A stretch of 63,235 nucleotides of DNA from an uncultured Chitinophagales bacterium (GTDB lineage Bacteria > Bacteroidota > Bacteroidia > Chitinophagales > JABDMM01). The notes beneath the pieces were generated by a model. That model saw only the letters and a program-made list of their open reading frames with translations, was not told where the DNA came from and did not search any database. Where the stretch lies: NCBI GenBank assembly GCA_963991145.1, contig CAXDOZ010000002.1, forward strand, positions 1-63,235. Reading direction: 5' to 3'. The position numbers and the translations under genes are program-made. Below, piece after piece: positions 1 to 63,235 of this stretch. Numbering within the stretch: position 1 is the stretch's first letter; the number at the start of each line of letters is the position of its first letter.

Positions 1-84
1 ATCTACTAGAGCGTCCGAAATTTGATCGGCGATTTTATCTGGGTGTCCCTCTGATACCGACTCAGAGGTAAATAGGTATGGCAT
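1..84 (-). CDS. metK: S-adenosylmethionine synthetase, first 28 codons only (gene runs off the left edge of the window)
   Basis: Reverse-strand translation from the ATG at 82-84 gives MPYLFTSESVSEGHPDKIADQISDALVD, the canonical MetK N-terminus. It is absent from the ORF track because it is truncated. Confidence 0.85.
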   Translation of the reverse strand, partial: MPYLFTSESVSEGHPDKIADQISDALVD

Positions 85-132
85 ATTCTATTGTTTGAAT
101 GATGATTATGGACGGGCGAAAATAAGAAAATG

Positions 133-2220
133 CTAGTAAGAAAGAAGCTTCTCTAAACGCTCTCTTACCTTTTCGGCCGATGGTAGCATGGTTTGCTCTA
201 ATGTGCTGTTCAAAGGTATAGCAGGAGTATTCACTGCACCCATGATCCCAACTGGTGCATCAAGGTTCTCAAAGCAGTATTCTGATATCCTACCAGCTAT
301 ACTTTCTGCAAAGGAATTTGATATGGTTTCCTCAGTTAGTACAAGCACTTTACCATGAACTTTTACTCGCTCGTAGATGAGTTCTGTATCGAGTGGATTC
401 AAAGATCTAAGGTCTACGATCTCAACTTTGTCTTTAAAAGAAGCAGAGGCGTTCATTGCCCAGTAAACACCCATTCCGTAGGTGATTACAACAAGACTCT
501 CTCCGTTCTCAATGGCTTCTTCACTTGCCTCCTGGGCTATTCTTCCTTTTCCAAGAGGAATAACATATTCCTCGTCTGGCTCCACTGTCATTGCAGCTTT
601 GGTTCCTGGAACCTTTGACCAGTAAAGTCCCTTATGCTCAAAGATCACAACCGGGTTTGGATCATAGAATGCTGCTTTGAGCAGGCCCTTCATATCTGCC
701 GAGTTGGAAGGATAAATGACCTTTACCCCTTTTATCTGCAGAATTACTGATTCAACACTGGATGAGTGATATGGCCCTCCTGATCCATAAGCTCCAATTG
801 GAACCCGGATCAAACTCTGTACAGGCCATTTTCCATTTGACAGGTAATAAGATCTTGAAAGCTCAGTAAAGAGCTGGTTCAGACCTGGCCAAACGTAATC
901 TGCAAACTGAACCTCAACGATCGGCTTGCATCCGGCAGCAGACATTCCAGTGGTTGATCCAATAATGTATGCTTCCTGAATCGGAGTATTGAAAACTCTC
1001 TTATCTCCGTATTTGCCCGTAAGGGTTGCTGCCTCGCGGAAAACCCCACCAAGTTTACCTCCAACATCCTGTCCGTACAACAATGCTTCAGGGTGAGTTT
1101 TTAAGATCTCATCTACAGCATGGAGAGCTGCATCAACCATTACCACAGGCTCTTTTCCTGCAGGTTTGCGCTCACCTTTTTCTTCTGTAATTGGAGTAGG
1201 AGCAAAGATGTGCTCTGTAAGATCCTCTGGTTTTGGATCCTCTTCTAGCAATGCTCTTTGATAATCGCTAGCAACCAATTCTTTAGCGCTGGCCTCAATT
1301 CTTTCTAATTCCTCAAGTTCAATTCCCTCTTCTAAAAGTTGAGCTTTGAATTTTGGGAAGGGATCTCTCTCCTCATGAGCCGCAAGATCTTCTTCCGGTC
1401 TGTACCATTCCTTTCTAACTCCTGATGTATGGTGGTTGAGAAGTGGAACTGTTGCGTGAACCATGATCGGTTTGCGATTCTTCCTGGCTTCTGAAACAGC
1501 TTTTTTCATGGTCTTATACGATTCCATGAAATCGGTTCCATCAATTGAATAGACCTTCAGTCCTTTAAATCCTCTTGCGTATTCAGGAGCATCCATTGCC
1601 CTCACTTCACTGGCATGAGCTGAGATATCCCATTCATTATCCTGCACAAGGTAAATGATAGGGTAGTTGTGAAGAACCGACATCTGGAAAGCCTCGGCAA
1701 CTTCTCCTTCTGTTATTGCTCCATCACCAACTGAGCAAATTACAATTGGCTCTTCGCCTTTTTCCGGCTTATCAATTCTCTGGCCTTCTCTGTACTTGAT
1801 TCCCTGAGCGGCTCCGGTTGCTGGAATAACCTGCATTCCGGTTGCTGAGGATTGGTGAGGGATCTTAGGCATATCCTCCCTTCTTGCAGAAGGGTGAGAG
1901 TAATATGTTCTTCCTCCAGAGAAAGGATCAGTGCGCTTAGCAAGAAGCTGAAGCATGCAATCAAAAGGAGTAAACCCAATTCCTAAAAGAATCGAATCAT
2001 CCCTGTAATAAGGGAAAACAAAATCTTGTGGTTTTAACTGAAAAGCTGCAGCTAGCTGGATGGCTTCATGTCCTCTTGATGTAGCGTGAACATACTTTGA
2101 GGTGACGTCCTTATTCTCTTCATACAAAACCGCCATTTCCTTTGCGGTACACATGAGTTCATAAGCTTTCAGATATGTTGAAGTCTCAGAACTCTTCCTT
2201 TTTGCCGTACTTGATGCCAT
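133..2220 (-). CDS. Thiamine-diphosphate-dependent 2-oxo acid dehydrogenase E1 component, fused alpha+beta subunits (branched-chain keto acid dehydrogenase type)
   Basis: 695-aa ORF. The N-half carries the TPP-binding motif GDGAITEGE...VQDNEWDIS. The C-half is a transketolase-like beta-subunit region (NTPIQEAYIIGSTTGMSAAG). No E2/E3 genes are adjacent. Confidence 0.85.
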   Translation of the reverse strand: MASSTAKRKSSETSTYLKAYELMCTAKEMAVLYEENKDVTSKYVHATSRGHEAIQLAAAFQLKPQDFVFPYYRDDSILLGIGFTPFDCMLQLLAKRTDPFSGGRTYYSHPSARREDMPKIPHQSSATGMQVIPATGAAQGIKYREGQRIDKPEKGEEPIVICSVGDGAITEGEVAEAFQMSVLHNYPIIYLVQDNEWDISAHASEVRAMDAPEYARGFKGLKVYSIDGTDFMESYKTMKKAVSEARKNRKPIMVHATVPLLNHHTSGVRKEWYRPEEDLAAHEERDPFPKFKAQLLEEGIELEELERIEASAKELVASDYQRALLEEDPKPEDLTEHIFAPTPITEEKGERKPAGKEPVVMVDAALHAVDEILKTHPEALLYGQDVGGKLGGVFREAATLTGKYGDKRVFNTPIQEAYIIGSTTGMSAAGCKPIVEVQFADYVWPGLNQLFTELSRSYYLSNGKWPVQSLIRVPIGAYGSGGPYHSSSVESVILQIKGVKVIYPSNSADMKGLLKAAFYDPNPVVIFEHKGLYWSKVPGTKAAMTVEPDEEYVIPLGKGRIAQEASEEAIENGESLVVITYGMGVYWAMNASASFKDKVEIVDLRSLNPLDTELIYERVKVHGKVLVLTEETISNSFAESIAGRISEYCFENLDAPVGIMGAVNTPAIPLNSTLEQTMLPSAEKVRERLEKLLSY

Positions 2221-2244
2221 AGGGTGAAAATACTGAAATATGCA

Positions 2245-2850
2245 CTATTTGATGTTGCAGCGAAGCATCTGCTTTTCGCCAATAAATCCTTTGAATTCGT
2301 CGCCGATATTGACCTTGCCAACACCTGCAGGAGTGCCGGTAAAAATGAGGTCTCCCATCTGAAGGGTAAAGAATTTTGATAGGTAAACGATCAGCTCTTT
2401 AAAATCAAAAAGCATTTCGTCTGGGGTTCCTTGCTGAACGATCTCTCCATTTTGCTCGAGCCTAAAGCTCGGATCTTTCCAAAACTCTTCTCGTGGCATA
2501 AAATCTCCCATTACTGCGGAGTTGTTAAATGCCTTTGCTATTTCCCAGGGATGACCCTTCTCTTTCAGCTCTTGTTGCAAGTCTCTGGCAGTAAGGTCAA
2601 TTCCCAGTCCAACTTCTGAATAATAAGAATCGGCAAATGCCGGATCAATGTGCTTACCATTCTTGCTCACACGTAGTACTAATTCTACTTCGTAGTGAAT
2701 GTCATTGGAGAAATCTGGATGAAAGAAAGGCTTTCCCTCTCTAAGCATAGAGGTAGGAAGTTTACAGAATACTACTGGTCGTTTTGGAATTGGATTATTC
2801 AACTCCTTTGCATGCATTGCATAGTTTCTACCAATACAAAAGATCTTCAT
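2245..2850 (-). CDS. Fumarylacetoacetate hydrolase (FAH) family protein
   Basis: 201-aa ORF with FAH-family C-terminal motifs (DLIFTGTPAGVG) and the typical MKIFCIGRNY start. Confidence 0.85.
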   Translation of the reverse strand: MKIFCIGRNYAMHAKELNNPIPKRPVVFCKLPTSMLREGKPFFHPDFSNDIHYEVELVLRVSKNGKHIDPAFADSYYSEVGLGIDLTARDLQQELKEKGHPWEIAKAFNNSAVMGDFMPREEFWKDPSFRLEQNGEIVQQGTPDEMLFDFKELIVYLSKFFTLQMGDLIFTGTPAGVGKVNIGDEFKGFIGEKQMLRCNIK

Positions 2851-2852
2851 CC

Positions 2853-3410
2853 TTAGCGATTGAATTCGTTCATAGCCTTATCGAGGCCTTTTAAAATAAA
2901 TGTGTCAATAGCATCTGAGCTAGCCTGAATTAATTCAGGCAGGTCTTTCTGTTGATCAGAAGACCATTGTCCTAAAACATACTTGACTTGTTGTCCGGGA
3001 TAGAAGTCTTTTCCAACTCCAAAACGCAATCTTGGGTAAGCTGCACCCAGTACTTGCTGAATGTCTTTTAAGCCATTATGCCCTCCATCAGATCCCTTCC
3101 GCTTGATGCGAATTGCACCGAAGTCGAGATGAATATCATCTACAACCACAAAGACTTTCTCGATGGGTGTTTTGTATTGCTGCATCCAATGGCGAACAGC
3201 TTTTCCGCTAAGATTCACATAGGTAGTTGGCTTGATAAGGCAAACCTTTTCCCCTTTGGTGCGATATTCTGCAAAAAAAGCATGGCGTCCCAAAGTGAAT
3301 GAGACGCCATGATCATTTGCATGTTTGTCAAGCACATCAAATCCAATGTTGTGCCTGGTACCAATATATTCTGCACCAATATTTCCTATGCCTACTATTA
3401 GATAACTCAC
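2853..3410 (-). CDS. pth: Peptidyl-tRNA hydrolase
   Basis: 185 aa with VGIGNIGAEYIGTRHNIGF and GHNGLKDI motifs. Sits in the conserved prs-rplY-pth order. Confidence 0.95.
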   Translation of the reverse strand: MSYLIVGIGNIGAEYIGTRHNIGFDVLDKHANDHGVSFTLGRHAFFAEYRTKGEKVCLIKPTTYVNLSGKAVRHWMQQYKTPIEKVFVVVDDIHLDFGAIRIKRKGSDGGHNGLKDIQQVLGAAYPRLRFGVGKDFYPGQQVKYVLGQWSSDQQKDLPELIQASSDAIDTFILKGLDKAMNEFNR

Positions 3411-3430
3411 CTAAGGCCAGGTAATATAGA

Positions 3431-4081
3431 TTATTCAGCAGCTTGCTCCCCAGCAGCTTCAGCGCCTTCTGCACCTTCAGCTCCTTCTTCTGCAGTTGCT
3501 GTTTCTTCTTCTTCGTCAGCTCCTCCACCTCTAAGTGCTCTTGGAATAGTAACCTGAGCAACTGGAGAACCACCAGCATTCATGATCTCGATATTATCTA
3601 ATTCGATTTCACGAACCTTGATTGATTTTCCTAGAGTTAGGTGAGTAACGTCAAGTTCAATATGGTCAACCAAATCCTTTGGAAGGGCTTTGATTCTCAG
3701 TTTTCTGATTTTAAGGTCCAAACGACCACCAGCTTGAACACCTTCTGCGAATCCAGTCAAACGAACCGGAACAGACACAGTTAGCTTGGTTCCAGCAACT
3801 AGTTTCTGAAAGTCAACGTGAAGTAATCTGTCAGTTACAGGATCGAATTGAGCATTCTTAAGAATACACTCATACTCCTGACCGTCAACACTTACAGTTG
3901 CTTTACGGAATTCGTCAGTATAGATAAGTTGGTTGATTTCCTTCGGATCTGCAGTAAAATGCAGTGCATCTTCCCCATCAGAGTACATCACACAGGGTAC
4001 CATTCCTTCTTTGCGGATTTTTTTTGCTCCTGAAGTTCCATTAGGACTGCGAAGAGTACCTTGAATTGTTACAGACTGCAT
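3431..4081 (-). CDS. rplY: 50S ribosomal protein L25 / general stress protein Ctc, with an acidic Ala/Glu-rich C-terminal tail
   Basis: L25/Ctc-like sequence begins at MQSVTIQGTLR. I moved the start to the ATG at 4079-4081. The track start at 4168 would overlap prs by 77 nt. Confidence 0.9.
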   Translation of the reverse strand: MQSVTIQGTLRSPNGTSGAKKIRKEGMVPCVMYSDGEDALHFTADPKEINQLIYTDEFRKATVSVDGQEYECILKNAQFDPVTDRLLHVDFQKLVAGTKLTVSVPVRLTGFAEGVQAGGRLDLKIRKLRIKALPKDLVDHIELDVTHLTLGKSIKVREIELDNIEIMNAGGSPVAQVTIPRALRGGGADEEEETATAEEGAEGAEGAEAAGEQAAE

Positions 4082-4091
4082 GTTGTCTTTT

Positions 4092-5030
4092 TTATTGATT
4101 GATAAATAATTCGTTAATTGATTTGTGCTCATGAGTGTGTCTGATAGCCTTGGCAAAAAGCTGGGCAACAGATAACACCTTGATCTTCTTCGATTGCTGT
4201 CTAAGTGGAATCGTATCTGTTACGATCAACTCAGTCAACTTCGACTTTTCTATTTTTTCAAAAGCAGATCCTGAAAGAACCGGGTGAGTACAGATTGCTC
4301 TTACACTCCTTGCTCCCTGATCGATCAGCATATCTGCTGCACTACATAATGTGCCTCCGGTATCGATGATATCATCTACCAGAACCACATCCTTTCCTTC
4401 AACATTACCAATAACACGCATCTCTGCGATCTCATTGGCTTTTACTCTATACTTATCACACACTACCAACTCAGCGTCGAAGTAGTTTGCATAAGAGCGA
4501 GCTCTTTTGATACTACCGGCATCCGGTGATGCAAATGTCAGGTTCGTCCAATTATGCTTTTCGATGTAGGGATAGAAGATAGCGGTAGAGTTCAAGTGAT
4601 CCACCGGAATATCAAAGAATCCCTGAATCTGTCCGGCGTGAAGGTCCATTGTCATTACACGACTGGCTCCAGCGCTGGTAAGCAGATTGGCGATCATCTT
4701 TGAGGCGATTGCGACTCTCGGACGATCTTTTCGATCCTGACGAGCAAAGCCGAAATATGGTATCACAGCAGTGATGTAATCAGCTGAAGCTCTTTTTGCA
4801 GCATCAATTGTCATTAACAGCTCAAAAAGATTATCAGTAGGAGGCATTGTAGACTGAATAATGAATACAAAAGCACCTCTTACAGATTCCTTTATGATAG
4901 GTTGAAATTCCCCGTCACTAAAGCGAGTAATCTCAAGTTGCCCAAGGTTTTGACCGTAGTAATCTGCAATGTTTTCTGCCAGGTAATTACTAGCATTTCC
5001 ACTAAAGAGTTTTACGTCGGCTACAACCAT
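4092..5030 (-). CDS. prs: Ribose-phosphate pyrophosphokinase
   Basis: 312 aa with DLHAGQIQGFF and the PRPP-binding loop VLVDDIIDTGGTL. Confidence 0.95.
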   Translation of the reverse strand: MVVADVKLFSGNASNYLAENIADYYGQNLGQLEITRFSDGEFQPIIKESVRGAFVFIIQSTMPPTDNLFELLMTIDAAKRASADYITAVIPYFGFARQDRKDRPRVAIASKMIANLLTSAGASRVMTMDLHAGQIQGFFDIPVDHLNSTAIFYPYIEKHNWTNLTFASPDAGSIKRARSYANYFDAELVVCDKYRVKANEIAEMRVIGNVEGKDVVLVDDIIDTGGTLCSAADMLIDQGARSVRAICTHPVLSGSAFEKIEKSKLTELIVTDTIPLRQQSKKIKVLSVAQLFAKAIRHTHEHKSINELFINQ

Positions 5031-5058
5031 GGGATATACCTTTACTGTTAAAGGAGTG

Positions 5059-5066
5059 CAAAGATA
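5059..5066 (-). promoter_or_regulatory. Candidate Bacteroidota -7 promoter box (TATCTTTG) for prs
   Basis: The minus strand reads TATCTTTG, matching TAnnTTTG, about 29 nt upstream of the prs ATG. No clear -33 TTTG partner. Confidence 0.3.
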
Positions 5067-5118
5067 TGAATTTGATTGAAAAAAACGCTCCGGGAATAGA
5101 GAATCAAGCGCTTATCAA

Positions 5119-5149
5119 TAAAAAAAGCCTTCAATCGAATTGAAGGCTT
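5119..5149 (-). terminator. Rho-independent terminator downstream of tRNA-Gln
   Basis: On the minus strand, stem AAGCCTTCAAT / ATTGAAGGCTT (5125-5135 / 5139-5149) is followed by a run of 7 U (A-run 5120-5126 on the plus strand). Confidence 0.6.
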
Positions 5150-5156
5150 TAAATCG

Positions 5157-5229
5157 TTGGCCCACTAGGGCTCGAACCTAGACTCTTCTGAACCAAAATC
5201 AGACGTGTTGCCAGTTACACCATGGGCCA
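5157..5229 (-). tRNA. tRNA-Gln (anticodon UUG)
   Basis: Hand-folded cloverleaf: acceptor TGGCCCA/TGGGCCA, D stem GTGT/ACAC, anticodon stem TCTGA/TCAGA with loop TTTTGGT (anticodon TTG), T stem CTAGG/CCTAG with loop TTCGAGC. 73 nt, CCA not encoded. Confidence 0.9.
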
Positions 5230-5256
5230 TTAAACCGCTTTTCTCAAAAAGCTTGG

Positions 5257-5264
5257 CAAAGTTA
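5257..5264 (-). promoter_or_regulatory. Candidate -7 promoter box (TAACTTTG) for tRNA-Gln
   Basis: The minus strand reads TAACTTTG (TAnnTTTG), 28 nt upstream of the mature tRNA 5' end. Confidence 0.3.
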
Positions 5265-5285
5265 TAAAAAAGACAATTATTGAGC

Positions 5286-6095
5286 CTACTCGATCTTGTC
5301 AAAAATCTTGTTCATCCCCAATTTCCTCATCGCTCCTTTGATGAAGTTCTTGGTAGATTCCTTGGCAGCAGTTTTTACTGCTTTTGCCTTGCTCTCATTC
5401 GGGCGAGTCTTGAAGATGGTATCATGATATTTTACTGGATTCTCTTCGCTGATAGGAGTGTAGTAATAAGTGAAGAATGAATTTCTTTTCATTCCTTCAG
5501 GAAGATTGATCTGGTCGTATCCGTGCCAGGAGATCTCTGAAGTGGCAAACATTGCACCTCTATTGTAATGAGGGTAGATCTCTGCTCCAAGGTTTTTCAC
5601 CTTCTCATCCCAGAGTTCCAAAGCTCCTCCATATTCGTCTTTCCACTCCTTATTAAAGAATATCAAAAGGTTTAACCTTCTGTGGAGGTTTAGAACTGGG
5701 TGAATACTAAAGTCTACATGGATATCCAGAAAGCTTCCATCTGTTCCCTGGTGAACACCTGTTCCCCTGTGGTCATCTGGTAAGATCAATCCATCGATCC
5801 CGGTGATCTTTTCAAGAACCTCAACGAATTCCTTTTGAGCCAGAGCTTCTCGAAGCTGAGTGAATGACTCATGATACTGATCAAAGTTCGATCCCTCAGA
5901 CTTCTTTTCATTCAAGCCTTCATAATGCCTGCGCATTTGCTCTGCTGTAGGGAAGTTATCGTACAAGGTTTTACAGAATTCCTCATCGAGTAGATCATCG
6001 ATGTACATATTTGGAAATGGCTCCGCACCCTGAAATGACTTTGCAGCCTCTTCCTGAAACTCATTAGTAAAGATTCTATCGTTAAAGATCTTCAT
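5286..6095 (-). CDS. 2-oxoglutarate/Fe(II)-dependent oxygenase family protein
   Basis: 269 aa. HxD (DIHVD), distal His (ISWHG) and Arg (MKRNSF) have the spacing typical of prolyl-hydroxylase-like 2OG-FeII_Oxy domains. Confidence 0.7.
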   Translation of the reverse strand: MKIFNDRIFTNEFQEEAAKSFQGAEPFPNMYIDDLLDEEFCKTLYDNFPTAEQMRRHYEGLNEKKSEGSNFDQYHESFTQLREALAQKEFVEVLEKITGIDGLILPDDHRGTGVHQGTDGSFLDIHVDFSIHPVLNLHRRLNLLIFFNKEWKDEYGGALELWDEKVKNLGAEIYPHYNRGAMFATSEISWHGYDQINLPEGMKRNSFFTYYYTPISEENPVKYHDTIFKTRPNESKAKAVKTAAKESTKNFIKGAMRKLGMNKIFDKIE

Positions 6096-6102
6096 GGTTT
6101 AT

Positions 6103-6873
6103 CTATTTCTCGCAAACACAAAAGAAGTCATAGCAGAGGTCATCTGCCGGCGACAAATGGTAATCCTCAGTAGTGATACTCATCACTAAATCATCATTTG
6201 TCTGCTTTAATTTATCTCGATTCATTCTATTTAGAATGTCGTAAGGAATAGCAAGAACACTTCTTGGAAGGCGATATTCAAGATTGAAAATGTCAAGCTT
6301 CTTATACTTCGCTACTGAAGCTTTATTCTTTTCAAAGTACTTAGAGACCTTATCATCACCATAAACTCCTTTTAATCCAACCTTCTGGAAATGTGGTTGA
6401 AAAAGAGAAACCATTTCCTCCTTGGTGTACTCACGCACATGCCATGGGTTTCTGGTTAAGGACATTTTGATATTAGGTGTAGTGATCACTGCTTTACCGC
6501 CAGGGCGTAAAACTCTGCTGATCTCCTTTACATACATTTCATCATCCTGGATGTGCTCGATGACCTGAAAGCTTACGACAGTATCGAAGCTCTCATCTTC
6601 AAACATGCTCAAAGGAGGGATGTTAGCCTCAATAAATTTGCCCTGAGGGTATTTCTTTCTAAGTTCTCCAAGAACAATGTTGTTCTTGTCCACTGCTGTG
6701 AAGGTGTCAGCGTTCTCCATCAAAAGCTCCATGCCTCTTCCTTCTCCACAACCAATATCCAATACGTCACCACGAATAAAATCCGCAGCTCGGATATACG
6801 CGTACTTTAATCTTTGGTGGATGGGGTTATCAGATGCAATTGAGGAGGAGGTTATCTCCGTAGTCTGAATCAC
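6103..6873 (-). CDS. Class I SAM-dependent methyltransferase
   Basis: 256 aa with SAM-binding motif I VLDIGCGEGRG and downstream Rossmann-type motifs (DTVVSFQVIEH, LRPGGKAVITTP). Confidence 0.85.
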   Translation of the reverse strand: MIQTTEITSSSIASDNPIHQRLKYAYIRAADFIRGDVLDIGCGEGRGMELLMENADTFTAVDKNNIVLGELRKKYPQGKFIEANIPPLSMFEDESFDTVVSFQVIEHIQDDEMYVKEISRVLRPGGKAVITTPNIKMSLTRNPWHVREYTKEEMVSLFQPHFQKVGLKGVYGDDKVSKYFEKNKASVAKYKKLDIFNLEYRLPRSVLAIPYDILNRMNRDKLKQTNDDLVMSITTEDYHLSPADDLCYDFFCVCEK

Positions 6874-7011
6874 AAGCGAATCTATTTAACAGGTTTTATG
6901 ATTGTATTTGCGTTGTTGCATCTCCTGTTGCTTTAAATTGCCATAGATGCAAGCTTTTCAAAGATAGATAATTTTCAAAGCAGCATAAAGGTCTTGCAAT
7001 GAGATAAAGCC

Positions 7012-7040
7012 TTTGTGTCGATGCCCTTTTATTATATTTG
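7012..7040 (+). promoter_or_regulatory. Candidate Bacteroidota promoter (-33 TTTG, -7 TATATTTG) for the DUF2723 gene
   Basis: TTTG at 7012-7015 and TATATTTG at 7033-7040, with a 17-nt spacer. A short hairpin AGCGCTT/AAGCGCT (7042-7061) lies in the predicted 5' leader. Confidence 0.35.
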
Positions 7041-7074
7041 AGCGCTTTAATCGAAGCGCTAATTCGAGCAATTA

Positions 7075-10000
7075 ATGGAAAATAATTTTAAGCGTCTTAA
7101 CAACATCACCGGCTGGGCCGTTTTCGTGATCGCCCTTATCGTCTATACCCTTACTCTTGAGCCTACTGTAAGCTTCTGGGATTGTGGGGAGTTTATATCT
7201 GGAGCACATAAGCTAGAAGTAGTTCACCCTCCCGGGGCACCCTTCTTTCTTTTGTTAGGTAATGTATTCATTACACTATTCTCTTTTGGGAATGATGCAA
7301 GAGCTGCATGGTCAGTGAATTTTATGTCAGGTCTTTCAACAGCACTGGCTGTTCTGTTCCTCTTTTGGACAATTACGAATCTGGCTAAGCGAATCATTTT
7401 CAAAGACGGCGAGATCACAATGCCAAAGATCCTTGTAGTTCTTTTCGCAGGTATTGTAGGATCATTAGCAAGTACCTTTTCAGATACACAGTGGTTCTCT
7501 GCAGTGGAAGGAGAGGTATATGCGCTGTCTCTGTTCTTTATGTCCTTTGGTGTTTGGGCGATCCTTAAATGGGAAGAGTCCGATGATGAATACCAGGATC
7601 GCTGGTTACTACTGATCGCTTTCTCTTTGGGACTTGCTACAGGAGTTCACCTTCTATCATTACTAGTGGTTCCAATCGTAGCATTGGTTTACTATCTAAA
7701 GAAATACAAGCCAACTATCATTGGTGGATTGATAGCATTCGCTGCAGGTTTTGCCTTTATCCTGATCTTCATGCAGAAGATCATTATCGCGGGTATTCCA
7801 TGGTTCGCTTCAAGATTGGATAGAGTATTTGTAAACTCTATGGGAATGCCATTTAACAGTGGCGCCCTGGTATCGATTTTGATCATTGCTGGTATTGCAG
7901 CATATCTGGTATACTACACTCAAAAGAAAGGGCACTCCGAGTGGAATAAGCTTGTTCTTGCCATTGTCTTCATCCTCATTGGATACTCAACATATATGAT
8001 GGTTCCGATCAGGGCTGAGATCAACCCTCCGATCAACATGAATAAACCTGAGGATCCATTCCGTATGCTTAGCTACCTAAACCGTGAGCAATATGGTGAG
8101 CGCCCTCTTGCATTTGGTCCACAGTACACTGCAAGCAGCAGATGGGATAGAGATCCTAATGTACAGGGTGGAGTGAAAATCACCGGTGCATACACTTATA
8201 AGGTTGGAGATCAGTATGAAGACATTGATGATAAGCTTCAGATCGCATGGTCACCTGAGTCAAAAGTATTCTTCCCAAGAATGGGATTCCCGGGAGATAA
8301 TGACAAGAAGCAAGCCTTCCGTTACTGGATCAAGCCAGGGGCGAAGATCATTGACAGAGCAGGTGGAAATCAGATCATTCAGGAATTACCATATGAAACT
8401 CTGGTTAGTAAATATGGAGATATTAGAAATGCAGCTGAGCAGGAGCTGAAGATCTATAAGCAAAGCTATCCTCAACGTGAACTTGATGTGATCGATAACA
8501 TCTCAAGCGGAGACAACTTCAGTTTCTTTTTCAAGTATCAGGTTGGATATATGTACATGAGATACTTCATGTGGAATTTTGCCGGTCGCCAAAACAATGA
8601 CCAGGGTTATTTCCGGGATGCTGAAGCCAATGGTGGATGGATCTGCGGAATCCCATTCCTCGATAATACCTTGAGCTTCTGGGGACATGCCACATTGCCT
8701 CAAACAGATCTGCCTTCATTCATGGCAGAAAATCCATCTCAGAACAAGTTCTACCTTCTTCCATTAATCTTCGGATTGATTGGCCTGATCTGGATGTTTC
8801 AGAAAGACAAAGAGATCTTTAGCATTGTATTCTTCCTGTTCATTTTCACAGGTGCGCTACAAATCATTTATCACAATCAGCCACCTGTTGAACCGCGTGA
8901 GCGTGATTACGTATTCGTGGGATCTTTCTTCGCCTATGCGATCTGGATCGGATTTGGAGTACTGGCAATCTTCGATCTATTGAAGACCAGATTTAAGCTT
9001 TCTGAAATGCCAGCTGCGGCTGTTGCTTTCGGTATGTGCCTCATTGCTCCTCTACTAATGGGATCTCAAGGTTGGGATGATCACGATCGTAGCCACAAGT
9101 ACACTGCACGCGATTTTGCTTTGAACTACCTGGAGTCTTGTGCTCCAAATGCTATTCTATTTACACAAGGTGATAATGATACCTATCCTCTCTGGTATGC
9201 TACAGAGGTTGAGGGCATTCGCCCTGATGTTCGTGTAGTGAATCTTTCACTTCTTGGAGTGGATTGGTATGCAGATCAATTATTCTACGCTGTGAATGAA
9301 TCACCTGCACTAAAGATGAGTCTGACTCCCGAAGAGCTCTTTGCCACCAGAAGGCAGTATACGAGCTTCTTTGAGGATAAAGCCAAATTCGCCCCGGGCA
9401 AGTACCACAATGCGCAGGACGTAATGGCTTATCTGACTTCAGACAATCAGGCGGATATGCAGTACAACCAGCGTATGGGTAAATATGAAAATGTTGTTCC
9501 TACTGCTAATCTTAGAATTCCTCTTGATGTAAATCGAGTGAAGGAATTAGAAATGGTTTCTCCTGCCGATTATGGAAGGCTGGAAGAGATCAAATGGACT
9601 TTGAATTCAAAGAATCTTACAAAGGCAGAGCTGATCACTTTAGACATCATTGCCAACAACTTCTATGAGCGACCGATCTATTTCTGTACTACAGTAGATT
9701 GGAGAACAGCACTTGGACTTGAGCCATATTTCCAGCAAGAGGGATTAGCATTTAGAATAGTTCCGATCAAATACCAGGCGACTACAAACGACATCGATCA
9801 GCAGACTGGACTTTACTACCCATTCTATGTGAACAGTGAAGCTATGTATGATAAGCTGATGAATGTTTATCAGTGGGGAGGAATGGAAGTTCCTGGTAAC
9901 TACATGGATCCTGAGTCTATGCGTGTTACTTACAACTTCCGTGAGATGTTTGTAAGAGCTGCTTACAAAATGGTAGTTGACGGTGATCTTGAAAAGGCAG

Positions 10001-10533
10001 AAGATATCGTAGATAAGTGTTTGGAAGTAATGCCACAGGAAAATGTTCCTTACACGCACTCGCTTTCGAACGTCTTTAGAAACAACTTCCAGTTCTTGTT
10101 TGCACTGTACTTGAAAATCGGTGCGGAGCACACAAAAAATGGAAACACTGAAGCTGCCGCAAGAAACAAAGAGAAAGCTTACACAATTGCTAAAGGTCTT
10201 ATTAGTGAGTGTTCTGAGTTAATGACATATTACTCTAAGAACAACACTACAAGCTACGCTCAGCAAATGCTATCTCTAACCAAAGATCAGTTCGTTTACA
10301 CTCTGGATCTCTTTACTCAGTTTGGTTTTGACCGATTGATGAATGAAGGATTCACGCCTCAGCTTCCAAGACCATCAAACACTGGTTCAATTGTAGAAAC
10401 TGAAGCAGGAAGAGCTACAATCATTGAATTCGCTGATAGATCAGACGAGTGGGCGTTCGTTCTTGAGCTCTGGAAAATGTACGAGCCCTTTGTGACTTCT
10501 ACTGCACCAGCTGCAGGTAATAACCCATCTTAA
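7075..10533 (+). CDS. DUF2723-family giant membrane protein (GT-C-fold, TMEM260/PMT-like putative glycosyltransferase) with a soluble C-terminal domain
   Basis: 1152 aa. The N-terminus matches the DUF2723 signature region ([32 protein letters not shown]). Many TM segments in the first ~650 aa are followed by a helical soluble tail. Confidence 0.8.
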   Translation: [1152 protein letters not shown]

Positions 10534-11288
10534 TGGCTGGAAGGGGAAATCTTATCTATGGTCGGAACCCGATCCTCGACGCACTGAAATCGGGCAAGTC
10601 TCTGGATAAGATTTTCCTTCAATCCGGTTTGAAAGGAGAGGAGCTCTCCGAAATTGGCGCTCTTGCCAGAAAAGCTGATATCCCCGTTCAAAGAGTACCT
10701 CAGGAAAAGCTGCACCGACTAACAGTAAAGGGCGGGCAGGCTGTAAATCATCAGGGCGTAGCTGCATTTCTTTCTTTAATACAGTACTATGAGATTGAGG
10801 ATGTTATCCAGCATTGTTATGATAATGGTGAAGATCCTTTGATCGTCTTACTCGATGGAGTTACCGACGTTCGAAACTTTGGAGCGATCGCACGCAGTGC
10901 TGAGGTATTTGGTGCTCATGCTATCGTGATTCCAAGTCGGGGCTCCGCCCAGATCAACCCTGCGGCGATGAAGGCATCAGCGGGAGCTTTAAATAGAATT
11001 TCTGTTTGTCGGGTTGATTCAATTGCTGTAGCACTTAAGACCCTTGAATGGAATGGCTTGAAGTCTTTTGCAAGTTCTCTGGATGCATCTCAAACGATCT
11101 CCGACTGCGATTTTTCTGGTCCTTGCGGCATTGTGATGGGGGCTGAAGAAAGCGGCATTAGCTCACAGGTTGCCAGAAAGGCAGATGAGCTCTTTATCAT
11201 TCCTCAAAAAGGAGAAACAGATTCTCTAAATGTAAGTGTGGCAACCGGAGTGATCCTCTACGAGGTAAGCCGTCAAAGAGGTCTCTAG
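10533..11288 (+). CDS. rlmB: 23S rRNA (guanosine-2'-O)-methyltransferase RlmB (SpoU/TrmH family)
   Basis: 251 aa with SpoU motifs (NFGAIARSAEVFG, IVMGAEESGIS, SLNVSVATGVILYE). The start overlaps the upstream stop (TAATG). Confidence 0.85.
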   Translation: MAGRGNLIYGRNPILDALKSGKSLDKIFLQSGLKGEELSEIGALARKADIPVQRVPQEKLHRLTVKGGQAVNHQGVAAFLSLIQYYEIEDVIQHCYDNGEDPLIVLLDGVTDVRNFGAIARSAEVFGAHAIVIPSRGSAQINPAAMKASAGALNRISVCRVDSIAVALKTLEWNGLKSFASSLDASQTISDCDFSGPCGIVMGAEESGISSQVARKADELFIIPQKGETDSLNVSVATGVILYEVSRQRGL

Positions 11289-12298
11289 ACTGCAGATTCC
11301 ATTTTGGAGATATTCTCCAGCATGTCCACTGTCATTGAGCCAAGATCGTATTCAGGATCCCAGGCCCATTCAACTCTTGCAAACTCATCATTAATACTTT
11401 CCGGCCATGAATCGGCGATAGCCTGACGGAAATCTGGATTGTAGGTGATATTGAAATCAGGAATATGCTTCTTGATCTCATTGGCAACTTCTCTTGGAGA
11501 GAAGCTGAAGGCAGTCACATTATAACTCGACCTCACTGTGATATTATCACTTGGAGCCTCCATGATGTCGATAGTAGCTTTAATAGCATCATCCATATAC
11601 ATCATAGGAAGAATAGTGTCTTCTGACAGGAAGCACTCGAATTTCTTTTCTTCGATCGCTTTGAAGTAAATGTCAACAGCATAATCTGTTGTTCCTCCGC
11701 CGGCAGGAGTCTTATAACTGATCAAACCGGGGTATCTGAGCGAGCGCACATCCAAACCGTGCTTGAAGTGATAGTGATGACACCATCTTTCACCAGCTAA
11801 TTTGCTGATACCATAGATCGTATCCGGGTCCATTGTGGTGAATTGCGGAGTGTCGATCTTTGGGCTATTCGGCCCGAATACAGCAATGGATGAGGGCCAG
11901 AAAACTTTTTTAACACCAAACTCGACAGCAGCGTCAAGAACGTTTAGCAGGCCATTCATATTAATGTCCCAAGCCAATCTGGGGTTCTGTTCACCTCTTG
12001 CAGATAGAATAGAAGCCATATGGTAGATCTGGCTGATTCCGTAAGTCTGCAATACAGTGCTCAATTGCTCTGTATCACGCACATCCATGCTGATGAAGGT
12101 ATTGTCTTGAAGCTCTTTTAGTTCGGGCTCTCGAATATCAGAGATGATCACATGCTCAGCTCCGATCTTCTTATTCAATGCCATGGTCAAATCACTTCCT
12201 ACCTGACCACAGGCTCCAATGATTAGCGTATTAGGTTTGTCTGACACTTTTGCTTTGTTTGATTTTGCTCGCACCATTACATCGGCGCATTTAAGCAT
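11285..12298 (-). CDS. NAD-dependent epimerase/dehydratase family protein, L-threonine 3-dehydrogenase-like (SDR-type)
   Basis: 337 aa with Rossmann motif IIGACGQVGSDL and catalytic YGISK. The true start may be the internal Met (MVRAK...). Confidence 0.75.
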   Translation of the reverse strand: MLKCADVMVRAKSNKAKVSDKPNTLIIGACGQVGSDLTMALNKKIGAEHVIISDIREPELKELQDNTFISMDVRDTEQLSTVLQTYGISQIYHMASILSARGEQNPRLAWDINMNGLLNVLDAAVEFGVKKVFWPSSIAVFGPNSPKIDTPQFTTMDPDTIYGISKLAGERWCHHYHFKHGLDVRSLRYPGLISYKTPAGGGTTDYAVDIYFKAIEEKKFECFLSEDTILPMMYMDDAIKATIDIMEAPSDNITVRSSYNVTAFSFSPREVANEIKKHIPDFNITYNPDFRQAIADSWPESINDEFARVEWAWDPEYDLGSMTVDMLENISKMESAV

Positions 12299-12437
12299 CT
12301 ACAATTTTAGGGAAATTGGCATTAAGTCCATTTCCCAATTTATACCGAAATGGATTTGTTGTGGAAATTTAAGTATTGATGGAAGCGGGATGACAAGGAA
12401 AGGCTTATTTTCACCCACTCTATAATTAGAATCACGA

Positions 12438-14999
12438 ATGGATATTCAAGCGTTTTTCAAACAGAACAAATTTCATTTTTTAGCCGCTGCGGTCTTCTTT
12501 CTTTTAGCTGTCGTGTATTTCTCCCCATCAATGTCGGGGAAAGTGATTGACCAGTACGATATAGTTCAGCACAACATGAAGGCTCATGAACTTAAAGAGT
12601 ACCGGGCAGAAACCGGAAAAGAAGCTCTTTGGACCAACTCCATGTTTGGAGGGATGCCTGGTTATATGATGTCAATGCGCATCAAATCAAACCTGGTCGC
12701 TCCTGTAGATAAGGTCTTGACTCTGTTTTTACCAAAGTCACCGGCTTACCTATTCCTGTATATGCTGGGCTTTTATTTTCTGGCAATCGTAATGAAGGCC
12801 AAGCCTTTACAAGCGGCAGTCATGGCCGTGGCCTATGGTTTTGGATCTTATCTCTTTTTGAATTTAGAGGCCGGTCACAATACCAAAGTTCACGCACTTG
12901 CATATATGGCGCCCACACTGGCAGGCTTCATTCTTATTACGGAGAAGAAGTATATAGTGGGAACATTGCTCATGTTAGTGCTCCTGTCCCTTCAGATATA
13001 CTTCAATCACTTACAAATCACCTATTATACCTTCCTTGCAGCGGGCCTTTTATTCCTTGTTGATTCAATCTTCAAAATCAAGGCTGGAGAATTCAAGCAT
13101 GTTGGAATCACTTTGGGAGGATTCATATTGGCCACCTTACTGGCCTTCTCAATGAATAGTACTCGTTTGATGATCGTTCAGGAGTACTCCAAGGAAACAA
13201 CAAGAGGCGGAGCTTCAAGTCTAAGCTCCGATCAGGGTGAAGATTCTAAAGGTGTTGGAAGGGACTATGCCTATGGATGGTCTTATGGCGTTGCTGAGAG
13301 TTGGACATTGATCTATCCAATGGCAGCAGGTGGCGGAGGCCGCTCAGATTATAGCTCGACCAATGCATTTAAAACATTCAAAACCAATAATCCTCAGGCA
13401 GAGGACAGGGACCTGAATGGTTTCCTTAGTTCCTTCTACTATTGGGGAGACATCTCATCGGCAGAAGATCAACCGCGAAGCACAGCGGGGACAATATACA
13501 TTGGTGCAATTCTATGGTTCTTCGTTTTTATCAGTCTTGTGCTTAGCCCATGGGATAAAATCAAATACTGGCTACTGGGAGTTACTTTCTTTTCACTTGT
13601 AATGAGCTGGGGAAGATACTTTCCATCAATAATCGATCTGTTCTTCAATTACTTCCCATTCTTCGACAAGTTTAGAGTACCAATGATGTTCCTGACTGTT
13701 ACCCAGCTTGGAGCAGCCGGACTTGCCTTATTAGGTATAAGAGATATGTTCTCGGATGAGCTGAGTAAGGAAGCAAAAATGAAGGCCTTGAAATTCGGCG
13801 GGGGAGCATTTCTTGGACTTGGAGTAATAATGCTTGTGATGCCGGGAATCTTCCTTGATTTCTCTGGATATAATGATGCCCTTGAAAGCACCTTGAAGAG
13901 GTTTCAGGATTATGGCCTTACTCTTGATCAGATCATTGAGGACAGAAAGTCTTTATTTAGGTCAAGTGTTTTAAGAACTACGGCCTTCGGCCTGATTGCT
14001 GGCGGTTTATGCTGGGCTTATGTCTCTGAAAAATTCAAGAATGCCAGCATTATCGCTGCTATCCTTCTTGTCTTAGTCCTTGTTGATGAATGGACAATTG
14101 CTCGTCCTTATTTGAATGAAGCAAACTATGTAACTGAGGCTGAAATGGATGCTAGATTAAATGCTACTCCGGCAGATAATCAGATCATTCAAGATGGTGG
14201 AGGTAGATATTACAGGGTATTCAATATTGCAAACAATCCATTGGCATACTCAGGTGCGAGCTACTATCATTCAAGTATTTCTGGTTACCACGCTGCGAAG
14301 CTGCAGAGATGGCAGGACTTTGCTGTAAATATTCTAGAGCGGGAGTGGTACATGATTCTTAACAATCAAAACAATATTCAGGGAGCTCTTGCTCAGGCAA
14401 AGTCTTTGAACATGTTCAATGTACAGTACCTGATCACTGATGGTCAGAATCCTCCAATAAAGAATAATTACGCACTGGGCAATGCCTGGTTTGTGAGAGG
14501 AGCGGAGCTTGTGAAAAATGCTGATTCTGCTATTGCCCTTATGCAAAGTCCGGGCTGGGACCCTGCTGTTACTGCAGTTTTCGATGCTTCAGATAAAGAA
14601 GGGTTGACAGAAATCCCACCATTTGAGGCATCAGGGGCTACCGATGTAATTGAACTGGACTTCACTGCTTATGAGCCAAACTACCTGAAGTACAATTCAA
14701 ATACTTCTGGCGCGAGGCTTGTTGTCTTTAGTGAGGTATACTACAGAGGTAATGAGGATTGGAATGCATATATCGACGGAGAAAAAGTCGATCATTATCG
14801 GGTGAACTTCCTTCAAAGAGCTGTAGTAGTTCCAGCCGGGGAGCATATGATTGAATTTAAGTTTGAGCCTCCGACATACAAAAAAGGTAATAGCATTGCC
14901 CTGGCAGGATCCGGAATTACCTTACTACTGATCCTTGCTGCAATTGGATTTTACTATAAAAAGTCTAAATCCGTTCAGGCATCATCTGAAGCTGAGTAA
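12438..14999 (+). CDS. YfhO-family polytopic membrane protein (putative GT-C-type glycan transferase)
   Basis: 853 aa. N-terminus typical of YfhO proteins (DIVQHNMKAHELKEYRAETGKEALWTNSMFGGMPGY). Many TM helices, a large extracytoplasmic C-terminal domain and a final TM anchor. Confidence 0.65.
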   Translation: MDIQAFFKQNKFHFLAAAVFFLLAVVYFSPSMSGKVIDQYDIVQHNMKAHELKEYRAETGKEALWTNSMFGGMPGYMMSMRIKSNLVAPVDKVLTLFLPKSPAYLFLYMLGFYFLAIVMKAKPLQAAVMAVAYGFGSYLFLNLEAGHNTKVHALAYMAPTLAGFILITEKKYIVGTLLMLVLLSLQIYFNHLQITYYTFLAAGLLFLVDSIFKIKAGEFKHVGITLGGFILATLLAFSMNSTRLMIVQEYSKETTRGGASSLSSDQGEDSKGVGRDYAYGWSYGVAESWTLIYPMAAGGGGRSDYSSTNAFKTFKTNNPQAEDRDLNGFLSSFYYWGDISSAEDQPRSTAGTIYIGAILWFFVFISLVLSPWDKIKYWLLGVTFFSLVMSWGRYFPSIIDLFFNYFPFFDKFRVPMMFLTVTQLGAAGLALLGIRDMFSDELSKEAKMKALKFGGGAFLGLGVIMLVMPGIFLDFSGYNDALESTLKRFQDYGLTLDQIIEDRKSLFRSSVLRTTAFGLIAGGLCWAYVSEKFKNASIIAAILLVLVLVDEWTIARPYLNEANYVTEAEMDARLNATPADNQIIQDGGGRYYRVFNIANNPLAYSGASYYHSSISGYHAAKLQRWQDFAVNILEREWYMILNNQNNIQGALAQAKSLNMFNVQYLITDGQNPPIKNNYALGNAWFVRGAELVKNADSAIALMQSPGWDPAVTAVFDASDKEGLTEIPPFEASGATDVIELDFTAYEPNYLKYNSNTSGARLVVFSEVYYRGNEDWNAYIDGEKVDHYRVNFLQRAVVVPAGEHMIEFKFEPPTYKKGNSIALAGSGITLLLILAAIGFYYKKSKSVQASSEAE

Positions 15000-16301
15000 A
15001 TGAGCGCAAAGCGCGTACTGATCATTAGTTATTACTGGCCACCGGCAAGTGGTCCAGGTGTTCAGCGTATTCTAAAGTTTGCTAAGTTTTTACCTGAGTT
15101 CGGTTGGGAGCCCACTGTTTTAACTGTTAGGAACGGAAGCTATCCAAATACCGATGACAGTCTGTTAGAGGAAGTAAAAGATGTTAAGGTCATTCGAACC
15201 AAAACACTTGAACCCTTTGCGATCTATAATAGCCTGCAGGGAAAGAAAGGAAAGAGTGTGCCTGTTGCAATGCAAGGCATCAAAGACTCAAAATCTCCAT
15301 TTCAAAAGCTAGCCAAATACATTCGAGCAAATCTATTTATACCCGATGCAAGAATGTATTGGCGCGGGTATGCTGTCAAAGAAGCAAGAAGAATTTTACA
15401 GGAAGACAAATTTGATGCCATTATCACTTCAGGTCCACCTCACTCAAGTCATTTGATCGGTTTGGATCTAAAGAAAGAATTTGGGATTCCCTGGATAGCA
15501 GATTTTAGAGACCCATGGACAGGAATTTATTACAACAAGTTTCTACCTAGATCTAAAAGAACACAAGAGAAAGATAAAGCGCTGGAAGATCTGGTTCTAG
15601 ATTCAGCTGATTCAGTTATTGCAATTTCAAAAACATTCTCAAAACAACTTGAGGATAGGGCCAAACACGCTGAAGTGATCTTAAACGGTTTTGATCCGGG
15701 AGATATGCCGGAGCCCAAAGAAGTTAAAAATGAAAAATTTCGCCTAGGTTATATTGGCAATTTTAAACCAAATCAGGATGTGCCTGTCCTTTGGGGGATA
15801 CTGAAAGATAATTTAGAATCTGATCCAGGATTCAAGTATAAATTCGAATTATTGCTTGCCGGAAATGTGGATCCACATATTGAATCGAAACTAAATTCGA
15901 TGGGTCTTGGTTCGATTTTGAAGAGAATGGATTTTATGCCCCATGATGAGGCTGTGAAAACTATGCAATCTTGTGATGCCTTGTTATTTATCATTCCTGA
16001 TTCTGATGATAATGAATTGATTCTTACTGGAAAGATCTTCGAATACCTGGCTATAAGAAGGCCGATTTTTTCCATCGGCCCGAAGGGCGGAGATGCAGAC
16101 CATTTATTACAGGAAATGGGAAGAGGAGAGATCATTGATTACGATGATGCCAGCACCATGAATGCTCGTTTAGATGGTTTGACTAAGCAATGGCAAGAAA
16201 AGGGCTCATTAAATAATCTTTCTAATGATGGGCTTGACAGACTTACCAGGAAGGCCTCAACTGAAGAACTCTCCAGGCTGTTGGATAAAATTTCTGCTTA
16301 A
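15000..16301 (+). CDS. Glycosyltransferase, GT-B fold (GT4-like)
   Basis: 433 aa with N-terminus RVLIISYYWPPASGPGVQRILKFAKFLPEFGWEPTVLT, typical of GT4-like enzymes. The start abuts the YfhO stop (14999/15000). Confidence 0.7.
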   Translation: MSAKRVLIISYYWPPASGPGVQRILKFAKFLPEFGWEPTVLTVRNGSYPNTDDSLLEEVKDVKVIRTKTLEPFAIYNSLQGKKGKSVPVAMQGIKDSKSPFQKLAKYIRANLFIPDARMYWRGYAVKEARRILQEDKFDAIITSGPPHSSHLIGLDLKKEFGIPWIADFRDPWTGIYYNKFLPRSKRTQEKDKALEDLVLDSADSVIAISKTFSKQLEDRAKHAEVILNGFDPGDMPEPKEVKNEKFRLGYIGNFKPNQDVPVLWGILKDNLESDPGFKYKFELLLAGNVDPHIESKLNSMGLGSILKRMDFMPHDEAVKTMQSCDALLFIIPDSDDNELILTGKIFEYLAIRRPIFSIGPKGGDADHLLQEMGRGEIIDYDDASTMNARLDGLTKQWQEKGSLNNLSNDGLDRLTRKASTEELSRLLDKISA

Positions 16302-16302
16302 G

Positions 16303-17409
16303 ATGATCGACCTAAATTCATTCCAACGCAATTCTGATTTCTACGGTGATCTTCATCTATTGATCACTATTAAAAGCTTTGACTTACAAGCTATCAGAAA
16401 GAGGTATCTGGAAAGTAAAAAGAATAAAAGCGGAAAGGCAGGAAGTGTTAGCAGGCGTGAACCAGGTTTGGGTGGAGTAGCCGGAATTTCAATTAAAAAT
16501 GGTGAGATCTATTCTGAACGGATGCTCGCACAACTAAAAGAACCAAGAGGGGTAGATGCCTATAATGATCGAATTGCGATTGCCGCCGAGGATGTAGTTC
16601 ATCTTTGGAAAGGAGATAAGTATTCCTCTATTCAGAATCCATGGTTCAGTTATATCCATACGGTCCATTTGAACAGAAAAGACCCTAAACGAATTTTAAT
16701 TTCTTCTTCGGGATTGGATTGCTTATTTGAATATGATTGGGATTCCTCTAATTGCAATTGGGAGTGGTTTGCCTGGGAGAATGGATTTCAAAATGGTACG
16801 GATCCAAAATCTGGGGAGGATATTTTTCTTACAAGAAATGCTGAGGAAGCCGAGGCTCTATCAGTGGCAGGTAAGAAGTTTAAGCTTATTTCGAACCCTA
16901 AAGAAGAAGTCCTACCAACTGCCATGCGTGCAGCATTCATCAACTCAGCTTTGTACGATGATAAAATTGAAAATTCAATTATTGCTACATTTTTCCACGA
17001 AGGAGCTGCCTTTAGGATCGATCAAAAATCAATGAAAGCTGAAAAGGTTATCTCCAACATGAAAAACCCTCATGGAGGCAGACGTTTAGGCAATGGATAT
17101 CTGGCAACAAGCACAGGGCAGGGGCAGGTTGTTTTAAAAAACGAATCAGGCGAAGAGCGTTTTTCATTTTCAGATCTTCCTAATAAGCCTGAGGAACTTG
17201 GAGATTCTGAGTGGCTTCAAAACACTGCTATTATCAGGGATCATTTGATCACTATCGACAGTAATCGAACATCTTTTGTGATCTGGAATCCTGAAAAGAA
17301 ACTTTTCGATATGATCCCTTACAATGATGATTGGGCAGTTCAGGATTTAATGCCAAGTGAGGGTACGGAAAAAATGTGGGGCGAGATCAATAGAATTAGC
17401 CTTGATTAA
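16303..17409 (+). CDS. Hypothetical protein (no motif recognised; beta-rich)
   Basis: ORF in frame from 16225. I chose the ATG at 16303, 1 nt after the GT4 stop, which gives 368 aa. Coding-like composition and operon position support it. Confidence 0.6.
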   Translation: MIDLNSFQRNSDFYGDLHLLITIKSFDLQAIRKRYLESKKNKSGKAGSVSRREPGLGGVAGISIKNGEIYSERMLAQLKEPRGVDAYNDRIAIAAEDVVHLWKGDKYSSIQNPWFSYIHTVHLNRKDPKRILISSSGLDCLFEYDWDSSNCNWEWFAWENGFQNGTDPKSGEDIFLTRNAEEAEALSVAGKKFKLISNPKEEVLPTAMRAAFINSALYDDKIENSIIATFFHEGAAFRIDQKSMKAEKVISNMKNPHGGRRLGNGYLATSTGQGQVVLKNESGEERFSFSDLPNKPEELGDSEWLQNTAIIRDHLITIDSNRTSFVIWNPEKKLFDMIPYNDDWAVQDLMPSEGTEKMWGEINRISLD

Positions 17410-18340
17410 GCCATTCCGGCATTTGAGTGTATCCAATTTCAATTAATTGCTCTTTTAACTTTTGATTGTATGGATGAAAATGCTCTTGTAATTGAGCTAT
17501 TTCCTGAACAGTCATTTTTTCCTTCTTAGCTGATCCATTTATTGCATAATATATGGAGGCAATTGATCTCTTAATTTTTGGGTTGGCTGTCCAAAAGGAT
17601 TCAAACTTCTTAAAGCCCTTACGGGCGAATTTTTGGATACCTGCATTCTTGTACGACTGAGCTTTATTTTCTCTGGCAAAGCTCAAATCTTCAAATGGAG
17701 TTGAATCTAATTGTAACCATTCAGCCAGTTCGTTTAATAGACTTTGTGGAGATTCAAGAAGATCATCTTGAAAAATGAATTTAATCTTCTCCTCACCAAT
17801 TACTTTAATCCAGGAGTCAATCTGATCTGAATATTGAGACTCCTTTATTCCGAAGAGAACTTTGTTTGGACTTGCCTGCATTTCACTTTCTGAAGCGCTC
17901 AAGCAGTTTTGAATATATGTATTGAAATCTATATCCTTTGGTAAGTCTAAAGTTCTTTTTTTGAATTGGTAGAAAGAGAATAATCTTGAGATCGGCTCCC
18001 TTAGAAGGATAATTATTTTGGCATCTCCACAAACTTCCTTTATTGCTTTAGCGACCTTATCTCCTCCAAAAAAATACCTGGGAGTGGCCTCCATTCTGTA
18101 TTGTTGATCTGCGCACTGATCGAATTGGCTGTGATAATCTGAGATATCGGAGAGTTCTTCTCCCCATACGAGAGGGGTAAAGTAAAACGTCTCTTTGATC
18201 TTTGAGCCACAAATCTCTGGATGAGAAGCAAGGTAATTGAACAAGCTGGTAGTTCCTGACTTGTTTACGCCTACTATCAAAAGGTTTGGAGTCTTATTAT
18301 TCATTCTATCCTCAGAGGATTTAGGCCTGAAAGTAATCAT
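17396..18340 (-). CDS. PAPS-dependent sulfotransferase (Sulfotransfer_1-like)
   Basis: 314 aa with the 5'-PSB loop LLIVGVNKSGTTSL followed by YLASHPEI, plus a 3'-PB-like region (ILLREPISRLFSFY). The start may be the internal MNNKTPN. Confidence 0.8.
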   Translation of the reverse strand: MITFRPKSSEDRMNNKTPNLLIVGVNKSGTTSLFNYLASHPEICGSKIKETFYFTPLVWGEELSDISDYHSQFDQCADQQYRMEATPRYFFGGDKVAKAIKEVCGDAKIIILLREPISRLFSFYQFKKRTLDLPKDIDFNTYIQNCLSASESEMQASPNKVLFGIKESQYSDQIDSWIKVIGEEKIKFIFQDDLLESPQSLLNELAEWLQLDSTPFEDLSFARENKAQSYKNAGIQKFARKGFKKFESFWTANPKIKRSIASIYYAINGSAKKEKMTVQEIAQLQEHFHPYNQKLKEQLIEIGYTQMPEWLNQG

Positions 18341-18431
18341 TCATGAGAAATCCTGACATTGTTGAATAAGGCTGATTTAACAAGCATGGGGATTTCATTA
18401 TACTTGTGTTGACCAGTTCTCCCTCTGCAGA

Positions 18432-19880
18432 ATGTTATTCAACTCTATTGATTTTTGCATTTTTCTACCGATCGTTTTTGGTCTGTATTGGATGATCGGT
18501 TCCAGGAATCTCCGAGGACAGAACATCTTGCTACTTGCAGCCAGCTATATTTTTTATGGTTGGTGGGATTACCGGTTTCTTTCACTGATTATTCTAAGTT
18601 CGGTGGTAGACTACTTTGTAGGAATAGGGATCTTTCAATCTCAAAGTAAGTTGAGATCCAAGCTGCTTCTAACTTGTTCCCTGGTTTTTAATCTGGGCTT
18701 ACTGCTCTTTTTTAAGTACTTCAACTTCTTTGAGGAGAGCTTTGTAGAGGCATTCACCTTTGCAGGTTATAATCTTGAGTCTAGTTCTTTAAAGATCATT
18801 TTACCGGTAGGTATTAGCTTTTATACCTTCCAAACGCTTAGTTATTCTATAGATATCTATCGTGGAAACCTCCATCCAACCAGAGATCCGGTTGCCTTTT
18901 TTGCTTTTGTCTCTTTCTTTCCGCAACTCGTTGCCGGACCAATTGAAAGGGCTTCTAATCTCGTCCCCCAATTTCTAACGCATAGGGAGTTTAACTATGG
19001 AAAGGCGGTAGATGGGATGAGGCAAATGCTTTGGGGACTTGCCAAAAAGGTTGTAATAGCAGACAACTGCGCTACAGTAGTTGATCAGGTGTTTGCAAAT
19101 AGCGATTCCCAACCTTCGAGCATGTTGATTATTGGGGCAGTCTTTTTTGCCTTCCAGATCTATGGTGATTTCTCCGGATACAGTGATATGGCAATCGGTA
19201 TGTCGAGATTGTTTGGTTTTGACCTAATGAGGAATTTTGCCTACCCATACTTCTCCAGAGATATTGCTGAGTTCTGGCGTAGATGGCACATCTCCCTCAG
19301 TACCTGGTTTAGAGATTACCTATACATCCCTCTTGGAGGAAGCCGGGTTAACAAGGCAAAAGCAATTAGAAATGTAATGGTGGTCTTTTTGGTAAGTGGG
19401 TTCTGGCATGGTGCGAACTGGACCTTTATTGCCTGGGGATTTATTCATGCTCTACTATTTCTACCACTACTGTTAGGTGGCTTGAATCGATCAAACCTTG
19501 AGCACAAGGATGAGTATTCCTTATCGGAGGTGATAAGAGATGCTCTTAAGATGTTAAGCACATTTATACTGGTATGCTTTGCCTGGGTGTTCTTCAGGGC
19601 TCAAAGCATTGGCGACTCCTTCAACTATATCGAAGGGATTTTTAGTAATAAATTCCTTGATTCTAGCTTCTTTGATTCTGTTCCCAATTTGTATTTACCT
19701 GTAGTGGGAATATTTGTTCTTCTTATAGTAGAATGGGCTCAAAGATTTAGGCAGCACGGCCTGGATTTTACAGGTAGAAAAATTGCTTTTCCTATAAGAC
19801 TGGCAATTTATTATTCATTGATTTTCTGCATACTGTACTACGGACAGAGTGATCAGGACTTTATTTATTTCCAATTCTAA
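18432..19880 (+). CDS. MBOAT-family membrane-bound O-acyltransferase (AlgI/DltB-like)
   Basis: 482 aa, polytopic, with conserved MBOAT motifs FWRRWHISLSTWFRDYLYIPLGG and SGFWHGANW. Confidence 0.9.
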   Translation: MLFNSIDFCIFLPIVFGLYWMIGSRNLRGQNILLLAASYIFYGWWDYRFLSLIILSSVVDYFVGIGIFQSQSKLRSKLLLTCSLVFNLGLLLFFKYFNFFEESFVEAFTFAGYNLESSSLKIILPVGISFYTFQTLSYSIDIYRGNLHPTRDPVAFFAFVSFFPQLVAGPIERASNLVPQFLTHREFNYGKAVDGMRQMLWGLAKKVVIADNCATVVDQVFANSDSQPSSMLIIGAVFFAFQIYGDFSGYSDMAIGMSRLFGFDLMRNFAYPYFSRDIAEFWRRWHISLSTWFRDYLYIPLGGSRVNKAKAIRNVMVVFLVSGFWHGANWTFIAWGFIHALLFLPLLLGGLNRSNLEHKDEYSLSEVIRDALKMLSTFILVCFAWVFFRAQSIGDSFNYIEGIFSNKFLDSSFFDSVPNLYLPVVGIFVLLIVEWAQRFRQHGLDFTGRKIAFPIRLAIYYSLIFCILYYGQSDQDFIYFQF

Positions 19881-20773
19881 TGAAGAAGTTCTTAAGACAA
19901 ACACTCATCGTTTTCGCTCCCTTAATTCTGGGATTGGTCCTTGTTGAGGGGTATAATAGAATTGTTGAAAATGAATACTCCTACAAAGATCAATGGGTAA
20001 AGGAGCATGCTAAGGAAATTCGATGGGTCGCACTTGGAAACTCTCATGCCTATTATGGGATCGAACCGTCAAAAATGGAAGCAGGTGGCTTTAATCTGGC
20101 CCTTCCGGGCCAATCTGTCTACCTGGATTATTTGTTGTTTGAGCATTACAATCCTGTTCTGGAGAATCTGGAGACCATAGTTGTAAATGTGTCTTATGCC
20201 TCATTCTACAGGAACCATGGAGTTGCCAAATGGAGAAGACCTTACTATTACCACAAAATGGGTATCGATTCTGATTCAATGGGTTTCTATAGCGTTTCCA
20301 AACTCTGTATGAGCTGTGGTCTTGGGTTTAAACCAGCCGTGAAACCCGTTCTTCAGAAGCTAAAAGGGAAGTCTAATGTTTTGTGCAATGAGGATGGATC
20401 ATTCAAAAAGAAGGAGCAAGAAACTGGGAATCTTGAAGGAGAGGGGAATTTAGAAAGACATCTTTCAGAATCTGGGAAAGGTTCTAATCAAAGAGCTATT
20501 TACCAGATGCTAAGTGAGCTTGCTTTAGAATCTGGTGTGCAGATCATTTTCGTGAAGCTGCCCAAAAGCCAATCTTATCTCAAGGGATTGCCAGAAGAAA
20601 AGGTTAAAGCAATGGACAATTTCATTTCTGATCTAGTGTCTTCAAACAATGGTTTTAGCTATCTCAATGCTTGTGACTCACTGGGGCTTGATGATTCCCA
20701 TTTCTCTGATATCGATCATATGAATTCCAAAGGAGCTGAGGTATTCTCTACTTGGCTAGATGCATACCTGTAG
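19880..20773 (+). CDS. Membrane-anchored SGNH/DltD/AlgJ-like partner of the MBOAT acyltransferase (hypothetical)
   Basis: 297 aa with an N-terminal TM anchor and a C-terminal DxxH-type block (DIDHMNSKGAEVF). The start overlaps the MBOAT stop (TAATG). Confidence 0.55.
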   Translation: MKKFLRQTLIVFAPLILGLVLVEGYNRIVENEYSYKDQWVKEHAKEIRWVALGNSHAYYGIEPSKMEAGGFNLALPGQSVYLDYLLFEHYNPVLENLETIVVNVSYASFYRNHGVAKWRRPYYYHKMGIDSDSMGFYSVSKLCMSCGLGFKPAVKPVLQKLKGKSNVLCNEDGSFKKKEQETGNLEGEGNLERHLSESGKGSNQRAIYQMLSELALESGVQIIFVKLPKSQSYLKGLPEEKVKAMDNFISDLVSSNNGFSYLNACDSLGLDDSHFSDIDHMNSKGAEVFSTWLDAYL

Positions 20774-20886
20774 CAATTTAAGCAGCTAAATCCTGTGGTA
20801 AAGTTGCCATTCTTGAGTTTTCGCCATTTTTCAACATTTTTGCTGCTTATTACAATTGAAGTATACCCTTAACAAAGCACCCTTTA

Positions 20887-21957
20887 ATGGAGTCTAAGTT
20901 TCTAGATTACCTGAGAGATCCAATCGGTCAGGATGACCTCGATTTCCATCAGTTTGAAGCAGAAGAAGAGCAGATCATCAGTGCAGTTTTTGTAAATCCC
21001 ATAACAAAAGCTGCCTATCCAATTGTTGGTGGAGTTCCAATCATGCTCCCCAATAGCTTTCCAAAAGAGTTCTTAGATAAATTCTCCAGCGAGTTAGCAG
21101 AGGTGAATGAAAAGTATGAAGGGAATCTCAGGTTTCAGAAATCTGATTTGAGTTGGAGTTTTTCAGCAGAGTGGGAGCATCACTTTAACACAGAGCTTAG
21201 CAAGACCTGGGGTTATTCCGTTCAGGAGCGTTATGACCAATTCCTTTTAAACATTCAATCAAGCAAAGAGGATTTACAGGGGAAATTTGTTTTAGATGGT
21301 GGCTGTGGAAATGGCGACCTAACCAAAGAGTTTGCGATCAATGGCTCTATTGCTTTTGGAGTAGACTATTCGGAAAGTGTTCTTTTCGCAGAGAAGCACA
21401 GAGACAATAAGAATACCTGTTTTGTTAGGGCAGATCTACGATTCCTTCCCTTTAGAAAGGACCTCTTTGATGTTATTGTCGCCAATGGTGTTATACATCA
21501 TACGCCAAGTACAGAAAAGACATTTCATGCTATCGCACCATTCGTAAAGAAAGAGGGCAAATATTATGTTTGGCTCTACTCTGAGAAAGGAAACTTTGGA
21601 TGGAGGGTCAAGAGAAAATTTTTCGATTTCTCAAGGATTATTGTTTGCAGACTTCCTGAGAAAATGCAGGATTGGATCGTGTCTCTTTATGTTTCAATTT
21701 TAAAATTGATCTATCCTAAATCGAACAAGGATAGAATGAAGATCGCAATGTATGATTCGATCACTCCCCGATGGAGATATTATCATACACCTGAGGAGGT
21801 GGCTCATTGGTATCATCAGGCAGGATTTGGTCCGGTAGTCTTAACACACTTCGATAATGTTTATGGATTTGGAGTTTACGCTCCAAAGATCCCTCAAGAA
21901 CAAACGCCGGGAAATCACTTTGGCGAGAAAGTGAATTATCACATGAATGAGGCTTAA
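20887..21957 (+). CDS. Class I SAM-dependent methyltransferase with an N-terminal Trm112-like segment
   Basis: 356 aa with motif I VLDGGCGNGD, motif FDVIVANGVIHH and an N-terminal AYPIVGGVPIMLP segment. Confidence 0.8.
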   Translation: MESKFLDYLRDPIGQDDLDFHQFEAEEEQIISAVFVNPITKAAYPIVGGVPIMLPNSFPKEFLDKFSSELAEVNEKYEGNLRFQKSDLSWSFSAEWEHHFNTELSKTWGYSVQERYDQFLLNIQSSKEDLQGKFVLDGGCGNGDLTKEFAINGSIAFGVDYSESVLFAEKHRDNKNTCFVRADLRFLPFRKDLFDVIVANGVIHHTPSTEKTFHAIAPFVKKEGKYYVWLYSEKGNFGWRVKRKFFDFSRIIVCRLPEKMQDWIVSLYVSILKLIYPKSNKDRMKIAMYDSITPRWRYYHTPEEVAHWYHQAGFGPVVLTHFDNVYGFGVYAPKIPQEQTPGNHFGEKVNYHMNEA

Positions 21958-21960
21958 TAC

Positions 21961-23433
21961 CTATTCCTCTTTATTCTTTTTTTCACTGAAGCTCATAATG
22001 GTCTTAAAGAGACCAGAAAAGTAAATTGCTACCAACGACAGGCATCCAATTGCAACAGATTTATACAGGATGTTTGGGATAGGAGAGAAGAGGTCTGGTA
22101 ATTGATGTCCTAGAAATACGATTCCCAATCCCAGGATAAATGCAAGGATCAGTTTTGGGTGAAAGGGGAGGAATCCAAAGAAACTATATAGAACGATCGA
22201 CCTTGAAACGTTGAGTACCAGCAGCGAAATTAAAGTGGCTAAAGCTGCGCCATTTAGTCCCATCTGCGGAATTAGTATGATGTTCAACACTACCATAAGA
22301 ATGCAGAACATGATGTTGATGATAGTTTCGTAAATGTACTTTGGACTATTAATCAAAATTGTTCCGTTAATTCCCCCAATAAGTTCAAACAACCTTCCTA
22401 CTCCGTAGATCAAGAACACAGAGATCCCAACAGCAAAAGATTTAGGCATGAATGTATACAGGTCATCAATTGATGCCCAGATCAGGCTAAAGATCACTCC
22501 ACCGGCGATAGTGTTGATCAAAGTGACATTCTTGTAGAGATTGTTTATTCCTGCCTGCTTTCCTTCATTCCAATATTTAGCGATAACAGGTCCGGTAACG
22601 CGGAAAAAGACCTTAGAAGGAACCAGAATTAGTGATGTTAGATAGACTGCAGTGGAGTAGATGCCATTTTCACCTAAACCAATCATCGCGGATATCATCA
22701 ATCCATCAAAGGTTAAAGTGAGTGTGTTGGTGATGCCTCCAAGCATAGAGAATAATGAATGCCTGATGAAAGGATAGATCTTCTCTCTTTTAAGATCATC
22801 TGATGAAAACTGCAAAGGCATCAACCCATCCAGGAAAAGCTTTATTACCAGAATAAGGAGTATGACAGTATAGCTCCCAACAAAGCATGCAACAAACCAA
22901 TCGAAATCGACTAATTCAAAATAATAAGCGAGAATAGATGCGGTCTGCAGGAGTCGAAGCATAACCTCCTGAAGGAAGTTGGGGAACACTGTTTTCAATA
23001 GTGCTTTTGACCAGGCTGCAAATACATAGAAGAAATGGAAACTTGCACCAAGAGGTAATATCAAAATAAAGTATGATGAGAATAATGGAGATCGGTCAGA
23101 GTAAAGATCTTCTATAGGTGATCGAAACAGTAAGACTAATGCTATAGATGCTACAATTCCAATAATGGAAACCAAACTGAAGATTGGAAGAAAAGAATTA
23201 TGTCTGTTGTCTTCAGTTTGAAATTTTGGGAAGTACTTTACAATAGAAAATTTCAATCCAAGGGTAGAAAATTGAATCAGCAACATGGCTGATTGAATGA
23301 AAATCCGAGTTAATCCCAGCTCTTCTTCCTGCAATAGATTTGGGAAAAGAAGAACTGCATTCACAAATCCAATCAGGATCCCTGTGTATGATACAGCTGT
23401 GTTTTGCAGTCCTTGTTTTCTAATTTCTCCCAT
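21961..23433 (-). CDS. Polysaccharide/oligosaccharide flippase (MOP/Wzx family)
   Basis: 490 aa with about 14 predicted TM helices and the usual N-terminus of Wzx-like proteins. Sits in a glycan locus. Confidence 0.75.
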   Translation of the reverse strand: MGEIRKQGLQNTAVSYTGILIGFVNAVLLFPNLLQEEELGLTRIFIQSAMLLIQFSTLGLKFSIVKYFPKFQTEDNRHNSFLPIFSLVSIIGIVASIALVLLFRSPIEDLYSDRSPLFSSYFILILPLGASFHFFYVFAAWSKALLKTVFPNFLQEVMLRLLQTASILAYYFELVDFDWFVACFVGSYTVILLILVIKLFLDGLMPLQFSSDDLKREKIYPFIRHSLFSMLGGITNTLTLTFDGLMISAMIGLGENGIYSTAVYLTSLILVPSKVFFRVTGPVIAKYWNEGKQAGINNLYKNVTLINTIAGGVIFSLIWASIDDLYTFMPKSFAVGISVFLIYGVGRLFELIGGINGTILINSPKYIYETIINIMFCILMVVLNIILIPQMGLNGAALATLISLLVLNVSRSIVLYSFFGFLPFHPKLILAFILGLGIVFLGHQLPDLFSPIPNILYKSVAIGCLSLVAIYFSGLFKTIMSFSEKKNKEE

Positions 23434-23445
23434 CTATAATCTAAA

Positions 23446-25356
23446 TCAATCCATAAACTCTTCTAACCACAATTCAGTCATTACCAGATGCCAAACCTTT
23501 CTCGCATCCTTCGTAATGAAGTTTTGGTTAACCTTATCTACTTCCTCCGAATTGAATATTTCTCTGGTCTTTAGCTGTTCTAATTTATTCTCAATCAATT
23601 TTTGCATTTCAGGATTCATCCAAAACTTTGCCGGCACTGAAAATCCTTTCTTCTTCATAGTGAAGGTTCGCGGATCAGCTTTTGGTTTCAATATCTCTCT
23701 GAGGATGTATTTTCTTTCTGTCGTCTTTAACAGCAGATCCTGAGGAATTGTCATTGCATATTCGATCAATTTATGATCGAGTAATGGGAATCTCATTTCC
23801 AAAGAATGGAACATTGAAAATGCATCTCCTCTGTATAAAGTGTGATTTGCAAGAAAGTGCTTTGAGCTTAGATAAACCATTGCATCAAATAAACTCATTC
23901 CCTCAAGGTCGAAACGTTCGTCCCATATGTTTAATGAATTTTCTTGAATTGGGCCTTTGAATAATCTCTTCTTTTCTTCCTCACTGAAAAAGGAATAATT
24001 AGCTCCATAAAAGGTCCCATTGGTGTTTGAGAAAACCATGTTGTAGAGGATGTTCTCATTATATGAGTAATCCCTCTTTTTAAGTTTCAGTAAGGGACGA
24101 AGGAGTTTACGGAAAGGGTGATACTTGATATACTTGAATACAGGATAACCGCCAAAGAACTCATCTCCACCAAGACCATTCAAGATCACTTTCATGCCCT
24201 TTTCATGAGCAACCTTTGATAGAAAGTATACAGGAGGAAGGGCAAATGCAGGTTCTTCAAAACACCGCACATAATCATTCAATTCCGAGAATCCTGTTTT
24301 CGAATCAAAGACGCTTATGAGATGCTCAAGACCAAACTTCTTAGCATTTAATCCAGCGAGGTAAGATTCGTCTTCCTGGCTATTGGGGTCGAGAGCCAGA
24401 GTTAACCCTTTTAAATTCTGACTCTGATCGGCTGCCATTGCAGTAATCAGTGTAGAGTCAATGCCAGCGCTGAGAAATGAGCTGACTTCCACATCTGAAA
24501 TCAGTCTGTACTTTATTGATTCTGCAATCAGAGATTCTGTTTTCTCAAGGACTTCTTCTTTGGATTGACGAGTTCTAACTCCAGTAGGGAGATCCCAATA
24601 CTGTTCCTGTTTGATGTTTCCATTTTCAAGATCGATCTCGAGAAAATGTCCGGGTTTAACAGCCTGGATATTTTTAAATGCAGTTTGCGGTCTTGGACTA
24701 ACACGATAACTGAAATTATCCCAAAGACCTTCCCGGGATACCTCAGGTGTAATTAGGCCCGAAGCTAGTATAGTTCTGATCTCAGATCCAAAGATTAAAA
24801 CATCTCCTGCAATTGAATAGAATAGAGGTTTTATACCCAATCGGTCTCTGACTAAAAATGCCTTTTTTCTCTCCAGATCAATAAATGCAAAGGCAAACAT
24901 GCCACGGAGTTCCTCTAAACAGCTTAGACCCTTTTGTTTAAAAAGACTAAAAAGAACACGGGTGTCTGAATTGTAATTCCAGTTTTGCTCTTTTTCAAGA
25001 CCTGGTTCAAGTTCTTTGTAATTGTAGATCTCACCATTGAATACAAACAAGGATTGGGCACTTTCCTCATTGTCCATCATTGGTTGGTGTCCATTTTGAC
25101 TTAGATCAATGATTGAAAGTCGACGATGCCCAAGAAAAATGCTTGCAGTCTCTCCGAGATTACTACCTATTTGTGGCAGTTGATATTCATGAGGAGTATC
25201 CTGGCCGCCAAATAATTTAGTTTCAGTTTTTGAATAGGTTAAATAACCTTCATCGTCCGGACCGCGATGTCGCATTTCCGAGGTCATTTTTAATATTGCC
25301 TCTGCACCCTGAAATTCGCTCCCCTTTAGATTAATTAAGCCGCTAATTCCACACAT
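23446..25356 (-). CDS. asnB: Asparagine synthase (glutamine-hydrolysing) family amidotransferase
   Basis: 636 aa with N-terminal nucleophile MCGI and PP-loop SAGIDS. Its location suggests glycan amidation rather than Asn synthesis (inference). Confidence 0.85.
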   Translation of the reverse strand: MCGISGLINLKGSEFQGAEAILKMTSEMRHRGPDDEGYLTYSKTETKLFGGQDTPHEYQLPQIGSNLGETASIFLGHRRLSIIDLSQNGHQPMMDNEESAQSLFVFNGEIYNYKELEPGLEKEQNWNYNSDTRVLFSLFKQKGLSCLEELRGMFAFAFIDLERKKAFLVRDRLGIKPLFYSIAGDVLIFGSEIRTILASGLITPEVSREGLWDNFSYRVSPRPQTAFKNIQAVKPGHFLEIDLENGNIKQEQYWDLPTGVRTRQSKEEVLEKTESLIAESIKYRLISDVEVSSFLSAGIDSTLITAMAADQSQNLKGLTLALDPNSQEDESYLAGLNAKKFGLEHLISVFDSKTGFSELNDYVRCFEEPAFALPPVYFLSKVAHEKGMKVILNGLGGDEFFGGYPVFKYIKYHPFRKLLRPLLKLKKRDYSYNENILYNMVFSNTNGTFYGANYSFFSEEEKKRLFKGPIQENSLNIWDERFDLEGMSLFDAMVYLSSKHFLANHTLYRGDAFSMFHSLEMRFPLLDHKLIEYAMTIPQDLLLKTTERKYILREILKPKADPRTFTMKKKGFSVPAKFWMNPEMQKLIENKLEQLKTREIFNSEEVDKVNQNFITKDARKVWHLVMTELWLEEFMD

Positions 25357-25360
25357 CTAA

Positions 25361-26389
25361 TTACAGATTTTTAGATTCTCCCTGAAGGGAAATTCTTTTT
25401 GGTGCAAGTGAATATGTGTCCTGGCTTTCGAACCATGTATTGATTTCTATTATCTCAGATTCTGAGAAGTTTACGGTTTTTTTAAAGTCGAAGTTTTTTG
25501 GCAACTCCTTATTCCTGGATTTTAAGCTCACCCCAAAGTTTTTAAGTTGATTCTCAACTTTCTGAAGGTATTTGTCGGGTGAGTCGCAGAAATCCTCGTA
25601 TTGAACATCTATGGTTTTTGAATTTTGTGGCAGGTCTTTTTTTACTGCGCTTAAGATCTCCGAGACCTGTTTTGCAATCTGCATGTGAGCAGGCTCTTCC
25701 ATTAACCCGGGATATGAATTAGGTTTCATCAACCTCCATTGCTTATCATTTCCATAAGCCTTAATTCTTGCATCTTTTATACTGGAAGCAATTGCCCTGG
25801 GGTCTCTGATCACTCGAATGAAAATTGCCTCCGGAAATGTTTCGAGAATCGGCTTGATCGCAAGAGCAAGCTTTAAGTTTTTTGAAATGAAAGGGAGGTC
25901 AAAATGCTCAGTAAGGAAAGCAATTGTTGCTCTGATCTCAGCTGCATCTTTCTCAGAAAATGAAAAGTCTCCGTAGTAATCGTTTTCTCTCTCCGGGAAG
26001 AATTGGTCCCAGAAGAATAGAGCCCCATTCGGACCCACATCCTGATTTGTTCGTCCAAGACTACTTTCAAAATCAGACACGTAAGGCTTGAAGACATTGA
26101 GCCTGCTTTGGGTGTACCAGGCCATGGCATATCTATAAAATGCCATTTGATTTTGGATATAAGCAAAATGGTAGCGATGTACCATTAGCTGGTAAAATAG
26201 TGTGGTACCGCTTCTAGGTGGACCGATGACAAAGATTGGTGGATGTTTTAAACCTTTATCCTTGTAAGAGTCAAGGAGCTTTTTATTCTCTTTTCGATGA
26301 AATTTGCTCTGAAATTCATTCCATCTTTTAGATATCTCAAAACTGAGATGATCCTTGTCAATAAAGCGTTTAATCCTCTTCGATGGCAT
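25361..26389 (-). CDS. PAPS-dependent sulfotransferase (second copy, different subfamily)
   Basis: 342 aa with the 5'-PSB loop IFVIGPPRSGTTLF and a later RDPRAIASS-type 3'-PB-like region. Confidence 0.75.
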   Translation of the reverse strand: MPSKRIKRFIDKDHLSFEISKRWNEFQSKFHRKENKKLLDSYKDKGLKHPPIFVIGPPRSGTTLFYQLMVHRYHFAYIQNQMAFYRYAMAWYTQSRLNVFKPYVSDFESSLGRTNQDVGPNGALFFWDQFFPERENDYYGDFSFSEKDAAEIRATIAFLTEHFDLPFISKNLKLALAIKPILETFPEAIFIRVIRDPRAIASSIKDARIKAYGNDKQWRLMKPNSYPGLMEEPAHMQIAKQVSEILSAVKKDLPQNSKTIDVQYEDFCDSPDKYLQKVENQLKNFGVSLKSRNKELPKNFDFKKTVNFSESEIIEINTWFESQDTYSLAPKRISLQGESKNL

Positions 26390-26423
26390 TTATAGTGAAT
26401 TCCAGTAACGCAATTTAAGACAA

Positions 26424-27713
26424 TTACCAGCTTTGGAAATTATCCTTTTCTCTGGCTGCTACGATTTCATCGGGTTGTATGCTCTTCACTTCATTTTCTT
26501 TCATCCATAATAAAATAGCCTTATATACTTCAAGGTAGCCTCGAAACTTATATTTGGTGAAGTATTTATTGTGCCAAAGAATACCGAATAAGGCATCGTT
26601 TGAATAGGATTCCAAAAGATCCAGAATTGAAGATCTGACATTTGAAGGAGGGTACTTTAAATAGGTCCAGTAAGTAGTATCCATGATTGCCAGTGGAACT
26701 TCAATACAATCAAAAGGCTTATTAGATCGCATATCTACCGGGCAATAGGGCTGTGAGAATGAGTTTCTCCAACCTGGCATTTCTGCAAATCCCATACTGC
26801 TATCTACCTTAATTTCTCCTTCGTCTAATTCTTCAAAATGCCCTGGATAGTTCAGCTTTAAATAGTGGTTTCTATTGGCGATGGCTTGTTTGCCGAGCTT
26901 TTGATTCTCCTCCTTAAATGATTCCGAAGAGATACTCTTATGAAGCCCGTTTTCCCATTGTGAGTTTTCAATTCTTGAAAAACAAGCCTGAACAGATGTG
27001 GATCCAAAATCATAATCTGCATTCCGCAAGGGTTTCTCAATTCCCTCCACTTTTACAGGGCCCTGATTAATCAGCCAAAAGAATGTGGACTTTACATCGT
27101 ATTCATCCTCGATCTTCATGATCTGATCCATATTGAACCAGTACGGATTTTTAAAGAGCTCTCGAAAAACTATCTGTACTAGCCAGTCTATACGACCCTG
27201 TTTAAGCGCTGCGAAGCCATCGTATCTAAGGGATCCATAGAAAACATCATTGTCATGCGATAAGAAAACTTTTGATCTCATGGGGGCAGTTTTTCTATGA
27301 GCTTTTAGCTTAGGAGTAGCTTCTATGAGTTCAAGTGAATACCTTTTTACAAGGTCTTCAGAAACAACTGAGAACTTTGATTGGTAAGAGTGTTCGAACT
27401 TGAATCTTCCAAGATTGTCTAAGTCATCCGAATCAATCTCTTGAGTGTAATTGAGCATATACACTATTGAACTCAGATAATCAGCATTACCATTATTCAT
27501 GATAATTGGCTGATCAAAAAAATGCTCCTTATGAGAGAACTTTTGTTCTGAAATCTTTCTTAAAAACTCAGTGGAGATAGGAATATCGCATGTGCTATCA
27601 GTGCCTATAGTAAGGTCCTCAATAGAAACTGGATCTAGAAATCTGCTCACTACCTCAAGTGCTCTACTGTAAGGTGTTTCGAATGACTCGTATCCGGATG
27701 TTAAAAACTTCAT
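26424..27713 (-). CDS. Hypothetical protein, possible polysaccharide deacetylase (NodB/CE4-like) with an N-terminal extension
   Basis: 429 aa. Weak NodB-like blocks appear in order (FLSHDNDV, STFFW, GLHK, NRNHYLK). The assignment is tentative. Confidence 0.45.
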   Translation of the reverse strand: MKFLTSGYESFETPYSRALEVVSRFLDPVSIEDLTIGTDSTCDIPISTEFLRKISEQKFSHKEHFFDQPIIMNNGNADYLSSIVYMLNYTQEIDSDDLDNLGRFKFEHSYQSKFSVVSEDLVKRYSLELIEATPKLKAHRKTAPMRSKVFLSHDNDVFYGSLRYDGFAALKQGRIDWLVQIVFRELFKNPYWFNMDQIMKIEDEYDVKSTFFWLINQGPVKVEGIEKPLRNADYDFGSTSVQACFSRIENSQWENGLHKSISSESFKEENQKLGKQAIANRNHYLKLNYPGHFEELDEGEIKVDSSMGFAEMPGWRNSFSQPYCPVDMRSNKPFDCIEVPLAIMDTTYWTYLKYPPSNVRSSILDLLESYSNDALFGILWHNKYFTKYKFRGYLEVYKAILLWMKENEVKSIQPDEIVAAREKDNFQSW

Positions 27714-27730
27714 GGAATCGAGGTCGAAAT

Positions 27731-27765
27731 AAATAAAAAAAGCGCAGAGAAGAACCCTGCGCTTT
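27731..27765 (-). terminator. Rho-independent terminator after the aldehyde dehydrogenase gene
   Basis: The minus strand has stem AAAGCGCAG / CTGCGCTTT (27739-27747 / 27757-27765) with a 9-nt loop, followed by TTTTTTATTTATTT. Confidence 0.65.
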
Positions 27766-27784
27766 CTTTCAATAATGTAATTTG

Positions 27785-29314
27785 CTATAGGTCGAACTTG
27801 ATACCCTGAGCAAGTGGAAGCTCAGTGCTCCAATTCAGAGTATTCGTTTGACGACGCATATACGCTTTCCAGGCATCAGAGCCCGACTCACGACCTCCTC
27901 CGGTTTCTTTCTCACCACCAAAGGCTCCTCCAATCTCTGCTCCGGAGGTTCCGATGTTTACGTTTGCGATTCCACAATCAGATCCTTTATGTGAAAGGAA
28001 GGTCTCCACTTCACGCATATTCAAACTCATGATAGCAGAGCTTAGGCCTTGCTTCACTCCATTCTGCATTCCGATTGCCTCGTTTAGATCACTATACTTC
28101 ATGATGTAGAGGATAGGAGCGAAGGTCTCATGCTGAACGATCTGCATTTCATTTTTCACTTCTGCAATTGCTGGCTTAACGTAACAGCCGCTTTCATATC
28201 CAGGCCCTTCAAGAACACCTCCTTCAACCAGGATAGATCCACCCTGATCTACAATCGCTTTAAGAGCGCTGTTATAGTTGTCAACAGCATCGGTATCGAT
28301 CAATGGACCAACGTGGTTGTTCTCATCCAATGGATCTCCAATTCTTACCTGCTTGTAGGCATTCGCCAATTTATTCTTTACATCATCGTAGATCGAATCG
28401 TGAATGATAAGCCTTCTCGTACTCGTACATCTTTGTCCGCATGTTCCTACGGCACCGAAAACGATACCAGGGATAGCAAGGTCAAGATCTGCGTGCTGAG
28501 AAATGATGATTGCATTATTCCCGCCAAGCTCCAATAGAGTCTTTCCAAGTCTTGCTCCAACAGCCTGAGCAACGATCTTACCCATTCGAGTAGATCCAGT
28601 TGCGCTCACCAGTGCAACGCGCTCATCTGAGGTCATCATTTCACCAACTTTATAATCTCCTACCAGCAGGCATGAAACTCCTTCGGGGATGTCATTCTTC
28701 TTCAAGACATCCTGAATGATTCGTTGACAGGCGATTCCGCAAAGAGGTGCTTTCTCGCTGGGCTTCCAAACACAAACATTTCCGCAGATCCAGGCGAGCA
28801 TGCTGTTCCATGCCCAAACGGCAACCGGGAAGTTAAAGGCTGTAATGATCCCTACAATTCCAAGAGGGTGATACTGCTCGTACATTCTGTGCAAAGGGCG
28901 CTCAGAGTGCATAGTAAATCCGTGAAGCTGACGCGAAAGACCAACTGCGAAATCACAGATGTCGATCATTTCCTGAACTTCACCGTATCCTTCCTGCAGG
29001 CTCTTTCCCATCTCATAGGAAACCAGCTTTCCAAGAGGTTCTTTATTCTCCCGAAGTGCTTCAGCCATCTGACGAACAATCTCTCCACGCTGTGGAGCAG
29101 GGATCATTCTCCATGTTTCAAATGCGCTTTCCGCTGTCTCAATTATTTGATTGTATTCAGAGGCATCCGCACCGCGAACGCTACCAATAGTTTTTCCATC
29201 AACCGGTGACCAGGAAGTGAATGTTTCTCCATTCCCATTCATCCAATTCAAACCGGTTCCTACACCGCTGTTCTCAGCTTCAATGCCGAAGTGTTTCAAT
29301 ACATCTGCGATCAT
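27785..29314 (-). CDS. Aldehyde dehydrogenase, ALDH7 (piperideine-6-carboxylate / aminoadipate-semialdehyde dehydrogenase)-like
   Basis: 509 aa with ELGGNNA, catalytic Cys in GTCGQRCTSTRRL and ALDH7-like PAPQRGEIVRQ near the N-terminus. Confidence 0.85.
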   Translation of the reverse strand: MIADVLKHFGIEAENSGVGTGLNWMNGNGETFTSWSPVDGKTIGSVRGADASEYNQIIETAESAFETWRMIPAPQRGEIVRQMAEALRENKEPLGKLVSYEMGKSLQEGYGEVQEMIDICDFAVGLSRQLHGFTMHSERPLHRMYEQYHPLGIVGIITAFNFPVAVWAWNSMLAWICGNVCVWKPSEKAPLCGIACQRIIQDVLKKNDIPEGVSCLLVGDYKVGEMMTSDERVALVSATGSTRMGKIVAQAVGARLGKTLLELGGNNAIIISQHADLDLAIPGIVFGAVGTCGQRCTSTRRLIIHDSIYDDVKNKLANAYKQVRIGDPLDENNHVGPLIDTDAVDNYNSALKAIVDQGGSILVEGGVLEGPGYESGCYVKPAIAEVKNEMQIVQHETFAPILYIMKYSDLNEAIGMQNGVKQGLSSAIMSLNMREVETFLSHKGSDCGIANVNIGTSGAEIGGAFGGEKETGGGRESGSDAWKAYMRRQTNTLNWSTELPLAQGIKFDL

Positions 29315-29378
29315 GATTTCAATTTTGCCGCTAATTTAGAAAAAGGCTTAAGTCAATCTCATTGATAGAGAAAGGCTT

Positions 29379-30320
29379 TTAGAAAAGATATCCACCTGAA
29401 GACTCAAAAAGCCTGAGATAATCTTTCAGACCACTTTCAAGTGTCATAAACTCCTGAGCATATCCAGCTTCACGTAAATGACTTAGATCCGCTTCTGTGA
29501 ACTCCTGATATTTTCCTTTCAGATCATCTGGAAATGGAATGAATTCAATCTCAGTGCCGGGAAGTTCATTTGATATAACCTCCGCCATCTCTTTGAATGA
29601 CCTGGCCTGACCCGTGCCTACATTAAAGATCCCAGTATGTGGATTTTCAAGGAAATGCAGGTTCACTTTTACGATATCCTCCACTGAGATAAAATCTCTT
29701 TTAAAGCCATCGCTGCCTTCAAAGATCTTTAGTCTGGCATTTTCCTTTGCCTGATTAAAAAGGTGAAAAGGGACAGATGCCATCCGCCCTTTGTGATTCT
29801 CTTGAGGGCCATAAACATTAAAGTATCTGAAACCTGTAGCTGTAGATTTTAGCCCTTCGGGCCGATTGATCGCTCTGCGCAGGAACTGATCAAAAAGTAG
29901 TTTAGACTCTCCGTAAAGGTTTAATGGAGCTTCGCAATCGGCTTCCTCTCTGAAGCCATTATCTCCATTTCCGTATACAGCCGCGGAGCTGGCGAAAATG
30001 AAAGGGATCTCAAGTTCCTGTGCGTGATTGAAAAGTGCAAAGGTGTAGCCCGTATTCTGACGTAGAATATAGTCTGGTCGACTCTCAGTAGTATCGGCGC
30101 AAGCCCCCTGGTGAAGGATAGCCGTGAGATTTTTATAGTCCTGATGCTTTTCAAGGAACTCCTCAATACCAATGATCTCCTGGTATTTCAGACCCTTTAT
30201 ATTTCTTTCTTTTGCTCCATTGAGATCGTCAACAAGTATGAGATTATCATAACCCGCCTTATTTAATCCGTAGACCAAATTGCTTCCTATGAATCCGGCT
30301 GCTCCGGTAACAACGATCAT
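29379..30320 (-). CDS. hldD: ADP-L-glycero-D-manno-heptose 6-epimerase
   Basis: 313 aa with MIVVTGAAGFIGSNL, catalytic YGESK and overall HldD/RfaD-like sequence. Confidence 0.9.
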   Translation of the reverse strand: MIVVTGAAGFIGSNLVYGLNKAGYDNLILVDDLNGAKERNIKGLKYQEIIGIEEFLEKHQDYKNLTAILHQGACADTTESRPDYILRQNTGYTFALFNHAQELEIPFIFASSAAVYGNGDNGFREEADCEAPLNLYGESKLLFDQFLRRAINRPEGLKSTATGFRYFNVYGPQENHKGRMASVPFHLFNQAKENARLKIFEGSDGFKRDFISVEDIVKVNLHFLENPHTGIFNVGTGQARSFKEMAEVISNELPGTEIEFIPFPDDLKGKYQEFTEADLSHLREAGYAQEFMTLESGLKDYLRLFESSGGYLF

Positions 30321-31246
30321 TTTAGGTCGATTTCGTCAGCACTTACTACTGCGGTTCCAAACTTCGCTATCACAATTCCTGCAGCCTTATTTGCCAGACT
30401 TGCAGATTCTTTAAAAGACATTCCTTTAGATAAGCCAACAGCTAGTGCAGCAATCACTGTATCCCCGGCTCCACTGATATCAAAGACCTCTTTGGCTTCA
30501 GTTGGGATATGGCTTACTTCATTTTCAGAGATAAGACTCATTCCTTTCTCAGATCTCGTCACAAGAAGGTGTTCAATCTGGTAGTGCTTTCTTAGTTCTT
30601 TCCCTACTGCTTCTATTGCGCTATCCTCATTAGGGAACTCAGCTCCGGCAGCAGCTTTAAACTCTTTGAAGTTAGGACTGATAAGCGTTGCACCGCGATA
30701 GGCTTCCCAATCGACCCGTTTAGGGTCAACTAAAACCTGAATACCCTTTTCGAAGGAGGAAGTGATAATGTGAGAAAGGACAGCATCGCTTAGCATTCCT
30801 TTTCCATAATCAGATACTACTATCAGGGAAGCATCACCAAGATGATGATCGAAGAGAGTTTTTATTGCAAGATCCTGTCCGGATTGGTCTTCACTTGGAG
30901 ATTCAAAATCCAGTCTTGCTATTTGTTGCTTATCCGCGATCACTCTGGTTTTAAGAGTGGTTGGATGGAAACCAACAGCCGAAAAAAAACGGACTCCTTT
31001 CTCAGAGCATAGATCTTCTAAGGTCTCGGCATTAGAATCCTGACCGACAGAGCCGATCAGCATTGACTCGCCGATCAGACTGCTGATATTATGTGCAACA
31101 TTTGCTGCTCCTCCCAGTCGGTAGATATCTTGTTTAACCTGGACGACAGGAACTGGAGCTTCTGGTGAAACACGGCTTACCTGACCGCTTAAGTATTGGT
31201 CGAGCATTACATCACCTATAGTCGCTATGAGTTTTTGAGTGTTCAG
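30317..31246 (-). CDS. hldA: D-glycero-beta-D-manno-heptose-7-phosphate kinase (RfaE domain I only, PfkB fold)
   Basis: Carries SPEAPVPVV and the PfkB signature GAGDTVIAALAVG. The first ATG is at 31205-31207, but the conserved KLIATIGDVMLD strand starts upstream of it. The 5' end is therefore uncertain; I drew it at the in-frame CTG at 31244-31246. Confidence 0.8.
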   Translation of the reverse strand: MNTQKLIATIGDVMLDQYLSGQVSRVSPEAPVPVVQVKQDIYRLGGAANVAHNISSLIGESMLIGSVGQDSNAETLEDLCSEKGVRFFSAVGFHPTTLKTRVIADKQQIARLDFESPSEDQSGQDLAIKTLFDHHLGDASLIVVSDYGKGMLSDAVLSHIITSSFEKGIQVLVDPKRVDWEAYRGATLISPNFKEFKAAAGAEFPNEDSAIEAVGKELRKHYQIEHLLVTRSEKGMSLISENEVSHIPTEAKEVFDISGAGDTVIAALAVGLSKGMSFKESASLANKAAGIVIAKFGTAVVSADEIDLK

Positions 31247-31273
31247 ATCCTTGAAATTTGAGCCGAAATTAAG

Positions 31274-34200
31274 CTAGTTCTTCATACTATTTATGATGTC
31301 GAAGGGATTCAATCGCGTAAGATCAAGTGTGAAAGTGATTCTGTGACCGTATTTGTTGATCCCGTATAGCTCTTGATTCTCTTTGATATTGTTGGTGGTC
31401 ACAAATGGGAAATGCACTGCCAATACCTCTGGAATAATTGCGATAGATGCACCTAATTCTGCAAATGCGGCTATCTCTCCATCTACGAATACTTCCCCAA
31501 CTCCTATGCTTGCGAAGGGTCGTATGGGTAGTTTCCAAACAAAGGAACTGGCAAGATTCATAGTAACGATCCATTCATCTGTGGTGGCGGGAATCAATGA
31601 TCTGAATCCACCATCTACGATTGCTGTTTGTCGTCTCGAGAAAGATCCATAGCCACTTCTATCGAGATAGATCTGATCGAATGTATGGTCGCTGGGGAAG
31701 CGTTCAGCAACATTCACATTAGTAGGTGACATTGCCGCTGTAAACCTTCTGTTTGGAGGAACTGGCCCATACGTTGGATTATTCACCGGTGAGGCATCCT
31801 TCAGGAAAACTCCACCAAAGAATCTAAGGTCAAGTCCTTTCCTGGGATTAGGGTAATTGATCTTTATTCTACTTGTGGTCTGAATGGCTATGAAATCAGT
31901 ACAGTGTTGCCAGGTGGCAGAGAAGCTGTAAGGCATTCTAACCCTGCTATCGCGAAGGGCGTATTTTATCTCATTGGTATGGTAGTACTGCAACACTTCC
32001 TCCTCCTGATTGGTATTGGAATTAGTTGCTTTGAAATCCTGAAGGATGTTGATGCTTCTATAGCTCAACTTATGCTCAAATGAGCTGGTGGGATCCTTCT
32101 TCTTGAAAGTGAGTTCAATTTTTGGAGTGATCTTATTGAAAGCCAGAAACTTCGTGTTTCCTGCTTCATCATCGTACCAATGGTTATAGTTGAAGCGCAT
32201 GGTGTTTAGCTCGATTCTGACACGCTGCAACTTCTTTGGGTACCAGTTATAAGCTAATTGAGCCATTCCGGTAATGTCAATCACTCCGGTTGAGAATAAT
32301 GGCATAACTCGATATTCGAAAGGGACCCGTGGTGCGATAGAGTTATAGAATGCCACCCCAACCATTGTCTTATCGTAATTATTCCACCCCACGATCGGCA
32401 TCCAGTAAATGTGTTTCCTCTTAGGATTCTCAATGGTTCCCAGCATTTGGAACTTACGCTTGACCTTCATTTTCTCTCCACTTCCCTTCAGGGCAGAGAA
32501 ATTGTCGAAACGGAAAAGGTCCTGAGAGATATAGTCGGCATCAACATGGGCTTTTGTGATACCGGGTTTCATTATCAGACTTTGCTTTTCCTCAAATCCT
32601 TCGGTCCAAATAGTGTAGCTCGTATCTGCTTCCCAAACAGTCATTGGGTATGGTATCGCAAAGTCACCTTTGTTCACCATTTCAATAGTGGGCTGATCTC
32701 CATCCATGTAGAACTTCTTCATTCTGAGATCTACCTTTCCCGTACTGCCCAGTAACTCATCAAAAAACCAGGTCAGGGAATCCCCATGTTCTTCAATGAC
32801 ATGGGCCTGAAAATCTTCCGGACCGGGGTGTTTGAATTTCCAGTTTTCATAATAGCTCTTCATGATCCTGTCAAACTCTTCAGTTCCCAGATATTGCTCG
32901 AGATATCTAAAGGACCTACCGGTCTTGGAGTAGATCATTGCCCCGTAATTATATGAGGTGAATTCTTCCGAGTGCAGATTACTGGATTGGTCTTCATTTT
33001 CTCTGGCCACCCATAGGTATGAGAAATCACTCAAGTAATCCCAGCTGATATCTGCAAGGTCTCCAAGATTTGCGATCTCATCAGGAACCGTCCCTCCGGT
33101 AAAATTCATATGCGGAAAGTACTCTCTTACATACCTGCTCTCGTAGTAAGTATTCATCCCCTCATCCATCCATGGATTGTCTCTTTCATTGCTGGCTAGA
33201 ATTCCATAGAACCAATTGTGTCCAACCTCGTGCATGATGACAAGCTCAGTAATGAACTTGTTTGGGTACTCCCCAATGACTGTGATCATTGGATACTCCA
33301 TCCCGCCTCCGGCGGAAATGGTGCCATCAACAGCCGATGCCTGTGGATAGGGATAAGGACCAACATTTTTAGAGTAAAACTCCACAGAGCGCTTTAAATA
33401 GAATGCAGACTTCTCCCAAACCTTTTTGTTGTAGTTCGTATAGTAAGCGTACACGGGAATCTGCGTGCCATCTTCGAGAACTGCAGTATCGATGTTTACC
33501 ATCCAACGCTTATCTGCAAACCATCCAAAATCATGAACGTCATCTGCTATAAAGTGCCAGGTTCTGGTTTCCTCATTTGAGGGAGGGAACTTATTATTCG
33601 GAATAGCATTCTTTCCCTGCCTCCAGCGCTCTTCTATAAAATCCCAATTCTCTGAGATCTGCTGAACCCCTGATGCGGCAACTATGTAGTTGGATGGTAA
33701 AGTGATCTTAATATCAAATGACCCAAATTCTGAGTAGAACTCTCCCTGGTTCAAATAGGGCATGGGGTGCCATCCATCTTTATCATACACTGCGGGCTTT
33801 GGATACCACTGGGTGATTTGATAGGATTGATCTACATGACCAAGTCGGGAGAAGTTATTTGGGATCTTAACCCGGAAAGGACTTTCGATCTTTAAGGAAT
33901 CTCCGGGAGCCAGGGCTTTGGCTAGTCTGAGAATCCCAATATCCGGATTGATGGAATCTCGCTGAAAGAAGATCGTATTTGTTGGAGAGCTGAATGAAAG
34001 CTGGTCTATGAAACCTTGTTCTTCAGGTTTTGCGTTGAATAAGGAGAGGTCTCCCTGTTTCATCATCTGCTTCGCGAGTGCTGTCTTTGGATCAGAGTAT
34101 GCATTTGGCCAAAGGTGGATGTAGATTATCTCCAGAGTATCAGGCGATTGATTGTGATACATCATGGCCCAGTCCCCAGTTAGTAGATGTAATTGATCAT

Positions 34201-34315
34201 CGAGGCTAAGCTTGATCTCGTAATCCACAATTTGTTGGAAATAATCATCCCCCTGAGCAAATGAAATGGAGGAGATTAAAAGTGCAAAAAGGGCGAATTT
34301 GATCCTTGACCTCAT
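31274..34315 (-). CDS. M1-family zinc metallopeptidase with signal peptide and a long beta-rich C-terminal extension
   Basis: 1013 aa with signal peptide ending ISFAQ, GGMEYP exopeptidase-like motif, HEVGHNWFYG (HExxH) and WMDEG third zinc ligand. Confidence 0.85.
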   Translation of the reverse strand: MRSRIKFALFALLISSISFAQGDDYFQQIVDYEIKLSLDDQLHLLTGDWAMMYHNQSPDTLEIIYIHLWPNAYSDPKTALAKQMMKQGDLSLFNAKPEEQGFIDQLSFSSPTNTIFFQRDSINPDIGILRLAKALAPGDSLKIESPFRVKIPNNFSRLGHVDQSYQITQWYPKPAVYDKDGWHPMPYLNQGEFYSEFGSFDIKITLPSNYIVAASGVQQISENWDFIEERWRQGKNAIPNNKFPPSNEETRTWHFIADDVHDFGWFADKRWMVNIDTAVLEDGTQIPVYAYYTNYNKKVWEKSAFYLKRSVEFYSKNVGPYPYPQASAVDGTISAGGGMEYPMITVIGEYPNKFITELVIMHEVGHNWFYGILASNERDNPWMDEGMNTYYESRYVREYFPHMNFTGGTVPDEIANLGDLADISWDYLSDFSYLWVARENEDQSSNLHSEEFTSYNYGAMIYSKTGRSFRYLEQYLGTEEFDRIMKSYYENWKFKHPGPEDFQAHVIEEHGDSLTWFFDELLGSTGKVDLRMKKFYMDGDQPTIEMVNKGDFAIPYPMTVWEADTSYTIWTEGFEEKQSLIMKPGITKAHVDADYISQDLFRFDNFSALKGSGEKMKVKRKFQMLGTIENPKRKHIYWMPIVGWNNYDKTMVGVAFYNSIAPRVPFEYRVMPLFSTGVIDITGMAQLAYNWYPKKLQRVRIELNTMRFNYNHWYDDEAGNTKFLAFNKITPKIELTFKKKDPTSSFEHKLSYRSINILQDFKATNSNTNQEEEVLQYYHTNEIKYALRDSRVRMPYSFSATWQHCTDFIAIQTTSRIKINYPNPRKGLDLRFFGGVFLKDASPVNNPTYGPVPPNRRFTAAMSPTNVNVAERFPSDHTFDQIYLDRSGYGSFSRRQTAIVDGGFRSLIPATTDEWIVTMNLASSFVWKLPIRPFASIGVGEVFVDGEIAAFAELGASIAIIPEVLAVHFPFVTTNNIKENQELYGINKYGHRITFTLDLTRLNPFDIINSMKN

Positions 34316-34464
34316 AATGATTGTTATAAGGTTGAAAATTAGTGCATTCTAACTGAGATTTTCCCGGCGGTGGTCAGGACTATCTGCTTTTAGATTAATT
34401 TTGCACCCACTGGTTGGGACGCAAGATCTTGAGTATTAATTCCTAACCATTAAATGTTCTATGC

Positions 34465-35880
34465 ATGTTTGAGAGAGAGGATGATGACTTTTCAAGAGAT
34501 GATATTGCTTCAATGGTGAAGCAATTCGAAGAGGCACTAGAAAACAATATTCAGGCCTTCTTCGATCACTCTGCTTTCGAATACATTATTGATTATTACG
34601 AGGATCAAAGAGAGTACGATCGCGCTCTTGCTGCAGTGGATGCAGCTTTGTCCCAATACCCATTTTCTTCAGGCTTAATGACAAAACAGGCGCAACTCCT
34701 TGCTGAGGAGCGCAGATATGATGAAGCATGGGAGATTCTTGACAAGGCTGAAACTCTGGATCCAAATGAGTTGAACATATTCCTTGTGAGAGCAGATATC
34801 TGTGTTTGGATGGGCAAGCACGAGGAAGCGGTTCGTCAGATCCAAAAGGCATTGGATATCACGGATGAATCAGAACACGATGATATCTATCTGGAATTAG
34901 CGGATGTTTACGAGGATTGGGAGAAATATCTCGAGGTCATCGACTGCATGAAGAAAGCTCTCTACATCAATCCAAAGAATCCGGAAGCTCTGAACCGAAT
35001 TTGGTTTGCCTATGAGCTTACAGAGGATTACGAAGATTCGATGAAGTTCCACACCGAGTTTATCGATATTGAGCCATACAGCTTTATTGCCTGGTATAAT
35101 CTCGCTCATGCTTGCGCAGGGTTAGGATTGTACGACAAGGCCAAAGAGGCATTCGATTATGCTATTGCGATCAATGAGCGCTTTGATGCTGCCTACACTG
35201 ATTGTGGGGATCTGTTATTTAATGATGGTCGTTTCCGCGATGCCCTTGAATACTACCATGAAGTATTGAAATTCATGCAGGCTCCAAGGAAAGAGTTGCT
35301 GATCTCAATGGCATCCTGCTATTCGAAGTTGGAAGAGTATAAAAGGGCGCGGTACTACCTGCGCAAGTGTTTGAACTTAGATCCTGGCTACGCCGATGCC
35401 TATTACAGGATCGCAGAGAATTACAGAGAAGAGGAGAACTGGGAAAAGGCATTGACTTATTTCGATAGGGCGGTAAAACTTTCTCCAAAGGATACTGATT
35501 TCATGACTGGTCTGGCTGATGCTTACTTTAACCTTGGCAGAGCCGATGAATCAATAGAGCTTTATCAGCAGATCGTTGATCTTGACCCGAGAGACCGTGA
35601 GCATTGGATCAATCTGGCGGCAGCCTTATTCGATTCTGAAGCTTATGAGGAATCACTTGAGGTTCTTGAGAAATCTGAGAAGCTCTTTGGAGATAATGCT
35701 TACATCTTCTATGTGAAAGCTGCCTTCCAATACTACCTCGGACATAAAAGCGAAGCTTTAGTGAATCTTCAAAAGGGTTTGCTAAAAAACTACGGGGACC
35801 ACCTGCTCATCTTCAGCATCAATCCCGATATGGAACAGGATGCCGATGTGATGGAAGTGATAGAGCAGTACGGGATCTGA
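34465..35880 (+). CDS. Tetratricopeptide-repeat protein
   Basis: 471 aa of repeated 34-residue TPR-like units (A..Y..AL..DP...A). Confidence 0.8.
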   Translation: MFEREDDDFSRDDIASMVKQFEEALENNIQAFFDHSAFEYIIDYYEDQREYDRALAAVDAALSQYPFSSGLMTKQAQLLAEERRYDEAWEILDKAETLDPNELNIFLVRADICVWMGKHEEAVRQIQKALDITDESEHDDIYLELADVYEDWEKYLEVIDCMKKALYINPKNPEALNRIWFAYELTEDYEDSMKFHTEFIDIEPYSFIAWYNLAHACAGLGLYDKAKEAFDYAIAINERFDAAYTDCGDLLFNDGRFRDALEYYHEVLKFMQAPRKELLISMASCYSKLEEYKRARYYLRKCLNLDPGYADAYYRIAENYREEENWEKALTYFDRAVKLSPKDTDFMTGLADAYFNLGRADESIELYQQIVDLDPRDREHWINLAAALFDSEAYEESLEVLEKSEKLFGDNAYIFYVKAAFQYYLGHKSEALVNLQKGLLKNYGDHLLIFSINPDMEQDADVMEVIEQYGI

Positions 35881-35882
35881 TT

Positions 35883-35967
35883 TGCAAAATTGCAGATATG
35901 CAAAATTGCAAATTGATGTGCTGATGAATTTCCGGATTATCCCATTATCCTATTACCCCATTTTACG
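35883..35967 (+). repeat. Diverged third copy of the intergenic element also found at 40.4-40.7 kb
   Basis: Two TGCAAAATTGCA 12-mers (35883-35894, 35899-35910) are followed by four phased octamers ATTATCCC ATTATCCT ATTACCCC ATTTTACG (35936-35967). It shares the exact 20-mer CATTATCCTATTACCCCATT (35943-35962) with both copies at 40.4-40.7 kb. Confidence 0.6.
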
Positions 35968-35979
35968 TTTCTTTGCCCG

Positions 35980-36933
35980 ATGAATTACATCGCACTCTTT
36001 CTTAAAGGTGTTGCAATGGGCGCAGCCAATGTGATCCCGGGCGTTTCAGGAGGCACAATTGCCTTTGTTTCCGGTATTTACGAGCGCTTGATAAAAGCAA
36101 TCAAATCATTTGATCCCGAGGCTCTGAAGTTTCTCTTGAAGTTTGATCTGAAGGGTTTTGCTAAACACACCGATCTGCTTTGGTTAGGGGTCTTGTTTGC
36201 TGGAGTGGGAGCAAGTGTAATAACCCTGGCAAAGCTTCTTGAGTTTTTATTTTGTCGTTATGAGATTCTAACTCTCGCCTTCTTTTTCGGATTGATCCTG
36301 GCCTCTGTTTATCTGGTTGGGAAATACATTGAAAAGTGGAATACCCAAACCGTAGCTGGAGTGATAATCGGGACAGCAATTGCAGTTTCAATTGGCTTCC
36401 TCAGTCCGGCTAATGCAAATGATGGATTCATCTATGTTTTCATTTGTGGGATGGTAGCTATTAGCAGCATGATCCTTCCTGGACTGTCGGGATCATATGT
36501 CCTGCTATTAATGGGAAATTACCTTCTCATTCTTGGAGCTATCTCAAATCTTGAGTTTAAGATCCTAATACCTTTTGCTTTAGGATGCGGAATTGGATTA
36601 GTGGCATTCTCCAATCTTGTGGCATGGATGTTTGATAAGGCCCGAGATCTGGTAATGTCTCTGTTAACTGGATTTGTTTTTGGCTCGCTCTACATTATTT
36701 GGCCCTGGAAGACAACCGTCTTCAAAGAGAATTCGGCAGGAGAATTTATCGATAAGAAAGGAACTATTCTTTCAGCAGACCAGCTCTGCACTGAAGGAAT
36801 CGTTTTGAGTTATGAGCGATATCTACCGGGAATGGAACAAAACCTTATTCCTGCTCTTGGATTGATTCTGGCTGGTATTGGAGTTGTTCTTCTAATCGAG
36901 TTTCTGGGTAGGGATAAACCAGAAACGGCTTAG
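35980..36933 (+). CDS. DUF368-family integral membrane protein
   Basis: 317 aa with GAANVIPGVSGGTIAF and a second PGLSGSY half-repeat, characteristic of DUF368. Confidence 0.85.
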   Translation: MNYIALFLKGVAMGAANVIPGVSGGTIAFVSGIYERLIKAIKSFDPEALKFLLKFDLKGFAKHTDLLWLGVLFAGVGASVITLAKLLEFLFCRYEILTLAFFFGLILASVYLVGKYIEKWNTQTVAGVIIGTAIAVSIGFLSPANANDGFIYVFICGMVAISSMILPGLSGSYVLLLMGNYLLILGAISNLEFKILIPFALGCGIGLVAFSNLVAWMFDKARDLVMSLLTGFVFGSLYIIWPWKTTVFKENSAGEFIDKKGTILSADQLCTEGIVLSYERYLPGMEQNLIPALGLILAGIGVVLLIEFLGRDKPETA

Positions 36934-36951
36934 TCTCATTACCTTTCCAAA

Positions 36952-37689
36952 GTGGGAAATGAACGCACATTCGGACTGATCGGAGCGCAGCTCCAACACA
37001 GTTTTTCTCAAGACTATTTTAGAAGGAAGTTTAAGCAAGAAAGCATTGATGATGCCGATTACAAGAACTTCGAGCTCGGCGTAATAGATGAGTTTACTCA
37101 ACTGATCCTGGAGAATTACTGCATTCGCGGTTTGAATGTTACGATACCCTACAAGGAACAGATCATTCCATTTCTTGATGAGCTAGAGCCAGATGCAGCT
37201 GTCATTGGCGCGGTAAACACCATCCAATTCAAAGATGGTTTGCTAAAGGGTTTTAACACCGACCACATTGGCTTTAGAGACAGTTTGAAACCACTGTTGC
37301 TGGATCACCATAAGAAAGCTCTTGTACTTGGTACAGGTGGTTCGAGTAAAGCAGTGAGATTCGCTCTGGCAGAATTGGGGATTGAGATTTCAGGAGTGTC
37401 CAGAGATCCAAAAGAAGGTGACCTTTCCTACTTGCAGCTGACTTCAGAAATCATTTCAAATCACAAGTTGATCATCAATACGACTCCTCTGGGAATGTAT
37501 CCTGCTATAAATGATGCGCCTGAAATACCATATGATTCAATAGGAAGGAAACATCTGCTTTACGATCTGATCTACAATCCGGAGGAAACAGTCTTTCTCA
37601 GAAAGGGGAAGGAGAGAGGAGCAGAAGTGAAAAATGGAGAGGAGATGCTGATCCTGCAAGCTGAGGCTGCCTGGGATATCTGGAATTAA
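36952..37689 (+). CDS. aroE: Shikimate 5-dehydrogenase
   Basis: 245 aa with FGLIGAQLQHSFSQDYF, NVTIPYK and NAD(P)-binding LGTGGSSKAV. Confidence 0.85.
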   Translation: MGNERTFGLIGAQLQHSFSQDYFRRKFKQESIDDADYKNFELGVIDEFTQLILENYCIRGLNVTIPYKEQIIPFLDELEPDAAVIGAVNTIQFKDGLLKGFNTDHIGFRDSLKPLLLDHHKKALVLGTGGSSKAVRFALAELGIEISGVSRDPKEGDLSYLQLTSEIISNHKLIINTTPLGMYPAINDAPEIPYDSIGRKHLLYDLIYNPEETVFLRKGKERGAEVKNGEEMLILQAEAAWDIWN

Positions 37690-39008
37690 TCTTCTATCTC
37701 AAGCGGCTCGTTTTCTTCTGTTGAGCCAATGGCGTCCTGCATCATTCCGGTGTCGATTGACTTTGAGGATTTGGCACCCATCTTTTTCAGGTTTTCGATC
37801 TTCCCAACAATGTTCCCTCTGCCATCAACCAGTTTGTTTCTGGCCTCCAGATAGGTCTTCTTGGAGGTATCAATTTGCCTTCCAAGCTTTTCAAGATCCT
37901 CTACGAAGCCAACAAATTTATCGTAGAGCTTTCCGGCCTCTTCAGCAATTTTTGTCGCATTTCGAGTCTGGTTTTCCTGACGCCAAATACTGGCAATTGC
38001 TCTCAAACTTGCAAGCAGGGTAGAGGGAGATGCAATTACAATTTGCTGGTCAAGGGCTTTTGTGAATAAGCTATCATCCAATGATAATGCAAGACTAAAG
38101 GCTGGCTCAACCGGGATAAAGAGAAAAACAAAATCCAATGTTTTCACTCCATTGAGGTTCTGATAGCGCTTTTCAGAAAGTTCCTTGATATGCTTCCGAA
38201 CAGAGTCGAGGTGAGCTTTAGCTGCCTGCTCTCTCTCTTCATCGGTATCTGCATTTACAAATCGGTCATAGGCAACCAGTGAAACTTTAGAATCAATGAT
38301 CAGGTCCTTATCATCCGGGAGGTGAACGATCACATCCGGTTTCCTTGAGCCTCCTGTTTCATCATCAGTAAGATTGCTCTGAGTTTCGTACTCTACACCT
38401 TTCTTTAAACCTGAATGCTCTAACAGTTTCTCCAGAATTTGCTCACCCCAGGTACCCTGAGTTTTGGATTCGCCTCGAAGTGCCTTTACCAGACTCTGAG
38501 CATCTTCCGACATCTGGTTATTCAACCTTGTCAGGTTTGTGATCTGTTCTTTCAGAGTGGCGTGATGCTCTATGCTTTCTTTTGAGTTCTTTTCTACCTT
38601 CTCCTCGAAGTTTTTGATCTTCTCTGAAAGAGGATTCAGAAGCGTTTGCAGGCTTTCTTTATTGGTTTCTTTGAAGGACTTTCCTTTCTCCTCGAAGATC
38701 TTGTTTGCAAGATTCTCAAACTCACGAGTCATTTCTCTTCTCACCCTCGCGATCTCTTCTTGCTGTTCACTTAGCTTTTGCTCTAGATTTTCATTGTTTG
38801 CTCTTTCGGCAGCAATCTCAGAGATCACTTTCTCCTTTGCTTCTCTTTCGATCTTCAGCTCGCTGGCACTATCATTTAACTGTTCTTCAAGTGAGCGAAC
38901 ACGCTCTTCCAGAATTCCACTATTGTCCTCCTCTCTCTTTGAACGAGCAAAGAAAAAGCCAGCGACCGCACCAACGATCAATCCAATTATCAAAAATCCG
39001 TAACTCAT
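37686..39008 (-). CDS. rmuC: DNA recombination protein RmuC
   Basis: 440 aa with an N-terminal TM anchor, a long coiled coil and an RmuC nuclease-like C-terminal domain (PDVIVHLPDDKDLIIDSK). Confidence 0.85.
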   Translation of the reverse strand: MSYGFLIIGLIVGAVAGFFFARSKREEDNSGILEERVRSLEEQLNDSASELKIEREAKEKVISEIAAERANNENLEQKLSEQQEEIARVRREMTREFENLANKIFEEKGKSFKETNKESLQTLLNPLSEKIKNFEEKVEKNSKESIEHHATLKEQITNLTRLNNQMSEDAQSLVKALRGESKTQGTWGEQILEKLLEHSGLKKGVEYETQSNLTDDETGGSRKPDVIVHLPDDKDLIIDSKVSLVAYDRFVNADTDEEREQAAKAHLDSVRKHIKELSEKRYQNLNGVKTLDFVFLFIPVEPAFSLALSLDDSLFTKALDQQIVIASPSTLLASLRAIASIWRQENQTRNATKIAEEAGKLYDKFVGFVEDLEKLGRQIDTSKKTYLEARNKLVDGRGNIVGKIENLKKMGAKSSKSIDTGMMQDAIGSTEENEPLEIED

Positions 39009-39155
39009 AATTTCGCTGTGACTTGTTTAAAGGTAAACTCAATCGGCTGCTAAGCCTCCTCACTAATCAACATGTTACTAAGGTATTTGAGTAAACCGCA
39101 ACCTATCTGCGCTGTTAAATCTTACCTAATCTTATCTTTGCACCAAGTACTAGTT

Positions 39156-40343
39156 ATGCCCAATTCCGAATCTATTTCTTTCGACAACACTGAGCTTGCT
39201 TACAAGCATCTGAGCAGGAAGGAATTGAACCATGCGACCAAGCTATTCAAATTGCTCAATCAACGCTCATTGGTGAGTCTGGGGACAGCAATGACGGAGA
39301 TAGCAATGAAGATCCACTTGCCGATCACTCCCTTTGTGAAGCCGATCATTTTTGACCATTTCTGCGGCGGAGAAACACTTGCTGAAACAAAGAAGCTGGT
39401 CAACAAGCTCGCCACATATGATATGGGTGTGATGCTTAACTACGGGGTGGAAGCGATCAAATCTGAAAAGGGCTTTGACCAAACACTTGCCATCAATACA
39501 GAAGCGGTTGAATACGCAGCTGAGAACCCAACGGTTCAGGTTGTTTGTGTCAAGGTTTCAGGCTTTGGACGATTCGAACTCTTCGAAAAGAAACAGGCAC
39601 AAGGCGAACTTAGTGAAGAAGAACAGATTGAGTACAATCGAATTCTTAACCGCCTTGATTCCCTATGTAAGCGCGCAGTAGAACTTGGTGTTTGTTTGTA
39701 CATGGATGCAGAAGAAACCTGGATTCAGGATGTTCTTGACGAGATCACAAATGATCTGATGAAGAAGTATAATAAGGGGAATGCCTGGATCTACAATACT
39801 TTCCAAATGTATCGTCATGATCGCCTTGAGTATTTAAGGGAGATGATTGGCCTAGCAAAGGCAGAAGGCTTTGTTCTCGGAGCCAAGCTTGTACGTGGAG
39901 CTTATGTAGAAAAGGAAAGAGAGTACGCGAAAGATCACGGTTTAACAGACCCTATTCAACCCAATAAGGCAGCCACCGACCGCGATTACGACCTGGCTGT
40001 AACTCTATGCTTTGAGAACCTCGACCATGTTGCGGTTTGTATCGCATCTCATAATGAAGAATCAAACCTAAGGGCAGTTGATATTATGGATCAAATGGGA
40101 ATTGATAGAAAGCACCCGAACATCTGGTTTTCTCAACTCTATGGAATGGGAGACCATATCTCATTTAACCTTGCAGCCTTCGGAGTCAATGCAACAAAGT
40201 ATGTTCCCTATGGTCCGGTTGATAAAGTGATTCCTTACCTGATTCGTCGAGCCGATGAGAACAGCTCAGTTGGTGGACAGATGAGTAGGGAGCTTAAGCT
40301 GCTTATCGCAGAACAGAAAAGACGCCGAACGCAAGGGAAATAG
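39156..40343 (+). CDS. Proline dehydrogenase family protein (monofunctional PutA-like PRODH)
   Basis: The ORF is open from 39072. I chose the ATG at 39156 (MPNSESISF...). Shows a TIM-barrel PRODH-like sequence with the C-terminal YLIRRADENSS motif. Confidence 0.8.
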   Translation: MPNSESISFDNTELAYKHLSRKELNHATKLFKLLNQRSLVSLGTAMTEIAMKIHLPITPFVKPIIFDHFCGGETLAETKKLVNKLATYDMGVMLNYGVEAIKSEKGFDQTLAINTEAVEYAAENPTVQVVCVKVSGFGRFELFEKKQAQGELSEEEQIEYNRILNRLDSLCKRAVELGVCLYMDAEETWIQDVLDEITNDLMKKYNKGNAWIYNTFQMYRHDRLEYLREMIGLAKAEGFVLGAKLVRGAYVEKEREYAKDHGLTDPIQPNKAATDRDYDLAVTLCFENLDHVAVCIASHNEESNLRAVDIMDQMGIDRKHPNIWFSQLYGMGDHISFNLAAFGVNATKYVPYGPVDKVIPYLIRRADENSSVGGQMSRELKLLIAEQKRRRTQGK

Positions 40344-40367
40344 GTGATGGTTTCTTTATTGAATGTA

Positions 40368-40461
40368 GTTAATGTGGCTAATGTGGTCAATGAGTTTGAG
40401 ATTGATTGTAGGGCCACAACTCTAATTTTCACATTATCCTATTACCCCATTACCATATTAT
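40368..40461 (+). repeat. Intergenic repeat element, copy 1 (94 bp)
   Basis: 92/94 identical to 40629-40722. The 5' part has TAATGTGG x2 in 9-nt phase. The 3' part has four phased octamers ATTATCCT ATTACCCC ATTACCAT ATTATCGA. Confidence 0.85.
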
Positions 40462-40628
40462 CGATTAGTAAGTAGGGGTGGGTTTAAAAACGTTTGTGCC
40501 ACCTCTAACCCTTCGCTGCAAGCTACGGGTTACGCGGCCCTGTGATCAAGATCGTAGTTCTACTCTAGAGTTCTTTGTGGCATTTAGTATCTGCAGGAAT
40601 TGCATTTGTTGTTGTACTGCCTTCACAA

Positions 40629-40722
40629 GTTAATGTGGTTAATGTGATCAATGAGTTTGAGATTGATTGTAGGGCCACAACTCTAATTTTCACATTATCC
40701 TATTACCCCATTACCATATTAT
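40629..40722 (+). repeat. Intergenic repeat element, copy 2 (94 bp), overlapping the stop codon of the MMPL gene
   Basis: Direct repeat of 40368-40461 with only two substitutions (40639 and 40647). The two copies are separated by a 167-bp unique, more GC-rich spacer. Confidence 0.85.
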
Positions 40723-42962
40723 TTTATCTTCCACGCTCTTACCAGAACCGGAATAATCAGCAGATCTGCAAAAAGAGCAGTAAACAGGGTCAGACTTATC
40801 AGCAGCCCTGCATTAAAAGTGGCTGGGTTCTTTGAGAAAAGCAGAATTGAGAATCCAACGAAAAGAATGACAGTGGTGATCAGGATCGCTTGCCCGGTCT
40901 CAATAAAGGTATGTCGGAGGGCGCGTTCGGTGCTTCTGCCCTTGGCAAGCTCAAGCTTGAATTTTGAAAGGAAGTGAATGGTATCGTCGACAGCAATTCC
41001 AAAACTGATCGCGAAGATGATGCTAGTTGGTGCGTCGAATTGAATATTCAGGAATCCGATCGCAGCTGCACCTACTACAAGTGGTAAAAGATTCGGTACC
41101 AGAGAAATGACCACCATTTTGAAATTCTTAAACAGTAATGCCATCAGTAAACTCACAGCCAGGAATGCTATCATTAATCCGGTGATCAAACTCTGACGCA
41201 GATACACATTGTTTTTGTCAACCAGAATTCCAGTACCTGTTTGTCTAAAGGTTGCTATATCCGGGTCAGTGTACGTAGTAATGAAGCTGTCAACCTTTCC
41301 CTGAATAAGCCTAATATCCTCAAATCCGATGTCTCTGATCTGACCGGAAATCCGCGCGAAGCGCAGATCCTCGCTTACTAAAATATTGACATCCCCTTTG
41401 ATTGGTGAACCAAAAGTAGACTCTAGTTTCTTCAACTTCTTTTCAGTAGTCGGAAGTTTATAGTAGGATTGTACATCTCCCCAATAGCCTCGGTTTAAGC
41501 TCTTATACAAGGTTGTGACTGAATTCACAGCCCCGATCTCCGGTATGGTCTTAAGGAGCTGTTCGATAGTATCAATCTGCTCCAGGACAGCTAGATCAGT
41601 AACCTGCATACTATCACCTGCGGTGACCATAATTTCAAAAGGCCTGAATCCATAAAATTGCTTCTCGAAGAATTCAAAGTCGGCAATGATCCTCGAATCG
41701 CGAGGTATGGTATTATAGACCTTCGTATCGTCAGTTATGCTTGATATGCCCCAGGCAGAAATTCCAATCACGATTGCTATCCCAACCAGGATCTCTCTTG
41801 GTCTTTGCTTTGTGAAATAGTAGAACCCGAGAAGCCATTTCTTCATCCACTTCAGATTCGCTCGCGGACGTTGAATTCGCTCGACCTTCACTCCGGCAAG
41901 TATGGCGCTTACAAAAAGGATCACCGTGATATAAGCGATCATTACTCCAATTGCACAAGTAATTCCAAACAATCTTATCGGAACAATTCTCGAAGTAAGA
42001 AGTGTGGTGAAACCAATAGCAGTTGTAAGTGAGGTCATTAATGTAGCGACACCAATTTCTCTAATGGTAATATTTAGCGCTTGGCGCCGATTATAACCCT
42101 TCTGTAATTGATCGGTATAATTGGAGAAGACATGTACCACATCAGATATCCCTACAATTACCATCAGAACCGGATAAAGCGCGCTTACCAGATCGAGTGG
42201 AGTTTTAGATATTGCTACATAACCCATGAAGAGCGACATGGATATTCCCACAGCCAGCAGAGCAATTACTACAGCTGCCAATCTTCGGAAGATCAGCCAA
42301 AACACGAGGGCAACCAATAAGGCTGAAAGTGCTGTGCTGATAATGAATTCCTGCTGTTGCAGTTCAACGATCTCCTTTTGAAAGAAGGCTTTCCCGAGTA
42401 GATGAATGTCCTCTAATCCGGCATCGGCCGCCAGGCTGTCAATTTGCCGGATCAATAAGGCACTTTCTGGCTGTCCAAGGCTGTCGAGGGTCTTAACAAT
42501 GATACACAAGGTCTTGCCATCCGCTGAGACCATTCGACCATTATAGCGCTCGTCCTGAGCGATCCAGGCACTATCGCGTGCGAGCTTTTCAGGATCCTCG
42601 AAGTTCAAAACAGGGTAGGAGGTAACGAGGAATTGTGCTTTTACAAATCTCCTTTCAACAGTAACCGAGGTACTTGCCTTTACATATTCAAGGCTGTCAC
42701 AAGCTCTGGTAAGGAGATGAGCTTTTGCCAGGAATGCAGAATCGTAAATACTGGGTTCATTCTGGATACCGATCAGTACGAAGTTGTCGTCTGGTTCAAA
42801 ATGAGTTCTGAACTCGTTAAAGAAGTCTACGTCCTCATCTCCATCGGGGAAGAACCGTTCGAAATCATAAATGAACTGGATATCCTGTGCTCTCCACAAG
42901 CTGATCGCTGTTAAGCATACAAAGGCAATTAGGATAGGAAGCCTGAACTTGAGGATAAACAT
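40719..42962 (-). CDS. MMPL/RND-superfamily transporter (two sterol-sensing-like 6-TM bundles; HpnN-like lipid exporter type)
   Basis: 747 aa with a duplicated architecture (TM1, periplasmic loop, 5 TM, twice) and RND/MMPL-like conserved TM motifs. Confidence 0.75.
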   Translation of the reverse strand: MFILKFRLPILIAFVCLTAISLWRAQDIQFIYDFERFFPDGDEDVDFFNEFRTHFEPDDNFVLIGIQNEPSIYDSAFLAKAHLLTRACDSLEYVKASTSVTVERRFVKAQFLVTSYPVLNFEDPEKLARDSAWIAQDERYNGRMVSADGKTLCIIVKTLDSLGQPESALLIRQIDSLAADAGLEDIHLLGKAFFQKEIVELQQQEFIISTALSALLVALVFWLIFRRLAAVVIALLAVGISMSLFMGYVAISKTPLDLVSALYPVLMVIVGISDVVHVFSNYTDQLQKGYNRRQALNITIREIGVATLMTSLTTAIGFTTLLTSRIVPIRLFGITCAIGVMIAYITVILFVSAILAGVKVERIQRPRANLKWMKKWLLGFYYFTKQRPREILVGIAIVIGISAWGISSITDDTKVYNTIPRDSRIIADFEFFEKQFYGFRPFEIMVTAGDSMQVTDLAVLEQIDTIEQLLKTIPEIGAVNSVTTLYKSLNRGYWGDVQSYYKLPTTEKKLKKLESTFGSPIKGDVNILVSEDLRFARISGQIRDIGFEDIRLIQGKVDSFITTYTDPDIATFRQTGTGILVDKNNVYLRQSLITGLMIAFLAVSLLMALLFKNFKMVVISLVPNLLPLVVGAAAIGFLNIQFDAPTSIIFAISFGIAVDDTIHFLSKFKLELAKGRSTERALRHTFIETGQAILITTVILFVGFSILLFSKNPATFNAGLLISLTLFTALFADLLIIPVLVRAWKIK

Positions 42963-43100
42963 TACAGTGGCAAGAACGCTTTAGATACCAATTGGTTGAA
43001 TAAACCTGTGTTGAAAGAATTTGACTTCAATTTTCGACGGAAGGCCTTTAATTTGATTACAAGACTACGAGAAATTCTATTGGCCTGAATACCGAGGAGC

Positions 43101-43982
43101 ATGCAGCAGTATCACGATCTTTTACAGAGAATTTTAGATGAAGGAGCCCAAAAGGGAGACCGCACAGGAACCGGGACTTTGAGCGTCTTCGGGCATCAAA
43201 TGCGTTTCGACCTTTCTGAGGGTTTTCCGCTTATCACTACCAAGAAACTTCACCTTAAATCGATCATACACGAATTGCTGTGGTTCCTTACCGGGGATAC
43301 TAATATTCAATATCTGGCTCAGAACAAAGTGCGCATCTGGGATGATTGGCCATATGCTCATTATAAAGACAGTGATGAGTTTGCCGGTGAAGATATCCGC
43401 GAGTTTGCTGAGCGCGTGGCAAATGATGATGCTTTTGCTCAAAAATGGGGAAAGCTGGGCCCTGTTTATGGTTACCAATGGAGATCATGGCCTTCGGCCG
43501 ATGGTGGTCATATTGACCAGATCAAGCAGGTGATGAACATGCTGGAGAATAATCCAAACAGCCGACGCATGATCGTTTGCGCATGGAATGTTGGGCAGAT
43601 CGAACAAATGGCTTTACCTCCATGTCACTGTATGTTCCAATTCTATGTGGCAGATGGTAAGCTAAGTTGCCAGCTTTATCAGCGCAGCGCAGATACTTTC
43701 CTTGGAGTTCCATTCAATATTGCTTCTTATGCATTGCTCACGCACATGATGGCTCAGGTGCTTGGTTTAGAGGCAGGAGACTTCGTTCACACCTTTGGCG
43801 ATGTTCATCTCTATCTTAACCACATCGATCAGGCTCAGGAGCAATTAACAAGAGATTTTCGACCACTTCCACAATTGAAGATGAACCCGGAGGTTAAATC
43901 TCTGTTTGACTTCAAGTACGAGGATTTTGAGATCCTTGGCTACGATCCGCATCCGCATATCAAGGCTGCGGTTTCGGTTTAG
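43101..43982 (+). CDS. thyA: Thymidylate synthase (ThyA), with a ~30-aa insertion after IWDDW
   Basis: 293 aa with [17 protein letters not shown] and catalytic Cys in [12 protein letters not shown]. Extra residues sit between IWDDW and LGPVYG (about nt 43350-43451). Confidence 0.95.
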
Positions 43983-44000
43983 AATTCTTTAATTACAGTT

Positions 44001-44390
44001 ATGGCTGAAGAGGATAGGGATAAGATTTTAGATCTGCCCGAAAAAGGCAGGTCCAGGCCTCAACGATTTGATCTGTTTATCATGCTCTCACTTGGAATTA
44101 TCCTGGTGGGTTTGTTATTCAAGATCATGCATTGGCCATTTGGCAGTGAGCTTACTGTAATCGGCGCGATAGCGCTCACCATTTCCTATGGATTGCGCTT
44201 TGCACTCTCTCCTCAAAAATCCATGCTGGACCTTTTACGCCTGGTCTTTGGTTCGGCTTTACTTGTTTCCATTATCCTGAATATGACAGGTTTTAGATAC
44301 GGAGATACGTTGATAACATTCGCCATGTGGCTCCTCTTGCCTATCCTAGTTTTGTGGCTGATTTCATACTTTCGACCCAATGACAAATAA
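44001..44390 (+). CDS. Small integral membrane protein (4 predicted TM), unknown function
   Basis: 129-aa ORF between thyA and folA that overlaps the folA start by 11 nt. Contains the LFKIMHWPFG motif seen in small Bacteroidota membrane proteins. Confidence 0.6.
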   Translation: MAEEDRDKILDLPEKGRSRPQRFDLFIMLSLGIILVGLLFKIMHWPFGSELTVIGAIALTISYGLRFALSPQKSMLDLLRLVFGSALLVSIILNMTGFRYGDTLITFAMWLLLPILVLWLISYFRPNDK

Positions 44391-44904
44391 GCCTGTTAAG
44401 ATCACAATGATAGCCGCAGCAGCGAAGAATCTCACAATTGGAAAATCAGGAGATCTGCCCTGGAGATTACCGGATGATATGAAGTTCTTCATGGATACTA
44501 CAACCGGTCACCCTGTTATCATGGGAAGGAAATCATACGAGGCGCTGCCTCCAAAATTTCGACCACTTCCAAATCGCACCAATATCATCGTGACGAGAAA
44601 TCAGGATTATCAGGCCAATGAAGCAGTGGTTCTCACTGATATCCAATCTGCCATTAAATACGCTGAGACGATTGAAGCTGAAGAGATCTTTATTACCGGA
44701 GGCGGGGAGATCTACAAGCTTGGCCTGGATCACGCTACGCATATCTACCTAACAGAGATTAATGCAGAGGTGGAAGGTGATGCTCATTTCCCTGAATTCG
44801 ATCGCTCAGAATGGCAGGAAGTTTGGAGAAAGCACCATCCTAAAGACGAACGCCACGGATTCGACTTCGACTTCGTCTTGTATGCGAGGAATGAGGAAAA
44901 ATAG
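44380..44904 (+). CDS. folA: Dihydrofolate reductase
   Basis: 174 aa with IAAAAKNLTIGKSGDLPWRLPDDMKFF, PLPNRTNIIVTR and ITGGGEIY. Confidence 0.9.
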   Translation: MTNKPVKITMIAAAAKNLTIGKSGDLPWRLPDDMKFFMDTTTGHPVIMGRKSYEALPPKFRPLPNRTNIIVTRNQDYQANEAVVLTDIQSAIKYAETIEAEEIFITGGGEIYKLGLDHATHIYLTEINAEVEGDAHFPEFDRSEWQEVWRKHHPKDERHGFDFDFVLYARNEEK

Positions 44905-44958
44905 CTGAATCAATAGCTCATTTCCTTCGTAGATTAAACCTAGTTAATTGAAGAGCGT

Positions 44959-44976
44959 CCAATGATCGATCATTGG
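44959..44976. promoter_or_regulatory. Perfect 18-bp palindrome CCAATGATCGATCATTGG, candidate operator upstream of the five-gene operon
   Basis: The sequence is exactly self-complementary. It ends 17 nt before the ATG at 44994. Confidence 0.4.
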
Positions 44977-44993
44977 CTGAAGAATTTGAGCGC

Positions 44994-45851
44994 ATGAAGC
45001 AGATCTTACCCCTCTTTCTATTAATTTTTGCCTTTGCCTGTTCCAAGGATACGAACCTGATTCCCGGCAATACTGCTCCCCCGGATAATACGGTTGAGGA
45101 TCAGACCATCATCAACTACATCAATAAATCTTACATCAGTCTGCTAAGCAGAGAGCCTAACTCACAAGAGCTTCAAACTGCATTTGACGCCCTACGGGCG
45201 GATGATTTTTCAGACACATCCAGAGTTGAGTTCCTGCAGACTGTCATCGATGACCCGGCTTACCTGGATAACGTCTACGCGAATGCCAGAGAAGAACTTC
45301 TGAGAGGTGCAGACACAACTGATATATACATTCAATGGAATGGCTTAATGCAAGCCTTGAACGATCCAAACCTGGCTCCATTCTATCCTCTCATTCAGGA
45401 AGAGATAGATCGAATGGAGGATTTGATGGATGTTCCAGAAGATCTTGCCTCGGGCGCAATTGATGTTACTGAGATGTATAGGAGAGTGGTTAATAATTCC
45501 CTCTATGACGATTTCAATATGGGAACAGAGAATTTCATTATCTCCACTTTCCAATTCTTTTTACACCGATCTCCAACAGGCACTGAGTTAGAAGAGTGCA
45601 CCAAGATCGTAGACGATAATGAAGGTGTGATGTTCCTGCAAACAGGAGAGTCCAAAGATGATTATCTGGACATCTTCTTTGCCTCGGATGGATATTACGA
45701 GGGGCAGGTGATCTACCTCTATGAGAAGTATTTATTTAGGACGCCTCTTTCAGAGGAGATGAGTTTTTACGCACAGATCTATAAGGCAAATAATAATTAT
45801 CCTGAACTGCAGACTTTGATTCTGAGTCAGGATGAATTTGCTGGATTATAA
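44994..45851 (+). CDS. Lipoprotein with three DUF4214-like repeats, unknown function (operon gene 1)
   Basis: The ATG at 44994 gives MKQILPLFLLIFAFAC|SKD (lipobox). Repeated motifs are YISLLSREPNSQEL, FFLHRSPTGTEL and YLFRTPLSEEM. Confidence 0.7.
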   Translation: MKQILPLFLLIFAFACSKDTNLIPGNTAPPDNTVEDQTIINYINKSYISLLSREPNSQELQTAFDALRADDFSDTSRVEFLQTVIDDPAYLDNVYANAREELLRGADTTDIYIQWNGLMQALNDPNLAPFYPLIQEEIDRMEDLMDVPEDLASGAIDVTEMYRRVVNNSLYDDFNMGTENFIISTFQFFLHRSPTGTELEECTKIVDDNEGVMFLQTGESKDDYLDIFFASDGYYEGQVIYLYEKYLFRTPLSEEMSFYAQIYKANNNYPELQTLILSQDEFAGL

Positions 45852-45852
45852 A

Positions 45853-46347
45853 ATGAATGGCATGAGAAATTACCTGATCATTTTTGCTGCAATAGCCCTT
45901 AGCATGAGTGCCTGTAAGAAAGACTCGACTCCAGTATTCGGTGTCAATGATGTAGATGTAAGCTCGAATACCGGCGATAAGGATAACCTGAAGTCGGCAA
46001 CTGAATTCATTTCCATTGCCTACGCCGACATCTTTCAGACTACAGTGACTTCTCAAACTCTTGATGCTTTGACCGTCCCTTATGTAGCATTCGGAGATAA
46101 TACAGTGATTGAGGATATGATCATCAGGAACTTCCTGAACGAGCCAACTGCCATTATCCCAAGCGAGCAAGATATGAGAGCAGATATTCCTGCTTTCATC
46201 AATGAGGCCTATAGCAGGTTTTATAATCGTGAGCCCGATGCCTTTGAGGCATGGCAATGGGAAGAGTATATAAATAGTGATCAGGATCTCACGGTTGAGG
46301 TGATCTATTATGCATTTATGACTTCGGAGGAGTACAGGTACTATTAA
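45853..46347 (+). CDS. Lipoprotein with a DUF4214-like motif, unknown function (operon gene 2)
   Basis: The ATG at 45853, 1 nt after the gene 1 stop, gives MNGMRNYLIIFAAIALSMSAC|KKD. Carries the motif YSRFYNREPDAFEAW. Confidence 0.7.
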   Translation: MNGMRNYLIIFAAIALSMSACKKDSTPVFGVNDVDVSSNTGDKDNLKSATEFISIAYADIFQTTVTSQTLDALTVPYVAFGDNTVIEDMIIRNFLNEPTAIIPSEQDMRADIPAFINEAYSRFYNREPDAFEAWQWEEYINSDQDLTVEVIYYAFMTSEEYRYY

Positions 46348-46357
46348 TCGACAGCTT

Positions 46358-47656
46358 ATGAAAAGAAGGACATTCATACGAAAAGCGGGAATGACAGCAG
46401 CGGGTGTTGCACTTTTTCCTACGATCCTTCCGGCAGGGACGGTCTTTGCAAAAACGGGAGCGAGGAAAGTAAACCATGTGGTATTCTGCCTATTCGCCGG
46501 AGGAGTGAGAAACCTGGAATCTGTTCAAAAAATAGATGGTAACCTGATGCCTTATACACTGAATGGATCTGAGAGCATTAGTCCTGATATAATTGGGGGA
46601 ATGTCTAGCCTGCCAATGAATAATGGCAGTACACTTCAAAGTGAGTCCACCTTCTTCAAAGAGTTTAGATACGCGCAAGGGCCAACCGGTCACTACAATG
46701 CTCATGGCACAGCGATCACGGGAAACTATGTTTTGGAGAATGTCCAGATCAAGGAACCACCAAAGAATCCAACCATTTTCGAATTGTATCGCAAGCATAA
46801 CTCATCCAGCAATTCAGCATTGAATGCCTGGTGGGTGACTGATTCTCTGGGACCTTATCCTGCTTTGAATTATTCAAGTTATCCCGGTTATGGTTCTGTG
46901 TATGGAGCGAATATGATCCAGCCTCTTTCGGTCTTTAATCCAAGATCTTACCAGGTTCTTGGAGATCCTTTGAACTTCCACAGCACTGATGAAGAGAAAG
47001 CAGCGATGCTTAGAGAGTTTCTGGATGGACAGTTCAAAGCTCCGGAGCAAGCCCTTGCGACTGGTATCATTAATACGGCTGAGGATGCTGATCTTCTGGA
47101 TCAGTGGATCCAAACCATGTTGCAGGAATCTAATTCAGGACTTCATGCAAATCCATGGGGCGTGCAGCCGATGAATAGCGATATGTACAATGCCTTTTAC
47201 GCTACGCGGATATTGAATGCATTTGAGCCAGAGCTTCTAGTTGTAAATATGACTGGTATTGATGTTTGCCACACGAATTTTACTCAATACTGCAATAACA
47301 TCAGAAGAGCAGATTATGCTCTGGGTAAGCTCTGGGATTTCATTCAGAGTCATCCGGTTCTTGCAAATGACACATTGCTGATTGTTGCGCCTGAACACGG
47401 CCGAAACCTCAATCCTAACACACTTCAGGATCAGTATGGAAGATATGCGCTTGACCACACCAGCGATGAAATGTCTCGTGAGATATTCTGCATGGTGGCG
47501 GGTCCTTCAAGTGTTGTAAACCAAAATAATGTGATCAGCCAGGTAACAGGAGAGTCGATTGATGTTGCTCCTACTATTGCAAATGCATTGGGATTTGATG
47601 TAGATATTCCGGGAGGCTTACTTCCTGGGAGAGTTTTAACCGAAGCCTTTATCTAG
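46358..47656 (+). CDS. Tat-exported DUF1501-family protein (sulfatase/alkaline-phosphatase fold) (operon gene 3)
   Basis: 432 aa with twin-arginine signal MKRRTFIRKAG. DUF1501-like blocks are VVFCLFAGGVRN, LLIVAPEHGRN, ALDHTSDE...MVAGPS and DVAPTIANALGFD. Confidence 0.75.
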   Translation: MKRRTFIRKAGMTAAGVALFPTILPAGTVFAKTGARKVNHVVFCLFAGGVRNLESVQKIDGNLMPYTLNGSESISPDIIGGMSSLPMNNGSTLQSESTFFKEFRYAQGPTGHYNAHGTAITGNYVLENVQIKEPPKNPTIFELYRKHNSSSNSALNAWWVTDSLGPYPALNYSSYPGYGSVYGANMIQPLSVFNPRSYQVLGDPLNFHSTDEEKAAMLREFLDGQFKAPEQALATGIINTAEDADLLDQWIQTMLQESNSGLHANPWGVQPMNSDMYNAFYATRILNAFEPELLVVNMTGIDVCHTNFTQYCNNIRRADYALGKLWDFIQSHPVLANDTLLIVAPEHGRNLNPNTLQDQYGRYALDHTSDEMSREIFCMVAGPSSVVNQNNVISQVTGESIDVAPTIANALGFDVDIPGGLLPGRVLTEAFI

Positions 47657-47657
47657 T

Positions 47658-48602
47658 ATGAGATTGAGAAGAACAAAATTTCCGGCACTATTGGCTTTGG
47701 CAGTGATCTTCTGGGTTGGACTGGAGAGCTGCGAAGACGATAATCCAATCACAAATAATCCATACGATGATGTCGACTATGGAGATACCAGTCAGGTTGT
47801 GATTCCAGTTGACTCAAGCTCGATCACGGGAATACACAAATTTATCCTATCTACAAAATGTGCCAATCCCGGTTGCCATGACGGATCTTTTGAGCCCGAC
47901 TTCAGATCGGTACAAAGTTCTTATTCAACAATGGTCTATCACAAGATCATTAAGAATAATGCAGCTGAAGATTTCACTTATCGGGTTGTGCCCGGAGATA
48001 CAGCAATGTCGGTTCTACACGAAAGAATCACAAACTGCTGTTTCGTCAATGTTGATGATATTATGCCACAGGACAACATCGGGCAGGGACTGCCCCAAAG
48101 CGACAGAGACCTGATAGCAAAATGGATTCTTGATGGGGCAAAAGACTGGAGTGGTCAAACTCCAACTCAGCCAAGCACAAAAGCAAGTGTAGAATATTAC
48201 CTGGCTTTTAATACCACTTATACAACCCAATATACCGCGACAAGGGTCGACAATCTATTCTACAATCCATTCATTGCTCCTCAGAATACTGATGTTGTTT
48301 TTGCTGTCTTCCCTGATGATGATGAGACTGCGATTCAAAACCTCCAGATAAACAGATTGGAATTCTCTTATGATGAGAATGACTTCTCAAGTCCGATCCT
48401 AAGTGTGAATACATCGTATCTGTCATTCATGAATAATGAGTTTTGGATGTCGACTGTGAATACTGGTCAATTCCTTACTGATACAACAGTATTTATGAGG
48501 TATACGGTAAGCGATGGCTCGCAGCCTCAGCCCACTATTGCTCCTAAACCGGATGCACCATTCCAGTTTAAAACCTATTGGTCATTTATTATCAGACCCT
48601 AA
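47658..48602 (+). CDS. Lipoprotein with a Planctomycete-cytochrome-c-like (PSCyt-like) module carrying CX4CH (operon gene 4)
   Basis: 314 aa with signal/lipobox VGLESC|EDD. Motifs in the PSCyt order are CANPGCHDG ... YRVVPGDTAMSVLHERI ... IMPQDNIGQGLPQSDRDLIAKWILDGA. Confidence 0.65.
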   Translation: MRLRRTKFPALLALAVIFWVGLESCEDDNPITNNPYDDVDYGDTSQVVIPVDSSSITGIHKFILSTKCANPGCHDGSFEPDFRSVQSSYSTMVYHKIIKNNAAEDFTYRVVPGDTAMSVLHERITNCCFVNVDDIMPQDNIGQGLPQSDRDLIAKWILDGAKDWSGQTPTQPSTKASVEYYLAFNTTYTTQYTATRVDNLFYNPFIAPQNTDVVFAVFPDDDETAIQNLQINRLEFSYDENDFSSPILSVNTSYLSFMNNEFWMSTVNTGQFLTDTTVFMRYTVSDGSQPQPTIAPKPDAPFQFKTYWSFIIRP

Positions 48603-48604
48603 GT

Positions 48605-49045
48605 ATGAAGTTCAGAGTTTCTCTTTTCGCCATTTTGTTGGCTGTTGGATTAGTTGGCTGTGAAAAGGATGGCAGTATCTCAGTCATTCCTGAGATTGCT
48701 TTCGTGTCTATCGATCCGGTATCGGCTCAGCAATTCGACGCTGTTGAAATAGTGATCTCTTATCAGGATGGTGATGGCGATCTTGGAGAGAACGTAGCAG
48801 GAGTGGATAATCTCTTCGTTACGGATCTTCGCAATGGAGTGATATATGCCTATCGCATTCAGGAGCTAGCTCCTCAGGGTTCTACCATTGCTATTCAGGG
48901 TAACCTGAATGTTCAGATCAACTCAGTAAGTGTTATCGATCCAATGGCGACCGCAGAGCAGGTGCAGTATTCTGTTTATGTGGTTGATAGGGCAGGTAAC
49001 CAGAGTAATGTGGTTACAACTGATGAGATCACAGTTACAAAGTAA
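48605..49045 (+). CDS. Small lipoprotein, beta-rich (Ig-like?), unknown function (operon gene 5)
   Basis: The ATG at 48605 gives MKFRVSLFAILLAVGLVGC|EKD, 146 aa. Contains an acidic DGDGDLGEN loop. Confidence 0.65.
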   Translation: MKFRVSLFAILLAVGLVGCEKDGSISVIPEIAFVSIDPVSAQQFDAVEIVISYQDGDGDLGENVAGVDNLFVTDLRNGVIYAYRIQELAPQGSTIAIQGNLNVQINSVSVIDPMATAEQVQYSVYVVDRAGNQSNVVTTDEITVTK

Positions 49046-49744
49046 TTACTCCTCCTGGTCAGCCTTGAATTGAAAACCCAGACGCTTACCTGTTTGATGA
49101 TTTAAAGTAAAGGTCTGAGCCACTTTTTCTCCCACTGATATCTCCTGAACTTTCTGATAATCAGGCGCCCACAGATCGAATTGGAGCGTATGAAGAATTG
49201 CGTATTCAATCAGGAACTTAATAGTGTCATTTGAGAAATCCTGATTTGGTAGGTCGTTGAATAGGAATCCAAATTGATCCTGCCCCTCAACAAAAAACTT
49301 GTTCTCTTCATTGATGAAAATCCTAGCGATCAAATATCCAACATCGCGAAGCCTTTGATATTTAAAGGAGTCTGCAATGAAGTTGTAGATCTCGATCATT
49401 CCAAAATATGCACGCTTTGGATTCTCTTTTATGTAGGGAAGATTCTGGATGTAATGGTCCTTATTGAAGGAGAAGATATTGGTGTGAAGCGTAAAGATCA
49501 GGATGTCACCCGCAAACTTGATCTCGCACTCAAATTTGCCTTTGTCGGTGTACTTGATGTGGAGATCAGCATCAGTTCCTTTGGTTTTATCGGAAAGCTC
49601 ATGCGCTGTTTTTTCCAGTTGAGACTTCAGCTCCTTGAAGTGCTCGCATGTGAGTCGGTGAAGGCGATGTTTCAGAGCACTCTTCTCTGATAGGATATTT
49701 ACAATCTGGTCAAATCGAGTAACTTGGTTTCCTTCCTGGCTCAT
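49046..49744 (-). CDS. Hypothetical cytoplasmic protein immediately downstream of proS
   Basis: The ORF is open to 49825, but that would overlap proS by 80 nt. The ATG at 49742-49744 (MSQEGNQVTRF...) lies 1 nt after the proS stop. 232 aa, no motif recognised. Confidence 0.6.
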   Translation of the reverse strand: MSQEGNQVTRFDQIVNILSEKSALKHRLHRLTCEHFKELKSQLEKTAHELSDKTKGTDADLHIKYTDKGKFECEIKFAGDILIFTLHTNIFSFNKDHYIQNLPYIKENPKRAYFGMIEIYNFIADSFKYQRLRDVGYLIARIFINEENKFFVEGQDQFGFLFNDLPNQDFSNDTIKFLIEYAILHTLQFDLWAPDYQKVQEISVGEKVAQTFTLNHQTGKRLGFQFKADQEE

Positions 49745-49745
49745 T

Positions 49746-51227
49746 CTAATAGGCTTTTGCAAATAGCACCCTTCGGGTGGATGGCTTGCCTGAATATACG
49801 CATTTGCCCGCCTCTTCAGGAGCATCTAAAGGAATACATCTGATGGTGGCTTTTGTTTCTTCTTTGATCTTTTCTTCGGTCTCTCCGGTTCCGTCCCAAT
49901 GAGCCTCTACGAAACCACCTTCTTTCTCAATGGTGTCTTTGAATTCTTCCCAGCTATCCACCTTCCTGGTGTTTGCTGTTCTGAATTCTTTCGCTCTATT
50001 GAATAGGTTGTTTTGGATCTCTTCGAGAAGATCAACTACCTGTTCCCCAATTCCTTCAATAGGACGGGTTGATTTTTCTCTGGTATCTCGACGGGCCAAT
50101 TCAATCTCACCGTTTTCAAGATCTCTTGGTCCAACTACCAGTCTAATTGGATAGCCTTTCAGTTCAGCTTCAGCAAACTTGAATCCCGGTCGCTTGGTAT
50201 CATCCAGATCGATAGTGACTCTGATTCCTCTCTTTCGAAGGTCTGCAGCTATCTCTTCAGATTTCTCTCTAAGTGTAGCGCTCATCTCAGGTTTTTTCTC
50301 ATTCAGCATTGGAATGATAATTACCTGATGAGGAGCAAGTTTGGGTGGAAGGACCAATCCTTCATCATCCGAATGAGTCATTAAGAGTGCTCCGATCAAT
50401 CGAGTAGAAACACCCCAGGATGTTGCCCAAACATAGTCTTCACTTCCCTCTTTATTGGCAAACTTCACATCAAAAGCCTTCGCAAAATTTTGACCAAGAA
50501 AGTGGGACGTTCCAGCCTGAATTGCCTTCTTATCCTGAGTAAGTGATTCAATACAGTAAGTTTCAAGAGCTCCTGCAAAACGTTCATTAGCAGATTTTAC
50601 ACCACGAATGACCGGCATTGCCATAAATTGCTCAGCGAATGTTGCATAGACATGTAGCATCTGCTCAGATTCAGCAATTGCTTCCTGTTCAGTAGCGTGA
50701 GCAGTGTGACCTTCCTGCCAAAGGAATTCAGCAGTTCTTAGGAACATTCTTGTTCTCATTTCCCAGCGAACAACATTTGCCCATTGGTTTATTAGAAGTG
50801 GAAGGTCTCTATATGATTGAATCCAGTTCTTGTATGAATTCCAGATTATAGTTTCAGAGGTAGGTCGAACGATGAGCTCTTCTTCAAGCTTAGCCTCTGG
50901 ATCTACGATCACTCCATTACCATCTGGGTCATTTTTAAGTCTGTAGTGTGTCACAACAGCGCACTCTTTTGCAAAACCCTCAACGTGGTCTGCTTCACGA
51001 CTAAGAAAACTTTTTGGGATGAATAGTGGAAAATAGGCGTTTACATGACCAGTTTCCTTGAACATTCTGTCCAATTCTGCTTTCATATTTTCCCAAATGG
51101 CAAAGCCGTATGGCTTGATTACCATGCATCCACGCACGTCGGAATGCTCTGCTAGCTCGGCTTTCAGCACCAGGTCATTATACCATTGGGAGAAGTCTTG
51201 AGATTGAGGAGTAATTACCTTAGACAT
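49746..51227 (-). CDS. proS: Proline--tRNA ligase (short archaeal/eukaryote-like class II type)
   Basis: 493 aa with class II motifs ([25 protein letters not shown]) and a C-terminal Zn-binding-like domain ending in Y. Confidence 0.95.
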
Positions 51228-51332
51228 AGGTGGTAATTTGGTATGGCTTTTGTGTTAAAATGTGCGGAACAAAGTTAGAAATTTAATTGTTCCACTATTG
51301 AGATGTATCTTAGAGAAGCTAAAAGAAATCAT

Positions 51333-52409
51333 ATGAAAGTTGGTAGAATTTTGAGTTCGGTTTTGATGGTTGGATTAGTAATTTTCAGCAGTGTTGCTTC
51401 AGCGCAATACGATGATGTTTACTGGGATCCATTTGAAGAAGCAGCTACTCCGGCAACACCGGTAAATAACAGTACCTCAAATGCTAGTGAGTATGACTAC
51501 GCAACACCTGGTACTTATGCTACTTATCTTCCATCAGAAGATTTCGCACTTGACAACTATCACGATTACTCATACTCTTCTAAGCTCAGAAGATTCTATG
51601 ATCCGGTTGATGGAGTAGATTATTACGATGATTACTACACTGATTATTCATCGTTTGATAATTCTGCAGACCTTGCCGGTACAAGCATTTATTCCAGCTA
51701 CAATCCATACCAACCATGGGATTATAGTTACTTCAACATTTGGACAAACACAGCATATGTGAACGCTGTATACAATCCGGTAAGCAATGTGGCTTATAAT
51801 CCACTTAATGATCCATTCTTAAATTCAACTACTGCTAATTACAACCAAGGATTTAACGATGGTTATAATACTGCACTTTACGGAGGTGCTGGATTCGGAG
51901 CACCAGTTGGTGGATTTGGTGGAGCACCTGTAGGTGGTTTTGGCGGAGCCGGAGGAGGTTTCGGTAATGCATATTACTGCCCTCCAACAGCATACTTTAA
52001 TGCACCTACTACCAACCCAACTAATACCACAAACACTATAAATAACTCTCCAAATTATACTCCAAGAGGAGGAGGAAATAATCCAAGTATTCCTACAGGT
52101 GGTTATACAAATACTGCTAGCTCTGGAACTAACCCTTATGCTAAGCCAAGAGAGGTTACTCCTAACTATAAGTCTGTAAATAACACTGGAAGCACTTCTG
52201 GTTCAGGATCAGGATATCAGTATTCTAGTCCAAGCAGTAATACTTATACGCCAAGCTACAGTGGAGGAAATAACAATACATACTCTGCTCCAAGCAGCAG
52301 ACCAAGTTATTCTGCTCCTTCTTACTCTGCTCCTAGCTATTCTGCTCCAAGCTACAGTGCTCCAAGAAGCGGCGGAGGTGGTGGAGGAGTTATCCGTTCG
52401 CCTAGATAA
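51333..52409 (+). CDS. Secreted low-complexity Tyr/Asn/Ser/Pro/Gly-rich repeat protein, unknown function
   Basis: The ATG at 51333 gives signal peptide MKVGRILSSVLMVGLVIFSSVASA|Q. An acidic Tyr/Asp-rich N-part is followed by GGFGGAPV repeats, an Asn/Thr/Pro-rich region and four SYSAP repeats. Confidence 0.7.
   Translation: MKVGRILSSVLMVGLVIFSSVASAQYDDVYWDPFEEAATPATPVNNSTSNASEYDYATPGTYATYLPSEDFALDNYHDYSYSSKLRRFYDPVDGVDYYDDYYTDYSSFDNSADLAGTSIYSSYNPYQPWDYSYFNIWTNTAYVNAVYNPVSNVAYNPLNDPFLNSTTANYNQGFNDGYNTALYGGAGFGAPVGGFGGAPVGGFGGAGGGFGNAYYCPPTAYFNAPTTNPTNTTNTINNSPNYTPRGGGNNPSIPTGGYTNTASSGTNPYAKPREVTPNYKSVNNTGSTSGSGSGYQYSSPSSNTYTPSYSGGNNNTYSAPSSRPSYSAPSYSAPSYSAPSYSAPRSGGGGGGVIRSPR
51882..51965 (+). 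repeat. In-frame Gly-rich repeat GGAGFGAPVGGFGGAPVGGFGGAGGGFG
   Basis: Read directly from the sequence. Units of GGFGGAPV are encoded with varying synonymous codons. Confidence 0.8.
52305..52364 (+). repeat. Four tandem 15-nt in-frame repeats encoding SYSAP
   Basis: The units are agttattctgctcct / tcttactctgctcct / agctattctgctcca / agctacagtgctcca. The peptide is identical but the codons differ. Confidence 0.85.
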
Positions 52410-52431
52410 TCATAATCTAAAGCTGTTCTGA

Positions 52432-53958
52432 ATGATGCGCAAACTCAGCATTTTACTGCTGTTATTGGGATTGTATGTCTCAAGCTCTGCTCAGATCTAT
52501 GTAGTTGATGCCTTGCGATTTATGCAAAGTGAGGTTGTAGGGACCGCTAGAACAATGGGAGCAGCGGGAGCTTTTTCGGCAGTAGGCGGAGACCCTGGAG
52601 CAGCCTACTACAATCCAGCTACATTAGGAATGATGAGAGGCAGTCAGGCTTTTATCACTCCTGCAATGAGGATTGGTACAGAAAGCTTTAACTACCTGAC
52701 CAACAATGGGAAGAGTACGAATGTAGCTTTCCCTTTTGGTTACTCAGGTGCAGTTGTTTCCTCGACAACAATTGATGGTTGGAGAGATTTTAAGTCCAGA
52801 AAGAATTATGCACTGACTTTTGGTCGCGTGGCAAACTTCAATCAGCAACGCGCTTTCAATGGACTTAATCCAAATACCTCTATTACCTATCAGTATGTTG
52901 ATGAGTTTAATGCAGTTGGAGCTGACCAAGCAAATGCTATATTAAACAACCCCAATATCAACCCTTATAATGAGTTTTCTTTTGAAGCTGTACTAGCATG
53001 GCTTGGGTATTTAGCAAACTATGATTCTTCCTTTGGACAATTCTTTTCTCCGGTTGATGCCCCGGTATTTCAAAATGGCCAATACAAGACGAGTGGAGGA
53101 ATCTATGAGATTGGTTTTACTTCCTCTGGTACTTATATGAATGAAAGGCTCTACCTGGGTTTTGGTCTGGCAGTTCCAATATTGAATTTTTCTTCTACCA
53201 CCACATTCACCGAGGATGATTATCAGGATGGCAACCTATCCTTTGATCAAATGAACCTTGTCACTGACTACACTACAAGTGGTGCAGGTTTCAATTTTAA
53301 ACTTGGGATCCTATATCGACCGATGTCTTTATTCAGAGTTGGGGCATACATTCACAGTCCGTCGTTCTTTGGTTTAAATGAGAGTTATCAAAGCAGAATG
53401 ACCTCAAGGGTGAATCTGCCCGAAGCTCCTCAGGATGCTTTTGCAAATGAAAGTCCTGAGCAACAGTTCAATTATTCATTCAATACACCCTGGAAATTTG
53501 GGGTGAGTACTGCCTTCTTCATCAAGAAGATCGCTTTCATATCTGCTGATTATGAGATGCAGGACTTTGGATCAGGAAAGTACAGTTTCGGACAGGGCTT
53601 TCAATCTTTTAATCAGGTCATAAATGATCAGATGCGTCAAACTTACAGGTTCAATCATATGATTCGATTAGGAGCTGAAGCAGCTTATAAGAAGATGCGA
53701 TTTAGAGGGGGAGTAATCTACCAGACGAGTCCATTAGACAAGAGTATTGGAGTCCAAAAGCAAGGTGACCAAAGCAAATTGACCTTTACCACGGGATTTG
53801 GTTTGAGCTGGAAAAAGTTTGGATTAGACTTCGCTTATTTAGTGACCCGATGGGATGAATTTTATCAACCGTATACAGTTGTCTTTCTAGATGCTCCTAC
53901 TGCTACGTTCTCACACATCAACAGAACCATCGCCATTACGGCGACTGTTAAATTCTAG
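52432..53958 (+). CDS. Outer-membrane beta-barrel protein, FadL/PorV-like superfamily
   Basis: 508 aa with signal peptide ending SSSAQ, an N-terminal TARTMGAAGAFSAVGGDPGAAYYNPATLG motif (FadL/PorV-type hatch), alternating beta-strand pattern and C-terminal TATVKF. Confidence 0.7.
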   Translation: MMRKLSILLLLLGLYVSSSAQIYVVDALRFMQSEVVGTARTMGAAGAFSAVGGDPGAAYYNPATLGMMRGSQAFITPAMRIGTESFNYLTNNGKSTNVAFPFGYSGAVVSSTTIDGWRDFKSRKNYALTFGRVANFNQQRAFNGLNPNTSITYQYVDEFNAVGADQANAILNNPNINPYNEFSFEAVLAWLGYLANYDSSFGQFFSPVDAPVFQNGQYKTSGGIYEIGFTSSGTYMNERLYLGFGLAVPILNFSSTTTFTEDDYQDGNLSFDQMNLVTDYTTSGAGFNFKLGILYRPMSLFRVGAYIHSPSFFGLNESYQSRMTSRVNLPEAPQDAFANESPEQQFNYSFNTPWKFGVSTAFFIKKIAFISADYEMQDFGSGKYSFGQGFQSFNQVINDQMRQTYRFNHMIRLGAEAAYKKMRFRGGVIYQTSPLDKSIGVQKQGDQSKLTFTTGFGLSWKKFGLDFAYLVTRWDEFYQPYTVVFLDAPTATFSHINRTIAITATVKF

Positions 53959-54968
53959 ATAATATTCACCTCTGGGTAGATCAAGAGCCCAAATGTCTCT
54001 CTCACTTTCTCCTGTATTTTACCGGCCAGGTCCTTCAGGTCTTCGCCCTTTGCGCCACCATAATTGACCAGAACAAGAGCATGCTTTTCATGTACGCCTA
54101 CATTTCCCACTCTAAAGCCCTTTAGACCACACTGATCAATCAGCCAGGCAGTAGGAACCTTTTTCATGTTATCCGGTAGATCATAGCCAGGCATTTCAGG
54201 ATATTCCGATTTCAGTTCATCGTATTGCTCGAGCGGCATTTCCAGATTCTTGAAGAATGAACCTGCATTTCCAAGCTCAGCAGGATCTGGCAGTTTAGAT
54301 CTTCTTATTGAGATTACTGCATCACTTATAGAACGAATGCTTGGCTCAACACCCATCTTTTGAAGAGTCCGTTCAATATCTCCGTAGCTATAATTGAGTT
54401 GTGATTCCTTTGAAAGCTTTAGCGTAACTGAAAGGATGATAAATCGGCCTTTAAGCTCATGCTTGAAAATGCTTTCACGATAGCCAAATCTGCAATCTTC
54501 TTTATCAAAGGTTCTTACAATACCGTTTGCAATGTCAAATGCTTCAAGTTCCTCAAAAACATCCTTTAACTCCACCCCGTAAGCTCCAATATTCTGCATT
54601 GGAGCTGCGCCAACTTTCCCAGGGATAAGAGATAAATTCTCAATCCCCCCGTAGCCCTTTCTTACGCAGTACATTACCAGATCATGCCATTCTTCACCTG
54701 CTTCACACCTTACCCAAACATTTTCAGATTGGGTCTTCATGTCGCGAATGCCTTTGAGATTATTTTGAATCACAAGGCCTTCGAAGTCCTTTGTCAGAAG
54801 AATATTCGAACCACCACCAAGAACCAGAAGATTGCTTCTGTCTTCATCGGTAAGATTTTCAAGCTCCTTTAGCTGATCTCTGTTATCCAGTTTTAAAAAC
54901 CTGTTAGCCGAGGCTTCAATTCCGAATGTATTTAAGGATTTAAGTGGTTTGTTAGACTCAATCTGCAC
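53955..54968 (-). CDS. murB: UDP-N-acetylenolpyruvoylglucosamine reductase
   Basis: 337 aa with an FAD-binding domain (LVLGGGSNILL) and MurB C-terminal domain motifs (AGSFFKN, SAGWLI-like TAWLIDQCGLKG). Confidence 0.9.
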   Translation of the reverse strand: MQIESNKPLKSLNTFGIEASANRFLKLDNRDQLKELENLTDEDRSNLLVLGGGSNILLTKDFEGLVIQNNLKGIRDMKTQSENVWVRCEAGEEWHDLVMYCVRKGYGGIENLSLIPGKVGAAPMQNIGAYGVELKDVFEELEAFDIANGIVRTFDKEDCRFGYRESIFKHELKGRFIILSVTLKLSKESQLNYSYGDIERTLQKMGVEPSIRSISDAVISIRRSKLPDPAELGNAGSFFKNLEMPLEQYDELKSEYPEMPGYDLPDNMKKVPTAWLIDQCGLKGFRVGNVGVHEKHALVLVNYGGAKGEDLKDLAGKIQEKVRETFGLLIYPEVNII

Positions 54969-55045
54969 GACGCAATTCTAAGAAATTAGATTAAGAAACA
55001 ATGGGCTCAGGCCAAGAGGTAATGCACATTGAAAATTCTCTGTGC

Positions 55046-56530
55046 CTAATCTTTTAATGCTGCTTTGGCCTTTTGATCCAAACTGAACTTGTATTCATGA
55101 TCCGGACTGTCAAGCACCTTATTAAAATATTCGTTTGCAATATCCTCATATCCTTGTGCTTCATAGATGTAACCCAGCTGGAGACAGGCATTGTAAGGGT
55201 AGTACTGCTTTGAGCCCCAACCTGATTCAACAGCTCTCAGATATGCCTGGAGAGCTTCTGCCTCGTTGCCAAGAGCTTGTTGGACTCTCCCTAATCTGTA
55301 GGTGAATTCATTGAACTCTTTGAATGTAGAGAAGTCAATATCAAACTTGCCAAGCTCAATAAGAGCATCTTCGTATAAGCCTGCATCATATAACATACGC
55401 GCTCTTAACAAAATAGGATTCGGAGCTTCCATTGATTTTGCCTCACGCCTAGCTTGTTTGTCTACATCAATCTTAGGAGAATCTAGCTCCTTAATGAGCT
55501 TCATTATTTCAAAATAGGCTTCTGTATCTCCTTGCTGAATGTAACTCCATGCTATCTTCTGCCAGCTAGCCGCTACATAATTTTCTCCTTTGGTCTCCTC
55601 AATGAAAGTCTCAAATGAAGTAATGGCACCCGGATCTCCCAGATACAACTTAGCTAAGCCTTCTAAATAGTTTAGATGTGGGAACTGCAGATACTCATTT
55701 CCATATGGTCTATCATCCAATAGCTCCAGGACCTCGGAAGCTGCTCCTCCAAACACTCCAACATATGCTATAATATAATAGTCCAGGAGGTTGGCTGCAT
55801 TTGGGTAAGCGTGTTCTCTTAAATATATCCAGGCAGAATCAGCATTATTATTCAAGTGAAACTCGAGCATTGCGAGCGAAAGCTCTGTCTCCCTTTTGAA
55901 GGGATACTGGGAATCAGTATCGTCAAGACTTTCACGGATCATCTCCAAACCCAATTTCGTGTCACCGGATAAGCCAAATAATGAAAGTCCCCATTGATAC
56001 TGTTCAGGTATAGACCCCAGAATAGCAGTGATCATACCTCTGGTTTTTTGACTTGGCTTGAAATCGGGAAACTTGGTCAGGTTCTTTTGGTGAAGCTTAT
56101 AAGAACGTTTGATATTCTTAATAGCTCCAATCGGATCCTGAAACCTTAAGTATAGAAGAGCCAGATGCAAATGGCATTCGCCCTGTGAAAACAGGGTATA
56201 AGGATCTTCTTTAGATCCGGCCGATAGGCCTCTTATTCGAAACTGCTGCTTGTTTGCAAATGCAGTGAACTGCCTTTCATCATTACTGGAAAAGACAGTG
56301 AGGAACTCGCCATAAGATTCCAGGAATACAGGGAGCAGATTGTCTTCATCTATTAATTGCTCTTCCCTTAAGATGAGCATTCCGGAATCAACTTTTAAAC
56401 TCATGATCATATCATGAGCCTGAATGCAGTTTCCATTCCATTGAAATGACATCTGGCCGTAGGCCGAAAAAGAAAAAAGGCACCAAACCAGGGATATCAG
56501 CAGATAGCCGTTGGGGTGCCTATTTATCAT
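55046..56530 (-). CDS. Exported TPR-like helical-repeat protein, unknown function
   Basis: 494 aa with signal peptide ending SAYGQ and helical repeat composition with TPR-like units near the C-terminus. Confidence 0.65.
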   Translation of the reverse strand: MINRHPNGYLLISLVWCLFSFSAYGQMSFQWNGNCIQAHDMIMSLKVDSGMLILREEQLIDEDNLLPVFLESYGEFLTVFSSNDERQFTAFANKQQFRIRGLSAGSKEDPYTLFSQGECHLHLALLYLRFQDPIGAIKNIKRSYKLHQKNLTKFPDFKPSQKTRGMITAILGSIPEQYQWGLSLFGLSGDTKLGLEMIRESLDDTDSQYPFKRETELSLAMLEFHLNNNADSAWIYLREHAYPNAANLLDYYIIAYVGVFGGAASEVLELLDDRPYGNEYLQFPHLNYLEGLAKLYLGDPGAITSFETFIEETKGENYVAASWQKIAWSYIQQGDTEAYFEIMKLIKELDSPKIDVDKQARREAKSMEAPNPILLRARMLYDAGLYEDALIELGKFDIDFSTFKEFNEFTYRLGRVQQALGNEAEALQAYLRAVESGWGSKQYYPYNACLQLGYIYEAQGYEDIANEYFNKVLDSPDHEYKFSLDQKAKAALKD

Positions 56531-56548
56531 TATTTATCGTTTAAGGAA

Positions 56549-57313
56549 CTAAGCTTCCTGAGCTTGAGCTTGCTCAACAGACTTTGGATAAACGAGGATT
56601 CTTCCACAGTGCTCACAAACGATAATCTTCTTGCGTGCACGAATCTCCATTTCTCTCTGAGGTGGGATCTTGGCGAAACAACCACCACAAGCATCACGCT
56701 CAACTGTAACTACTGCAAGTCCATTGCGATATGCCTTACGAACTCTTGTGTAAGCTCTTAGCAAACGCTCGTCAACTTTCTTTTGAGCTGCTTCAGATTT
56801 CTTCTGAAGGTCCTTTTCTTCTTTCTCAGTTTCCTTGATGATCTTTTCAAGCTCCTGCTTTTTAGCCTCAAGGTCTCCAACTCTTTGGTCGTGAAGTTCT
56901 TTGCTCTTCTCCAGAGCTCCTTCTTTAGCTTCGATCTTTAATTCAGCTTCTTTGATCTTCTTATCAGCAAGCTGCATTTCAAGCTTCTGAAGCTCGATCT
57001 CTTTTGTAAGTGCGTCGAATTCGCGATTGTTCTTTACGTTGTCTTGCTGCTTCTCGTATTTCATAATACGCGTTTCAGACTCCTTCTTCGCGTTGTTACG
57101 GTCAGCAATCTCTGATTTGAACTCGTCAATCTCAGCCTGGATCTTTCCAATGCGTGTATTCAAACCTTCGATTTCATCTTCAAGGTCTTTCACTTCCATT
57201 GGAAGTTCACCTTTAAGCGTCTCGATCTTGTCGATCTGAGAGTCAATCTGCTGAAGCGTATATAGCGCTTCTTGTTTGTCTTCTACGCTGATCTCCTTCT
57301 TAGCCTTAGCCAT
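56549..57313 (-). CDS. Coiled-coil protein with a C-terminal C4 zinc ribbon (COG1579/DUF164-type)
   Basis: 254 aa with a long Glu/Lys-rich coiled coil followed by CGGC...(x21)...CEHC. Confidence 0.8.
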   Translation of the reverse strand: MAKAKKEISVEDKQEALYTLQQIDSQIDKIETLKGELPMEVKDLEDEIEGLNTRIGKIQAEIDEFKSEIADRNNAKKESETRIMKYEKQQDNVKNNREFDALTKEIELQKLEMQLADKKIKEAELKIEAKEGALEKSKELHDQRVGDLEAKKQELEKIIKETEKEEKDLQKKSEAAQKKVDERLLRAYTRVRKAYRNGLAVVTVERDACGGCFAKIPPQREMEIRARKKIIVCEHCGRILVYPKSVEQAQAQEA

Positions 57314-57316
57314 AGA

Positions 57317-58414
57317 TTAGTAGTGTTTTACTGGATTTGTATTCTCCTCCGAAATAAGAGGTGCAAAATTAGGAATTTTTTCCGTCAAATAAGCAGCTAT
57401 AAGGTCTTTGGTAAATTGCTCGCTTTCGTAGTGTCCAATGTCAATAAGAACAGTGCTTTCAGCCACTTCAAAGTAATCGTGATGCTTGAAATCTCCTGTG
57501 AAGTAAACATCTGCTCTCTGAGCTTCCGCCTTCTTCATTAAAAAGCTTCCCGAGCCACCACACCAGGCGACCTTTTTCACCTTTCGATCCATATCTCTGC
57601 CAGTATGTTTAACAAATCCAGAGCCGAAAGTTTCTTTCAGGAGTTTAAGGAAATCTGAAAGTGACACCTCCTGAGCTAGTTCTCCAATCATTCCAGCACC
57701 TCTATCCTGATCTATATTTTTTAAAGGAATAATATCATGTGCTACCTCTTCATAACTATGTGCCCTAAGCATTGCAGAAATTACTTTGCCCAGCAAATGG
57801 TCTGGAACCAATACTTCAAGTTTGGTTTCTTCAACCTTTGAGATCTGGCCCTTCGGGCCGATGGTGGGATTAGAGCCATCTTCAGGTTTGAAGGTGCCAG
57901 TGCCTTCAATATTGAAGCTTGCATGACTGTAATTCCCGATCCAGCCAGCCCCGGCATTAAACATTGCCTCGGCAACCTGCTCTCTTTCATTTCTGGGAAC
58001 AAAGCAGACCAGCTTATTCAACTTGCCTTGCATTGGAGATAAAATCCTGGGATCGTTGATTCCAATTCTCCTTCCAATCTCGGCATTCACTCCGGTTGGT
58101 ATGTTATCCAGATTGGTATGAATGGCATAGATCGCAATATCAGCTTTGATCGCCTTGAGCACTACCCGCTCTGTGAAACTTGCTCCGGTCAGTCGTTTTA
58201 GTCCCGAGAAAATGATCGGGTGATGGGCGACTATCAAATTGCATTTCTTATCGATCGCTTCCTGAACCACTGCCTCAGTCACATCAAGTGTGATGAGACA
58301 TTCACTTATTTCAGTTTCTCGATCACCGAGCAAAAGACCTGAGTTATCATATGACTCCTGTAGGGATGGTGAGGCCCAGTCTTCAAGCACCTGAATCAAC
58401 TCTTTGATTTTCAT
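57317..58414 (-). CDS. Nif3-like dinuclear metal-centre protein (YbgI/GTP cyclohydrolase I type 2 family)
   Basis: The start was moved to the ATG at 58412-58414 (MKIKELIQVLEDWASP). Carries NLIVAHHPIIF and the C-terminal FFTGDFKHHD / DIGHYESE motifs. Confidence 0.85.
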   Translation of the reverse strand: MKIKELIQVLEDWASPSLQESYDNSGLLLGDRETEISECLITLDVTEAVVQEAIDKKCNLIVAHHPIIFSGLKRLTGASFTERVVLKAIKADIAIYAIHTNLDNIPTGVNAEIGRRIGINDPRILSPMQGKLNKLVCFVPRNEREQVAEAMFNAGAGWIGNYSHASFNIEGTGTFKPEDGSNPTIGPKGQISKVEETKLEVLVPDHLLGKVISAMLRAHSYEEVAHDIIPLKNIDQDRGAGMIGELAQEVSLSDFLKLLKETFGSGFVKHTGRDMDRKVKKVAWCGGSGSFLMKKAEAQRADVYFTGDFKHHDYFEVAESTVLIDIGHYESEQFTKDLIAAYLTEKIPNFAPLISEENTNPVKHY

Positions 58415-58524
58415 GTCTGGCACAGATCTAAGGATTAATTGCACCAAAAGGTGCTAATTTCAAACCAATGCGTATAGCTTTGGCTCGCCCAATTTAGGGC
58501 ATTAATTCAGCCTCCTCCAAATAC

Positions 58525-59604
58525 TTGAGAGACGACAATCCCATATTGGTTCTTCTAAGAGCAATTTTTGCCCCTCTAACCATTCTTTATGGTTTTGGAG
58601 CATGGTTCCGCAATTACTTATACGATAAGGGCTGTTACGATACCACCAGTTTTCAAATTCCCATAATCTCAGTTGGGAATCTGAGCGTTGGAGGCACAGG
58701 AAAAACTCCTCATGTAGATTTCCTTGCATCTGTTCTAAAACCGGCACATCCAGCAACATTGAGCAGAGGTTATGGAAGAAAGACCAAGGGATTTAGGATG
58801 GTTCAACCCACTGATGGTAGCAAAGAGGCTGGTGATGAGGCGGCAATGATGATCCGTAAGCATCCCGGAATGGCAGTTGCGGTAGGGGAGAATCGAATGC
58901 TTGCAGTTCCCGATCTCTTGCTTGCAAGACCAGATACCCGAGTGATCATTCTCGATGACGCTTATCAGCATAGGTCTGTAAAACCAAGCCTGAACATCTT
59001 GCTCACTACCTATGATAAGCCCTTTACCAGAGACAGAGTTTTGCCTCTTGGAAGATTAAGAGAGTCAAGATCTGAATACAAGCGGGCAGATATTATAATT
59101 GTCACAAAATGCCCTGAGGAACTTAGCGAGCAGAACAGGGAAAAAATGCTTGAAGAGATCAAGCCTCACAGCTATCAGAAAGTTTACTTTAGTCGTCAAA
59201 GACATCAATTACCGCGACAGATCTGGACCGATCAACCAAGAGCCTGGAATAAGGACTTTGAAGCACTCTGTTTTAGCGGGATTGCTGCACCAGAATACTT
59301 TGAAGATTATGTAAAAGGTGTGAGCTCAAAAATGGTCCCAAGACAGTTTAGAGATCATCATGAATTTGATCGATATGATCTGGAAGAGTTGCGAGACATG
59401 TATAAGAGAATGGATCCATCTAAAGCACAAATGGTGACTACTGAAAAGGATGCGATCCGACTAATGCCTCACATGAACTGGTTCATTGAGAATAAAATAC
59501 CTGTTTGGGTTGTTTCAGTGGCTTGTGAATTTGATTGCCAGGACGGTCAAGACCTGGTTAATGATTTGAACCTTTTATTACAAATGCACTACCCTCAGAG
59601 ATAG
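58525..59604 (+). CDS. lpxK: Tetraacyldisaccharide 4'-kinase
   Basis: 359 aa with a TTG start, P-loop VGNLSVGGTGKTP and the LDDAYQH motif. Confidence 0.9.
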   Translation: MRDDNPILVLLRAIFAPLTILYGFGAWFRNYLYDKGCYDTTSFQIPIISVGNLSVGGTGKTPHVDFLASVLKPAHPATLSRGYGRKTKGFRMVQPTDGSKEAGDEAAMMIRKHPGMAVAVGENRMLAVPDLLLARPDTRVIILDDAYQHRSVKPSLNILLTTYDKPFTRDRVLPLGRLRESRSEYKRADIIIVTKCPEELSEQNREKMLEEIKPHSYQKVYFSRQRHQLPRQIWTDQPRAWNKDFEALCFSGIAAPEYFEDYVKGVSSKMVPRQFRDHHEFDRYDLEELRDMYKRMDPSKAQMVTTEKDAIRLMPHMNWFIENKIPVWVVSVACEFDCQDGQDLVNDLNLLLQMHYPQR

Positions 59605-60426
59605 ATGGCACATTTTGAAAAGATCAACGAGACAGCAGAATTCATCAGAAACAATTGTTCTGAAACCCCTTCAATTGCTATTGTACTTGGCTCCGGCTTA
59701 GGTGGTCTGGTACATGAGATCGAAGAGATCTGGTCTGCTCCTTATGGCGAGATTCCAAACTTTCCGGTATCAACTGTAAAAGGCCACTCGGGAAAATTGA
59801 TAATTGGCAAATGGGCTGGGAAGATCGTAATTGCAATGTCGGGCCGGTTCCACTACTATGAGGGTTATAGCATGGAAGAAGTAGTCTTCCCGATAAGAGT
59901 AATGAAGGCATGTGGTGCAGATTCAATAGTACTATCAAATGCTGCCGGTGGCCTATTGGAGGGAATGGAAGTTGGAGATGTGATGCTTATCGAAGATCAT
60001 ATCAATATGCAGCCTGAGAATCCATTACGCGGACCAAATGATGAGCGCATGGGTCCAAGGTTCCCAGACATGTTTCATACCTATGATCCCCAGCTACTGG
60101 AATCAGCTAAAAAGTATTCTAAGCTTAAAAATTACAATATCCATCTAGGGAACTATGTGGGTGTTCAGGGCCCTACTTTTGAGACTCCTGCAGAGTATAG
60201 AATGTTCCATTTGATAGGAGGTGGTGCAGTTGGAATGTCAACTGTTCCCGAGGCAATAGTGGCACGTCATATGGGAATGAGAATATTTGCCTTGTCTGTT
60301 ATTGCAGATATTGGTTACCCGCTCGAGAATATTGAAGAGATATCACATGATATCGTTGTGGCTAAAGCACAGGCCGCAGAGCCCGTAATGTCTGACATCG
60401 TTAGGCATGTTATCGAAGAAATTTAG
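59605..60426 (+). CDS. Purine nucleoside phosphorylase (trimeric PNP type)
   Basis: 273 aa with GRFHYYEG, SNAAGGL and VGMSTVPE motifs. The ATG directly follows the lpxK stop. Confidence 0.9.
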   Translation: MAHFEKINETAEFIRNNCSETPSIAIVLGSGLGGLVHEIEEIWSAPYGEIPNFPVSTVKGHSGKLIIGKWAGKIVIAMSGRFHYYEGYSMEEVVFPIRVMKACGADSIVLSNAAGGLLEGMEVGDVMLIEDHINMQPENPLRGPNDERMGPRFPDMFHTYDPQLLESAKKYSKLKNYNIHLGNYVGVQGPTFETPAEYRMFHLIGGGAVGMSTVPEAIVARHMGMRIFALSVIADIGYPLENIEEISHDIVVAKAQAAEPVMSDIVRHVIEEI

Positions 60427-60438
60427 GTCATCTTTGCA

Positions 60439-62364
60439 GTGTACTTGAGGATAGTTCTCCTTCATATCATTTTTCTTTTCGGGAGTGTTGTTACACTGTT
60501 TGCCCAGCAGCCTTCAGACAGCCTGCAGCTGGCCAAGGACAGTTTGCGTTTTGTTAAGGAGAATACCTTCTACACAATGCCATCGGATCCTTATTATGTA
60601 CGTGGCATCGATACCTCATTGAATAACATCGAATCATATTACCAGATTCAGGGTCCGAAGTGGGAGTATTTCGACCACGGTTTCTTTGGTAGCCCGCATA
60701 AGCCCATCCAGTTTATCTCTGATCACAACTTTGGTTATCAGGTGGGAATGTTTGGCTATGATCGATACCGATATACACTCAATGATATTAGAAGCTATTA
60801 TGTCAACCGCCCATATTCCGAGGTAAGATTTTTGATCGGTCAGGATCGAGAGCAGATTTTCGAAGGAATTCATACCCAGAACATCGGCAAACGAATGAAT
60901 TTCGGGATCCACTTCAAGCGGGAAGCTACAAGCGGGCGATATCAGCGAAATCGAAGTTTGATCTCAGAGTTTGACATTTATGGTCGATACATTAGCCGTT
61001 CCGGCCGATTCAATATCACCACCAAACTGGCTTATAATAACATTCGTCAGCAGGAGAGTGGTGGCTTTGCTGTGGACATTTTTGATACAGATACCACATT
61101 TAGATTTCCTGAGCTAGTACCCATCAATCTCGACCTTGCAAGGCACGACTGGAAAGATCTGGAGTTTCAATTGGGCGGTGAGGTCTTCTTTGGAAAGACT
61201 GTATATATAACCAGAGACAGCACGAGAATCCCTCAGGTCAAAAAGCAGATGAGTGCCTTTTACAACATCGGCGCGAAGCGCTATAAAAGGGCATTTCAAG
61301 ACCCTAATTCAATGGGAAGCGAGATCGACTATTACGGAGATTTCTATCAACCACTCGATACTATCTTTTACAAGATCAAATCGCGAAACCTGTTTCAGGA
61401 AGCTGGATTTAGATTCTTCACAAATCCCTTTATCAGAAATATTCTACTGCAGCAGCGCACGGCAATTTTTGAGGTAAAGGCGAGACATGAAAATCTGGAG
61501 ATTGAAAACTTTGGATTTGAAAAGACCTACAATAATCTATCTCTTGAGGCATCAATCTTTGATAGTCGCAGGCCTACAACTGAAGGAATTCAGTATAAAG
61601 CAGCAGGTGGCTTCTTCCTGACCGGCTTCAATCAGGGCGATTATTACTTCAGCGGTGAAATTGGCTATCTGGATAATGATTGGGGTAGGGTGAAATTTGC
61701 AACTGCTTTCCGATCCGCCACACCAACATGGCAGCAGACTTACTATATAAGCCCATCAATAGATTGGAAGAATACTGATTTTGAGAAGGAAGGGAGACTG
61801 ACTGCTGCTGTGAGTTATAGTTGGATCGCACAGTATTTGGAAGTTGGATATAAATACGATGGAATCAGTGATCTTGTCTATTATGATACCGCGTCTTTGC
61901 CTCAGCAATACGACCAATTATTGAATACCAATTCCTTTTGGATAGAGAACCAGATCCATCTGGGGATTTTTCACATGCACAATTTTGTATCTGTGCAGTT
62001 GACCAGCAACAAAGAAATCAATCCTATTCCTGTCCTGCAGCTTAAGAGCTCTATCTATATTGAAGGATTACTATTCAATAAGGCTCTGAAGAGCCGATTG
62101 GGAGTTGATCTTAGATACAATACAAACTTCAACAGCTACCGATTTAATCCTTTGATCAGTCAGCACTATTTGTCTGAGAGGAACTCTAAGTTCGCTCCAG
62201 TAATTGATGTCTACCTGAACTTTAAGATCAAGACGGTACGATTCCTTTTCAAACTACAGAATGCCACGCATGGCTTATTCAGAAAAGGAAATTATGGAGT
62301 GTATCCCTATACCAGTTACGAGCGAACTTTCACCGGAGGATTTTACTGGAGATTCCTGGATTAG
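60439..62364 (+). CDS. Putative outer-membrane beta-barrel porin (Bacteroidota 'putative porin' type)
   Basis: 641 aa with a GTG start, signal peptide ending LFAQQ and Tyr/Phe/Gly/Asn-rich alternating strands throughout. Confidence 0.5.
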   Translation: MYLRIVLLHIIFLFGSVVTLFAQQPSDSLQLAKDSLRFVKENTFYTMPSDPYYVRGIDTSLNNIESYYQIQGPKWEYFDHGFFGSPHKPIQFISDHNFGYQVGMFGYDRYRYTLNDIRSYYVNRPYSEVRFLIGQDREQIFEGIHTQNIGKRMNFGIHFKREATSGRYQRNRSLISEFDIYGRYISRSGRFNITTKLAYNNIRQQESGGFAVDIFDTDTTFRFPELVPINLDLARHDWKDLEFQLGGEVFFGKTVYITRDSTRIPQVKKQMSAFYNIGAKRYKRAFQDPNSMGSEIDYYGDFYQPLDTIFYKIKSRNLFQEAGFRFFTNPFIRNILLQQRTAIFEVKARHENLEIENFGFEKTYNNLSLEASIFDSRRPTTEGIQYKAAGGFFLTGFNQGDYYFSGEIGYLDNDWGRVKFATAFRSATPTWQQTYYISPSIDWKNTDFEKEGRLTAAVSYSWIAQYLEVGYKYDGISDLVYYDTASLPQQYDQLLNTNSFWIENQIHLGIFHMHNFVSVQLTSNKEINPIPVLQLKSSIYIEGLLFNKALKSRLGVDLRYNTNFNSYRFNPLISQHYLSERNSKFAPVIDVYLNFKIKTVRFLFKLQNATHGLFRKGNYGVYPYTSYERTFTGGFYWRFLD

Positions 62365-63235
62365 GTCTTCTGCTTTTGTTTCCTCGCAGCAGGGAAAAGC
62401 ACATTGTTTAGAATCAGGCGGTAGCCCGGAGATTGCGGATGCAGATTTAGATCTGTTTTTGGATCTCCCACAAAGTGCTGGTAATCTTCCGGATCGTGAC
62501 CACCATAAAATGACCACATTCCATAGCCGTATTCTCCATGGATATACCGAGCCTCACCAGCAGCTTTGTTCTGACCCAGGATCAAAACATCGGACTTAAG
62601 AAGTGAAGTTCTGAATGCAGTGGTCTGACCCATGAATCCCTTCACTGTTCGAGTGTGACACTGAGTTAACATGGTTGGAACCTGGTCCCATTTTGCAGAA
62701 AATTCGAACAATGTGAAGTAGTCGGCCTCTTTAGCCACTTTGCGCCCGAAATTGGCGTCAATGTTTGAGTACTCATATTCATAAGGACTCATTCTCAACT
62801 GGAAATCCTTAAAAGCAAATGTCTTTGAGAAGTCGAGGTCTCTTTGGCTACTCGCCGATGGAGGATCGCCATCGAACATGATATCTGCGATATCGGTGTT
62901 CTCAGCAGCTAAAGCAATATCATAAGTATCGGTAGCAGAACACATGGCAAAAAGGAATCCGCCTCCGGCGACATAATCTCTAAACTTATGAACCACTGCC
63001 AGCTTTAGTTGAGATACTTTGTCAAAGCCCAGCTTTGCAGCCATTGCTTCCTGCTCTCGAACCTGTTCCAGATACCAGGGAGCATTTCTAAAGGCTGCAT
63101 AGAATTTACCATACTGTCCTGTGAAATCTTCGTGGTGAAGGTGAAGCCATTCGTATTCAAGAAGCTTATCAGTCATTACCTCTTCATCGTAGATCACATC
63201 GTAAGGGATCTCAGCATAAGTGAGGACAAGTGTTA
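62361..63235 (-). CDS. Conserved hypothetical protein, 5'-truncated by the window edge (possible glutamine-amidotransferase-like fold)
   Basis: The reading frame stays open upstream of the track's GTG to the last base of the window (…TLVLTYAEIPYDVIYDEE…). Contains a GGGFLFAMCSATD nucleophile-elbow-like motif. Function not assignable. Confidence 0.55.
   Translation of the reverse strand, partial: TLVLTYAEIPYDVIYDEEVMTDKLLEYEWLHLHHEDFTGQYGKFYAAFRNAPWYLEQVREQEAMAAKLGFDKVSQLKLAVVHKFRDYVAGGGFLFAMCSATDTYDIALAAENTDIADIMFDGDPPSASSQRDLDFSKTFAFKDFQLRMSPYEYEYSNIDANFGRKVAKEADYFTLFEFSAKWDQVPTMLTQCHTRTVKGFMGQTTAFRTSLLKSDVLILGQNKAAGEARYIHGEYGYGMWSFYGGHDPEDYQHFVGDPKTDLNLHPQSPGYRLILNNVLFPAARKQKQKT

Follow-up and report, generated by a model that had tools for sequence, protein, structure and literature searches.

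The locus G1-G5 of an uncultured Chitinophagales bacterium raises a simple question: do five small adjacent genes, all encoding exported proteins and none matching any Pfam or NCBIfam family above threshold, form one functional module, and of what kind? The locus lies in the window analyzed here, a stretch of 63,235 nucleotides. Our best reading, to which we give a probability of roughly 0.55, is that G1-G5 constitute one extracytoplasmic module, a miniaturized and split relative of the DUF1501+DUF1800 and DUF1501+PSCyt/DUF1549/DUF1553 gene pairs.

Organization and conservation of the locus

The five genes occupy positions 44994 to 49045 on the + strand (Table 1). ORF calls and the sequence bore out the co-directional layout and the spacers of 1, 10, 1 and 2 nt given in the first-pass annotation, and the lipoboxes it had quoted, FAFAC/SKD (G1), SMSAC/KKD (G2), GLESC/EDD (G4) and LVGC/EKD (G5), were correct as read. 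No sequence in the four lipoprotein family alignments lacks the lipidated Cys, and in all four proteins it is followed by a K-(D/E)-type tail that resembles the surface-export signal of Bacteroidota (PMC5080379). If surface-exposed, these lipoproteins would be separated from a periplasmic G3, which counts against our best reading.

Table 1. Features of the G1-G5 locus and its upstream region (window coordinates)
Feature	Position (nt)	Strand	Basis
Candidate ECF-sigma-type promoter, TTAAACC-15 nt-CGTC	44934..44959	+	Read from sequence
Perfect 18-bp palindrome CCAATGATCGATCATTGG, between folA and G1	44959..44976	.	Sequence
G1, 285-aa all-helical lipoprotein, Cys16	44994-45851	+	ORF call, family alignment
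G1 DUF4214/phycobilisome-linker-like motifs (three)	45132-45170, 45549-45587, 45720-45758	+	
G2, 164-aa helical lipoprotein, Cys21	45853-46347	+	ORF call, family alignment
G2 DUF4214-like motif, one clear copy (plus one degenerate copy)	46210-46248	+	
G3, 432-aa protein with Tat-type leader, alkaline-phosphatase-superfamily fold	46358-47656	+	ORF call, AF2, Foldseek
G3 G48-G49-x-R51-x-x-E54	46499-46519	+	
G3 T110-G-H112...H116	46685-46705	+	
G3 D302-x-x-H305	47261-47272	+	
G3 E346-H-G-R349	47393-47404	+	
G3 D366-H367	47453-47458	+	
G4, 314-aa lipoprotein, Cys25	47658-48602	+	ORF call, family alignment
G4 N-domain, cytochrome-c-like	~47811-48146	+	
G4 C68-x4-C73-H74	47859-47879	+	
G4 M136-P137	48063-48068	+	
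G4 C-domain, beta-sandwich	~48186-48596	+	
G5, 146-aa beta-rich Ig-like lipoprotein, Cys19	48605-49045	+	Alignment to 32 homologues, among them its L084 counterpart
G5 conserved loop Y-x-D-G-D-G-D-L-G-E-N	48761-48793	+	

All five genes were present, in the same order and on the same strand, in 62 of the 63 evaluable GTDB species-level loci. This arrangement is far beyond chance, G1-G5 are inherited as one unit, and the earlier claim of an exported, operon-like and co-conserved set is thereby upheld. No sixth conserved neighbour was found; the flanks vary between genomes and the commonest neighbour appeared in only 15 of 47 loci. One genome (L055) carries G3 with the other four genes absent nearby, which counts against our best reading.

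Diverged versions of the module recur in other lineages. In L084, genes of 301, 180, 483, 310 and 182 aa follow the order of G1-G5 and their ORFs are matched by all five Bacteroidota HMMs; a JGI contig holds an array of 278+, 187, 452, 326 and 137 aa, judged by gene sizes only; and the gene orders are G1-G3-G2-G4 in L089 and G2-G3-short G4-G5 in L088. These data bear on the idea that the genes are merely co-transcribed and encode functionally independent exported proteins. Although G2 and G5 have no informative homologues, we regard this as very improbable: gene order is kept despite unrelated flanks, co-occurrence persists in other lineages even through gene reordering, the G3 and G4 families are alike in size (1257 and 1480 clusters, respectively), and scattered carriage of one or two genes is contradicted for the Bacteroidota set.

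Upstream of G1, the AAACC core of the candidate promoter begins 58 nt before the start codon. The pattern AAAC[CT]-N15-17-[CT]GTC was found upstream of G1 in 7 of 64 distinct loci, against 0.47 in mononucleotide shuffles and 0 on the opposite strand, and we take a possible ECF-sigma-type promoter as a lead only. The palindrome CCAATGATCGATCATTGG may serve as an operator or fold into an RNA hairpin; it did not recur ahead of G1 in the other loci.

The G3 enzyme borders DUF1501

The AF2 model of G3 (pLDDT 83.6, pTM 0.82) and Foldseek searches place the protein in the alkaline-phosphatase superfamily by fold, as had been proposed. The structural matches were sulfatases, LtaS-type enzymes, NPP and phosphonate monoester hydrolases, with E values down to 1e-11 but a TM score of ~0.45 and only 11-16% identity. 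The protein begins with MKRRTFIRKAG and its first 38 residues contain no Cys; the leader is of the Tat type, but the arginine pair is not strictly conserved because 67 of 120 homologues have RR and 52 have RK.

The assignment of G3 to DUF1501 did not hold by Pfam. The window protein gave no DUF1501 match at E<=1, and the scores were 14.8 bits for the family consensus and at most 23.8 bits for a single family member, below the cut-off of 27; G3 therefore falls outside the DUF1501 profile, the outcome that the first-pass annotation had listed first as counting against its proposal. Its Pfam matches are marginal (Phosphodiest, Sulfatase, Metalloenzyme and DUF1501), and Phosphodiest and Sulfatase match the family at least as often as DUF1501, with scores as good or better. 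Among the relatives of G3, whose profile retrieves 941 representatives, two distant ones lie just above the DUF1501 cut-off (P0297 with 28.6 bits and P0288 with 28.0 bits). Since G3 itself fails the gathering score, the label "DUF1501-like" rests on these intermediates and on motifs: most of the distant relatives keep GGxRxx(E/D), H112, DxxH, P(E/D)xGR and DH, T110 not being kept. G3 is thus a member of an unmodelled clade bordering DUF1501. The earlier interpretation is partly supported, right in outline and wrong on family membership.

G3 shares with the NPP and sulfatase families the overall alpha/beta fold, the D-x-x-H motif and a (D/E)-H-G motif that aligns with the DHG of a sulfatase-family protein, and in Bacteroidota G3 proteins a Thr starts the nucleophile helix. 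It differs from them in having Gly-Gly for the strand-1 Asp and in that the wider clade conserves His112 rather than Ser, Thr or Cys. The active site appears to be remodelled; H112 was equated with the canonical nucleophile and G48 with the Asp on the basis of motif comparison and secondary structure, the N-terminal profile alignment being non-significant.

G3 might instead be a conventional phosphodiesterase, phosphatase or sulfatase using T110 as nucleophile, as in NPP, within a nutrient-scavenging complex in which SusE/F-like lipoproteins present organic phosphate or sulfate esters at the surface. The fold, the best Pfam matches (Phosphodiest in 20 of 29 members, and Sulfatase), the LES-like tails of the lipoproteins and the invariance of T110 in the Bacteroidota family, at the N-terminus of helix 112-121, agree with this proposal, as do distant relatives on Hymenobacter and Fulvitalea plasmids that are placed behind SusC/SusD and, in Hymenobacter, adjoin phosphonate-degradation genes. 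However, these plasmid relatives match the C-terminal half of G3 only and have the strand-1 Asp (TLDGMRWQE) where G3 has Gly (FAGGVRNLE); the orthologous L084 module has Pro in place of T110 and other relatives vary at this position, whereas almost all of them retain H112. Moreover, co-conservation does not extend to any SusC/SusD, transporter or Pho-type gene, and a cytochrome-like subunit has no obvious hydrolytic role. We give this alternative about one chance in four.

The helical lipoproteins G1 and G2

The motif first described for these proteins, Y-x2-[LF]-x-R-x-P-x3-E, has zero matches in the sequence; G1 contains three copies of a version one residue longer, [YF]-x2-[LFY]-x2-R-x-P-x3-E, and G2 contains one. 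The claim of DUF4214-like motifs was itself sound, as Pfam and profile comparisons indicated. The G1 family consensus passes the DUF4214 cut-off (26.4 against 23.2 bits) and also touches PBS_linker, PSD1 and PSCyt2, while the family profile matches the phycobilisome linker ApcH (E=5e-5) and LR linkers of solved phycobilisomes. G2 scores under the cut-off (E=4.9e-4, 20.6 bits), and its L084 counterpart matches DUF4214 with E=1.4e-4. No significant match beyond the signal peptide was found between G2 and G1 in a profile comparison.

PSCyt2/DUF1549 and DUF1800 are known partners of DUF1501. Homology between G1 and G1' (family A7) spans the full length of G1 (HHalign 99.7%, E=3e-27, 282 columns); G1' belongs to the same five-gene array in Myxococcota-type contigs. 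G1' passes the PSCyt2/DUF1549 cut-off of 29.8 bits, with 31.4 and 37.4 bits, and one member (P0426) passes that of DUF1800 (27.3 against 26.1 bits), the DUF1800 match covering the C-terminal half. Sequence comparison thus identifies G1 as a small protein homologous to the DUF1549/DUF1800-type partners and built of phycobilisome-linker-like (DUF4214-like) helical motifs. Of the proposal that DUF1501 partner modules are distributed over small lipoproteins, the part concerning G1 stands, through this homology to G1'.

The G4 and G5 lipoproteins

Residues C68, C73, H74, M136 and P137 are invariant in G4, and C-x4-CH was present in all 194 Bacteroidota sequences (74/74 loci and 120/120 protein clusters), whereas L084 has n=6 and L089 has n=5. 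G4 is weakly similar to c-type cytochromes (HHalign 73%), namely the CATCH cytochrome of Novosphingobium and FoxE, and HHalign matches it to its L084 counterpart at 97.1%. The AF2 model exceeds a pLDDT of 90 in the C-domain, for which Foldseek returned only generic beta-sandwich matches (E>1e-3), and drops below 50 in the loops at the Cys, His and Met motifs. The N-domain is thus cytochrome-c-like by sequence pattern, with C-xn-CH (n=4-6) and Met-Pro forming a putative haem site, and is followed by the beta-sandwich. The "PSCyt-like module" announced earlier is right as to this domain, but there is no match to Pfam PSCyt1 and the motif is C-x4-CH instead of CxxCH.

The Cys pair of G4 could also form a disulfide or a Cu/Zn/Fe site. 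The module would then handle or sense a metal or a component of the envelope with no transfer of electrons, and G3 would be a metal-dependent non-redox enzyme or a binding protein. Cys spacings of 4, 5 or 6 and never the canonical 2, the absence of Pfam cytochrome matches among the Bacteroidota proteins, an extra conserved pair (C127-C128) in most Bacteroidota G4 proteins and six invariant Cys in the L084-type G1' family would suit this idea. Yet the His right after the second Cys, the Met-Pro and a C-terminal 'WIxxGA' helix make up the pattern of class-I-type c cytochromes and align with the CATCH protein and FoxE, and model confidence falls exactly at the Cys/His/Met loops, as expected with a cofactor missing. 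We consider a non-haem G4 unlikely.

G5 is an Ig-like lipoprotein. Its C-terminal strand is conserved (D-R-A-G-N-x-S), and its HMM matches ORFs of L084 (E=3e-25) and L088 (E=1e-38). No significant match to Pfam or PDB sequences was found for G5, nor any significant relative outside the module for G5 or G2.

Comparison with known systems and proposed function

Our literature search found no published description of the G1-G5 set, but the DUF1501 + PSCyt/DUF1549/DUF1553 kind of system has already been published. Kamneva et al. 2012 (PMC3542564) described the pairing of DUF1501, bearing Tat motifs, with PSCyt1/PSCyt2/PSD1 as a conserved module whose function was not known, and He et al. 2017 (PMC5615132) noted that genes encoding PSCyt2 adjoin a family of uncharacterized genes. 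In this module of Planctomycetes, Verrucomicrobia and Lentisphaerae (PVC), as in G1-G5, a Tat-leader enzyme of the alkaline-phosphatase clan (DUF1501, PF07394) stands beside secreted DUF1549-type helical and cytochrome-c-type modules, carbohydrate-binding or Ig-type beta-sandwich domains are a frequent addition, and the arrangement is strongly conserved. In contrast, G1-G5 spreads over four lipoproteins (285, 164, 314 and 146 aa) the partners that PVC bacteria combine in single proteins (PSCyt1/PSCyt2(DUF1549)/PSD1(DUF1553)), G3 scores under the DUF1501 threshold and G4 under that of PSCyt1, C-x4-CH takes the place of CxxCH as the haem-like motif, and the set is carried by Bacteroidota rather than PVC bacteria, Myxococcota-type contigs having a second version.

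DUF1501 and DUF1800 genes commonly pair. G1-G5 shares with these pairs (DUF1800, PF08811) the two-part logic of a Tat enzyme of the alkaline-phosphatase clan and an all-helical partner, and G1 is homologous to the G1' family with its DUF1800-matching half. A DUF1800 protein acts singly and is larger than G1, the Pfam profile spanning 419 positions, whereas G1 is short, lipidated and accompanied by G2, G4 and G5. Likeness to DUF4214 (PF13946) and phycobilisome linkers (PF00427) is confined to the repeated helix-turn motif of G1 and G2, probably a protein-protein docking element; unlike the linkers, G1 and G2 are lipoproteins of a non-photosynthetic phylum, without phycobilisome context.

In the split DUF1501-type module that we favour, G3 would be exported folded, probably metal-loaded, and serve as the catalytic subunit. 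Its metal site would be remodelled, with Gly-Gly in place of the strand-1 Asp, an invariant His at or beside the usual Ser/Thr/formylglycine nucleophile position, and the DxxH, (E/D)xGR and DH motifs kept. Covalent catalysis of the classical phosphatase or sulfatase kind is improbable for it. Anchored in the membrane, G1 and G2 may provide G3 with helical scaffolds or adaptors, by analogy with the presumed role of DUF1800/DUF1549 for DUF1501. G4 could transfer electrons through a covalently bound haem, or hold the substrate with that domain and the beta-sandwich, and G5 may be an accessory binding or spacer subunit. The substrate would most likely be a group on an envelope-associated or external polymer. 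Because it is a small, split version of them, the G1-G5 operon would offer a simpler model for the DUF1501/cytochrome-like modules of Planctomycetes and their relatives.

A conserved array of five genes

The five co-directional genes G1 to G5, separated by spacers of 1, 10, 1 and 2 nt as stated in the first-pass annotation, are kept together well outside the genome in which they were noticed. When one genome per GTDB species was scanned, at least 418 species were seen to encode a G3 relative, and the best 80 of these 418 were fetched, all of them metagenome-assembled Bacteroidota (Chitinophagales, Flavobacteriales, Sphingobacteriales, Cytophagales and unclassified Bacteroidia). Based on the 63 evaluable loci, which have 1.5 kb or more on each side, the claim that the five genes are co-conserved was borne out: order and strand from G1 to G5 are preserved in 62. 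The exception is a Cytophagales MAG (L055), where a G3 homologue with 54% identity stands alone beside nusA and rimP, and G1, G2, G4 and G5 were not found within 7 kb on each side of it. Median identity is highest for G3 (57%) and lies between 42 and 46% for the other four proteins. When all flanking ORFs were clustered, no sixth gene proved to be conserved, and the most frequent neighbour, an M20-type peptidase (named by Pfam in locus L002), is present at 15 of 47 loci. A collection of 5.8 billion proteins contains 1257 clusters of the G3 family and a comparable number, 1480, of the G4 family, almost all of them unnamed or labelled "hypothetical protein". In a Cyclobacteriaceae MAG (loci L001 and L016) an insertion sequence lies within the array and G5 is broken in the ORF calls, and this module may be a decaying copy.

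An exhaustive search with a profile of the G3 alignment recovered 941 representatives at E<=1e-3. Gene neighbourhoods were inspected for several diverged relatives of full length. One of these, P0279 (483 aa, E=1e-53), sits on the high-GC contig of L084, a Myxococcota-type locus whose array of 301, 180, 483, 310 and 182 aa follows the gene order of the window and whose ORFs are matched by HMMs built from the Bacteroidota families. Two members of the family of its G1 counterpart, G1', are labelled Kofleriaceae by NCBI. The array around the relative P0276 (278+, 187, 452, 326 and 137 aa) shows the same size pattern, the comparison being of gene sizes alone. At locus L089 the order is G1-G3-G2-G4, and an HMM search of its ORFs found no match to G5; at L088, G2 and G3 are followed by a 172-aa G4 reduced to the N-domain and then by G5. 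From these four arrays it follows that the gene association outlasts reordering and reaches beyond the Bacteroidota.

Locations of the features described (window coordinates unless a locus is named; G1 to G5 from ORF calls and sequence)
Feature	Location	Strand	Length	Remarks
G1	44994-45851	+	285 aa	Lipoprotein
G2	45853-46347	+	164 aa	Lipoprotein
G3	46358-47656	+	432 aa	Tat-type leader MKRRTFIRKAG
G3 residues 21-36	46418-46465			PYILPSGRLFAATGxR, past the hydrophobic core of the leader
G4	47658-48602	+	314 aa	Lipoprotein
G5	48605-49045	+	146 aa	Lipoprotein
Membrane protein gene	44001-44390		129 aa	In the thyA-folA gap, overlapping the folA start; marginal GldL N-terminal domain (23.7 bits, cut-off 24)
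ECF-sigma-like pattern	44934-44959			Upstream of G1
Palindrome	44959-44976		18 bp	folA-G1 gap, 18 nt 5' of the G1 start codon
Low-complexity secreted protein gene	51303-52409		368 aa	Rich in Y/N/S/G/P, SAPSY repeats at the end; no Pfam match
Next gene	52432-53958		508 aa	Signal peptide and C-terminal Phe; no Pfam match; may be an outer-membrane barrel
G3 homologue	L055, 7001-8299			Solitary
IS1595-family transposase gene	L001, 6918-7805			Between G2 and G3
G5 region	L001, 10228-10679			Split in the calls into two short ORFs of 69 and 81 aa
G1' (family A7)	L084, 3522-4424			Insertion with six invariant Cys (C115, C125, C128, C136, C139, C141), lacking in the Bacteroidota G1

Relationship of G1 and G2 to the partners of DUF1501

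G1 and G2 had been described as carrying a DUF4214-like motif. The motif is present, but its spacing had been given one residue off; the correct form is [YF]-x2-[LFY]-x2-R-x-P-x3-E, and a scan of the five proteins counted three copies in G1, one in G2 and none in G3 to G5. At the level of the window proteins the match to DUF4214 (PF13946) remains under the cut-off of 23.2 bits (21.1 bits for G1 and 20.6 for G2), yet the consensus of the G1 family reaches 26.4 bits and 31 of 32 G1 homologues match, the best with E=4e-8. G1 also shows a weak match to the phycobilisome linker domain, its family profile aligns with the solved linker ApcH (E=5e-5), and its family consensus touches PSD1/DUF1553 and PSCyt2/DUF1549. 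For the latter (PF07583, cut-off 29.8 bits) the window G1 gave no match, the consensus reached 17.2 bits and weak matches occurred in two of the 32 members.

The link through L084 is decisive. G1' passes the PSCyt2/DUF1549 model (31.4 bits for the L084 protein and 37.4 for the consensus, at the N-terminus), most of the 68 members of its family have precomputed PF07583 matches, and HHalign pairs G1 with G1' over 282 columns with 99.7% probability (E=3e-27). On this profile evidence G1 is a small homologue of proteins that pair with DUF1501, because it aligns with G1' and G1' passes PSCyt2/DUF1549. The C-terminus of the G1' consensus touches DUF1800, DUF4214, PBS_linker and PSD1. Neither the window G1 nor the G1 consensus matched DUF1800 (PF08811, cut-off 26.1 bits), and within the G1' family one member, P0426, reaches 27.3 bits, aligned to profile positions 203-292 of 419, while the consensus scores 16.3.

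G2 contains one clear and one degenerate copy of the G1-type motif. Profile comparison of G2 with G1 and with G1' showed no homology past the signal peptide, and the G2 profile had no significant match in the PDB.

G3 is an alkaline phosphatase clan protein that borders DUF1501

The assignment of G3 to DUF1501 (PF07394, gathering cut-off 27 bits) did not hold: the window protein gave no match at E<=1, the family consensus scored 14.8 bits and the best member 23.8. Among 29 family members marginal Pfam matches were found to Phosphodiest (20), Sulfatase (12), Metalloenzyme (6) and DUF1501 (5); the window protein showed sub-threshold matches to Phosphodiest and Sulfatase, nothing usable in NCBIfam, and no significant match in the PDB by single-sequence or profile search. 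The AlphaFold2 model (pLDDT 83.6) has the alpha/beta fold of the alkaline phosphatase clan. Foldseek returned 459 PDB matches at E<=1e-3, and all 50 among the matches listed were alkaline phosphatase superfamily enzymes; the likeness is distant (TM ~0.45, 11-16% identity) and extends to sulfatases, LtaS-type enzymes, NPP and phosphonate monoester hydrolases. Two relatives found by the G3 profile, P0297 (E=2e-38) and P0288 (E=2e-44), pass the DUF1501 cut-off narrowly with 28.6 and 28.0 bits, others at like distance match Sulfatase or Metalloenzyme and not DUF1501, and the distant relatives are as "dark" as G3 itself. Because of these scores, the structural likeness and the distant relatives, we place G3 in an unmodelled clade of the clan that borders DUF1501 and lies outside the Pfam family of that name. 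A tblastn search of a plasmid collection with G3' (the L084 counterpart of G3), G1' and P0297 gave at most distant "sulfatase-like" or "alkaline phosphatase family" genes, and bona fide DUF1501, DUF1549 or PSCyt genes were not found there.

The motifs that most of the distant relatives keep are H-V-V...G-G-x-R-x-x-(E/D) at strand 1, the residue H112 that opens helix 112-121, D302-x-x-H305, P-(E/D)-x-G-R (345-349) and D366-H367. The C-terminal metal-ligand motifs are conserved as D302/H305, E346/H347 and D366/H367, and E346-H347-G aligns with the D-H-G of a sulfatase-family structure. Strand 1 (residues 40-46) lacks the metal-binding Asp at its end and is followed by A47-G48-G49; the GG pair does not vary within the family, and most of the distant relatives that align there keep it. 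H112 is kept in all aligned relatives but one. Plasmid relatives from Hymenobacter and Fulvitalea carry the canonical TLDGMRWQE and FSYPGYNEILTG, and the corresponding G3 motifs are FAGGVRNLE and GHYNAHGTAITG. Since only the C-terminal half of G3 aligns significantly with these Asp-containing relatives, the alignment of the N-terminal half being not significant, we infer the two positions from motif spacing: the strand-1 Asp would have been replaced by Gly, and the position of the nucleophile would be occupied by His. DUF1501 itself has "GG", "SHF", "EFGR" and "DH" motifs, which would fit this picture.

That the module is a classical hydrolase is a serious rival. It draws on T110, on the Phosphodiest matches of the G3 family, and on the occurrence of distant relatives in SusCD and phosphonate loci. 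T110 does not vary within the Bacteroidota, but many relatives have Pro, Ala, Gly or Val there, and the residue of the L084 orthologue is Pro. The distant relatives in these loci are 371-aa proteins of a Hymenobacter sp. NBH84 plasmid (L085) and of Fulvitalea axinellae pFA3 (L086) that keep the strand-1 Asp and are encoded directly behind SusC/SusD. The Hymenobacter locus also contains a PhnZ-type HD oxygenase, a HAD hydrolase and a TIGR03364 oxidoreductase and, from its gene content, looks like an organophosphorus-scavenging locus.

G4 and G5

G4 had been called PSCyt-like. Cytochrome-c-like features are indeed present in the form of Met-Pro and WI..GA segments, but there is neither a PSCyt1 match nor a CxxCH. 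No Pfam cytochrome family matched the window protein, the consensus or four other homologues; the best PSCyt1 (PF07635) score of the set was 14.3 bits for the L089 protein, under the cut-off of 22, and the window protein reached the NCBIfam SO2930 dihaem cytochrome with E=0.011 and 14.9 bits against 313. In place of the canonical CxxCH, all 194 Bacteroidota sequences (74 of 74 loci and 120 of 120 clusters) have C-x4-CH, L084 has C-x6-CH and L089 C-x5-CH. Residues C68, C73, H74, G76, F78-E-P-D81, M136-P137 and W156-I157-x-x-G160-A161 are invariant in the N-domain, the last two providing a distal Met and a C-terminal amphipathic helix. This segment aligns with the MPxG...WIxEGA of a 137-aa Novosphingobium protein (CATCH, a Cytochrome_CBB3 match) and with FoxE; the N-domain as a whole matches its L084 counterpart at 97% and these two proteins more weakly. 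Confidence of the AlphaFold2 model drops precisely at the Cys/His and Met loops, as is expected where a cofactor is absent from the model. The C-terminal domain is a beta-sandwich (pLDDT >90) whose likeness is to generic carbohydrate-binding or Ig-like folds alone. With Foldseek, G4 gave generic beta-sandwich matches with E>1e-3 and nothing else, the N-domain model being too poor to match, and single-sequence and profile searches of the PDB gave no significant match.

The description of G5 as a small beta-rich lipoprotein agrees with its family alignment, which shows a conserved loop, Y-x-DGDGDLGEN, and a strand with D-R-A-G-N-x-S. Pfam and PDB profile searches of G5 returned no informative relatives.

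Export signals and genomic context

In G1, G2, G4 and G5 a hydrophobic leader runs into the annotated lipobox, and its Cys is invariant in each of the four family alignments, so these proteins are lipoproteins as proposed. G3 is not, because none of 120 homologues has a Cys among the first 38 residues. RR forms the leader pair in 67 of the 120 and RK in 52 (the window protein has KRRTFIRK); TIGR01409 matched the window G3 with E=0.31, under the cut-off, and Pfam TAT_signal matched 6 of 29 family members. The segment at residues 21-36 is near-invariant throughout the family, which is unusual in cleaved signal peptides; the leader may stay on the protein or serve a further purpose.

Each of the four lipoprotein families has x-K-(D/E) after the Cys, along with additional acidic residues. 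These tails resemble the K-(D/E)2 signal that routes Bacteroidota lipoproteins to the cell surface, of which a bare K-D is a weak form (Lauber et al. 2016, PMC5080379). The tails of the window proteins themselves are merely K-D in three cases and E-D-D in G4.

Upstream of the operon lie thyA, a small membrane protein gene and folA, and downstream, in convergent orientation, a 258-aa gene of no assigned family and proS; because of this gene content the flanks give no functional hint. The flanks also encode an MMPL-family protein and proline dehydrogenase. The SusC/SusD pair of a Sus-like polysaccharide utilisation locus is absent from the window flanks and from the recurrent neighbour clusters.

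The perfect palindrome CCAATGATCGATCATTGG upstream of G1 may be an operator or a hairpin; none comparable was seen 5' of G1 in other loci. An ECF-sigma-like pattern, (T)TAAAC[CT]-N15-17-[CT]GTC, occurs 5' of G1 at 7 of 64 loci (the window, L061, L074, L060, L016, L026 and L028), compared with 0.47 in shuffled sequences and 0 on the opposite strand, and its TTAAACCTT portion was found by itself in additional loci. Scans for sigma-70 promoters and terminators gave no signal over background.

A probable miniaturised variant of a described but poorly understood system

The interpretation offered in the first-pass annotation was right in outline, but G3 and G4 themselves fall outside the claimed families and the kind of system has already been described, although not understood. 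The DUF1501-PSCyt/DUF1549/DUF1553 modules were reported as conserved, Tat- and signal-peptide-bearing, possibly electron-transferring and of unknown function (Kamneva et al., PMC3542564), and a later paper confirmed that nothing is known of what PSCyt genes and the genes beside them do (He et al., PMC5615132). In the literature on DUF1501, DUF1800, DUF1549, DUF1553, DUF4214 and PSCyt we found no functional characterisation. Most likely, G1 to G5 are a split, miniaturised variant of these modules or of the DUF1501-DUF1800 ones. G3 would be the catalytic metalloenzyme with a remodelled site, G1 and G2 would act as scaffolds, G4 would be a haem-type subunit handling electrons or substrate, and G5 would be an accessory subunit.

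A bolder proposal, which we consider rather unlikely, is that G3 and its relatives have kept the alkaline phosphatase fold without covalent phospho- or sulfo-transfer, given the putative Gly and His at the two catalytic positions, and would serve in the envelope for metal-centred redox reactions or other chemistry without hydrolysis, wired to G4 as an unusual haem lipoprotein (C-xn-CH, n=4-6), with the phycobilisome-linker-like G1 and G2 as docking scaffolds.

PVC genomes contain many duplicates of the modules of DUF1501 with PSCyt/DUF1549/DUF1553 or DUF1800 partners, whose function has been open since 2004-2012 (PMC3542564). The operon is a compact, single-copy, five-protein version with one presumed function per small protein, and expression, interaction mapping and mutagenesis should therefore be easier. 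Its value lies mainly in a tractable minimal model and in five protein families that are without Pfam or NCBIfam models and can be defined from the present alignments. As G3 appears to have lost the canonical Asp and nucleophile, screening for phosphatase and sulfatase activity may not be the right assay. If the redox or non-hydrolytic proposal for G3 were true, the operon would represent the entire DUF1501-DUF1800/PSCyt superfamily in its minimal form, and the role of the highly duplicated PVC modules would be revealed.
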